Position numbers and translations under genes: made by a program | Part shown: piece by piece, positions 1 to 64,000 of the stretch | How the letters are laid out: every line of letters starts with the position of its first letter | Position numbering within the stretch: the stretch's first letter is position 1 | Notes under the pieces: model-generated | Database searches by the model: none | What the model saw: only the letters and a program-made list of their open reading frames with translations | Told to the model about the DNA's origin: nothing | Origin: Yuukianura sp. NJ FZ-2021 | Taxonomy: Eukaryota | Reading direction: 5' to 3' | Assembly (NCBI GenBank): GCA_046563655.1 | Contig: CM102283.1 | Location: 9,548,001-9,612,000, forward strand | DNA: 64,000 nt

Positions 1-3000
1 CAAAAACACACCACTTTAGCCTAAACTGCACCAGGAAGTCAACTCTCCAAGGTCACACTTTCGCCAACTTCAAAAGTTAACCTTTGACCCGCCCTCCAAG
101 TGCTACGTTCAGTCTCCGGGTTAAAATTTAACCCATCTTGACAGTTACCCTGCGGGGCAAAACAGTAAGAAAAAGGAACCTATTGTTATCAAAAACCCAA
201 ACTATTTGAGGACAAAACGGAGGGAGTAACTATAATTCCCTAACCTGCTAAAGAAAAAGTATTTCTTTGTCTATCCACCTTGGAATAACTATAATTGTCT
301 GCACAAGTGGTTGTGACACAGCGGCGCAAAAGTCACGAGTCACACTGTCACAATTTGGACGAGGTCAATGTCCTCCAACTGTAAACAAACACTTGAATCA
401 CACTTCCAGTTAAATTTGTAACTGTATCTCACTGTTACACTCCATTGTAGTACAACTGACGCTGACTGTTCAAATGAATGGAAATCCAATGCCCATTTTG
501 GACTCAAACTAAAACGTAAGTACTTTTTAACTTTTGTTTTCAAAATATTTTGACACTTCGTGCCTTAAAAGGCAATTCAAACTTAATCTTGTGACGATTA
601 AATTTGTTGTTACTTTTGTTCCTAGTACAATTTTTTGCTAAGAGGTCAATGGTAATGATATACAACAAACATAACATTCCGTTTGTAAATGAATCAACTC
701 AGCACAAATTACAATATGTAATGTGTTTTGTGCCATTACTAAAAGTTCAAAAACTTATTTTTCTCCGAATGAGTTTGTTTATGATTTTGAAAAATACTGA
801 AAATGTCACGTTCATGTCACCACTTTTTAAATTTTGGCTCCAATGAGTCACTTTTGAAAAAAAAAACGTTTCCATTCTCCTCCGCTTCCTCATACTAGTC
901 TTCCTGTCTGTCGTTTTTTGTATGGAATGTTTTTTACTTAAATTTTACTGACGTAAATTTTTTGTACGTAAATCTTTACGGAGTAAATTTTTACGAAGTT
1001 ACGTGCCCTCATGAACTTCCGCCGAAGGTTCTGGTTGTGTGACCTCAGTTGACTCCGATCATCGTCAACTTGTCACCCTCCAAAATTTCGTCAATCTTTT
1101 TTCCATTTGAGCTTCTGTATCAACTTCCTCCGGTTACTCACCCCTCTGCAATGCATCTCCACACATACATGTACATACATGCATGCAAATGCTACACATT
1201 CATGTGGTGATGCACAACCTTTTAGTATTTTGGGATTCACCTAAAGTTCAAATCCATCCTAGGAATTGAGAGATACAAGGGCAAGGTCTGGTCATTGCCT
1301 TCTATATTTTTTGTAAAAGGTTGTGCCAAATTCGCAATTTTACTAGGAAGTTAGTCTGGAGGTGACAATGACACATTCATGAGTTGATCTTTACACTTGA
1401 CTTTTTGAATCTTGTTCACACCAGATCAAAATCAAACGTCAAAAATCCAATGAACTCAAAAAGCCTATAACGGTAATCCTCATCACAAAAAAAGAAGAAT
1501 TTTTTAGTCTCAAAAATGAATGAGGCACTAAAAAACTTTTTTTTTTGTGAGAATTTGATTGACACAAAGTTCATTCCTGAATTTATCAAAATGAGGAAGT
1601 TCAAAATTTTAATTTTTTGGCCTCCAGTCAATCCTGAGTGGGAAGAATGAAAATGAAAAGTGCATTTACTATGAGCAGAGATTCGGCAGAGGACTAAAAG
1701 AGCAAGAGAATATCTGGTCTAGATGCCATTGACCTCTACGTCTATATGAGTCTATAGTAACTTAGAGACTACAACTTATAGTACTTAATAGAAGCACCTA
1801 AAAAGCCTAACATTTCCATAATAATAATAACATAGACTCCTACTGCTGCGGTGGGATGATGTTTTAGGAATTATGCATCTCAAGTGTCAGGAAATAACAA
1901 AGTGATAACTTTACATTTGGCATCTATAGTTTCAGAGTCTATAATTCTATAGTCTTTATGAATCTATAGTCATAGTCTATAACTTTTGTTGCTAGAATTG
2001 GAATTAATCAAGTCAGAATCTCAATTAGTGTCAACTGACACTTTGACACTGGGCCCATCCCATTGATTTAATTTCATAACCACGCTGTACATGTACAGAG
2101 TGTTTCATATGTCATTTTTTCAAGGACTGTTATTATGCAATGATCTCCATTGTTCAAAAAACTTCAAAATTATGAATTACGATTTTCAAATTTTTAGAAA
2201 GTTGAAATTGACCGTAGAATAATTTACAATTTAGTATGTTGTGAAGTACAGTATGGTTCCCAATTATTAAGTCATCAATTTTGGTGCGGAAATTCAAAAG
2301 ACTAGAAACGAATTGAAGACTTTCTCTTTTTTCTATTTTTGTCTCGTCTTTGTGCCATTCATCTTCCAATTTCAAAAGACATTCAGGAAAGGGGTGAACG
2401 TCCTTTATAGCACTATGACTAAAATTTCTTGAAACTTCAAAATTTTATAATGTATATATAAATATGAAATTTATAAAATATAATATACATACAAGAGAAA
2501 AGTACGGTTAGGTAAGAAGTACAAAGTCTATGGTCTTAGTTTCAATTCTAAAAGCAGTTTCGCAAAATTTTGATCACGTTCTTATTAAGATTCGCACAAA
2601 ATTTAATCTCATGAAAGGAAAAAATAAGATTTTGCACGTAGAGATTAAGTTAAGCTTTGCTTACAAACATTAGCTCAACTTTTTAATCCAAAAACCACGC
2701 ATAGAGCATAGCGTAGCGAAATGTACAAGACGTTCCACAAATTTTGGCAAAATTTACTTCAAAATCTGTAAAGTTCAAAGATGTACAATTTCAGCATTTA
2801 GTGAGAATGAATTGAGTTTAATTTCAATTAGGTTTTAATTTGCATCATTTGCGGTCATGGGTCAAGCACAAGTTTTTTGGTTTTCAGTTTCTCATGTGTC
2901 AATACGGAAATCAAAAATTAATTAGGTCAATGCGCGGTTTTGACTTTCAGTTTAAGCTGAAGTTCAATTTAATATTTTCAACTTGGTTTTTCATGTATTA

Positions 3001-4260
3001 AACGTTTCGTTTTTGCACAAGTCAATGAAATTTAAAACCAAATTTAGTTAATTTAATTAAGTTTAAATTAAAAATCGACAAGTTCAAAGTTGAGGTTGAT
3101 TGACATTTTAGGAAAATTTTGAAGTTGTGAGAAACCATTTGTGGCGTCCTTGTGTTTTTGTGAATGAAAAATTTAAGAAGATTAGACTAAAATTTTGTAA
3201 AGTTGAAAAGTTGAATGTCCTTGTTGCCCTTTGCACTTCGTAAATTGAGATTTATGTTTTAATCTACTTAACTTTAATTGTGCATTAGCAAAGCACAGCT
3301 GCTGCACCAGATTTTAATTAAACTTTGTTTTTGAAAAAAGCTAAAAGTATAAAAACTAATTCAGAAAACGAAGTATGGATTCTTTTGTTCTCTTAATTTT
3401 TTACCTTGACTCTCTTCCTTTTGTATTGCGAAATCAATTTTCGTTTCCGGGCAACCAGAGGCATTAGAACAACTATTTTTGGCACCAGATTTCAAAAGGA
3501 AATGATCATGAAAAAAAAACTTTGTTTTCACTAAAAACTTATGAAGTAACAAAAAATCTTTTGTCACTGTGTGATATGTTGTACAGAAGAAATCACTTTT
3601 TGTCACTCACTTTGACTAGAGGTGCCCTTGGACTTTAACGGGTTTTTTAAATTTGAATTTTGTACCGTTTCCTAAAAATTAATTTTAGTAAAATTAAATT
3701 ATGCCCAAATTATTGCACATGTCTTTTGTTAATTTTAATTTAATTGTAACTTTTTAGAAAGAGGCCACAACGAAAGAACCCTCAAACAAACTTTTGCATT
3801 TCGAAATTGCAATTCTGCATTTCAAATAACTTCAAAGTTTCCGTGATTTCTAATTATCATATTCAAAAATTTTTAACTCAAAAAATATATCTAAAAAACC
3901 ACAATAGGTTTCACTTTCTTTTAAAATTTGCCGCCTTCCACGATTTGGCCTCGACCTGTCAGTTTCTCAGAAAATTCAATTTTCAAAAAATGTAATTTTT
4001 CCTACTTTTTGTAAAATTGCATGTGAAAAATGCAGTTTTTGAAATAATGCTACTAATTTGCATTGCCTCTTATTTGCTTTAATGTTAAAAACCTTTGTTT
4101 AATTCATTTTCTTCTTTTCAAGGGCAAGTTGGTCAGAATTTCAAATTTTGTTTTCTTAAGCATTGCAAATTTGCAAAACAGCAAAAAATAGGACATGTTT
4201 TTGCTGTTTTGTCAATGATAGAAGATGAACTGATTAATTTTAAATGAAGGAGTGAAGGTG

Positions 4261-4281
4261 AGGTCAAGGGGTCAATGACCC
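4261..4281. promoter_or_regulatory. Composite nuclear-receptor element: DR2 plus perfect IR1 (AGGTCA-ag-GGGTCA-a-TGACCC)
   Basis: Sequence aggtcaaggggtcaatgaccc. IR1 is the canonical EcR/USP element geometry. Confidence 0.6.
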
Positions 4282-5055
4282 TTTAGCCCTTGAACAATTT
4301 AACTTCCATTGTTAACGTACCTTACATCATAAATTTAGCATAACTTAATTTTTGCTTTGACTCAATGAACTTTACAAAAGAAAAAGGATTTGTTATGGTA
4401 AAGAGAGCGCTAGAACTTAAGTGTCTCCACGCACTATTAGTTTGACTTTGATTGTTCCGTGACGAATCGATTACTTCTTGTCGATTTTTTGAAATCGAAA
4501 TCCATTTAGTAAGCAATAAGTTAATGATTACTGAGATGTTAAGTTGTTGAAGGATGGTGTTTCATAAGTTCCTGCCTGTCTAAAGTATACTGAAATGGAA
4601 AGTGTGTCAGGAATGACGTGAGAAGATAAAGTTCATCTCAGGATAAATCTCTAAAGCTCATCTCCAAAACTAGAGCACACTTCAGCCAGAGGATATTTTT
4701 CAGAAAAGTTTTTCAAAAATTAACATTTCAACTTTAGTACAAAACATGCCAAAATTGTCTATTTTGAACTTTATATTTTGACTGGACAAAATTATGAGCG
4801 GGAATGCAAACTTTTGAACTTTTAATTAAATTTTAGACGGTAGTGTTTGAACTGTACTAAAAGTGCTTTTAGGCAAAGGTCATTCACCTCGTCTTTCAAG
4901 TTTAGAAATGAAATTTTGAAAATGTGTTTCGAAATAGAAATTTTGAAAATAAGGGGACTTAAAGGTCAAAGGAGCTTTGTCTAAATTTGGGTTTGGAAAA
5001 TTTCATTGAAAGAAGTGCGTCCGAGTAGAATTTGTGATTAAAAAGTTTTATGCAG

Positions 5056-5068
5056 AGGTCATTGACCT
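5056..5068. promoter_or_regulatory. Perfect IR1/PAL1 ecdysone response element (AGGTCA-t-TGACCT)
   Basis: Exact match to the idealised EcRE palindrome. Confidence 0.65.
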
Positions 5069-5152
5069 GTTGCGTGCTCAATTTCTCCAGAGGTATTCCG
5101 TTTCTGAATTAAATTCTAAGCACTTTCAATTTAATCAAATTCTTCAAAATCT

Positions 5153-5168
5153 CCAAGGTCAATGACCT
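5153..5168. promoter_or_regulatory. Perfect IR1 EcRE overlapping an FTZ-F1/NR5A-type site (CCAAGGTCA-a-TGACCT)
   Basis: ccaaggtcaatgacct. The IR1 starts at 5156, exactly 100 bp after the one at 5056. Confidence 0.65.
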
Positions 5169-5590
5169 TTTCAAAATTTAAAACAAAACAGACATTCTTT
5201 TGTTTTCTGCCGTTGTTTCTATCGTCGATATTACTCAAAATTTGAATTGAAAAAAAAAGCTTCTTTGATTTTTTGTAGAATTAAATTTCTAACAATTTCG
5301 TTTCAATCGATTGGAGTAAAGTGGCCGTTTTTGAACAAAAATTTTTGTTTGAAAATTTGAAAATAGAATTTTGAAACACAGTTAGACCTTCACATTACTT
5401 TTCCCTATTTGCTTTTCCAAAAGTTCCGTTTAGTTTAGAGGCGTATTACGGTAACTCTTTATTTTTGGATTTTGAAAAAAGAGGTTAAGGTTTTGTGAGA
5501 GTCCTTTCCCTGTTCCGTTACATCTTTGATTGATTCCTACCCTTAAGGGCCCCCTCATCATCCCTCAATAATCTACCAACATAGACTATT

Positions 5591-5650
5591 CAAGTACTGC
5601 TATTTAGCAGCATATACTGCCAAGTACTGCTATTTAGCAGCATATACTGC
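5591..5650. repeat. Exact 30-bp tandem duplication
   Basis: caagtactgctatttagcagcatatactgc at 5591-5620 and 5621-5650. Confidence 0.95.
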
Positions 5651-8600
5651 TTAGAAAACTGTGATTATGCCACTGATCCAAGTACCCCCCCCCCTTAAGG
5701 GTTGGGGGCACTTGACCTACCTTCTGGAACAAATTTACAACCGGGTTTCAAAGGGGTGCAATTCAAAAGGAATTCCAAGTGCACAGCATGTCATCTCTCT
5801 TCTGGAACTTTCAAAAAAGGTTTTTTTAGTTTTTAAAAAAGAGTTTTCTAAAAAAAAACGAGTTTTTTGAACAGAAGATGATGAGGTGGGCGGAAAGAGT
5901 TAAGGCCTCTATTCTTCCTTAGACAAAGGGGACTTAAGGGCTCTCTCCAAATGTAGGTCAGTTCCCAACGCAATTCGAACAGTCCGCGTCGGTTGCTCTT
6001 GAAACCGAAGCGGTCCGCACGTTTTCCCGCCATGTGACCTTAAGGTGTGCGGTATTTTTAACTTGAAACTTTCACTGTTACAAAAAAAAAACTGTGACTG
6101 TTTCAAGAAAAAGAAGGGTTATGTCCAGTGAAATTGAAAATTGAGGACAAGGGCCCTGGGCCCTTCAAAATTCCAATTTAAGTACCCGCCCTTTTTAAAC
6201 TTTTAAACTTGCCGGACTTGACTGTTGACCATGGACATTATGGTGAATGGCCGGAACTGACTGTGGACACGTCGCCACCTAAAACCTTGACATGGTTACA
6301 CTGTCACTTTAGTTCTGTTCCTGCCTCATCAATTCAACATTTCAAATCTCCCTCTCTCTTTGCCTGCCCTCAATTTAAAAATTTTAGTTTTCGCACCGCA
6401 CAAATTGCTTCCGTTGCAAATGGCTAAAAAGTGCAGTTGTCTAAAAAATTTTAACGGCACATTATAATAGCACAGTTAGCACGAAAAACTGGAGTTGAAT
6501 CATCGTTTTATGCTGAGCAACATCAAAAATCCCATACACGTAGTAATTGTTATTCAACACTATGCATATTGCAGTGGACACGTTCTATCTGATATGATCA
6601 TGATGACAGAGGCGGTCAAATTTAAAAAATTCAAAATTTAAAAAAAGATGACACAAGTCATTCTGTTACTGCGTTTCACTTCTTTTTTAAAAACTTTGAC
6701 AATGATGAAACATGTGAAGTTGAAATGTGGGTCAACTGAATGTCTAAGTAGCATTTGTATCTGGATAACCAAAGGACTCTTGCCCTTTGACATGCACGAA
6801 CTTTTTTAAATTCAGAGGCGGCAATCCTCTCTTTTTTGAAAAACAAACACGAATTTAAATAATTATCATAGCACTTGTACTAAAACGGGATTTTTTTTTG
6901 GTTTTAGATTTTGAAAGAAAAGCTTGGAGCCAATCCACGCCCATTCCGCGTAACCACATCTTCATCAAATCACGACAACGTAAGTTTTTCAAAAAAAGTT
7001 TTTTGAATGCTTAATTCAACCTTTTTTGAATGTTTAATTCGAGCTTTTTGAATTTTTAAAACAAACGTTTTCTTTTCAAATGTGGAGATTTGTATTAAAA
7101 TTAATTGAAAAATGAGATCTGAAAAGATGAAATTGGAGACAGGATGAGTTTAATTTTTCAAAATTTCTTTGTATAGAGTGCAGATGTGTTTGTGGCGCTG
7201 AAATTGTGAGTTGTTGAAATATTGAAAAGTCCATCCAGAGTTTATGTGCGTTTTGGCATGCTAAAGTGAGCTTATGGGAGGATGTTTTAGCGTGACCTAG
7301 TTTCATTGAGAAGGCCGTCGACCTTTAGACCATACTTGAGCCTAGTCCAAATTAACCCTAACAGAACTTATTCCGTTCGTTCCATTTATGGCACTCCAGA
7401 CTATTCTAACTGTAATGAGGACCATGCTGTACAAAATGTACCAAATGTACCACTAGTAACATGCATTTCGACGCAGGGAAATGGCCAGCACAAATTTTGA
7501 AAGAAAAAGTTTTGATAAATTTCTAAATTGATACCATTTTTTCTAACATTTTTATAGTAACTAGCATTGTGATTAAATTTGATGTAAATTTTGTTTTTGA
7601 AATTTCAAATTTCGAAATTTTGAATTTTGTTATTTTTGGCAAGTAGTCAACTTTTTGCATACAATGGTAAATGATGTTGGGTTTACCGGATGAGCAGAGG
7701 AAGACTAACGTTTTGTTTTCTAGAAGGAATTTAGGTTATGAAAGCACATTTCATTTTTCAAAATTTTGCGTGCCAAAATTTTTTTTTGTTGTCGCTGTCT
7801 GCTAGTTTACTTTTGCAGGTATTCTAGCATCATCAAAATCAGTTGAAAAAAAACGAGCAGGTCAAAGTTCATGACCTACAAAATAATTTCATGAAAAAAA
7901 GACAAATTTTTGAATTCATTACATCATTGTAATCAAGTGCAGCTTTTAACACATAAAATGCAAACGTTGTGCTCTTGATTATAAAAATCAAAACCAGTTT
8001 TACATTCCCATGAGATAACTTTCTTGTTTTCTCATTTTGGTGTGACAAATTACGTTTTTTGTAACTTTTTTTTTGAATCGAGTCTCACGTAGCTTCCTTT
8101 GTAACTGAAGATGAATGGAAGAAAGTGAAAGTGTGAAAAATTATGTAAAGAAAAAACAGATTCTGTTTTGCAATTCAAGTGTTACAGCTTAATCCTCCCA
8201 TCACATCTTCCTCTTCACTTCCTGCTACATGACACAGAGACTAAAAAACTTAAAACTGAGTACTAAAACCCAAACTGTTTGTGCAATTGTTACGTTTCGA
8301 ACATGATTTAGGAGTTTTCAGCACTCGAACATAGTTTTGGTTGAGAGCGGGAGTAAACAAAGCATTTGTTATCTAACTCTCTACATGTAATCAACCTACA
8401 TTTGAACAGCATTTCAAAAAGTAAAGAGTGTTCAGTGTACTCAACACTGTGTCCCATGTACTCAAAGCGGTTTTAACCCTCTACCAACACACAGTTCAAT
8501 CACCTACACCCACAATGGCCATGCACTACATTCACTCTTTCCAAATTTCAAAAAAAAAAGTTAGACTTTACGCCATTTCAAAAAAATTTAAATGAGAATT

Positions 8601-8687
8601 ATAATTTTTTGAAGATTTTATAAGTTTGTTTAACGTTTGCCTGTTCAAATTCAAATTTGACTTCTGAAATTTTGAATTTTTGCAAGC

Positions 8688-8892
8688 GTGAAAGTGTAAA
8701 ATTTAAAAGTGCATAATCTAAAAATGTAAAAACGTAAAATGTAAGAATGCAAAAATGTAAAAATGTAGTGAAGAATCTAAAAATGTAAAGTGCAGAATGC
8801 AAAAGTGTGAAAATGTAAAGTGCAGAATGCAAAAGTGTGAAAATGTAAAGTGGAGAATGTAAAAGTGTGAAAATGTGAGTGTGTGTAAAATT
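8688..8892. repeat. Degenerate (aaaatgt)n minisatellite with three 30-bp units
   Basis: aaatgtaaagtgcagaatgcaaaagtgtga repeated at ~8782-8870 inside a longer aaaatgt-rich tract. Confidence 0.85.
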
Positions 8893-11800
8893 GAGTGTCT
8901 TTTCCTTGTGAACTTAAATAGGTGGCGTCCTTGCCATTTTTTGTGGCTCGATTACAAAAGTAGTTTGAGTATTGAGGGATAAGAGGAGTTCAACGACTCT
9001 CCCAGGGTTATGGCCTACTAACTTCCAAATCCTTGTCAACGCTGATAACCAAAAAAAATATTTTTAGTCGTTACGACATCTACTAGTACTCAAATTCGAC
9101 ATTTTTCAAAAATCAATTTTTGGGCATTGGTTTTACTCAAATTTCGACAGATACTCAAGTATTTCCTTGAAAACTTTCTCTTCATTGTTGTAAACTGACA
9201 AAGACTAAATGACGTCCATTGCTAAAAAGTTATTTGGAGGGTGTGAATCAAAATTGACGTGTTACAACTTCCAGCATGCATCATCATATTTCATTGTTTC
9301 AAATTTTAGTTTTGACTTTCACATTTCAACTCTCATGTTTCAAAATTTTATGACCACAGGACAATAGAAACCCATAAAAGTTTTTTATTTACATATTTGA
9401 TTTAAATTGTCAATTTAGCCCTGATTTTTAAGTTTCTCAATTCGACTGCTGGGTTAAGGCTAAAATCAATTTCATTCTCAGGAATTTGTGACGCACAAGT
9501 GAAAGCATCAGAAATTCAAAACTCAAAATTTTCAAAAATAGAAAAAAATTGACAAATTTTCTTTTGTTGTTAGCTTTCTAATAATAAATGATGCTAAATT
9601 GGGAAATAAGGGGAGCATTGCAGCATGAAATTTGAGCTCAACTTCAAAGAATCAAAAGAATCCTCGTGCTGTAATCTTAAATTTCAAATTTTCCTGCTCT
9701 GCTTGAGCAGTTTTTTGAAATTATAATTTGGCAACTTCACGTGGACTACTATGTGAAACGATTGTTCAATATTTTGTGACTCTTTTTCAAAAAAAAATAC
9801 TTCAAAAAAACTTTTTCAGTTTCAAAATAACTTTGATTTACGCACACAAAATGACAAAAAATCAAAGTCAATACCATTCTCACGTTTCCAACGTACGACA
9901 ATTTATTTTTAATTTCCCGTTTTTGCTTTTGAAATCTTATGTTTTTGAACTTGTTTTTAAATAAAGTTTGGTTCATATTCATTAGACGAAGACGCAAAAG
10001 TAGATTTTGGCACTTTAGACTGTACTGTATAAAAGTGTTAGGATTTAGAAGCTTATGCTCTTCTATTTGCAAAGGTCATTGCATCCACTGAACAAAAGTA
10101 GGTCAACGTAGTATATCCTCCTGACTCCTCCCACCCCCACCCACTTAGCCCCACCCCCTCCCCCTACCCCCCAACTTCCTTAATACACAGACTAAACCCC
10201 TCTTCACTCTCGCTTTCTTCTTGGAACTTTGGGACCACGCTGTACAATGTACAGTTTGTCCCATTTCCACTAGCTTTTAGCCGCTAAGTCTTTCCAGAAC
10301 TTCGTCACGGCATGGGGGCATCAGAGTTCATTTCTATTTGGGTCTCTAAGCCCGAAAAACCCCGAAAAAACCCGAATTCCATCTCATTGAACTCTCTTTC
10401 TCTCCCGGCTTCTTGTGCAAAACTGGAAGGTTTAGCATTAGACCAAAATCTGTGTCGAGCGTTGAACTCAACCTCAATTGAGAAGGTTGCGTGGGCTTTT
10501 GTAGTTTTTAGCACGAAAGAAGCTGGATTTGGGGCCAACAGCTTTTCAAAAAAGTCTGTTTGAACATGAACCCAGGACGAAACGCCCTAAATAAAAAACA
10601 AAAGTAACAATAAACTTTTTATAAAAAAGAGTGGGATGCAATAAGGCCTTGCGACACACGATGTGACCTCTGCAGTGTTCGTTGCTCCCAGAGTCGAAGG
10701 TACTCTTGACATCTTTGATCAATTCAAACATTCAGGGCCAACGTCAATTCTTCTCTCACTAAAAATCATCATCATCATCGCATCATCATCTTCATCATCA
10801 TGATGACTCGAGTGTGGAAGCATCATCTTTTGTTGCTCATTGTCTCCTGGGGTTGCAAATTTAGAAATTAGCAAATTTGGACATTCGGGATTTGCAAATT
10901 TAGAAATTAGCAAATTTAAACTTTCGGGATTTGTCAACGTTTAGTTTTTTAAAAAAAATGATGAGCCTCTGCTATTTGTTGAGTTTTTTGAATTTTGCCG
11001 CTCCGGGAATGGGTTCAGGTCAAGTGAATTGAGAGCACGAGACAAAATTCATCCATCTCTGTCGTGTTTTTTTGACAGGTCACTTGCTTCGAACTTTCAA
11101 AAAAAAAGTTGGCAACTAGATCCGAATTCGGTGTAAAAGAAATGTCGGCGACGAGTTCAGTGACAAGGTTCTCATTTTGCTAAAAAGTGTGACACTTCCT
11201 TACAACAAATCGTGTCACTTCAAAAAAAGCGGGATTTTTTCAAAAAAGTTTTTGTGCATGGTTAGGAACGAGTTAGTTGAAAAACGGAAGCTTAGAAGAT
11301 TGAAGAGGATGTTAAAAAAATGAGGTCAACGGATTTTTAGCTGAGACTAGAAATTCAAAAGCTTTTTGTTCAATTCAACCAAACGTTTAGAACAAAAAGT
11401 TTAATTCAAACTTTTTTTGAAAATGTGTCTACTAAAATGGACTTTTGACATTTGACCTTTTGTGTTAACTCGTAAATTTAAATGACACAAATTGCTAAGT
11501 TCTGCGCATGGTCACCACTAACTGTAATCATGGCCATGTATTTGTCAACAGAAGAAATTGAAAGTATGATTGACGGTTTGTGCTCATGTTTACTCAAGAA
11601 CGTTAACAATTTGAGGTTACGGACGCATGAAGTCTATAAGTCTATAAGTGTCAAAAAGACTATAAGATGCTAAAAGACGTTAGGCGTTTCAAATTTCCTA
11701 AACCGCGAACATCCCACTTATCAGCGTATTAGTCTCCACCAAGTCCGTGACCCCTAGGCTTCTTTTCAGTGTTTAACCACACATCAAAAGTAAAAACCCG

Positions 11801-13394
11801 ATGGGTTTCAAGGTTTAATTGGCAAGGTTGTTAATTTAATGTGGTGGGTGAGGGCATCTTCCAGTTTAAAAAAAAACACGCCTGTTCGCAGTTCATTCAA
11901 AACCGCGGATTTTTTTTTGAATTTTGGTTTGGTCTAAACGTCTAGACATCGGACAAGTTCAGTTGTTGATTGAACTAGAGTGACATTTTGTGATGCTGCT
12001 TAAAAGTCATTTTGTACTTGCGCAGTACTTGTTCCATTGTTAAAAGCAATGACTATGTTAGTTGTACTTTGTGATAGTTCTGGAAGAGCCATTAAAACCT
12101 TGTTCAAGGAAACGAATTGTCTTGACCTACATTTTCCCTTTCGTCGATCATTACTCTCTGTTCTTCAATAACTTCAAAGTTTCCAGAGTGTCAAGTGAAT
12201 AACACAAAGCACTTCGTTTTCTAAACTCCGCTTTTTCAAAATTTCATACAAAAAAATCAGGCACAAAGTGATTAATTTTGAAACAAAGAGAAGTCAACAA
12301 CTAAAGCCGTAAACTCCGTGAAAGTTTTCGTTTTTCAAGAAACATTTCTAGGTTGCCGGCAGTTTTAAATTTTTCCAAACGCTGATAGCCAAGTGCCAAA
12401 TTTTTTTTAGAAACAGTGCGAAGTCAATGAGTTTCGTACTAGGATTATTTGAAAATCGTACATTTTTTGAAAATTCAAAATTTGGAAAAAGTGGCAAAGG
12501 TTAGACAAAATTGTAAGTCTGACATACTTGAACTGTTAAATTTTGAAAAGAAATGAATGAATGTAAAATGCAATTAGGGTGATGACGTGCTGACTTAGTT
12601 TTTCAAAAAAGTTGAACAATGGAACAACAGTTCCAGAAAATTTACAGTTAGGTCTTCCGACGACCCCTGTCAAAAAAAGACATGTTGACAGACACGGAAA
12701 TGACTTCATCCTGGGAACATCGTTTTTTAAAATTTTGTTTTTTAACAAAAACAAATTTTCAAAGTCGAGAAATGGTCAGGTCATTGTCAACGTGCATTGA
12801 CCTTTTCCTAAATCCGACATTTTCAAACTCCTGATGGACCGAAAACAATTTTTGAAAAACTTTTATGATCCTGTGAAAATTTTAGAAATTTGAAGTAATC
12901 ATAAAACTGTCCCTAGTTTTGTGCGTTTCCTGGTTCCGTTGGGTTCTGTTTAAAAAATCAGGAAGGTCATAACAAGGCACATGCCGAGGTCAACGGTCAG
13001 CCAAAGTGCGTGTTCAAACGGTTTCGTTTTTTGAAAAGCTAGTTTCAAAATAATAAAACCAAATTATGTGCGTCCTTAAAATTTTAGTGTTTTTAGTAAC
13101 GCGTTTCACAGATCACCAAATAATTAACAAAAGTATCTAAAAAGTAAAAGTAGAAGCTAAAAGTTCATTACAGTTAACCTTTACTTATTAGTTATTTTTT
13201 TGAAATTTTAGTTTTTTGAATCTATATGACATAAAATGTCTCACGCAATGTCATAAAAGTGTTTCACTTTTTGTTATTTCCGTTTACAACTTTTTTTGAA
13301 AATTTATGACTCCTGTTTTTTTTATACTTTGGTCGAAATTTTATGGACAAGAGAACAGTTTTTGTAAACTGTATTTTTTTGTTCTGTTTTTTAG

Positions 13395-13675
13395 GTTGGT
13401 CCAGGAAGTGTAGGATTTGTTGTGTTGAAGGCGGAGTTCGTTGAACTTGATCCGTGAGAACCGAATCGATCTTTGCGTGGAGAAAGTCTTTTTGCCTTCA
13501 CTCCAGCATCTCCTTGCACCTCCAGCATCAGCATCAGCATCACCATCCAGAAGTTCAAGGGATTCGTGAAAAGGAAAATCAATTGCATCACTCGCGGGAG
13601 CATTGACCTCCGCTATGCTATAGACAGTATCTCCTCCAGCATTCTATGAAAACCTAAGGATTTCAGCCATGAAAG
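13395..13675 (+). other. HR4: Putative alternative upstream HR4 exon (mostly 5' UTR, ends with ATG AAA G)
   Basis: Pyrimidine-rich acceptor ...gttctgttttttag| at 13394. Donor AAG|GTCAGT after 13675. GCC-ATG at 13669 has an in-frame stop upstream (13621). The phase-1 end joins in frame to exon 23300 ([13 protein letters not shown]). Confidence 0.55.
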
Positions 13676-16600
13676 GTCAGTGACACTTTCTCTCTTCCAG
13701 AGCTTCCTTCCGGAATTTAAAATAAGACTATAAGTACTATAACTCCAAAAGACTAAAAATCCCATTTTCCCGGGTATTTTGAAATGCCGGGTAGTAGAAT
13801 GTTGAGAGGGCATCTACCTGTCTTGCTCAAACAGAAATATCCCAGGAGTTCATTCATCCCGACTGACGCAACCAGAAACGCATCAATAAGCAACTCAAGC
13901 ACCACAAAAAAGCTTTTTGAAAATAATGTTCCTTTTCTAAAATTTTGAACAGAACACAGTGAATTTGAATTTAAAAGACATTTCTGAAAAAAAATTGAAA
14001 GTTGTGTCTTTTGTAGTTTATGGCAGGGTTTATTTTTTTATTGGAGTTTTTGAAATTCCAGAATGTTTGGAAAGAGCGTTGGAGGTCATTCCTCCTGTCT
14101 GCCGGATCGATTCCCGGAAGCAACACACAAAAAAAGTGAAAGTATGGGAACTCATAGACTTAAGTCTTTGTGTTTTAAAAGAAAAACAGCCCGGCGTTTT
14201 GAGTTTTTAAAAAATGACAATTTGAAAATGGAAATTTTTCTTTCCAAATTTTCCCACGGTAAACATAAATTTTGTGCCAAAAGTGAGTGAAGAGAAGAAG
14301 AGAAAGTTTGTGTCGTTGGTTGTGATTGCGTAATAGGTGAGTTCAACGTCCTCATCTCCGCTTCCTTGTTCACTTATTGTAAAAATTAAGTTCAAATCAT
14401 TATCAATGGAAGACAGGGAAGAAGAAACACAGAGTATTGCAATTTATTACGCATACGCACTCACTCCTTGTCTTTTTATGCGCACGCACTAATCCCAAAA
14501 CATCATTCAAATCGTCCCACGCTTTACTCAAGACACGCATCTTCACTATGTCTGCCTTTTCATATTTCCAACCCAGTTTTCTCAAATTAAAATTCTCTTT
14601 AATTTTTCTAACAATTTTTTTTTGAAAAGCAATACATCGACCACCGACCACTTTTCCTATCACCTACCACTTTCCTACCACCGACCACTTGCTAAAATTC
14701 TAAAATGGATGACTTCTATTATTAGTGGATGAGGATGAAGTTAAGCGTTGTGCGAATAAGTTAATGAAAGTTGAATTGAAGATTTGGCTGTGTAAGGTCA
14801 TTTGGCTTGAGTTGAAGGGGGTTCAAGGAAAGACGTTGAGTTTGATTACCTTATTAGTCTTGGTCTATGACCCACTTTACGAAGAGTCAAAGCACTCCAA
14901 CATCAAACATAACATAAGCATAGTTTATTTCACTTTTAATCACAAGTATGCTTCTGCATCCAAACTCTGCCAAAATGACATGCCCTGACATAGAAATTAG
15001 TCCAAGGGTGAGGGACACACTACTCCTCAGAATCAGCAGAATAGTCCACCCCCTCCCTCTCTGCCATTTAGCATTGTATAACTTTTAGTTTTTACATGGA
15101 AACTCATGCATTTACTAAAAATTAGTGAATGTGCCTAAACTTGTGTGACTTTTGATTGCGAGAGGTGACATAGACCTTTTAGCCTTGGCACTACTTACGA
15201 CATACAGCGACCGTCACGATCCTCTTTCCTAGGCTCTACGACATCGTTGAGTAATTGGAATAATTCAATTAAATCACAACTACTATCCTCATTACATAAA
15301 AAAGAGAGGCATCGTGCCCTAGAACTTTAACAATTTTGAAATCAAAAGTTTCAGGCTCATCTTGATCACAAAGTGTGTAGATTTAAAAGAAATTTGAGGT
15401 CAAGAGCACCAAAATTATGGTTCGTTAAGGAACAAAAACTTTTTAATTAGTTGGAGAAAACAGAAAATTGCTTTACAAGGTTTGAGTCAAAATAAAAATT
15501 TTGAATAACCTTGGATTTTCAAACAGTGATTTTTGAAAATTTTGGATTTTCAATATTTTTTCCTTTATTTTTTTTTTATAAGAAAATGTATCAATTCATT
15601 GCCAAACTTTAATTTTTAGTTGAAAATCGTGCTAATTCCGTCAATCACTTGATTTCGTGCAAACTTTTCACTGTCGCAACTGTTTATTTTTCGTTTTTTT
15701 AAAAAAGCTTTTTGACAAATTTTTGAATGGAGTGCTGTTTTGGTTAATTGTGGGGTTGGCACTTCTAAAAGTAGGTCAGCAGTGTAAAAGTTTATGCTGG
15801 ATAAGTGGAAGTGCCATGTAAAGAGAAATCATCTCTGGGCATAGAAAAGTTAGCTGTTAAATTAAAATGCAAAGTGCTGTTCTAGATTTACATTGGGGGT
15901 CGTTTTCCAGAGTGGAGGGAGTAACTATTTTTTGGAGGGAGTAACTATTTGGAATGGCTGAGTTTGCCTTGGAATGGCCTGTATGCGTGTGTGTCCTTGT
16001 GCCAGTGCAGAAGTAGTTCCAAGAGGTGACTGACCAGGTTGAAGGCAAAACGAAAGGGAAAATGCCTCTGTATAGTCTTGGCATACATTCACATAACACC
16101 CTCCTCTTTGTTTTTTTGCTACGATGAAGCATAGGCTTAAGAGATTTGCGCATGTGCAGATTCGCAACTGGCTACATAACTGCATAAGACATAACTGCAA
16201 AAAACGAGTATTTTTGCAAACTGAAAAAAATCGCACAAGAAAAAGTCAAAAGGAAACGGAATTTGTTACGTCTCTGTTTTCTTCTACTTGTTTTATAAAA
16301 ACTTTCATTACGAGGATTCCCAAAAAACATTTCATGAAAATAAAGTTTTGGATTTTTTTTTAGAAATTTCGATGCTAATTTTTATGTTCAGTTTTAAACG
16401 TAGGCGGAACTTCGGCCTTTCCAAATTTGTTTGAGGTCGAACCAAAATAAAACAAAGTCTGAGGCGGGTAAAAACCGAATAAATCCGAAACGCCCGCAAA
16501 TTTTTTCGGAGTGAAGAAAACGTCTATAAATACACATGACATTATTCCAAACCGACAGACAAGAAGCGTCGACATTTCAAAAATACAAAGTAAACTGTGT

Positions 16601-18603
16601 TTTTCGCAATTTTTTTTTGCAAATGGCATCTTGCGAATTTGGACAATGACGATTCACCCACATCCTTCGCTTTTTTTTTTGCAATTTGAGTCGGAAACCG
16701 AACCTCCGCTGGCGCGTTGCTTCCTCGTCCGGGTACAATTTTTTGCAAACCGGCTATAAATTTGCAAATGCCGGTTAGCCAATGAAAAGCTTGAGTGTTT
16801 TTGCACGTTGCAAGAAATTTGCAGAAGAAAGGAGTTAGTTCGGGATTCCCCGACGACCGGCGTCGTTTGACCGACTTTTGAAAAAGAAAAAGTGCATCTC
16901 CGCATCAACATGAGTTTAAGCCTCTCCATCTTCGCTTTGTAAGTGTTAAAAGGGAAAGTAGTTCCGGTGTACTTTTTCAAACAACCAGGTCAGCATCACT
17001 CTTGAGTCACAATTTGCAAATTTTCAACGTTTTTGCAAAGTGTCGAATTTGCAAATCCTCCAAATTCAAGTTAGGAGTGCAAAGTTACCCGGCTTGACCT
17101 TGAGCCTCCGCGTTCCCTAGTTGACCGAATTCCAAAAATAGTTTTTTCCTTCCTGCGCAGTTCAATATCCCACTCACCTTCCGGAAACTTTCCAAATATC
17201 AACACAACAAATACTGTGTCCATACAAACTGAAAATACAAGTACATTTTTAACAACATAATCAACCTTTCGACAATTTCGTAAATTCGGATTAAAAAAAA
17301 GTTTGCAAAAACCAAATCATTCCAATCGTGTAAATTAATTCAGAAATCCACTAGATAACAACTTCCGATTAAACTAACCGTACCTGATTTCTCAAACATA
17401 CACTCTAAAGTTTTTAGAAAAAATTTAAAACGGTGCTAAGAAATGTGAAATTTTCGGAAATTGGAAATTTTGAAAATTGAAATTGACAATGTACTGTCAT
17501 CCTTGGTTTTTGTCGAAATACGAATTTCCATATGACCACAACTTTTACCCATCAGATGTCTACGTGACCCCAAATTTAGAACATTTCTACGACCAAGGTA
17601 CGAAAATTCTAAATTTTCCAATTCTTGATGTTTTTGTTGTTTATTTTGAAATTAGAGAAGCTTCTAGATTGATTTCGGTTTGTGACAACACTGACCCAAA
17701 AAATATTTTCAAAATGGCTTTTCTGGCTATTTTCTCTGGCATAAGAGGTTTCTGTTGCAAGTGGGCTTTGCCAGTGTCATGACCTCAATCGGGGTCATGG
17801 AGAAAACCGACTTTTCATAAACCCAGCAAAAAAACGAGAAAAAAAAGTTAAATTAAGTTCAACTTCCCGCTGAACAAAAAAAATCAGCCCAGTCATGATT
17901 CCAGGTTCTCACGATATGCACGACATTCTATTCCAATCCAAATTCAACACAATTTTAGCGTTTTTCCAAAAAAAAATTTTTTTTTTCAAGAAATCCAAAT
18001 TCTAACACACGTCATGAATTAGCTACTGATGAACTCCATAGAAAAATAACTTTTTGTTTTTACGAAAATGTACAGAAACATAAGTTTAAATCTTTTTGTG
18101 CCAATTCATAATTTTGATCCCGCTTTCTTTTTCTCTCGGTTTTATATTTGTGCAACTTGGATAATTTTTTTTTGATTTCGAATGTTAGGGTAATTGAAAT
18201 TTAGAAAAACAAAGTTTAGCGGTAAATCGTAGTTTGTTTAAAGTTGAAGCAGAAGATGTTTGTGTATCTGTTTTTGGTTTGGACTCATTTAGCAGCTTGT
18301 GTTTCGTATTTTTGCGATGTTCCGTGTGGTTTTGTGTAGTTGAGGAGAGCGTATGAGTCGGCGGGTGGTTGACTATTGAAGTTGACCTACTTGCTGCAGA
18401 GTTGAGTGAACTGAGGAGTGGTGGGTTGAGGATCTGAAGGCTACGAATGCAAATGGAGGGCTTTCCTACCCAATGTGAAAGTGTATGCGACTCTTTATTG
18501 CGAAATAGTGCTGAATGCCAAAAATTCCCTCCTGCTCAAATATGAAAATAGGAAGAAGTAGCCTCGAAACGACTATGGTGGAGGCTATGATCAAAGCCAC
18601 CCG

Positions 18604-18616
18604 AGTTCAATGCACT
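18604..18616 (+). promoter_or_regulatory. hsp27-type EcRE (AGTTCA-a-TGCACT)
   Basis: Matches the Drosophila hsp27 EcRE core GGTTCAATGCACT at 12 of 13 positions. Confidence 0.55.
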
Positions 18617-21600
18617 CCAATGTTGACTTTGACTGGGCTGACCCAATTCCTCCCCACTTCGCCCCCCAACCACCCCCTACTCTAACTTTAACTTTGCCAA
18701 AAGGGGATGACACTTTTATGGGATATGCTAACGTTATTACTTCATAAGCACCCTCACCACAACCGCCAATTTCATGATTTTTTAAAAAGTTCCACTCTTA
18801 AACTCAAAATATCGAAAAACAATACTCATAAATTTATGAAGCTTTTTTGAATTTCAGTCCACCAATTTTAAATTTTGAATAAAAGTTTAGCTCTCAAAAT
18901 TTCCCCTGCCCTTGTGATTAAAAATTCGGAATTTTTTGATTCAAGGAAAAACAGACTCAGGTTGAATTTGAATTTTTTGAATTTGTGGATTTGCAGAAGT
19001 TTTCCAAGAATTTGACGTGAGTTGAGTCACGGAGTTTGTTTATTTTGGATTTTACAATGATTGTTTTCATTTCCGTGTTAGAGATGAAGTTTAATTTGAG
19101 GTTAGTTGCCTAAATTGTAATCTCTTTTGGATGTTAATAAGTGTCGCCTCTAGGAAATGTCAAGGGACGACGAGGAAGTTTACTTGCCTTCGATTGTTCA
19201 TTTTTCAGGAAGTTTTCAATTTTGCCCCCTTCAGTAATCTGATCACAAATCCGCATGAGAGCACACATACAGGAGTCATTGACTTTAGGTTATATCACAC
19301 AATAATCCATACCTCATGAATAATAATTGAGTAACACTTTCACTTTTCATTGTCAATCTGCCCCTCTGTCTGGGGGTGTGGAAGGGGGGTTCAGGTACAA
19401 ACATCCCCCATCAACCAATAACCTCCAAGCATTGGGCTTCGGTCAATGACCCAATCAAACAACGTCCTTCTGCGTCAATTGTATGCGCAATTGCATGAGA
19501 AAAACACAGAGAGAGTTCCCCCTGACCCCCCCCCCCCTTCCCACAAAAGGAAAAAACAAAAGACCAGTTTGGAATTGACCTTTTGGGGGTTGAAGCGTGT
19601 AGGCCTTCTAAGAGTTTGATTGAGCGGGAATAATTATATATTAAAAATAATTATATAAATATAACAAGAATTAGTTAATGGGGGGGGGGGTTCAGTTTGA
19701 GTAAAGGCATAACGACTTGCAAGGGGGGGGGGTAAAAGTGAAAGTTGCAATTTTTGTTAAAGTTCTAGAACTCCTTGGATAATTTCCCATTGTTAAGTGT
19801 CATGATGGGGGGTTCAACGACCCCTTGAAGGGGGATGGTGTGGGGGGTTCGTTGACCCCTTGAAGGGATTATCCAATGGTTCAGTGACTCCTTATGAGTT
19901 TTGTGTGTTACGAGGTTTGTGTGTACAAAAAGGCTCCCTTAACAATAATTTGTTTCATGCGGCTCCCAAAAGGGAAATTTTTACCCCGGAAGTCTTTTTT
20001 CTTCTGTTCTTTTTTCAAATGAAAACTAAAAGTGTCTTTGGCTGATGCATCTTTTTAGCTCCATCATCTTTTGTGCAATTTTTTTTTGCACGAAGTGATC
20101 ACTGATTTCAGAGATTTTGCAATTTGGTATACTGCCGCGCCGCCTGTTTGAAATTTTTTATTCCTAAAAATAATTTCTTGAAATGATTTTTCATGAAAAA
20201 TGAGCTTCAGTCTGATTTTGATTTTGTGAAACTTTCCCAAAATTTAAATTTTCTAATTTTAACTGAGCTGTTAAGTTTAGTTGGTCCTAAAACTGAGTTT
20301 TTTTTTAAATTCTGAACACATGCGCCGCAAAAGTGCAGAAAATGTACAAAAGACTTTCAATTTCCTCATTGTAACTTTTACAGATTTCTAAATGTGTCTG
20401 TTCTATTTTTAAACTTGACTAAAAAGACACACTTTCTTTTCTCTTTTGTAAAGAACTGTGTTTAAAAAGTTCCAAAATTTCACTTCCGAGTTCAAAAAAC
20501 AAAAATTTTCAAATTCAAAATTTCAGCCAATGTCCATTTTTGACCTTTCAAAAAAAAACGAATTTTAGCTTGCGCCGAATGAAAATTTTAATTTTAGAAC
20601 AGCATCTGCTGGACGTGGTTTTTCCAATTTTTTTTTGAATTTTGATTGTTATTCTGAGGGTGCTGTTCTCAGAATATCAATGAAGTGGACATGAGGCTAG
20701 GTTAAGGCAGGGGGGCCCTTAAGTGAACCAAAAAGTGATTAGTTTGACCATGGTCCCTTAAGTGTAACACTGAACCAGACACTTTCTCAGAGAGACCTTG
20801 ATACACTTCTGGACAACTGCCAAGGGCCCCCACATTTACATTTTTTGTCTATTTGTAGCTGAACCGGACTCAGGAGAGATTTTTAGTAGGTCAAAGTTAA
20901 GCCAGGCGGGACTCGAACAGAGGAGCCCTTACAAAGCAGCCCTTAGAAATGTGGAGAGGGCCCTTAACTTTTCATATGTGTTTGGGATGTGGTTGTTTGC
21001 TCACTTTGAACAACAATAATCCTACTCGTGGTCAACACACGCTCGATTAATTCATTAGTATGCAAAGCTACACTCTGCTTTAAATCCAGGACTTTAAGGG
21101 CTCCCCCGCTTTTTGAAGGGTCTCTGCTCAAGGGAGCAGGTGAGGAGCGGACCTTGCTTCTGATTCTTCCCGCTCCAAATTTAGGCCAAACAATTAATAT
21201 TTTCTGGACACACGACTGGACCCCCTCTGGGCCAAGGGGGGCCCTTGACCAATCACTCATTCCTTCCAACTGACCATGTTCAACACCCACACTTTAAGGG
21301 ACAAAAGGGGGTACTTAGGCCTTAACACTCCACAAGGACAGAACAGAAAGTGAGACCCTTCGATTGTTCCGTTTTCAGAAACTGAGAACCTTAATTTTCA
21401 AACACTTTTCAAAAAAAAAGTTTTCCAAAAAGTGACAGTTTCAGTTTGTCACTTGACTTGAGATCAGTATCTTGAGCGTGTTAAGGGCCCCCTTGAGGAC
21501 TTCAAATCATTTCAGATTTTGAACAATAGTTCAAAATTTTGAATTTTTTTTTGAAAGTGACATAACAGTTTTTTGAGAGTGTTGACCAATGAGGATTAAG

Positions 21601-22736
21601 ATTGAAGTCGGTCACGTGAATCATCTTCTTTTGTGTGATTTTTTTAGAAAGTGAGAGTGAGAGAGAAATTAGTGGAGAGTTAAATTAGTAATTGTTGAAG
21701 AAGGTTTTAAAAAGTGGAGGACTAAAGAAAAACCTAATGTAAAGTGTTGTGTTAGGTTAGGTTTAAAGTGCTAAAAAAGTTATGTTTGAAGATGGTTTAG
21801 AGAGAGAGAGTGCCCAAACCTTGCCAATTTCTTGTCTCTTGAGGGCGAATTCCTGCTGAACAGAGAGGGGGGAGTTGTGATTTATTTTTGCACATGTATT
21901 TTTGCAAAGTATATTTTTTGCACATAGACTACGTGTTACGTAGTCCACCACCTCATGCTCGTCAGGGAGGTTCTCTTTTTTGGCAAAGTTTGTTTCTGAC
22001 TTGTTGATAAACACGAACTATTACATTCGGAGACTCACCTGAGTCACTGAGTAACTCAACTTCACAGAGGAAGGACGCGCGTCCAAGGCGCGAAGTTTAC
22101 TAAAAGTGTCCAGTTTCAAAATCTAAGGGTCAATAGTCCCTTGGTATCCTTGGCAACGACCCTTGACTTTCAGTCCAAGGGTACTTCAAGTTCTGGAAGT
22201 GTGCAATTTTGATTTTGGAAAGTTGGGATTGTCGCAATTGGAGAAGTTCCTAAAAACTGTGCCAAATTTTTGTGCAAATTTTTTTTGAGTTGCAAAATTT
22301 GTAACTTCCGGGACGACGCTATTGTTCCGGGAAAGTCTCCGTTAGTTTTTGCAAAAAGGAAACAAAAAACCGCGAACTAAGTGCATCATCAGTCACTCAC
22401 GTTCATTCATCCGACCATACACTTTGTGTTTTAGCCAAAAACTGCATTCCGAAGTTCATTGAAACACGTAGGAGGTTGTTCAAGTTGAAATTTTTGGAAA
22501 TGTTCCGAAGTTTTTGTGTTTTCAAAATTTTAGAAACAAGGAAGAAGTGAAAATGCGGAGAGAGAAAGTGGAATAAACTTTTGAAATTTTGGGAAAGAAA
22601 GTTTTGTGAACTGAAGCACAGACATACAAAAGTGGAGAAAGTGTGAAAATTTCCAAATTTTTTTGGAAAGTGGGAAAGAATTTGCAAACAAATTTTTTTT
22701 TGCCAAAATTTGGCTAAAAAATTTCCATTACGTTCG

Positions 22737-25700
22737 ATGCACATCAAAAAACCAAAAGGCAGTTCAATGCTTTCCGTAATTGAAACGAATGGGAAACATG
22801 AAAACCATGGACATGGACATATGGGGACCAACGGAGGTAAAATTCAAAATTTCGAATTTCAAAATTTCGAATTTCAAAAACCAAAAACTAAATTTTGATG
22901 AGTTGAGAGAAAGTTTTTATGGTTTTCCCCACCACCGCCCCTGTGTCGATCTTGGACTTGAGCGTGTCTGAGCTCACGTCACTAAAAAATTAATTGTTAA
23001 CAATAAAACTTAACACAAAAATTTAACAATTGACAAAGTACGTTTTGTTGAACATTGTTGAAAGTGTGCTCCATTGTTTTAAACTTTTAAAAATTTCCGC
23101 CCGAGTGTCAAATTTCAAAACTGCATTGTGCTTAGTAGGTACAATCATCGAAATTCTTAGAATTTTTACTTGCGTCAAAGTCATTTTTGCGTAGGAACTT
23201 AGATAAAGCTTGGAACTCTGGAAGTTATAAACAACTTTTTCAAAATAGTTAAAAATTTTTCCTAAAAATTTAATTTTCAAAATTTTGATCGTTTTTCAGG
23301 AGTTTTGCACAACAATGGGATGAGTTTGTTTCAAGATTTGAAACTGAAGCGACGGAAAGTCGATTCGCGGGGATCTTCGGATGGCGAATCAATCGGAACA
23401 TCGGATTCGGCAGCCTCCCTGTCTCCAGACGTCCAAGCGCAAGGTGAAATTTCACCTAAAGACAAAGACCGGTAAGATTCGAATTTCAAAATTTCGAAAT
23501 TCAAAGTTCAAAATTTTTGTTTGTACGCTGGAAGTGCAAATTGCATGTCACTGCTCATGAAATATGCTTAACTAGCATGCATGCCCGCCTGCGACTGCCG
23601 TAATCAGCATCACCCCGTCCTCTAAATTTGAAATTTTGAATTTGCCGCTAAATTCCATTCATTCGTTTTTTTGAAACTTCCTTTTCCTTCCTGCATCCAA
23701 GTAGCGTTGTCCTACATTGATTAGCACAATTCTGAGTCAGCAGTTCAAATGTTAACTTTTCAAAAAAAGTGAAAGATAATGGAGGAAACGGAGGCAAAGT
23801 TTGAACATATTTTGTTTACACTGATTCAAATTTAGTATCACTTTTTAAAAAGTTGAGCCACAACTGTACTTGTCTAAAAATTCTTCTTTTGTTTCGAAAC
23901 ATATCAAAACTGATTATGATTTTACAAAGTTTATTTGCATTTCCGCATTTTTTGGGAAAACTGATCAGGTCAGAGTCGCAGATTAGTTTTTATGATTTTA
24001 TAACATCGAAGGTGATGCACTTTCATAATTTAGTGTTAAGGTGTTGAAGTGTCAAGAACTTGTTAAAAAGTGCTAATCAATTGCAATTGTCATCAATTAA
24101 TTAGAAATTTTTCGAAAACGGAAATTTTTTGGCGTATCGTCCACGGACAAGGCCATTTTCGTTGTTTTCGTTAACCTTTAACGTCATTGGCGCCTGATTA
24201 GCGACAAATCGCTTCTTCTCGGAAGGAAATCAGCGATGAGCTTTTGTTTTTCAACAAAACCAGTCATGCATACGTAAGCAGTTTAATTTAGTTTAGTTTA
24301 GATAACTAAAAAAAACTTTGCGGAAACATTCAAATTTTAGTGTTCCAAGATTTTAGTTATTGATTTTTTTTTGTGCTGGGGCACGCTGAGACAGGTAATT
24401 TTTTTGTCCAACTTTCTCTAACATACTCCCCCACTCAATTTGTGTAAAGTGCCGTAAAATTAGACAAATTGGAGTTTTTTTTTTATAAAGTAAGAATATG
24501 CATTGCTCTTGTCAAAATTATGAAAAAAAATTAGTTTTTAAAAACTTTTTTTGAAGTTTATTGGTACGAGGTAACCTTGTGCTGAAAAAATAAGGAATAT
24601 GTCATCACCAATTTTGTATTCCATTGTCATTGTTAGATTGCTGTAAGCAAAAGTTTTAAAAAGTTATTAAAAGTCACGATTTTGGGAATGAAAATTGTGA
24701 ATTTTAGTAAAGTAGGCCATGAGTTCAAGAACCTCCGTCCGTGCCGAAGTGGAGTTAAACTTTACAACTGTGGAACGTCAAACCTACTTTTAGCTTTTCC
24801 GACGAAAAAAAAAATGAAAACGAAAAACTTTTTTTTTCCAGAAACGAAAATGACTTCCGTGGTGTTAATTAGTCAATTTACTTTGTAATTTCAAAAAGAA
24901 AAAAAAATAATAAGTCCTTGCATATTCTTGTCCTTGCTTTTACTGTTTCAAAATTCTTGTGCTTTCACTTTTTTTTCCAGTAAACCAACATGTATGCTTT
25001 CACTCTGTTTTTTTGTCTTGCTGCTTTACCTGTAATAGAAAAAAAAATGGAATCTTGGTTCAATTTTTTTTTCAAATTTTCAAAATTTTGAAAATTTTCC
25101 CTGCATGTTCTTGTCCTTGCTTTTACTGTTTCAAAATTCTTGTGCTTTCACTTGTTTTTTGTCTTGCTTTTCCTGTAAAATGAAGAATTTTTTTTTCAAT
25201 TTTCAAATTTTCAAAATTTTGAAATTTCTTCTCTCTAGCTGTCTAACTCCAGAGGAAATCGGCCCGCCCAATCGACTTGACCCTGCTAAGGGTACCCCGT
25301 TCCCGCCAGACGCCTTAATCTTTATGATCAAGGCTGAACGGGACAGAGTGACTGCAGCCCTTAAGGACCCCCATGTCAAGGTCAACTTTGGTGACCCTTG
25401 TCGGTTGCCCATGAAACAAAACAGTGTCATTCAGTTGACCCCCAACGGCAGAGCAGATTTTGATCGGATTGTGGTCAAATGCGAACCGAAAGATGAAGAC
25501 GGCCCTCAAATTAACGGCTTAAGTCTCACTTGCAAGAGAAGTCGCGAAGGGACGCCAGAAAAAGGGCCCATGAGCATCGATAGCCCTGCGCAGTCGCCTA
25601 GCCAACGGCCACGTCAGAGTCCTGGACGGTCGTCATCGGCTGGAAGTGACAATGAAAGTATTGGATCCCGCAGTAGTTCGTGCAAAAGTGAGAAGAAACT

Positions 25701-28700
25701 GATCGTAGATGAGCAAATGGGTGGCAACTCTCCGCCGCCGCTCATTTCCCGCCTCCGTGACCCCAACTCCCCACCAGGTCACAACTCCAATTCAAATTCT
25801 AGCTCCACCAGCGGGGTGGGGCTGAGTCCACAGTCTATGTCTTCTGGATCTTCATCTGTCATTTTCACCAAAATCCACCATCAAGGTCAAAGGTCACCAA
25901 GCCACCACCATCAAGGTCAAAGGTCACCAAACTCCAGTCCTGTGCCATCTCCCCACCTCCACTTGATGGGCAGCCACCTTCCGTTGCTAAGCAACCAAAG
26001 CCACCTCCACGCTCGCTTAACAACAGGACCCACCAACAACCATGCCTCTCCTATCCCAGACCTGCGCAACATTGCCATGGAAAAAGTGGATCCACTTTCA
26101 GTAGTTACTTCAACTAGTCTCTCATTCCACCACCATTCACTCTACAGAATCAATGGAGTTCGGCCGGAAGTCATTTCAGGTGGGGCCGTCACCACCAGCC
26201 CCACCGGAGCAAGCCCGCCCCACCATCCAGGCGTCCCACCCAGGAAGTCCCCAAATCACACATCTCGCAGTCCCACGGGCTCTCCACATAGCAACTCAGG
26301 CTCATCCATCAGTTCAGTCATGGGCAATGGGTCAATCCACTCTCCTGGGTCAAACACAATTGTGGCTGGCGGGAGTCTGGGAATTTCAAATGGCAACCAT
26401 GGCAACGGCACAGGAAGTAACCATCACCATGTCAACTTGAACCGGACACCGACTGTGATCATGGGAGAAGCCGGCGGAGTGAGAACCATGCTCTGGTCAC
26501 AAAATCTGCCCTCTGACCTCCCCCCACTCGGCAACTCACCCCCCACCCCCAATCCCCACCCCTACACCCTCCCACCTCCAATAATGACTAATGGAAATGG
26601 GCACTTGACCCCTCATGACCTCCACCCCTCCCCACCCTCTGCTCCACCAAAGGGCTCTTTGAGCATGGAACGCCTCTGGGCATCCGAAGCCCTTAACCTA
26701 TCGACTGGCCCAGGGTCCATGGGTACTTCAAATAGTGTCAATTCCAAGGGCTCTTACTCCTCCTCCTCCTCCTCCTCCTCTCCTCCTCAGAATGGAATCT
26801 ACCAACACCATCACATTACAAATTCTAATCCGGAGGATGAGGAGTCTGAGCAACCCATGATTTGCATGATCTGCGAAGATCGAGCCACCGGCCTCCACTA
26901 TGGAATCATCACGTGTGAAGGGTACTTCAAAATTTTACAAATTTCTTACATTCTTGTCTGTGTCTGTCCAAATTTTCAAAAAAAAAAGTAAAAAAAAAAT
27001 CTTGAAACTTTCATCTATTTTTAAAAACAAAAAACTTTCACCAGTATTTTCTCTCCAAAGAGAAAACGACTACTCACCTCAAAAAATTGGAAAATCTGAA
27101 CCCCAAGGGACAATTTCTTGTAGAATTTGTGTTTAATTAATATAAATAATTAAATAAATTAATTAAATATAATATATTTTTGTAGGTGCAAAGGTTTTTT
27201 CAAGCGGACAGTTCAGAATCGTCGTGTGTATACCTGTGTAGCCGATGGTACCTGTGAAATTACGAAAGCTCAGCGGAATCGCTGCCAGTACTGCCGGTTC
27301 AAGAAATGTATTGAGCAGGGAATGGTGCTCCAAGGTCAGTTGAAACAATTAACATTGTTCTCTAATCTAATTAAATGTGATAACTAATTAATCTCATGAT
27401 TAACTAAATATCAACTGACCTGTTTAATTTTTTAGCTGTGCGTGAGGATCGCATGCCGGGGGGACGGAATTCTGGTGCGGTGTACAACCTATACAAAGTT
27501 CCGGTAAGTCCATAAATTATCTTTTAGTTTGTTCTGGAAGTAGGTGACCGACTATTCCTCGGAAAAGTCTGTTTTTCCTGCCTTCCTTTGTTTACTGTTG
27601 ATGACAGAAGGTGTTCTAATCCTCTGACTTTTGTTGTAATTTTAGGTCAAATACCGGAAGCACAAGAAAGGAAATCGGAGCGTAGGAGTGAAAGGAGAGA
27701 AAATGAATGGGGCGACGAATGGGCTGATTAATTGCAATCCTGCGCAGAATGGGATGAATGGTTCTGCGCAGCAGCAGCACGTACTGCCACCATCTCAGTC
27801 CAGTATGACTGGAACCATTCTCAAAGCAGCTCTCACGAGTCCAAATGAGGTCAACCACTTAAGGCAGGGCATTCCCTTTGAACAGGCCGCCGGCATGATT
27901 ACTCATTTGGTCCAATGTGACAACTTCCATGACATTGCGGCTCTCCAGGTACGTCACCTCGCCTGACCTTTCCATTTTTTCTTAAAAAAACAAAATTTTC
28001 TAAGAGGTAGCGACCAAAACCGGTTTTTGAAAAGTAAACAGCGTGACGTCACTGGGAGTGAAAATACGGTTTTTATCTAAGTTTTTACGCTATTTCTGAG
28101 CTATCAGCAAAAATTTTGAGGCTAAAATGATGAAAATGTTTAGAAGCACTGTAAATGAGTATATATTTAAATATTTCGCTGGTTTGGAATAAATATTTTT
28201 GGCAGCCCTGCCTATTAGCCTTCTAAATTCTCAACTGAAAATGACTTTTGGAAATTGACTAAAAATGACTTTTTCTACTTTTTCGTAGAACTGGGAGGAA
28301 CTTTTGGAAGGTGGCGGTGACCTGTCGGAGAAGTTGTGTCAAATGGGTGACTCCATTGTGTACCGTCTCGTCCAGTGGACCAAACGACTTCCCTTTTACC
28401 AAGAAGTGCCAGTTGAAGTGCACACACGAGTGCTGACACATAAATGGCACGAACTGCTTGTTCTGACGACTTCTGCGTGGCAAGCAATGCACACTCCAGG
28501 GCCTCCGACTTCCCTGACTGCCGAGGAGGAGACGATGGAGAACATTCAGATTCTGCAGAGATGCCTGCAGGCGATGATGGGGAGGTCATTGACCTTGGAG
28601 CAGCTCAGACAAGATGTAGGTCAAATGGTCGAAAGACTCACGTACCTCACGAGGTCATTCAGACGCCTCGGAATAAGACTGGAAGAATATGTGGCCCTCA

Positions 28701-29085
28701 AAGTCATTGCCATGCTCCAGAATACTGGTACGAAATCCAAAAAAAAAACACGATTTTTTTAAGGAATTTCGAAATTTTGAAATTTTGACCTGAAGTGATT
28801 GACCTTTTGCAGGCACAAAGTCAAATGAAGTTGCAGTAATCCAAGAACGATACATAAAATGTCTCCGGGCATTCCTAGAAGTCACATGTCCTGCATACCC
28901 TAATCGTTTGAACGAACTACTGCGAACTTTGCCAGAGGTATTTTGAAATTTTTTTTAAAAAATGAATTTTTTTTTAATTTGAATTTGGATTTTTTTTTCA
29001 GGTTCAGTCTGCCGCTGCCCTGCTTCTGGAAAGCAAAATGTTTTACGTTCCTTTTTTACTCAATTCAGCACTCCTACAGAGATAG
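22737..29085 (+). CDS. HR4: Nuclear receptor HR4 (NR6A/GCNF class), multi-exon
   Basis: Phase-consistent GT-AG exons: 22737-22836 (putative), 23300-23471 ([31 protein letters not shown], the insect HR4 N-terminal motif), 25239-26921 (low-complexity A/B region with [19 protein letters not shown] and LSMERLW, then first zinc finger [20 protein letters not shown]), 27186-27334 ([17 protein letters not shown]...[14 protein letters not shown]), 27436-27503 ([21 protein letters not shown]), 27646-27948, 28289-28727 ([25 protein letters not shown]), 28813-28937, 29002-29085 ([18 protein letters not shown]). Confidence 0.95.
24918..25228. repeat. Imperfect intronic tandem duplication just upstream of the HR4 acceptor at 25238
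   Basis: ttcttgtccttgcttttactgtttcaaaattcttgtgctttcactt occurs twice ~183 bp apart, followed by shared ttttttgtcttgct and ttttcaaattttcaaaattttgaaa blocks. Confidence 0.85.
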
Positions 29086-29086
29086 G

Positions 29087-29107
29087 AGGTCAATGACCTC
29101 TTGACCT
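29087..29107. promoter_or_regulatory. Perfect IR1 EcRE plus DR2 immediately after the HR4 stop codon
   Basis: TAG(29083-29085)-g-AGGTCA-a-TGACCT-ct-TGACCT. Confidence 0.55.
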
Positions 29108-31048
29108 CTCCTGCATCTTAGTCATTACTTCTTTAATTGATTTTAACCTTTGACCTTCTAATTTTAATTAATTAGTTAACTAAAATTAGTTAATTTGTTT
29201 TATAAAGCCGCTCCTTACTCTTTGTTTTACTGTCAATACATTCTACAATGTAATGTCGTTGTTCTCATTCTAGTTTCCTACTAGTTTTAGAGTTTTAGTA
29301 TTTTAGAAATTCAAGGTTTCATAATTTCCTGTGTCAAAATTTCAGTTTTCGAAATTGTAGTTCGACTTCACTAGTAATCTGTGTCAGCTTGCTGCAAATC
29401 CCACCTAAAGAACTTGACCATCGTAAAAACAATTTTAAAATTTCACAATTTTTGAAGATTTTGGGAAATGACGATGAGGAGGCCTTGTTAGAGAGAGTGA
29501 GAAAGATAACAGTTTCAAAACTGTAAAAATTTGCCCACACTTTTCAAAAATCCCTAAAGTAATTTCGTTTTTTTGGAAATCCTGTTTCGAACGGTTTAAA
29601 AACGTCCTGTTTGTAAATATACGTCTTCTAGAAATAAGTCGACAAATTGATCTCCCGTTTTTTTGTCAGCTAAAGTTTAGTAAAAATTTTAAAATTTAAA
29701 GTACGATTTAGAAAAAATGCATTCAGATCACAATTTTACCTAAAAGTGGAATACTTTCCAAACAGACGGACAGAAAGTCGGCTCGTGTTTTCGACAGTGT
29801 GATAAAGACTTGAGAGAGAGAGAAAAAATTGCAGAAATATTTTCACATTCGTAAAATTTCGGCGGTGCAAACCCTCCCTAATAACACAAAATGTTGGCGG
29901 CACAAGTTGAAAAAAGTTGAAAAAGTGACGGTTTAGGTTAAAAAAGACTAAAATATTTCAAAGGTGCAGAAATTTTAAGAATTCGGTCGAAAAGTGAAAA
30001 TTTTGTAATCTGTTTAGCAATGTACCTTATTATAATAATTTTAACTTTGGGATTGTAATACTAAACGGTGTAGTTTAACTTTTTTTGGGTCGTAGTTATA
30101 AATTAAAGGTAATTTTAGAATTTTAGTTCAGTAAATTTAAAAAGTTAGATTTAAAACTGATTGCCGCCGAAGTGGGATAATCACTCATCAAGCTAAACTG
30201 TGAATTTTAAAATGCTAAATTACACACACTTCTTAATTAACTCCAATGTAATTTCCGTATTCAATAATTAACTGCAGCATTAATTAAAACTTCACACCTC
30301 CCCATCCCAAAATGTTGAGCACTTTTACTATCTTGCCAAACACTGAAAATTTTCAAAATTTTGAAAACTGATTTGCGTTGATGTTCTCGGTAGCTATACA
30401 CTTTATCTTAAAAAGTTTGCACATTAAAAAGTTAGCGGGGGAATTGACCTAAGGTTGAGAGTACAATTAAAAATTGTGAATTTTAATCAAGGCAGTTTTT
30501 AATTAAGTTTTTTTCTAATTAATTTTCTTCATTTTAAAACTCATCTGTTGATTTCTAGGTTAATTTTCTTCCTATTTACCACAAATGTATTAAAAAGTTA
30601 TATGGATTTATAGAAAAAGTAAAATTTCAATTTGAATCTGTTTAAAAAAAATTGTATAAATTTCTAAAAAAAATTTCTAGTCATGTCACAAAAAAATAGA
30701 AACTTGGGGAAAATTATGTTCATTAGGAAAGCAATTGGACTGTTTTAGTTCCGTTTTTATCGAAAAATCAATGTAAAGCGGCCATTTTGAAAATGAAAGT
30801 GAATAGTTACAATTTATAAAAAAAATACTATTGAATTTGTGCAAATTTGAAATTTTTTTGGGGGTTTTGGGAATTTTAGGGGCGGGGGAAGAAGTTAAAG
30901 TTTAACTAAAAGTTAGAAAGAGAGAATATATTAATTTTTTTTTGTAATTGAAATCAAAAGTTTGGAATTAATTGTAATTATAAGGTTAACTAAGGTTAAA
31001 TTTAACTAAGCCGTGCTATATTACTACATGTCTTATTTTTAGTCAAAC

Positions 31049-31054
31049 AATAAA
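31049..31054 (+). terminator. Candidate HR4 polyadenylation signal (AATAAA), implying a ~2 kb 3' UTR
   Basis: AATAAA at the end of a long AT-rich ORF-poor stretch after the HR4 stop and just before the 131-bp satellite. Confidence 0.35.
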
Positions 31055-31153
31055 ATTATAAACAAATCATCTTTTACAAATGAAGTCGTTAAATCTCCGA
31101 ACTTTTTCTTCAACTTTTATTTTTCCACACTTTTTCCAAAAATAAGACGCTAA

Positions 31154-31764
31154 GAAGGTGTGATTGTGTTTTTAAAAATCAATATTTTGGAATTTTTTAA
31201 ATTTCCATAAAAAGGGAAAATGCACTTGAGTCAATTTGTTAGCCTAATCCTGACATTTTCCAAAAGTCCTTCTGTAGAAAGTTGGAAGGTGTGATGGTCT
31301 TTCAAAAAAACAATATTTTGGAATTTTTTAAATTTCCATAATAAAGGAAAATGCACTTTAGTGAATTTGTTAGCCTAATACTGACTTTTTCCAAAAGTCC
31401 TTCTGTAGAAAGTTAGAGGGTGTGATGGTGTTTTACAAAAACGATATTTTGGAATTTTTTAAATTTCCATAAAAAAGGAAAATGCACTTTAGTGAATTTG
31501 TTAGCCTAATCCTGACATTTTCCAAAAGTCCTTCTGTAGAAAGTTGGAAGGTGTGATGGTCTTTTAAAAAAACATTATTTTGGAATTTTTTAAATTTCCA
31601 TAAAAAAGGAAAATGCACTTTAGTGAATTTGTTAGCCTAATCCTGACATTTTCCAAAAGTCCTTCTGTAGAAAGTTGGAAGGTGTGATGGTCTTTTAAAA
31701 AAACAATATTTTGGAATTTTTCAATTTCTCATAAACTAGGAAGATACACTTTAGTGAATTTGTT
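31154..31764. repeat. 131-bp tandem repeat, about 4.6 copies
   Basis: Units start at 31154, 31285, 31416, 31547 and 31678 (gaaggtgtgatggtc...ttagcctaatcctgacattttccaaaagtccttctgtagaaagttg). Copies are highly similar. Confidence 0.95.
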
Positions 31765-32084
31765 TTGGTTCATGTGAAATTTTGTTTACTTTTTCTTTGC
31801 AAATATCGCCAAAAACTGGTATGGAATTGGCAAAAACTTAAGACTAGACAATTAGGTTGATCTGACTAAAGCTTCTTAGCCGTTAAACTGAAAGTGGTTA
31901 CAAGTGGTATCAAAAACACAAAAAATATTTTTGATACACCTAATTTAAAGTGTAAATATTATTGTACGTTGCATATTGGTTCATGATATTCGTTCATTTA
32001 GTCTCAAAACATCTTAACTTACGGTAGTGTTTAAGTAATGTTCGGGAATGTCTAGAAAACGTGGTATTTTGACGGGTTTGGAAT

Positions 32085-34069
32085 TTAGTTGAGTTCTTTA
32101 CACTTGAGGCAGTCGTCCATCTTTTCACTGAAATCTTCTATCTGAATCGTAACTTCTGAAAATCCGTACTTCGTCTTGACACGTTGTGAAGATTTGCGTA
32201 GAATCTGATTTGCACTGTACTTGGCAGTTGGATCTAAACAAAATTTGACAAGAGTTTAAAAAAAGTTAATTTTTGTTAGTTTAACTTAACTAATTAAGTT
32301 ATTTTTTTTTCTTACCAACAGCAAGATGAGCCGAGAGTGCCATTCTGTCCATCGAGAGTGACCAAATTCTTAAATTGTGCACTTTGTACACTCCCTTGAC
32401 ACTTAAGAGCGTCTCTCTTACTTGGTTGAAGTCAACGCCCTTTGGAATTCCTGCAAAATCCGTTTTCGAAAAAAATTTGGAATTTTTCAAAATTTTGAAC
32501 TATTTGCGATTTTGACTGACCTTCCATGAGGACAACGATTGCATCAGTGACAATGGCATAGGTCGTACCAAGCACAAGAATAGAAAAGAGAAATGTGCAA
32601 ATGGGATCCACAATGGCCCAATCCGGCTGTAAAAGTTACAACTTCAATGTCACAAGTGTAATTTTTTGAAATTTCGAAATTTTGAAAGTTTTTTTTTCGA
32701 AATTGACGAACCTTGAAAAATATAACGAGAGCTGCAATGAAGACACCGACACTTTGCAAGAAGTCGCCAATGACGTGGATGAAGGCTGCCCGGACGTTGA
32801 TGTTTGGTTTGTGGACGGTTTCTGGCGTTTCAGAGGAATCGTCACTCGTGTCACCCTCTTCGATGTCGCCGGCGACATTGTCACTGGATTTCGGAACTTC
32901 TTTGTGTTCTTCATGTCCAGAACTTCCTCCGCCGTGACTGTGTCCATGACTATGGCCGCCACCGTGAGTGTGAGCGTGCTGATGAAGTGTACATCCCATT
33001 CTGAAATTTTGAAAAATCAATTTTTTTCAAAAAAGTTCAAAAAAACTTGGGGCAATGTGAGACTTACATGATGTTGACGACCAATCCAACGCCGGAGGTG
33101 ATCAGCATAATGACGGCATCAATTTCGTAAGTTTTGTTGACAATTCGCTGAATGGCCATGAAAATGAGGATTCCAGTGACCACCCAGATGAGAAGCACAG
33201 AGGTCAAGGCACCAATGACTTCTAAAAGGTCAAAGGTCAAAGGTCACTAGAGGTCAAAGGTCACAGTGTATTTGGAAATGTTACCTGCTCGATGGTAGCC
33301 ATAACTGAGGCGTTTTGTGGCTGGTCGTTCTGAAATGTACAGAGCGAAAAGAGAGATCATGAATCCAGCAAAGTCTGTCAGCAAATGAGCAGCATCAGTA
33401 GCCACCGCTAAACTCCCGGCCAAAACACCACCTAAAAATTTCAATTTTTTGAAATTTTTTGAAAAACTCAAAATTTCAACAGTTTTGCCATTTCGAGTCT
33501 TGCTTCTTACCAACAGCTTCGACTATCATAAAGACAACACAGAGTGCACTTGCGAGCCACAACTTTTTACGAGCTTTCTTGTCTATCGCTTTTTGCAGCT
33601 CGTCATCGTGACAGTGCTCTCCAGAATCTTTACAAAAATTGAATTTTGAAAAATTAAATTTTGAAAAACTAAGTTTTGAAAAACAAAATTTCAAAATTTC
33701 TTAAATTGTAGTGTTAACCTGTGACAGTGATTGACATGTTTCTTCTCCTCGGTGGACTTTTGCCGGTGACCCCTTGACCTTTGCTTGCCCCTTGATCCTG
33801 GTAGCTCTGAGTGCCCTTGCAGTACCCACACACAAAACTGTCATCCGAAGGGCATTCGCAGTACCCCCTCTCACCCCTGTCGTCTGGACTGCTCCCATAG
33901 CCTCGATTCACTTCTCCCGTTAACCTAGTCAGTAAAAACAGAAACTTCAATTAACTAATTAGCAATTAACTAAAATTAACAATTAACATAAATTTTATAT
34001 CAAAGCTTCACAAATGACACTTCACACACCCACTTCCACAAAAACTTACAACGGACGCTTCTCTTCCAT
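32085..34069 (-). CDS. Zinc transporter, SLC30/ZnT family (ZnT2/3/8-like vesicular type)
   Basis: Exons 34069-34050, 33924-33719, 33627-33511, 33431-33285, 33221-33068, 33000-32712, 32626-32521, 32450-32316, 32233-32085. Motifs HCH..ARKKLWLAS, SLAVATDAAHLLTD (TM2 HxxxD), YGYHRAEVIGA, His-rich loop HAHTHGGGHSHGHSH, NINVRAAFIHVIGD (TM5 HxxxD), DPICTFLFS, LMEGIP, VHNLRIWSL, TIQIE. Confidence 0.95.
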
Positions 34070-37048
34070 TTTCACCAACAAAAACTAGAATTGGACCTTC
34101 CGAGGCCAAAATTTTAAAAACTTTGGATATAAAAAACTGTAGTTTTGTCACAAAATGGGCCAAACACCAGAGAGGATGACAAAGAATTTGAATGAATTTT
34201 GTATTTTAATGTCAACTTTTGTGAAGGTGACCACTGTTGTCGTGTGACATGGGACAGACAATGGTGTCCACTGGACTCAAACGTGACTGGAACTGGAACA
34301 ATAAGTATGAAACTTATTAAGTTGTGGATCGTGTGCAAAAGATGAAATTAATAGAAATCTGGTGAATTAGTTTGTAGGGTTGATGACTACGTGTCTGTTG
34401 AAGGCTGGAGATGATATGGAGTCCACCCAGAACTGACAAGATACCAAAAGTACTAAAAGTGTCACACTGGTCCTTGGACAGAGTTTTAGGATTATTTGAT
34501 CTTCACTGTTTCTTTTGCACGCGGAACTACCGCTATTTCCAAAAAAAAATGATAACTTAAGTCAAGCACTTCTAAGCTATAAGTGATTTCACGTAGAGAA
34601 TGTAAATGGGAATGGTTTTCAAAAATAAAAAATGCTTCACAAAAAAAGGTTTTGAAAAGTTGTGAAAAATTTTAGTTTCGAGTCCAAAAAGTGTACTGTG
34701 CCCGTTGCCTATTTTTGTCTAAAAACAAGAAGTCTGTGCGTCAGCAAAACAAGACGTCTTTTCTTTAAGAAAAAAAAAGTTTAATCTCAAGCTTGTTTTT
34801 CATAAAAAAAAGGTTAAATTTTGAAGATGTCTAAAAGTCTAAGGTTTGGAGACAGTAAGTAAACATTTAAGTAAGTGTCTAGATAAGTCATTGTCCGCTG
34901 TGACATTGGTTACTTTCCACACATCACTTGCATGTCCATGGTCCACAGAATTAAAATTTAAGGAGGAAGAACAAGATGAGAGTTAATCTTTAGTCAAGGT
35001 CATGACCCTTGACCCCCACCTTCCACCTCAATTCATTCTCACTACACTTTTAAACACAATGCTCAACTTATTCCACTATTTACGGAACTTTAGTTTTAAA
35101 ACTCTCAAAATACTTTTAACTTTAGAAAAAACTTCACCTTTTTTTCAAAGTGCTAAGTGTTTAAACCATTTTAGACTGATCTAATTTTCCATTTAGTTTA
35201 ATTATGCTTAGTTAATCAGATTGAGTTCTCGGATAATTGGGACAATTTAAAACCGCAATAAGTCTTGCGGTTTTCTGATGTTTCGTTTTCCATTTGATTA
35301 GAACTTTAGTTGTATTGGAATTAAAATGCGATTCTAACTTGAAATAAAATCTGCCGTGATCCAAGGACACTCACAATTGCAGTTTAGAGGTCACGGATTA
35401 GTTAACTTACATGCATTCCTTGTCCACTGTCGTTTTAGGAACAGGCATAACACCAACTGTCGTTATGCAACAATTTCAAAAAAAATGTTATTAGCTAAAC
35501 AGCAAAACACTCAACGGTTCAAAATTTTGAAAAACCTTTTTCAATATGTTTCCAATTTAGGTGAAAACGGTTTCTGAAAATGTGAAAATAGTTTAAAATT
35601 GAGCCACAACTAATTTAAAAGTCGTTGAGGTTGTGCAAAAACATGTGCTGGAAATTAGACCAGCTTTAACTTCACAAAAGTTTCGTAAACATAATGCTCA
35701 CCACTCTATTTCAATTTCTACACAGACGTTCAATCAACACGGAAATTGCATTAGTAAAGAGACACACAATTGAGCATAAATAGTTTTAGCAAAAAAGTAA
35801 AAAGTTGACCTTTCTAAGCTTAAATAAGTTTTAGTTTTAGTAAAAAGTAAAAAGTTGACCTTTCGTAATGCGGGAGTGTTTTGGAGTAGCGTCTGTGTGT
35901 CACTGTGTCAGATGACCTGGATCTCCTCAGTGGCCATAAAGTGGACATCTTCTAAGGTCAAGAGGTCAAAGTTGTGCAACCAAACTACTTTTTAATAACT
36001 TAAGTAGAACACTTAACTAGTTTAGCAAATTGTACACCGCAAAAAGGTTCCCCGTCAGCAACTGAATTTTTAGCAAAAGTTCAGACTGGAAGGTTAGCAA
36101 TAAACCAATTCCGGAATACGGAGAAAACAGATGTATTTTTTTGTTTTAGTTCCCAAATTATTTTTTGAGTAAGCAGCAAGTGGAATTTGCACAAAAGAAA
36201 TGGCAATCATCCACTTTTTGGTTCACTCAACCTGCCAACTACTTTGCCAAAATGAAAAAACTCACCCCCTCGAGCACTATAGTTGAATGTTAAGTTAACA
36301 ATTACCTTGAAAGATACTTACAACTAAACTCATACTGCACAATGCCAAGTACCAAGTACAACCTCCTGTCGACTTCTAATGAACTCCATTGTGTTACCAA
36401 AACCACCAATCATTAACACTTTCATGCTCAAAAGTTAACTAAAACTAGCGTCAGCAATTTTAATAATGAAATGCCAAACTAGAAAAAAAAACTAAAAGTT
36501 AGATCGAACCAGTTTTTGTTAATGAATAGACTTCACATTAACAACTTCACTCAACCCTGTTGTTCTCTCCAGTTTCCGCTTTTCAAAAAAAAATGGCTGT
36601 AAATTGAGATTTACATTTTTTTGATGATTTATTAACTTTTGAATTGTATCGAGAGGCGTTCAAGTTTAAATTTAAGAGTCAGCGTTTAAATTTAGGCACA
36701 TTCACAGAAATACGAAAAGAAAGAGGAGTAAATCGTAGATTGAACCTTCAAAATTAATTTAGCGGCAAACGGTCTGCTTTTTAAATTTTAAGGTTGCGGA
36801 AATCGGGAAACTTGGATGCACGCTGAACATCCTTCTACGTCAAAGTGTAGACTACAACAGATTTTAAGTTTCAAAAATTTTTTGAAATCAATAAATTTTT
36901 GAAAAACAAACATTTTTTGAAGTCGTTTCATAACATAATAGAAGTAGCGGTTTGACTCAAACTTACAACCTCGAACAGTAAAATTTTGGAATCGAAACTT
37001 TTTCACTTTTCGCTTGACTGCGGAATGCAACTTGCGAAATGAAAGAAA

Positions 37049-39435
37049 CTATTGCGAATAGTTTGGATACGCAACAAACTCCTGTTGCTGTTGTTGTTGT
37101 AGCGGTTGTTGTTGTTGTTGAAACTGGTGTTGTTGTGGCGGTGACACTGGACTCATGATGTGACCTTGGCCAGGGAGTGGCTGATTGATTGACGGATGGC
37201 CACTGGACATGAGTGGAGCAGAGTTGACTTGAGGAAGGTGTGTGGGACTCGCCACTTGTTGTGGTGGGAGTCCATTTTGCGTGGGCATTCCATGGGGCAG
37301 CATCATTCCAGGAGGAAGTGGTTGGTGGACGGCGTACTGCTGGTGGGGCATCTGGGATTGGACGTAGTAAGGTCCAGTAGAGGGTGGGGCAGTCCATGGT
37401 GGGACTGGCATGTTGTTCGGCATTTGGGCATAGTGTTGTGCTGGTGGTCCATAGCTTTGTCCCCCCGGGGCAGATGCTGGCAGTTGACCTTGACCATGCA
37501 TGGGGCCTAACCTTGGATCGTAGGACATTGGCGGAGGACGCTGCGGGCCCATGAGATGGTGGTACATGTTGAGAGCATCTACGAGTTCACTCCCTAGCCT
37601 CGTCAACTGAGCATGTCTCCTGTCGATCTTCTCCAGTTCAGCGTCAATCAAAGGCCCCATTTGGTTCACATGATCTGCAAATTTAAATTTAGCATCAATT
37701 GGCAATTAAAATTTAAATTATCGATTTAAAATACTTATTTAAAAGTCAGATCTAAGGGCTCACCTTCAAGGGCTCCCAGTTCTGGAGGATCCGGAATTTC
37801 ACCGTTTGTGTCCGCCTCATTCAGAAGATGTAACACCCTGTCCATAACAAAAAGTGTAGCTTAGCATACTACTCCAGAATTAGCACTCATCGAGCGTTGA
37901 GGTACTACATCTTTTAGTACGCCAATTTTAGTCTCATTTTTAGTACCTATCAATTTTGGTCTCATCGATTTCCACAATTTCTGGCTCGTGCTCCACCGTC
38001 TGAACTTCGACATCGTCATTAAATTGCACTGACTTCCGAGAATTCACTTCAGATTCTACAACAAATAGTGAAAATAAATGTTTTACATAATAAGTAAGAT
38101 TATATTCATATAATAAATAGTAAACAAGTTATAAACTACTTACTGGCAGGCTCCGCACTCAAGTCTGCAGTGACAAAATTCGATGGAAAGAGGCCACTGC
38201 CACGTTGATTTGACCCTTGCCACCAATTCACATCGGAATCATCCAGTACATGCACTATGAAAAAAATCAAAATTATACATTCATTAAACATCCTGCTACC
38301 CTTGACAAAAGCGTCACGCTTCTCCTCCACTAACTTGTGGAACAGACTGTATCGAATGGAAATCAGCCGTGTCTTACCAATCTCTCCTGCATAAAACGTC
38401 AATTCATTATCCTCTGCAGCCTCAAAGTCATACAGGGCACGAACTTTACGGGGTTCTGGTTTGGTTGAAGCAGAGCTACTTCCACCACTTGTACCCATCT
38501 GACCCAACCCTTGTGGGTACAGGCTCTTTGACTTTTGGCTGTTCTGAGTTTCCTTCAGAGACAGTTCGATCGCTGAAATCCGTAAAAACAAAAGATTAAG
38601 TAACAACATCAGCCTAGTCAGCTGCAAACATACAATTAGCTCACCTTTGGCTAAATCTTCCTCCTCCTGTTGCGCTGCACTCGCACTGGAACCTCCTCCA
38701 TGACTTTTGGATTTATGATTTTGGTGATGATTGTGACTTCCAGAGCTCTTCTTCATCTTTATCACAAAAAAGTAAAAGATAAACAACTATCTTGAAATAT
38801 AGCTGAGAAAGTATTACCTTCGACGGGCTGTTTTCGGAACTTGGAAAAATAACACCGCTGGCTTTGAGTTTGTTGTAAAACGAAGGAATCAAGTCCAGTT
38901 GTGGAGAGTTCTTAAATTCCGTTGTCGCCCACTTTTCCAAAAGTCCTAAAAGTTTGTCCCTGAGTGCCTTCTCTACTGCCTTGTTTAGGATTTTCTTGTA
39001 CTCTTGCTCAAAGTCCCTGGAGGCAATTTCCAAATGAAAGGCTTGGCCACAGTTACTGATACAAGCATCCAAGAGCTGCAACAAACCATAGTAAAGCGAT
39101 TTATTATCAGCCACTTAAGAATAGACATAAGTTATTGATTACCGTTGCAGCCTGAATGACAACGTGTGGATCTTGGTGATTTAGTCTTCGGATGATGGCT
39201 CGTAGACACTCCTTGGGTGCTTGAGGTGAGCTGGCTACTTTGTCACAAATGTCTAGAATCTGAGCCCAGTCTTCTTTCGTATTTGTTTCCAATGTTACTT
39301 TCTCTTAGATTCAAAGAAATCAAAATTAACTACAACCTTGAGGGAACTCTACAGTTTATAGAAAAAGTGTTGCATTTTAAGTAAGAACTCACCAACAATT
39401 GTATCAAATGGAGAGTCCTTGCCGAATATTCCCAT
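37049..39435 (-). CDS. STAM: Signal transducing adaptor molecule (ESCRT-0 subunit)
   Basis: Start [14 protein letters not shown] (39435-39393) spliced to a VHS domain ([21 protein letters not shown]...[22 protein letters not shown]). [18 protein letters not shown] is split by the intron 38644-38573. SH3 [17 protein letters not shown]...[21 protein letters not shown]/coiled coil [18 protein letters not shown]-rich tail. Confidence 0.95.
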
Positions 39436-40312
39436 CACTTATTATATTCCAGATAAATATTCTTAAGTGCAGTGCAGTCCGGGACAATCGTATTGTCTTC
39501 GGATAACGAATGGTCAAGTTGTCCTTTGTCCAAGGTTTAGAAAGGTCAACGTTCCTTTACAGTTCAATTCCAGTGCAGAGATTACGTGATCCCGTCGATT
39601 TCTAAAACAGGATTCAGAAAAATTAAAAAATTGTTAAAATGTTCACACCAACAACCTCACGGAGGAACACGATTACTAATTGTTTCTGTAAAAGGGAATG
39701 ACAGTACAAGAAGTGTTTGTCTGACGTTATCTAGAAACAGTCAATAGCCGATATCGATGACTCACGTCATCTTGTGATAAACTAACAACTAACGCAACTT
39801 ACACAGGAAACTTACTACTAAATTAGCAGTATCGCCTGAGGCAACTACGGTTTGACTACCAGGAAGTTAGTAGAATTACGCAATCCAGCCTCCAAAAACT
39901 AAGATTATGTAACTGAGAAGTTAATTACAATTACCTCTGTCACTTCATGGTCCGTTCAGCAACTGGGACTGTTTCCGTGGGGTAATTGAATCTGAGGAGG
40001 AGTAATTGAGTAAGTTATGTTAGTTGATGTGGCCGTGAATAAATTTCCAGATCAATCACCTGATCCCCTTACCGTTGTGTATTTAAATGAATGAAGCGAA
40101 GAAAGTGTACTCTCATCATCACGAGAACAAGTTTCTCAAAAGCCACCTCCTCCACGCAACTCCACCACCACTCTCGACGTCATCAAAATTCCAAATTTTG
40201 AAAATCCCGCTTCAGTTTATAAATTAGATTTTATTTTTATATAACGTAAATTATAAATTATATATTTATATAATTTAGTGGATAAATTATAAGGAATGGT
40301 AAATTACTTCAG

Positions 40313-42257
40313 CTACCCTATGAAATCTTTGATTCGAAGTGAATGGAAAGGTTCGACATTGAGAAGCACAGCGTTAGGAATCACAGTTTGTGTTGAAAAT
40401 GGCGGCGGTGGGGGTGGCAAGTTACATGCGCACCACGATTCAGGAATTTGAGCATCGTTGCACGTCCGTGTAGGCGGAAGGGGTTCAAAAATACTTTGAC
40501 CAGGGCCTGCATCTGCGCTGGTCCCTTTGACTTTGTTGCCTCGGGCATCCACCGTAGCCATTTTGAAGAGATGATACAACGTTTTGTAAACGTCGTAGTG
40601 ACTCGTCACTACTTCGGAGTTCTTGGATACAATGGCACTCACATTCGGAAGTAGCTGGTTCAGTTTTTCTGGAATTCGGATGAGGAATAGCGGAAGGCGT
40701 CTCTCCAGGAGTCCTTCGTGAGTTTCTGAGTATTCGTGAGCGTAGAAGCCATGGTCAGCCATGACAATGAAGACAGTATTTTCTAAAATTGAGGGTGTAG
40801 AGGTCAGGTTTTGGAAGAAGTTGAGCAAATCGGTATCGAGGAGTGATAGACTGCCAAAGTGGTCGTGGAAGGGCCAAGTAAGCCAAGGAATACTGAATAC
40901 TGGAGCAATTCCTTCAAGATTTTGCAACATTTCAAGTTCCATGTCCAAGATTAGCTTCCAAAGGGATGTTTCTCCAACACATTTCTAAAAAGTCAAAAGC
41001 AAACGATAAATCGCACATCGTAAAACCAAATTTTTCTATTCTTATGTTCTTACGTTGCTTTCTTTCTTGTTCATCTCCCAAGCAGTAAATAATGGACGAG
41101 GATAAACGTCTGTAGGGGGACTCACGAATCCTGCCTAAAAATTTGAAAAAATCCTGAATTAAACGACAGTCAAGGTAACCAATAGCCGTAAAAAGTTACC
41201 TGGAATCCATAGTTGAAGGTTCCAACGTAAGGTACATCTTCGATGTAGCTGGTGACATAGTGAGCATTCTGGAAGTCTTTCCAGATGAAGTAATTGTCAT
41301 CCCAAGGGTCTCTCCAGTGATGATACTCGAATGTATCCCTAGCTGACGTTCCTGTTAGCATTGGCATAACGTTCATCATAGTTGGTTCACCCAGGGCATG
41401 AAACTTGTGGAACTGGATGAAGTTGAGCTGCGTCTTAAGGAAGTTAATGGTCAATGGTAGATGACGGGAAGCATCGGTTGATGAAGTTGAATCCAGGACA
41501 AGCAGTACCACATTGACAGGCAGTCCTTGACCTTTGTCGTCATCCCAATGGTCTACTCTACGCTTAATGGCATCAGTGTTGGTCAACAGTCTTGAAAGAT
41601 ATGAATACTGAAGGGTATTTGTCCAGAAGTGTCGACAAGCTACCATCACATACTCCGCAGTTACCGAGTGGATTTGGTTCATACTGTCAAACGGCTCCAA
41701 CTCCCTAAACAACCATGGACACAAGTTGATAATTAACTAATTAAACTAATTGATAACTGGCAACTTAGTGGAGGATTATTACTCATTCGTACCAGAGAAC
41801 ATGAGTATCACTGGGAAGTATTTGGGGGCGGAGTATTTCGAATGCAGTACAGTCTTCTTTTTTGTATGAATCGCTTGACAGCAGTTCCAGTGTCTACAGA
41901 ATTACAAAGTTATCGTTTTAAGAACGTTTGGAGAATCGTTAAATTGTCAATTAGCATTTCATTTACCCCGTTGTCCGCAAATTGTATCCTCGGCAGTGCT
42001 ATTTTGTTGTCATCTGAACATTCACTGATCATGTGACGTCCAGGTACCGTTTCGTTGTACGTTTTTGAACGTAAAGGAATGTCGGGTATTACGCATGATC
42101 CAGAACTGGTGGTGTCCAGTGGGATACGAACGTTGCTGTCCCATTTTCGTCTGATTCTGAGGGTAACCCAGACTATAATGGCAGTGGACACCAAAGTTAG
42201 TGCCAACTTACGAACTCCGCAACTTGTGAACAAACGTTTTCCTTTTCGTTGAAACAT
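40313..42257 (-). CDS. DUF229 family protein (alkaline phosphatase/sulfatase-like fold, type II membrane anchor)
   Basis: N-terminal TM (LALTLVSTAIIVWVTL). Motifs NVVLLVLDSTS, LGEPTMMNVMPMLTG, FIWKDFQNAHYVTSYIED, GTFNY..GF..PPTD.YPRP, NTVFIVMADHG, ERRLP, TSHYDVYKTL, RTCNDAQIPESWCAC. Internal exon boundaries are approximate, and a further short terminal exon at 40209-40119 is possible. Confidence 0.88.
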
Positions 42258-43430
42258 AACGTCGACACAGTCTAAAATACTAAATCACGTGCACTACATC
42301 ACGACAACAAAGAAAGAGCGGGAACGGACTAAAATATTTAAATTTTTGAAGACAAAGAACCGTTCCGCGCTCTTTTTTTTTAAGATTTGACACTTCGTGT
42401 ACACTTTTACAACTTTGTAGTTCTTAGCACAATAAGAAATTGAAAAATTTCACAATTTGCAACCTTAAATTGTGCAATAATGTGTTTTCTAACCACATTG
42501 TGATTACGATGTGTTGGAAGAATGTAGAAAGTTTCGGACTTTCCATGATTTTGCAAAAGTCAATCAACTAAAATCAATAAAAACAGCTCGCTTCCTGTAG
42601 ACTTTCGTATAAAAAATTTATACTTTCCCGGTTTTTACCCGGTTTTGTACTGCGTTTGCCTCAAAAATTGTTAACACACAAACGTCTATGTTGATGTTCA
42701 CTCTGTTAAAGTCATTCGACTGTTCTATGTAAATATAACTTGACTTGACACTTTATCAACAGACTGACACTTAACTTATCTTAACACGCAATTGTTAATA
42801 GTTTAGTTGGGAAATAGACTATTTCCCTCTGCACAATAAAGCTTCTAAACCAACTAAAAGTGAAACATTATTAATTTAATGTCCTTTTGTTAACTAGTTG
42901 CTAATACATTAAAGTTTCCAAATGTTAAAATTTTTGCAATTATTGTTCCAAGAATAAAACGTCGGAATTTATTTCTTGAACTTTTTTGATGTTGCAGAAA
43001 TGTGCTTTTGATTTTATTTCCGATTGAGTTGGCATAAAGACTAAAATTAATTAATTATTGTATGAGAATAAGTATAAGTAGATGAGGTTTTTAATATTTT
43101 GATTTAGACGCCAATGAATTTTTTGAAGAAAGTGCGAATATAGACGAAGGAAATTTGTGATTTGTGCAGCATTAATTCAAATTACAAAGACAAAGTTCCA
43201 ATTTGTTCAAGGTTTCTCCTTTTTTAGCAACTGTTCATGCCGTTTCATTTTGTCTTTGTTTTTGAGTAACTTTTTTGAAACAATAAATTTAGCATTTTTA
43301 AGTTCTTAGTTTTGTATGTGAAAAGTGCAATTATCAGCAAGAGTGTTTGAATTTTTGTGAATAGTCCGAAAAGAGTGTGAGTTGAGGCTTTTTTGAAAAT
43401 TTTGTAGTAGTTGTTTTGTTTTCAAAATTT

Positions 43431-46414
43431 TTAGAGCCCTTTGATATCAACACAAGATTTCCATTTTCGATTTCCCCACCGAATCAACTTTTCAATCAAA
43501 TTCTGTTTGACGAGACACGCAGTTCGGTTGATTGCGAATTGTTTGAACAGGATTTCCCTCAGTTCGTCTGTGTTGATGCTCAGCTGAACTGAAGTTTCGA
43601 TGTGCTTCATGTTATAGCGATTCCCAAGTGAAAACGGATCTGAGAAAGTTGAATCGTCAGTTTCAAAATTTCAAAAATTTTCAATTTTCAAAATTTTTCA
43701 AAATTTTGAAAATTTACCATTTGGACTGACGCAGCGCCCTCTCTCCAAGTCACACTTGTTGCCCACAAGGAGGATGACCTTTGACTCCAGTGAGGTCAAC
43801 TTGTCCAGCACTCCTTTGACATACTTGAAAGAGTCTCTGTCCGTAATGGAGTAGAGCAGAATAATACCATCGTATTTATACATGTGGGAAAGCTAGCATT
43901 ACAAAAACCAAAAAATAATCTAAAATTTTGAACTTTTTTGAAGTTTTGAAATTTTGAAATTTACCGCGTTGGAGTCATTGACCACTTTGATTCCAAAGTC
44001 ATAGCCTTCTTCTTGGACAGTGATGGCTAGATTCGGTGATGTTGGCTCTGGATACACAAAAAAGGAGAAAATTTTGAACATTTTGTTTTTGTCTTTGTTT
44101 AGTAGAAAATAGTTTGGAAACAAAATTCGAATATGCTGTGTTTTACTTAAAAAAAAAAAAACGAAGCAAAAAAGGAGAAAGCTTTTTTCTTTTTGAAAAT
44201 TGAATCCACGTGGATACAAAATCAGTCCAAAGTTTTTTCAAGGGGAAAATTTCACTTAACTAGACCAAGGCCACCACCACCAGTTGGGAGGGTAGGGTAG
44301 AAGGGCGGGCATGAGAAATTTTGGGGGCGGGGAGCCACCATTCATAAAAGTTTTGGGAGCCACCACGTGGCGGGTTCCGTTTTTAAAAAACTTGTCCAGG
44401 AAATCAGGTTTCCGCATTTTATGGCCTAATTTCCAACCCCAAAAATAAAATGACTCCCTGGAGAAAGCATTGAGAGGGAGGAGGAGGAGGGGGGCCTCCT
44501 CCCTCCTCCTGCCCTCCCCCTCCAGGGGGCGGGTGGGGACAGTTACGCACGAAAACGCACTTTTCTGTAGATCTTCGTTTTTTTGGCTACCCAATGACGT
44601 CATTTCATTCAGTCGTCCTACTTAAAGTCTCAGCTTCTGACACAAAAAGTTTATCCTATGTTGAACATGGCACGTAAACTGTGCGCGGAGAGTTTGTGCG
44701 TGAATGAAAATTTCATTTCTGTTCTATAAAAGAGTGTTCGTGCGTCTGTGCGTCTCTGTGTGCGTAATAGGCTCCCTCCCCCAGTACCCTGCCCGCCCTT
44801 CCCCTACCCACACCCGCCCCCTCCCCCGTCGTGTCCTACATTGGCTCTTCTTGGCTACAAAGGAAATACTTTCACCATGTCTGTTTACTCATCGATCCAC
44901 CCGCCAAAGGATTCCACGTGCCTAATGTTCTTCTTGCCCCATTTCCACAACCACCAAATTCTTAAGGGCCCCCACTTTTCAAACACTGGCGGTTTACAAA
45001 TTTCGGGAGCCCTTCAAGTCCCTTTGTCTCTTGTCCTAAGATTTTGCCACTGTCATGAGACACTCAAGTAACAACTTGAGCACAAAATGGCTCAAGGGCC
45101 ATTAAATTCGGGAGCCCTTAATTCAATTTTTACGACCAACTCTTATTAAGTGGCCCATTTGGAACATAAACTGCCTTTACTCTGTGAAACTACTGAGGAA
45201 ACAGTGTGAAACTGGAGAGGAAATGAGGAAATAGGTGTAAAACTTTTGAAATTAGTAAAAGTAATTGCTGTAAGAAGAGTAATTTAAAGTGGAATTGAGG
45301 TAGGAAGGTACTAAAATGGATTTAGTGGAGATGAGTAGGGTGTGAAATGGTGAGGAAATGAGAGAGAGGTGAATGACCTCTGAGGAAATGGAGAGGAAAC
45401 GGGAGAAAGTAAAAGATTAAGAACTTTTACCTTCTGCCTCTCCGAAGGAGGAGAGAAGGCATTTCTTTCCCACATTTTCACTCCCTAGGAGAGCCACGTT
45501 GTAGGTTTTCAAGTAGAGCTCCAGAGATTCCAGCTGAAGATTACTCAGAGTCCGTTGGGGTGAATGACCCGGAGTCTAAGAATTTCAAAAAAAAAAATTC
45601 TGAAAAAAAAATTTCGAAGAAAAATTTCATCCCGAGACATGACTCCAGGAATTTACGCCACCGAATTCCTGAACAAAGTCCTACACCAAGTTCCTTTGAC
45701 ATTTCTTTCAATTTTCCTCAAAGTTCATTTCTCTCTGGCAGGGTTAGCCTCCTGCGACCACTTGCTCAACAGTCAAACTGGTCAACACAATTTGGTCAAC
45801 TTTTGGTTTTACTCTACCAGAAGTAAAACTGACTAGCCTATGGCTTTATAATTTGTGTTGAGCAAGTTGTGTAGATCAGTTTACCTTTGACTTTTTGTAG
45901 TAGTTGCTGAACTCCTCCCATGAACTGCCGACATCCAGTTTGTTTGAAGCGATGGATGCATTTGAGGATCTTCTAGAAGATGAGAATTTGGGCGAGAGAC
46001 TGCGTGGGGACGGCGTCTTGCGTTTCGTCATGAGGTCATTTGTTGACCTCTTCGGTGAAGGAGTTTTGGCGCGTCGAATGAACTTGGTCCCCGCAGTACT
46101 GCTGCTGTTCTGAGAAGCGACATCAGACGCTGCAGCGTTCGTAGAAATTACGACATTGATGGATCTGGATCGCTGACGCTGCTGCTGAGCACAGCACTGG
46201 AGACTTTCGTACTGGTTGTTGTTGCCTAGCAACGACTCGGTCAATGTGATCAGAGGAAGGGTTGGTGCATTATTCAGTTGCTGAAAAATTTCCAGATTTT
46301 CAAAAAAATTTTTTTTTTCAATTTGAAAATTTTAAAATTTGTTACCTTGATGTTACATCCAGCGTCCAAAGGCGTGTAGGAGAATGAATTTGAGCTTCTT
46401 CTGGCCAAAAGCAT
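43431..46414 (-). CDS. Divergent RGK (Rad/Gem/Rem)-family small GTPase-like protein
   Basis: Phase-consistent exons 46414-46346, 46280-45885, 45575-45431, 44047-43965, 43892-43718, 43639-43431. Long Ser/Arg-rich N-extension, G1-like YNVALLGSENVGKK, YSITDRDSF, G4 LVGNKCDLER, G5 IETSV, basic tail ending KWKSCVDIKGL* (Cys 7 residues from the end, the RGK C-7 signature). Confidence 0.8.
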
Positions 46415-47671
46415 TTTGTTTTTGTCTTTAGAGATAACTTTTCGTTTAAATTTTGAGTTAATTAAAAGTGTTAATTAGTTAATTTAGTTAACTTTATCCT
46501 AACTTTTGTTGTTGCTGAACACTTTTAGTGGTAAAGGTTATGTATATTTTATGTTGAACACATCCGTTGACACAATGAACACAATCTGGTGATGTTACCC
46601 TGTAACTTCTACAGCATTAACTTTCTATTTTACTTTTTCTTTTGTATTTTTTTGTATTTTTTTTTTGAAGTACAATACCCTGAATTTTTTGAATTTGAAA
46701 ACCTTGTAAATTATTTTGCTTAAAATTTATGGCCGTTTTCTACGTTAACTTGAACACACGCGGTGATTTGACTCTTTTGTGTAAGAAAAACTCTACATTT
46801 TTTTTTCGCAAATTCTAGTCTATTGTTATGAAAATTTTTTTGAAACGTTATTTTTTTTTGTATTGAGTTGCTAGCGCTGCCAGCGATCTACTGAATCTGC
46901 GAGGAGCCAGACAGCGACTGAAAGTGAAAGTGAAAGTTTTTCTGAAACTTTCTCTTCCTCTTCCCAGCCAAACCCAAAGCCAAAACTTTTGGCAGGAGTC
47001 ACTTTTTTTCAAAAACGAAAGAAAAGTATCGTTTCACGAAATTGCCAGCGGTCGCTTTTTTCTTGTAGAAACAATTTATTCTTAAACTTTTTTTGAGTTT
47101 TTGTAAAAAGTTCATTTGATGTCAAAACTTTCACCGCTGGACACAAAGTCTATAACTCTGACGCCTATATTCCAGTATAGTGTCTATAACTCCTGTATCT
47201 CAGAGTCTATAATTCCTATAGTCGTCTCAACTAGCCCCACCCTGTCATCCTCCTGTAGAAAGTACTATAAGTTCTGGTTGTTTGCTCAAGTAAATTGTTA
47301 TATGGTTTGATGGTTGCTCTACTTCTGCCTCAAATTGGATTACTGTACTTTTTCCAAGGATTTTGGAAAGCTCGAGGAGAAAAAAAGAAGTTTGTGACAT
47401 TCTCTCCTGCATTCCCTCGACGATAACAAACACAATAGACAGGATTGGCTTTTTAGGCGGGAAAAGGTGAAAGTAATACAAAAGAGGACAAATATCGTCA
47501 TGAAAAGAAATTTGGAAAAAGAATTTTCAAAAAAAAAGTTTCAATAAAGTCTTTTAATCAACTCGTCTCTTACAAAAAATAACAACAATAAACCAAGGAG
47601 TAACAAAATTAAAACGAGAACTTTCAAATTTTTTCCCGCGGGCGGCATTTTTCTTTTGAATTTTTTAAAAT

Positions 47672-48366
47672 TTAATGGTAACCATGGTAATGGTTGTCTG
47701 GTGGTTGGCGGACCCAGTAACCATAAGGAGCAAAACCATAACCATCGTAACCACCGTAACCACCGCCGTGACCTTTAGATTGACCTCGGTAGACTTTGAT
47801 TTGTACTCGACCGTGACCGTAACCACCGTGATGACCTGGAGCGAAAAAGGAGAAAAATTAAAAATTCTTCTAGAAAAAATTATTCAAAAATGTCAAAAAC
47901 TGGAGAAAATTAGACAAAAACGATGTAAATATTTTGTTTTTGAAACTTTTTTTTTGGAAATATGTTTAATTGTGTTATAAATCACAATTAATTGTCATGA
48001 ATTAGTTTTTGGAGAGAATGTAACACCTTAATACAAAATTCGCACTTCTACAAAACGTATTAATTTCAATTTGAAAATGACACCGTGGGAGGGGACGCTT
48101 TCCTGCTCTAAATCATTTTCAAATTAAAACGGAAACTTTCTCTCCTAAGCAGGGGCTCAACGGATTACTTTCACGTTAACGTAAATCCGTAAACAACGTA
48201 AATTTTTACGTCAATGTAAATACGTAAATAACTTTTGTTATTAAGAAAACTTACCAGCAGCAGCATCCAAGTCTCCTGTTCGACCAACGTTTTTTCCTGG
48301 ATAAGCCAAAACGCTTACTGCCAAACCCAGTACAATTCCAATAACAAAAATTTCAAAAACTTTCAT
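47672..48366 (-). CDS. Small secreted Gly/His/Tyr-rich peptide (~91 aa), possibly cuticular or antimicrobial
   Basis: Exon 1 48366-48255 encodes signal peptide MKVFEIFVIGIVLGLAVSVLA plus YPGKNVGRTGDLDAAA. Exon 2 47835-47672 encodes GHHGGYGHGRVQIKVYRGQSKGHGGGYGGYDGYGFAPYGYWVRQPPDNHYHGYH*. Phase-1 GT-AG intron. Confidence 0.85.
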
Positions 48367-48427
48367 TTCGAATTTGTTAAATTTTAAAAATTCAAAAAGT
48401 GTTGCAATTGGTGTGAAATTCAAGTGA

Positions 48428-48465
48428 AACTAAAAGAAACTCAAGTCAGTTGGTTCCTATTTATA
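48428..48465 (-). promoter_or_regulatory. TATA box plus Inr-like element of the Gly/His/Tyr-rich peptide gene
   Basis: TATAAATA on the minus strand at 48465-48458, TTAGTT ~30 nt downstream (48433-48428), ATG ~60 nt further on. Confidence 0.6.
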
Positions 48466-50465
48466 ATTTTACGATTTGGAAAAAAAAAGTTTATTGCCAA
48501 AATGATATTTCGTGACAGGTTGTGTTACTTTTTCGCAAAAAAAAAGTTATAACAAAATTGTGGTGTGCAAAAAGATGCGTTTTGTGTTCGCTTCGATAAC
48601 TTTTCACACGATTTCTATTTACTCTTTTCGAAAATCTGATAAAAATCAGTTTAGCACGAAAGGTTATAAGTTTCATCATCATCAGTGCGTAGAGCCAGAA
48701 ACTTTTGACATTCCACACTTCCACTAAAACCAAAATTTCAAAAAAATATTTCTCAAATTTAAAAAAAAATAAATTTTTTGAAACATGAATAAAGCGAGAT
48801 CATTTGTTACATTTTATTATGGTAAACCTGTTACATATAAAAAGTGTTGTACAGATCTTTTTTGTTTCATTTTTTTGTCAACTTAAAAGTTTAAACAAAG
48901 CCTGATTAAAAATTCAACACAAATTTAGTTCACTTTTACTCTAACCATAACTTACATTTTTAAAATTTTTTTTTTTTTTTGAAATTTCATGCAGGCAGAT
49001 TTATAGCTCAAAAACATGAGTGGGCATGCATGCATAAACACACGCTTTCCATCACATTGGAATATGATTTTTAAATTGGAACACATCAGAGAGGACACTG
49101 TGCTAAAATATTAAGTGCTTTTTACTAACTTTTTAGTTAACTTTTTAGTAAGATCTTAATGTTGAGTTTATATCACTTGCCTCTTTACGGTCTTTACCTT
49201 CAAAGAGGGAATGAGATTCAAAATTTTAAATTAAATAGGAGAATTTTAGCCCAAAAGTTAGCCAAAATTCTAAAAAGTGAGCAGCGTTTTTGGAGCCCTT
49301 AGCAGAGATTCCTATACAATTTGAAATAAACCAAAAAATCTGCCAATTCCGTTTTTGTCAAACTATTTAAACGTTTTAGGCTACTTTTGAAATACTTTTG
49401 TCTAATCGGCTAAAATTGGAAGGTAAAGAATCTAATATTGCCTGTTTAACACGTTTACAGCCTAAAAAGACGTTTAACACTAAAGTTTTTTTGAGCATTC
49501 GACAAGGAAGGTGTTTGACAAAGGACAGGAATTTACACAACTTTCGACTACAGATTTTGGGCGTTGTTTAACCAGCACGTTTACATTTTAAACAAGTCGT
49601 TTAACACATGTTAAACGACTTTGGTTTTTAGTTGGAATCACACGGTAGTACTTGACTTTAAAAACGTACAGGTCAATTTTACAGCTAGTTTGTGCTCAAC
49701 TTTTCTAAAAGTGACTTACACCTAAAACTATTGTTCTAAAAACTTTGACAGTTATTGAAAAGTGCTCAAAATTAAAAATTATTATTTTAGATTAAGGTTA
49801 TTGATTCATCCGTTTCCAAAATCCTCTTCATCTTAATTTCTTGTGCAGCGCCTACCACACTTGTAGCAGCCATTTGTAATTTAGCACCTCAACCACTACT
49901 TCAAAAGTCAGCTAATCTTCCGTTCTGAAAAGTTCAAACATACATTTTTAGAACAAGCACATTGTAGTACTACGATATGCACAAATTTCGCATGCGACAA
50001 CATTTTTTATATATTCCGCAAGCGGCAACATTTAAAAAAAATGGACAATCACAACTTTTTTTTTGTATACGACATATATATGACGACATTTTTTTCAAAT
50101 ATGGCGCCCACGATAACATTTTGGCGCCCCATACCGGACAAACATTGAAAGTTCGGATGCCCAACAAGGATATTGTGCCCGGAGGGAGTAACTGCTAGTG
50201 CGACCGGAGTGTTTACATGGATTTACATTGAAATTTGCGGAATGTGTCCCACACATGAAGGGTTGAGCATCATTCAGAGTCTGACATGAGGCATGGAAGT
50301 ATCGTACCACTTCACGCTCCTGCTCCAGTAGTGGCGTCCCATCACTTGTGTTTGTGCAATAACTCCATTCAGTAAGTACAACAATTACTGCGCAGTTCAG
50401 CCTAACATCTTCTACGACTCATCTTAATTGTATAATTTTAATTAACTTTAGGTTAATTGACAGTG

Positions 50466-51163
50466 ATGAGAAGGACTACATGGTTAACAATTGCGGGGTT
50501 GTTCATATTGGCACTGGCAGGGCGTATCCTCACCAAACCTTCGTCAAATCCATCCCACCGATACGCCCAAGACTTTCCGGAAGCAGGTTTCCTTTTTTAT
50601 TCTTACTTTATGTATCGGTATTCGCCGTATTCGGTATTCCTAGCATTCAGTATTCATTTAGAGGGCGCTAATTTGTAACTATTTAGCTAATTACTTTTGT
50701 TATTGCGTCAACAGGTTGTCCGTACGCTACAAGCGATTCCTACAAGGCACCTAAAAAGTACCCCTGTCACTGCGGCCTGTTCCACATTTGGTCACCGGAG
50801 CACAATGGCTGCGTAGGCCTTGTCAACACTTCCTGTGCCCGTGGACGATTATGTGCCACCAACCTCCTCTGTGACACAAACGACTGGTGCAAGTGTATCC
50901 ACCAATACACAGCCACCAAGGACCGACTCTGTATTCCTACCCTTCTACCCGGTTCGTCAACGACCTCCGACACCACCACTGCCGTGGTAACGGTACCGTC
51001 AACTACAAAACCCGTAACGGTAACAGGGAGGAGCGATACATCCGTCGCACATCACGGAATTGTGATCCACATTACTTGGTACAACTCCTCAGCACCAATA
51101 TTTTTTAAATCTAGTACCCTAGTCTTAGTCTTAGTCATAGTTTTCATAGTTCCTTTTGTATGA
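50466..51163 (+). CDS. Secreted or GPI-like Cys-rich (EB-module-like) protein with Ser/Thr-rich stalk, ~189 aa
   Basis: Exon 50466-50586 (signal-like MRRTTWLTIAGLFILALAG) plus phase-1 exon 50715-51163: CPY...CHC...GCVGLVNTSCARGRLCATNLLCDTNDWCKCIHQYTATKDRLC, then a T/S/V-rich stalk and hydrophobic end TLVLVLVIVFIVPFV*. The ORF track does not give it as a single ORF. Confidence 0.8.
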
Positions 51164-51389
51164 CACTGACCATGCAAACCCCTTGACCTTTCCTTTGTAC
51201 TCGTCAATCTTAAGTCTGAGCCCGTTGATTAATTTATGGGGGAGTTGCCGTGCGACGACCCTCGTCATAACCTTGTGCCCCCAACTGAATTAACTTTAAG
51301 ACAAGGTCAGAGTTTACTCACCTCTAAGTTTGTAAACATGTACTGTTGTTGTTGATGTTGGGAAGTGGATGATTTTTAATAAGGTTTCA

Positions 51390-54300
51390 TTAAAGATAAG
51401 ATTCAGAGAGCTCGTAGTCCGTGGTCGTTTGAATGGACAGTCCCTGCCCAATGGCCGAGTCTGAGTTTGGCTCCATGTAGTAAGTCTCTAAAACTTCAAT
51501 GTGCTCCATGTTGTTATTCCGATTTCCGGTTTCAGCCCTCGCACTACCCGACATCGTACTACTACTCTTCCGACGTCCATGACGAACGGGATGGGCCTCC
51601 AATTCACTTGGATTCTCAAGCTCCTCTCCAGCCTCCAGTCGACGAATTGAGTTCTTCTCTTCCAACTTAACTCTTAGGATTTTCAGTCTTTCTTCTTTCT
51701 GGAAAAAGAAGAAAAAAGTAAGTCAACAAATTAAGGATTCCCTTTGTGTAATCATAAATCACTATAATCTCTCCATCTCCTTCAGATACATCGACGCAGC
51801 AGGAAATGAGCATAACTGATTGATCCTTCTCCAGAGAGTTGAGAGCGGAAGTTTACGTTGTTCACACAACGACGATACCATAATTTATATTTTTTGAAAA
51901 AACTTACTTGTTCCAAAATTTTCTTAAGCTGATCATTTTCTGAGACGAGTTTGTGGTATCTCTCCTCTTCCTCCTTTGTTGTTCCTCCGTCCGGAGCTGA
52001 ACTTCTGTCTGATTTTTCATTCCCTTCCCGCACCACTTCGATTATTTTAGGAATAAAGACGAGTCCCATTGTGATCATGGCAGAGAATATGATTGCTAAG
52101 GAGACAAAGGCAAAGGAAGCATCTTGTTGATTGTAAATGACCATCGTCACTGGAGTGGTGATGAGACAAAGTACAGCCACATTGTAGATTGACATGGCCA
52201 CCAGTCGAGAGTCATTGATGTGTCGCACTTTGAGACTCCGCGTCTCATAGGCAAGGAAGAGACCAAAGATGAGCAACAGTCCTTTGAAACTATACGTGAT
52301 CCCTGCAAAGTTACAAAAAAAAAACTTGGATTAATTTTTGCCGCCAAAACTTTTCAGTTTTAAGTTATAGCTTACTTGGACTTGGAACCGTAGCTTACCT
52401 AGCCATATAAAATTATAAGTAGATTCACAGTGTTCTAAATAAGGGTGAATTCTGTAATCTTCATCCGTTTCTTTAGTATTGGGATCCTCGGGTTCAAAAT
52501 GAACAACATTTCTTTCCATAGGATCAACTAGTGTCCATACTGTTAAAAAAATTATGTCGATTCCCACGAGAGTAGCGACGAGGAGATAGAGCTTCCAGGG
52601 CTGGATTTTGTGCTGTCAGAGATACAAACGAAACAATAATTAGAATTGAGTTGGATATAAAATGGGAATGTGTGATTACCTTGGCTTCTGATTTATGCTT
52701 GGTGGTGAGGCGATGAACGCGCCAAACTTTGGAGAACATGGCGCCGTAGGACATTGTAAATCCCACTGACAGAATCCACTTACGGAATGTGCACATGATG
52801 GGGAAGAAGGACTTGGGCACAAACTGGCCGTCCAGGCCGTTGAGGAAGATGGAGGCAAAGCTGAAGCAGATCCCGATGAGCATCAAAGTGTTGGTGACTG
52901 GATGAGACAGTTGGATTACTCTACGGAAAAGCACAAAATGAAATTGAAATGAAACTGAGAATTACCAAACAGGGATTTGTGGAATTCCCTTCGTAAGTGA
53001 CGACTCGCGACAACAACATTACACAAAAACATCTCTTTTAGCAACTCGCTTCCTAAAAATACGCCGATACCGTAAAATCTCACTTATAGCAACTCTCGGA
53101 TACCGTAAAAACTCTCTTATAGCAACTCTCGGATGCCGTAAAAACTCTTATTACATCGTCTCAGACAGCGCTATCATCCAAAATCTCAACAGCTGACGGT
53201 GAGCTCCCTCCAAAAACATAGGTTTTACGGTATTTCTTGATAAAAAGAGTTGCCAAAAGAGGGGTTTGTCTGTAACAGGTTATGTGTAAGGTTAACGATA
53301 ACCCAGGGGTAAGTCGACGAAAAAGGATTTCTCTTACTTTCTCTCCCGGTAAATGTAATTGAAAACAATGAGGACACTGGCCCAGATAATCCCTACGGCG
53401 GCAATTGTACTCATCGAAATGAATAAGCTGAGAGAGACAGCACGAAGTTCTGGCTTCATGTACGTTTCATCCTGCGGTATTTTTCCACCTAAAACACAAA
53501 CAAAAGTGAGCTCAACTTTTCCAAAAAACAAATACTAATTGGATGTGGCGAGGCTAAAGGTTAAGTAGCTTTTCTTTTCATACCCTCCAACCACCTTTTC
53601 CTCCAACAAAATAATTCCTTTCTCCCACTTTTTCCAGAAACTATAATTCCTGTCGGACTTTTCCCAAAACTAATTGAATTTCGTACCTTCCCACGTCGCA
53701 TCTTTGAAGTCGACGTTGTCCTGGATACCCTTTAATTGGTCGTTGACCGTATCGTAGTAGCCAAGCGTGACGTACTTTCCGTGCTGCATTTGCTCTATTT
53801 GTGTCAAGGCAATTCGATCTCCCATTTCAGTAAAGGCTACGTCTCCCTGGAGAAAGAGACAAAAAGCGGATTAAGCTGGAAACCCAATGCTCAGTGTAGC
53901 CATGGAGATGATGATAAGAGTGGAGACGAAATTAAAGCTGGTGGAATTGACTTAAAGTCAACTGGACTGAAATAATGAACTTACTGAAACACCTAAAAAC
54001 TCAGTGGCATTCATTGCATCATAAAGCTCATCCTTGATTTCGGCATTGTCGTAGGCAAAGTCCTCCAGCCGCTTTCCCGCCTGACTCAGGCGTGTGATGG
54101 TCTTATTAAAGGCTGGAAAGAGAGAGTTTTAGTTACAGGAAAATCAATTAACCTTCTGTTCCTCCAGAATACTGTTGACTCTGCCATTATGTTATTATTA
54201 AAAGAATAATTATTTCCATTACCGAGTGCCACGGCCCAAATTGCATCGTATGCCAGTGGAGCCTCTTGGTAGCCTACGGGGAACTCCTTCCTGACGATAT

Positions 54301-57300
54301 CGAAGTTCGGGAGGTGCTTGAGCTTCTCGTGCAGTCGACAGCGAAAGTCTTCCGATGTCTAATTACATGTCACACAATGATCAAGAAATTAGATGAAATT
54401 CTGGACACGATATCCAGGGAGCGGTGCACGACATCCGTGCTTAAGTCTCCTAACTCGAATGGTGAAGAAGTAAGGTAACAGGTAAGGATTAACGACTGCC
54501 ATTGTAGCCACCCTTGCTATCTTTTGTGGCTGCAAGAGGCGGTTCATTTTGGTGGCAACTTTTGTAGCCACTTTAAAATAATCCGTAACTTAAAGTGGCA
54601 ACACAAGTTGCCGCTTAGCGTAGCCACCCATTATGGCCATAAAGTGGCAACACTGTGTGGCTACAATGACGATCGGTAAACCTTACCCCAACCGCAAGTA
54701 TTGGTGGATTAAAAATGGGTGAAAACTGACCATTCCTGAGAGTGTTTTCCTGGTATCCTGATTCCACATGATGGCTTCCGTGGTAAGGTGTCCCTCTGCA
54801 GCTATCTTCATCTGTTCCTTGGTACAGTTGACTTTCTCTACGTCTAGGTTTGCTTCGTACCAATTATTTTCGTACCATCCTGGAAGGAATGACGCAAACA
54901 AAAGACAAAATGCCATTACACACCTGTCCTCCTCACTGTAAACATGTCCTTCACTTTGTAGTCTAAGACACACTACAACTAAGGACCCGGCACTTGGAAG
55001 TGCCTCAATTGAAACTTTAATACTGTTGTGCTCCCTGTCTTTGGAAAAGTTGAAAGTACTATACTAAAAATAAACTGTCTCCAGTCACACAACAGCACAC
55101 CAAAAAGGTTTCATGACCTCCGACCTTTTCAAAAGTTCGTACCTATAAAGAACCAAACGTATTTTTTCCCATATAGATTTCGATGGTAGATTTCACAGAG
55201 GACTTTCCTGGCAGCGTCAACATAGAAGAGTCCAACGATGATTCGAGCATCCTGTCTCTCTGTCAAAAAATAAAAACAAAAACGTGTAATTTGATCAGTC
55301 AAGCATCAAATCCAATCAAAATGAGCCCATTTGTATGTCAAAAAAGGGAAAGTGGAGGCGATGAAGTGTAACTTGAACTTTTTAGTTAGTGAATCACTCA
55401 AACTCGAGCAGTATTCTATTATATCTTGATAACAGTAGTTCGGACACTGACTGACACGCCATGTCATGTTCTTGTCTTGAGACATGACAAGGAGAGTATC
55501 CTCGCTAGCTGTCACCCCTTTAAACATGCATGAGAAAAAGAACTGTCCGTTTTTAAACTAAAATTCAACAGTTTTACCCAAGTTCCGCACTGCTTCTGAA
55601 GGGTCTGTCAAAAAACTTTGACGCGTGACGATCTCAATGCCCGCTTGCTTACACTTTTCCTCCAGGTTCTCCACGGTCTGAAAAAAGACAGACAAAGGAA
55701 CAATTAATCATCATTTTCAGTTCGGAATTAAGTTGGTAAGTGCTGTTGCTTCTCTTTAGTTACACCCTAATAGACTCAATTTCCTAAGATCCTTATCCTC
55801 ATCTGTCCTTCACTCCTTTCTTCCTTGTCAGCTTGGCTTTATTAATTGCATTTTGCTCACTCCAGTGACATACACTCTCTTTTTCTGTCTGCTAAAACTT
55901 CTGGAGAAGTCTTAAATGAATATCAGAGAGCCACCGTTTTTAATTAACTTCCTTAAATGAGACGAGGGAGACACGGAGACAGTGTCGTGCCAGGGAAGTG
56001 TCAGACGAAGCAGCAAGTAAGCTTGTGATGCTGGAATTGGATGCTGGAAACTTGATTTCTAAGAAAGTGTGAAAGTGGAATTGTAAGAGACTTGCAGAAA
56101 TAAGGACCGTAGTTAGTCAAGGAATCAAAAGAACTTACAAAGAATGGATCCAAATTAAGTCTTTAAACAAAGGAGAACTTAAGTCCGAGGATCTGAATCC
56201 AGCCATCCGTGACTACAATGACGACAAACGAAGAAGCGACGACAAGCTAAGCGATGAGAGGCAGCGACGAAAAGCAACTTTCCAGAGAAAACGTAGACAA
56301 TACGACTCACCAAACAAAACAGAATGAAACACAACCCAACAAACAAAGTCTGTGTGCAAAACAAACAGGAAACTTCACGAGTCATGATACACCAATCACA
56401 AAAACAACACAATCTCCAATTCCAATTCGCAAAAGAGCGCGGAACTCTAAATTTCAAATTTGAAAAGAGCACGTAAAACTCACAATTTCGAATTTGAAAA
56501 GCCCGCCAACTCAATTTCAAATTTAAAAAGTCCGCGAATCGATCTTTGAAAAAGATCGCCGGAAATTTCACTTTTGACGTTTTTGACACGAACAAAGAAA
56601 ACCGTCAATTTTCTATCGACATTAGACACATTGCGAAACATTTTCCAAAATTCCGAACGTTTTTTGTTCGAAAATGTTAAAAATTTGGTCTAAAACTAAC
56701 ATTTGTTAAAGCCCGAGTGTAAAGTGGGACATAATAAGCTTAACGCTTCGTACGCAAAGGAATGTAGAAAATGAGATTAGTACTACTGGCAAGGGAGGAA
56801 TAAAGGGCGGGAGTGGAAGAGAAAGTTCGAATGACGCAAATTTCAAACTAAAATCAAAGGGGACATGTGCGGATGTGCCCACCGGGGTAAGTTAAAAGTG
56901 TAATTAAGTGTAAGTAAGCTGTAACACTGTCACACAAGAGGTAAATGGTCAGTTAATTGAGTCATTGGAGTCGACGGTTTGATTACTTTTAAATTCCTCG
57001 TGGAATCAATTCACAAAATTACTACGATCCAAACTTTATTTTTACTCTGACCTTTACCTTTTACAGTGTTCAAAGTTTATTCAAAATTTAGGAGGCGGGA
57101 GAAAAAATAGCTTTTCCGGGTAAAAAGAAAAGAGAGGGAAAGAGTGAAAATTGAGCCGTCATGCGTCAATGACAACCCAATTTTAAAATTAGATGACAAA
57201 GTCACATTTTCCGTGACCCGCCGGGAAAGGCTGGCTCACACACGATGGGTCAGTCGCCTGCTGATTCTTACATAACATAACTCACCCCGGGAAAATTTGA

Positions 57301-59570
57301 AAGTATATGCAATTTCCATGCAATAACTTTTATGAGAGCCAGGCCCTGGAGGTAGGATTTGCGTAAGCATGGCGGGAGTAACTACGTGGCGGGAGTAACT
57401 ATATACCCCCCTGTTGATCCTGACTTTTCTCGGAAGAATAAACAATTGGGAGACTCCGAGTGTGTAACTTTTCTCTTTTGGTTTTTCCCACTGACGTTTC
57501 CCAAATAAATTTTCCGTAGAGCCCTATAAATATTTAATACACTCCTGGTGGATGTGACCTGATTGAACTGTGAGACTCCTGACTAAAGTAATCACTCTAG
57601 CATAACCTAACTTAAAAACATGTTAACTTAAAAAGAGTTACTGACCGTGATGAAGACTTCTTCAGCCTGTTGCAGAATGGCAATCCTCTTCCACTTGTAC
57701 ATCTTCATCAACTTAATTCTCGTTGGATTGTGAACAATTGCATTGGGGTGAGTACGAAACAGGGTTTGGAATCGGTTTCGATTTGAAAGGGCGGGACTAG
57801 AAGCTCCGTAGCATAACTACAAAATTTAAAAATTGTCAAAATTTATGAAAATTTTGATGAAATCTGAAAATTCATTCCGTTTGAATTTCCATTTGGAATA
57901 ATACGATGTTTATCACACTTTTCGGAGGAGTTTGATTCATTAGCTGTCATGTTTGGTTTCACCGGAAATGAGGAAATGAGAACCGAAAGTACAAAAGTCC
58001 ACTTCAAAAATGGAATATTACATTTGTTTCCCGCCGCTTTTTTTAAATAATGAGCCTTTCGGAGTTTATTACCGAGAGAATCGCTTATTTCCAGACTAGC
58101 GCCATAGTGTCTATCGGTGCCAAAATTCTCATTTCCGGTTTAGCTCTTTTATCAAAATTACTCTGTAGATTCCAAAAATTTAAATTTGGTGCTTTCATAC
58201 TAAAACTTCTAAATCCAAATGAGTTTGTATAAATAATGTCAGATTAAGGTTAAAGTTGGGGTGAGATTAATCGAGATTAATTTAGTTTTAATCGATCTTA
58301 CCACAACCAAGTTCCACATTTTGGCAGCTTCGGCCACAGTCGTACAAACAGTTGAGCAACCCGCGAGGAGCATCAGTTTCACGGGGTCTTTATACAAAAG
58401 GTCATACATGGCTGCTGCTCCTAAGCCCGGTTCACACTGTCCAAAAATAAATAATAATAAATCAATATTATATAAATAAATAATATAAATTAAAAATTAA
58501 CTGTATAAATTCACCCACTCTGGCGAAAATTAAAATTGATTATTTGGAAATCACTTTTGGTCAAAACCAATCACCATTGACTTTCTCCGTGCTTTCTCTT
58601 TTTTACTCGAAAAAATACTCCATTTTTTCATCATTTCTATCAATTTTTGTGAATTATTTCTAACAGTGTCATTAGTCCACTTTTTCGCGTCTCTTATTAA
58701 CTTAAACTCTCATTTCTCTTGTGTCAAAAGTAAACCCCCCCCCATCAAAATTTACCCCCCCCCCCATAGTTTTGTTGCGTAATATGTGAAAACTCACCTC
58801 ACTATCATTCCAGTGCATGTCCAGCTTATAGCCTGGCAGAAGATCACTTTTGGAATTGACATCCTCTAGAGCCATGTCTGCCGCTGGCTTACAAGCCTGT
58901 TTGAACAACAAGTTACAAATTGACTCCAGCTTTTCACTTTAAAAACAAAAAAATCTTCGTTTTTTTTTCCTCAATTTTTCTCCGAAAATGAGGAAAAACG
59001 AGAAAATTGACTTTTTGAAGAGATTTTCTCTTTTTTCTCTCAAAGGAAAAAAAATGACGTCTCAATTCTTCTCTCAAAAAGAAATTGAGCAATTTTTCTA
59101 AGGTTTGAACGAAGCCTAACGAAATGCAATTTTGAAAAATTTTCAATCCAGTTCAAATTTTGAGCAGTTTTTGAAGTTTTTTGAAAAGTTACCTGGCCTC
59201 CTTGCCATCCGCCCGAGCCATTGATGGGGAAAATGGCCGCGATATGGAGGAGTTTGCGATGATCATGCTTGGAAGTACTTTCCACTCCGCCAAAAGATGC
59301 TGGCCCAGCACAATCCGCCCAAAATCCAATGATGAAACAAAAGGAAATTATCACAAGGGCTCCAAACACTTGCTGAGCCTTGCGTGGCCCATAGGGTCTG
59401 GGTCTAGTCCTTAAGGGACACGGGACTACTTGTGACAGGACTACTTTGGACAGGCCTGATGACACTGATGGCCCTGAAAGTGACACTGGAGGTGACATGC
59501 CAACCTGTCCGCTTTCACTCACTTTGAAAGCCGTGCCTGGCCACTGGGCCTCCAGGTAGGGCTGACTCAT
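51390..59570 (-). CDS. GABA-B-R1: Metabotropic GABA-B receptor subunit 1 (class C GPCR)
   Basis: Exons 59570-59193, 58896-58798, 58436-58302, 57816-57646, 55677-55578, 55259-55143, 54879-54731, 54358-54223, 54112-53985, 53846-53687, 53488-53338, 52920-52680, 52612-52399, 52302-51908, 51698-51390. Motifs [67 protein letters not shown], 7TM ([40 protein letters not shown]), coiled coil, tail ELSESYL*. The start codon is uncertain. Confidence 0.96.
53020..53274. mobile_element. MITE-like element in a GABA-B R1 intron
   Basis: Imperfect terminal inverted repeats (ttacacaaaaacatctcttttagcaactc vs reverse complement ttacagacaaacccctcttttggcaactc, 24/29) with TA at both ends. Inner inverted ataccgtaaaa/ttttacggtat and internal ~33-bp tandem copies of taccgtaaaa..cttatagcaactctcgga. 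Confidence 0.7.
56431..56555. repeat. Degenerate ~32-33-bp tandem repeat
   Basis: Units of the form aaaagagcgcggaactctaaatttcaaatttg, about 3.5 copies. Confidence 0.7.
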
Positions 59571-59817
59571 GCTGCATGTCGTCACGGTGTCCGCATTTTG
59601 GCTTTGGACTATTCCTGACTAGGTCAATTAATAATTCTGGACAGCCAGGACGTTAGGAGGCCAAGTTCTTATTGCTGGAGAAGGAGGCGGCCCACACACT
59701 CACAAATATTTCAGTGGACATGGCTGTAGACCTTATTTCCAAACCACCACTACAAAGATTCAATTACACACCTTCTCTCACACGATCACCAAAAAAGTGG
59801 AGAAAACGTGGTTTCTC

Positions 59818-60110
59818 ATTTTTGTGATTTCTGGTTTTCCGATTTTCCGCTTCCTGATTTTCTTATTTTGGGATTCCTGATTTCTGGTTTTCTTATTTCT
59901 GGATTCCTGATTTTCTGACTTCTGGATTGCTGATGATTTCTGGTTTTCTGATTTCTAGTTTTCTAATGACTCCTAATTTTCTGATTTCTGGATTCCGGTT
60001 TTCCTGATTTTTGATTTTCTGATGTGTGGTTTTCCAGTTTGTGATTCCTGATTTCCTGACGTTTTTGGTTTTCTGATGTCTGGATTCCTGATTTTGGTTT
60101 TCTGATTTTG
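59818..60110. repeat. Degenerate (tttctga/ttcctga/tttctgg)n simple repeat
   Basis: Dozens of 7-8-bp variants in a row upstream of the GABA-B R1 coding start. Confidence 0.9.
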
Positions 60111-60212
60111 CAACTTGTCTCGAAACTTGTTTTTCTCACGGTTTTGGAAAGTTTTCTAGAGTTACTTACAAAAATGTGCGTAGGGGGAGGATGAGGGTGA
60201 CCCCTTGACCCG

Positions 60213-60224
60213 AGGTCAAGGTCA
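60213..60224 (+). promoter_or_regulatory. Perfect DR0 (AGGTCAAGGTCA), GCNF/NR6A-type element
   Basis: cgAGGTCAAGGTCAc, preceded by tgaccccttgaccc, ~650 bp upstream of the GABA-B R1 start codon. Confidence 0.4.
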
Positions 60225-62413
60225 CAACTTGTTCTGTGAGCCGGAGAGAGTTGTAGAGCACAATATTAGAGTTTTGAGGAGAAAGTGGCTGGAGCGGGAG
60301 AGGTCCGTGTCAGTTGCTGGTGGAACCTGAAAGTGGGAAAGTAGTGCCACCGTCCTTTTGTTCCCTCTCGGAAAGAGGCAGGGACTCCACTGAACCCAGC
60401 GAGGAACCAAATCTCCGAACTTTTCAAAGTACCCGGGTAAAACTTTGGAACGGGAGCCAAGAACTACTTTAGGAAGAAAGTAGTGGGGGACCTGAGGACG
60501 CCGGATTGTGCAGCACCAGGCACTCTCTCCAACATCCTCGTAAACATTCACAAGAGGCAATACACAAGACCTCCTTCAGCTCTCAACCGAACTCCCCGAA
60601 TTCGGTTTTCACCCGCCAACTTCGGCCCCTCCTCAAGCTCCTCGCTGGGAGAAAGCTATGACGTCTACTCACGACGGCCACGCTCACGACTCCAGCCGCC
60701 TCCAACTTTTTTTTCCAGCGAAGGAGCACTGGAACTCCGATGCTGGAACACCACAAGTCTCTTCCAGTTCTGGAAATGACTGCACGCATCCCTGCCTTCC
60801 ACATCACTTTCTCCGTGTTCTCCCAAAGTGTCCTCGGATGACTTGAACTTTGTATTTTCCTTAAGGGCTCCTCCCTCCACTTAAGGGGTCCCTCCACTTA
60901 AGGCTCCTCATGACGACTTAAGGCTCTCCTCATGTGGAGTCAAGGGAACCAATTCCCACATTCTGCCTCGAGTCAACTTGTCAGGAGAAAGGCATTTCCT
61001 CCCATCTAAGCTCCACCACAAACATTTTTTCAATCTTCCCGCTTACGAGCTACTTGATCAACCTGATAGTCCCACATATTCAATTATGGACTTTGTCTCA
61101 TTTGTTCTACTCCACTTTTTTAAAAAAAGACTTTTCAAAAAAAGTTTTTAAAAAAAAAGAGACAGAAAGAACAACGCCCAGAAACTTACTTTTTGTTTTT
61201 GTCAAGTGGAGAAAGTTCTGTTGAACAAAAACGCCGCTTAAAAAAGTTTCTGTTTCTGACTTTTTTATTTTTCTTTTTTAATTTTTAGATACACTAACTT
61301 TTCTGGAATGTGCAATGCAAAAGTAAATGAGTTTTAGAAAAAGCTGAGTTTTTAGAAAAGTTTGGAATTTTTAATCAACGGTTTTTGAAAATAAATCAAG
61401 TTGTGGACTTAAAAAAGTAAAATTGTTATGCAGCGTTAAAGTGATGAATAAACATTAACTTTTTGGTCAACTTTTCAAATTCCAGTTTCGTTTTTTAAAA
61501 AAAACTTTGTTGAAATGAATGGAAATTGTCTCTGTCTGAGTCTTTTTAGTTCTGTAAACTTTTCATGGCCGCCAGCACTTTGTACTATAGTAAAGCTGTG
61601 GATTAATAAACAACTTTTATGAAACAACTTTGAAGTTTTGCGTCTGTTTTGGGCATTGGTAAAAACAAAATATTTCTCCACTATACTTTTGGTATGCTTG
61701 CCAAAAATTTAACTTTTCTATTGGAAATTTTTATTATTCATACTAACTTAGAACCAGATGCTACCCTCACCGGAATTAACTTTACAAGGCGTCAAAAACT
61801 ACTTGAGCACACGGTTTTGTCTTCTCGCCGCCAGTTCAAATCCCACTCTCCTCTCTCGAAAAAAAAAACAAAACAGTTTGAAATTCAAACCACAAAAGAT
61901 CTTGTGCGGTGCATTTTGAAGTACCGGATATTCCTCTTTTCCCACTCTTTCAAGCGATTCTAAATAAACTCAAACTGTTTGTTTTCCCATTCAAAAAACA
62001 CAAAACCCTAACTTTTTTTTTTCAAAAACCTGACTTTTTTCAAAAACTACAACTTTTTTTTTCAAAAAAAGCTTCATCCCATTTTCCAAGGTTCCTTGAC
62101 AACGAAGAGTTATTTTTCTTTAACAGGTTGGGTACCACCTCGCTTGTTAACAAAAAAGTCAAAAAAAAAATTAGCACCACTTTAGTACCAATCCAAAAAA
62201 TTGGTACCAATTGGTATGCAAAATTTAATAAAAATTGACTGCATTGTTATGACTATGATGCCCCGGAATGAAAAGGTACTTTTTTTTTTGCAAAATCGAA
62301 AAAACATTAGGTACTACCCAACCTGTTAAAGAAAATAAATCTAAAAGTCAACAAACCTTGCCATTTCCCGTCGTCCCCGTGGGCTGCAGAAAGTCGAAAA
62401 AGTGGAAATGATT

Positions 62414-62500
62414 CTCGCCCAACCGTTTAGTGTTGTGGAGAGCCCGGGAGAAAGTGCGGAATCCACTTTAGCGATGGTTGTGGGTTCGAATCCCGCTGGC
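62414..62500 (+). repeat. tRNA-derived SINE-like or pseudo-tRNA fragment
   Basis: Intact B-box/T-arm GTGGG-TTCGAAT-CCCGC (62480-62496) and a degenerate A-box-like tcgcccaaccgtttag upstream. No full cloverleaf is visible. Confidence 0.5.
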
Positions 62501-63743
62501 TGGAACTCTGCCGACAAAAGAGACAAAGTTTGTTCAAAGTTACAAGTCAACCATTTCATCCGCCTAAGTTCATAGAGATTAGACACACAAAAAGTAGAAA
62601 TGAAAAACAGAAGAAGCTGGAGAGTGTTGCAGGGACTTCCAGGGGCCTGGAACGAACTTTTGAGAATGAGCGCTTAAGAGGAAGCGTCTCGCTTAGAGCT
62701 GCAAGAAGAGACTTGTAGTCTCTCCTTCACACTAGGAGAGAGGAGGTCTTAGGAAAAATAAGATGAAGAGAAAGCCCAGGTAAATCGATAGTGCTTCCCA
62801 GCTACTTTCTCCACATTAGGCTTTTCCCTAACTGAATGTGCTTGTGCCCAGGAAATCCTAATGGGCATGGAGAGTACCTGTTTGGGCTTCTTCCTCCTCA
62901 CACTGCACAAAAACACACAATTTTCCGTTTTTTCGGTTTTTTTGTGAAATGGAAGAAATGACAAAAAGACAGGGAATCCTCCTTGTCCTGTCAAAGAACA
63001 AATTCTCTCTCCACTAACTTTCTCTCTCCCGCGTGACAGGAAACACAAAAAAAGAGAAAGTTTTTGGTTCTCCAGTGAAAGTGAAATAGAAAATGTATTT
63101 ATTGACCGCGGTGGACCAAACATTCTTACTACAAAAGAAAAAAAAAACATATAATTCATTATTATCGATCTCTCTTTTGTTGAGCGTAACTTCAACCGGT
63201 ACATTACCTTACTTACATGATACATAAACATCATTCAGAAATTACACAAGTTACATAAATTACATAAATTACATAATACTGCTACTTATATAGATTACTA
63301 CACAAGGAGAAAAGAAAACTTTAGAGAAAGCAAGCCGGAAAATCAGTACTACAATAACAAAAAAAAGACACTTAAAAAACCGGGTTTTAGACAAAAAAAA
63401 TTGGAAGTAGAAAAAAAAAGTTAATCTTCGTTTCTGATTTAAATTTTGACAAAAATTTTGAAAATGTTGGCCAAAAGTATTAAAATATCACAATTTTTTT
63501 CCGAAGACTTTCTTTTCTGACAAAACTTGAAAAAACTTTCACTTTGTGCACCCATTGTCCATTGGCTTTTCTTTTATGTTTATGGAACTGTTTTTTGCCG
63601 CGCCGCGCATGACTCTTCCCGAAGGTACTTAAGTGTCCTTTAGTCCGTACTTATGGTGATCCTCAAGAGTACTTTTTGTACAACACAAAAAGCTTCCCTT
63701 TCCGCACAAAAAGCCTCCTGCTGCTCAAGTACTTTATGCCGAA

Positions 63744-63848
63744 TGCTGGAGCAGCATTTCTTTTTGAAATGTAACTTGATGCTGGATGCTGGAGGACCAT
63801 TTCTTGTTGAAATGTAACTTAATACTGGATGCTAGAGGAGTATTTCTG
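63744..63848. repeat. 43-bp tandem repeat, about 2.4 copies
   Basis: tgctggag..catttct..ttgaaatgtaactt.at.ctgga repeated. Confidence 0.75.
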
Positions 63849-64000
63849 AAAACTACTGTTGCCATAGTTCCCGTTGATGTTCTGGCGTATGGACAGATTC
63901 GTAGTCTACATGGACATATGCTCTCTCCACATTCGGTAGCAATTCCAACCGATTTTGTAAAGATTCTCCAAGGTCATGTGACACTTTTAAAGTCGTGTCT

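Follow-up and report, generated by a model that had tools for sequence, protein, structure and literature searches.

We describe a perfect IR1 that is spelled by codons of the ligand-binding domain (LBD) in the nuclear receptor gene HR4 of a springtail, and we relate it to an excess of its half-site, AGGTCA, that runs through the coding sequence of the gene. In the reading that we favor, with a probability of about 0.5, the exonic IR1 would be a young, redundant and putative EcR/USP-type site in a lineage-specific cluster that is under weak collective selection. It has the look of one replaceable site in a crowded group and not of an ancient dual-coded switch. The locus is unusual in that the recoding runs along the gene and is restricted to one lineage, the outgroups are clean, and natural variation falls within the site itself.

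The window, by which we mean the whole 64-kb stretch of DNA that was analyzed, contains a coding model of eight exons that runs from 23320 to 29085 and encodes a nuclear receptor with zf-C4 and Hormone_recep domains:

23320-23472, 25239-26921, 27186-27334, 27436-27503, 27646-27948, 28289-28727, 28813-28937 and 29002-29085, plus strand: exons of HR4 (NR6A) in the gene model
29083-29085, plus strand: HR4 stop codon in the gene model

Its best named protein matches are the HR4 proteins of Allacma fusca (85%) and Orchesella cincta (84%), and insect and crustacean HR4 proteins are mostly 56-66% identical to it. The product has both the C4 zinc-finger DBD and the LBD of HR4 / NR6A, and it falls in the HR4 clade with support of 100/100; by this membership, the source animal is a springtail. 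The domain matches, the nearest named proteins and the clade support thus bear out the original prediction that the gene is HR4 and that the element lies in an LBD coding exon. That exon, 28289-28727, is an open frame of 146 codons whose reading frame is kept at 84-99% across five relative loci, one of which (L002) has no introns over the region, in support of its translated status. The exon-3 donor at 27503 fits the YKVPVKY reading of both Allacma and Orchesella HR4. Two in-frame donors six bases apart at 27497-27503 would give YKVKY or YKVPVKY; the longer form is found in the springtail homologues, and insects are without VP.

Within the LBD exon, codons AGG TCA TTG ACC TTG (R-S-L-T-L) contain the following features:

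28583-28595, both strands: perfect IR1 AGGTCA-T-TGACCT, an exact match to the EcRE motif RGKTCAWTGAMCY, over the codons R-S-L-T-(L)
28590-28598, minus strand: FTZ-F1/NR5A-type 9-mer CCAAGGTCA, overlapping the right half-site, on the T allele only
28595, plus strand: synonymous T/C difference, TTG/CTG (Leu), with T in the window and in run X1 and C in run X2 of the same sample

For the EcRE we scored the 13-bp motif RGKTCAWTGAMCY, as used in the methods portion of bioRxiv 10.1101/517458, and for the FTZ-F1/NR5A monomer the consensus PyCAAGGPyCPu, as quoted in an excerpt of PMC3630131. On the T allele, the IR1 has no mismatch to the former and the minus-strand 9-mer fits the latter, and both motif assignments of the original prediction stand. 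When the HR4 coding sequence was shuffled synonymously, 17 of 20000 shuffles yielded a perfect IR1, and the HR4 protein has no peptide window other than RSLTL that could spell one, so the exonic IR1 is real and beyond ordinary codon noise. The coding sequence also holds four FTZ-F1-type 9-mers against 0.74 expected.

The peptide is older than the DNA word, as far as the aligned proteins and codons tell. The original prediction gave insect HR4 as reading roughly GRPITM at this place, and this was accurate: the commonest octamer among 120 protein matches is GRPITMDQ (52/120), and most insect and crustacean HR4s have GRPITM or something similar. The three closest proteins, on the other hand, read GRSLT, and the springtail clade has RSLT in eight of nine rows and RNLT in the remaining one. 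Allacma has RSLTV and Orchesella RSLTI, neither of which can spell the perfect palindrome or the FTZ-F1 9-mer, and L002, L003 and L004 encode RSLTL in codons without any element. The suggestion that the protein drifted to accommodate the site therefore fails, because RSLT is the state of the springtail clade and RSLTL is present without the element in three relatives.

The relatives come from a metagenome scan that returned six loci, five of which (L001-L005) span the site; L006 ends at exon residue 28 and was excluded. L001 is the sister of the window sequence, with a support of 95/89 that leaves the bootstrap not fully settled. It reads AGGTCA-C-TGACCC, in which both half-sites are still RGGTCA, the spacer C is one mismatch to the EcRE motif, and the FTZ-F1 9-mer is absent, as it is in all five relatives. 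The two sequences are otherwise well diverged: 41 of 89 four-fold sites are identical (~0.95 changes per site), the AGG of the site is the sole AGR among 22 aligned Arg codons of L001 (the other 21 being non-AGR), and none of the window's seven other AGR arginine codons is AGR there. Retention of all four informative codon states in L001 has a chance of 0.007, 0.038 or 0.045 in three simple models, and 3 of the 70 comparable four-codon runs in the LBD exon in frame are likewise unchanged at third positions between the window and L001. By codon comparison, the exonic IR1 is absent from L002, the next relative, and from L003-L005; it is thus kept in one relative of five, where the kept state amounts to one pairwise comparison, and lost in four, with one synonymous within-sample difference inside it. 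L002-L005 also have no site within one mismatch of the EcRE motif in the DNA compared, which comprised 14 kb for L004 and 20 kb for L005, and the latter two loci suggest that other springtails regulate HR4 without gene-body EcREs. On these alignments, conservation is shallow, concerns the IR1 alone and is restricted to the window species and its closest sampled relative.

The spelling of the element also differs within a sample. Three of five sequencing runs (X1, X2 and X5) were compared. Two runs of one sample, X1 and X2, which may be the window's own source, gave contigs (not raw reads) with the same limits, 28484-28736. The X1 contig (depth 205) equals the window and the X2 contig (depth 50.8) differs from it solely by T>C at 28595, 112 letters from the contig end; the sole difference in these 253-nt contigs falls inside the element. 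We infer a heterozygous or pooled site that was collapsed differently in the two assemblies. The original prediction held that synonymous alternatives would break the element, and this is partly right: TTG>CTG at 28595 destroys the FTZ-F1 9-mer, the perfect palindrome and the 18-nt identity discussed below, but the match to the EcRE motif stays exact. Since C is also the state in four of the five relatives (L001, L002, L003 and L005), T is probably derived. With C read in X2 and the 9-mer missing at all five relative loci, the FTZ-F1 site is not fixed, and the FTZ-F1 component of the original prediction is unsupported. At least 10 differences among X1, X2 and the window occur in the ~60 codons of 28304-28483, those listed all being synonymous, which indicates high diversity; after 28483 there is one difference in 253 nt. 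In run X5, from another organism, short contig pieces at a depth of 5.72 cover 28595 with T, and the rest of the exon is uncovered. The mean depths of X5 over 28583-28600 fit a piece of ~18 nt, and this run gave no listed contig over the exon. The HR4 intron ahead of the LBD exon carries a high-copy repeat at 27990-28260, for which the contig depths in X1 add up to as much as ~30000. It has an indel joint at 28158-28262 and resembles a small mobile element.

No hexamer is more over-used in the window than AGGTCA, which occurs 109 times (61 and 48 on the two strands) versus 27.5-40.6 expected, rank 1/2080 under order-2 and order-3 models. The first 30 kb hold 69 copies (5.9-fold) and the other 34 kb, around unrelated genes, hold 40 (2.8-fold). 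In the HR4 coding sequence, 14 of the 28 places able to spell the word do so, four of them non-independent as they come from one 30-nt duplication, versus 2.25 expected from shuffles; none of 20000 shuffles reached 14, and the maximum was 9. The realized places comprise 10 of 18 in sense and 4 of 10 in antisense; the DBD-to-LBD part has 6 of its 12 filled and the LBD exon 5 of its 7 (AGGTCA/TGACCT). With half of the permissive coding places filled, the exonic IR1 loses the status of a special, single dual-coded element that the original prediction had given it. GGGTCA is raised too (7 of 33 coding places, p 0.008), and the eight other one-letter variants of AGGTCA are at background level in the HR4 coding sequence. 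The orthologues realize 2 of 10 places in L001, 1 of 25 in L002, 0 of 6 in L003, 2 of 23 in L004 and 2 of 16 in L005, where the exon sets of L004 and L005 have one exon missing and a first segment that may include some intron. Neighboring genes realize 6 of 39, a lower rate than HR4 (Fisher p 0.003), in a control made of 15 exon pieces cut from long ORFs and not of full models, two of which (50687 and 45876) are without family support. Where the coding half-sites differ from the relatives, they do so by point changes and not by insertions, as can be followed at three places in the LBD exon:

28318-28323, minus strand: coding half-site (G-D-L), absent in all five relatives
28618-28623, plus strand: coding half-site (V-G-Q), GGGTCA in L001, L004 and L005 and other letters in L002 and L003
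28652-28657, plus strand: coding half-site (R-S-F), absent in all five relatives

The neighbors on the minus strand, at 32544-59618, have Pfam matches to cation efflux, VHS plus SH3, DUF229 and class C GPCR families; the VHS plus SH3 gene is presumably STAM-like, and the class C GPCR gene we take to be GABA-B-like. Just past an exon of the cation-efflux (ZnT-like) gene, six AGGTCA half-sites run together at 33201-33263 and include three DR1 pairs. Telomere-like TCAGG repeats were considered as a source of the word and rejected, with no TCAGGTCAGG in the window.

The half-sites are paired as well as abundant. There are four perfect IR1 in the window, at 5056, 5156, 28583 and 29087, versus 0.046 expected from the half-site counts (~90-fold), and there is no IR at spacing 0 or 2-4 in the window. 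When up to one mismatch is allowed, IR1 matches number seven in the window versus 0.11 in shuffles. Sites with at most one mismatch to the EcRE motif lie in the first 30 kb (1-30000; HR4 and its upstream DNA) in 14 of 16 cases (Markov expectation 1-2, binomial p 0.0009), which sets an ecdysone-cascade gene among EcRE-like sites. The other paired sites are:

4269-4281, palindromic: upstream IR1 built from GGGTCA half-sites and fitting the EcRE motif exactly
5056-5068, palindromic: upstream perfect IR1 from the motif count
5151-5168, plus strand: upstream non-coding element with an FTZ-F1-type 9-mer and a perfect IR1 (at 5156), the reverse complement of 28583-28600
25884-25926, plus strand: perfect DR1 pairs at 25884 and 25914, where 30 nt of the N-terminal coding exon are duplicated in tandem (HHQGQRSP twice)
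29087-29099: perfect IR1 from the motif scan, one base past the HR4 stop, extended on the minus strand as a DR2 (to 29107)

The upstream elements lie ~18 kb ahead of the first recognizable HR4 exons and are plausibly HR4 regulatory DNA, because no protein-coding gene was recognized in 1-22.7 kb of the window. One-mismatch EcRE-like sites are also found at 19440, 19811, 19846 and 22453, and a degenerate, hsp27-like EcRE, AGTTCA-A-TGCACT, lies upstream of HR4 at 18604-18616. The IR1 after the stop is unchanged in runs X1 and X2 and absent in L002-L005. Each DR1 pair in the duplication carries an FTZ-F1-type 9-mer, and the duplicated peptide HHQGQRSP is poorly matched in L002 and Allacma; this duplication is a better candidate than the LBD site for a DNA motif that has shaped a peptide.

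The inverse match between the exonic site and the upstream element was reported correctly, as 28583-28600 is the exact reverse complement of 5151-5168. Apart from an exact inverted pair at 62115 and 62317, it is the only non-tandem exact repeat of at least 18 nt and at least 35% G+C in the window. The bases flanking it mismatch on both sides. The 18-mer adds five bases to the 13-mer, three of which are fixed by the Leu and Glu codons, and CTCCA stands ahead of 5 of the 109 half-sites, so that the extension is itself a favored word; the identity therefore needs no special cause. A copy of the upstream 18-mer into the exon was rejected, there being no homology past 18 nt, and the element is carried by none of the 20 largest families of direct repeats or the 25 longest pairs of inverted repeats listed.

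The history that we propose would begin with the springtail peptide RSLTL, on which the IR1 would have arisen late, by synonymous point changes, in the lineage of the window species and its closest sampled relative. It would be redundant, one among the nuclear-receptor sites that lie densely clustered over the HR4 locus and extend into its coding exons. Numerous weak and replaceable sites may have been favored collectively for the greater receptor occupancy that they would give over an ecdysone-response gene, with synonymous positions recruited wherever the protein permits. Single sites would turn over, and changes that preserve RGGTCA would be tolerated. The FTZ-F1 9-mer and the 18-nt identity would be incidental, as they depend on the unfixed, probably derived T at 28595 and on the Leu-Glu codons. 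Should binding occur in this way, an effect on HR4 transcription may follow. The exonic IR1 is probably bindable by EcR/USP, since an idealized IR-1 (PDB 1R0O, cited in PMC1885670) binds better than the natural hsp27 element in the part of that paper available; natural EcREs are often degenerate according to the same text, which means that perfection is unnecessary for function.

A stronger version of this reading, which we consider unlikely, would have selection for receptor binding recode synonymous sites throughout the gene, so that the HR4 gene body would act as one extended hormone-response element and the LBD IR1 as a bound functional node, retained after the divergence from the nearest relative and still under adjustment through T/C at 28595. 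The main alternative, held tentatively, takes the opposite direction and regards the site as a by-product of a genome-wide, non-regulatory enrichment of AGGTCA, in which two favored words happened to fit one peptide and had no role in HR4 control; the enrichment could stem from mutation or repair that depends on sequence context, from conversion, from the copying of micro-repeats, or from binding by a protein that is structural or particular to the lineage. The window-wide rank of the word speaks for it, and the 2.8-fold excess near unrelated downstream genes means that the word may be driven by something other than the regulation of HR4. With 12 of the 26 other coding places realized, both halves of RSLTL would be realized ~21% of the time if independence is assumed; the element is missing from four of five relatives, and the only difference in the 28484-28736 contigs sits inside it. 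However, such a by-product does not readily account for pairs at one-base spacing far above the half-site prediction and clustered at HR4, for the greater saturation of HR4 coding DNA than of neighboring genes, for half-sites that differ from the relatives by point changes and not insertions, or for L001, which keeps the paired site while two lone half-sites of the LBD exon are lost there and one reads GGGTCA.

The remaining explanations carry little weight. A specific, strongly constrained exonic enhancer that combines EcR/USP and FTZ-F1 sites, owes its sequence to copying from the upstream 18-mer or to co-evolution with it, and had the protein change to fit it is very improbable and already largely refuted. 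It would draw on two exact consensus matches in the window, on the near-uniqueness of the 18-mer and on the retention of the IR1 in L001, but the 9-mer is absent from every relative, forbidden by the peptide in Allacma and Orchesella and broken by the C allele of X2, L002-L004 have RSLTL without the element, and the homology ends at 18 nt with an extension that is a favored word. We give hardly any credence to an RNA-level signal, be it an exonic splicing or stability element or a small palindromic hairpin. Half-sites do overlap two HR4 splice junctions that are kept in L001, the exon-2 donor at 27333 (27328-27338, CTCCAAG/GTCA, with an FTZ-F1-type 9-mer) and the exon-4 acceptor at 27644 (27644-27649); against this, the word is found on both strands in the window and in both orientations in the coding sequence, the site lies ~130 nt from the nearest exon end, and a hairpin with a one-base loop cannot close. 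Equally faint is pure chance spelling under ordinary codon usage with zero enrichment: a handful of synonymous choices suffices, and scanning many windows will meet rare spellings, but the shuffles seldom give the IR1 (17 of 20000) and never reach the 14 half-sites. Chance is refuted for the half-site load, from which the single site is inseparable.

Among known systems, the exonic site most resembles the 13-bp IR1 of EcR/USP, with an exact motif match and a one-base A/T spacer. It also lies in a gene that EcR binds in Drosophila wings (bioRxiv 10.1101/517458, in the portion available) and that has EcRE-containing, 20E-responsive enhancers in Bombyx; the acetylation changes described in the available part of the Bombyx study are mainly non-coding (PMC9502983), whereas the springtail site is in coding sequence. 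Unlike the degenerate hsp27 EcRE, it is a perfect palindrome, and this candidate EcRE is limited to a shallow clade. The likeness to an FTZ-F1/NR5A site is an exact minus-strand 9-mer on the window's allele; it differs in being unfixed in the sample and absent from all five relatives. Duons, or exonic enhancers, are a known but disputed class (human data; bioRxiv 10.1101/2021.09.06.459186, as far as its available text goes), with which the site shares a candidate consensus for factor binding that is spelled through the choice of synonymous codons within a conserved domain of the protein. It differs from them in that its constraint is at best shallow, and its signal is one receptor word that recurs throughout the gene in a single lineage.

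Homotypic clusters, or billboard enhancers, consist of redundant sites for one factor family near a target, with gain and loss between species, and HR4 is similar in having many redundant receptor-type sites around it that turn over between species. Its cluster differs by passing through coding exons and by standing on a raised AGGTCA background around unrelated genes. Single-site duon cases describe far less than this gene-wide receptor-word load. In the open-access literature, we found no report of a coding EcRE in HR4 or of springtail HR4, nothing that combines exonic enhancer, synonymous constraint and nuclear receptor, and nothing on TGACCT overrepresentation in invertebrate genomes; in the portions available of one paper on EcR binding, exons serve solely as control loci.

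Whether factor binding shapes codon choice, the question behind duons, is a matter of dispute, argued mostly from weak signals in human data. HR4 offers one receptor word in half of the permissive coding places, with orthologues as a clean negative control, and the natural T/C variant inside the site makes the question directly testable through allele-specific binding and recoding. If AGGTCA is instead the by-product of a genome-wide process, the site becomes ordinary and the process itself becomes the problem. As for other repeats in the window, the exact 18-nt inverted pair at 62115 and 62317 has its members ~200 nt apart and possibly marks the ends of a small element, a 131-nt tandem repeat occupies 31022-31807, and a degenerate 15-nt tandem array lies at 59810-60116.
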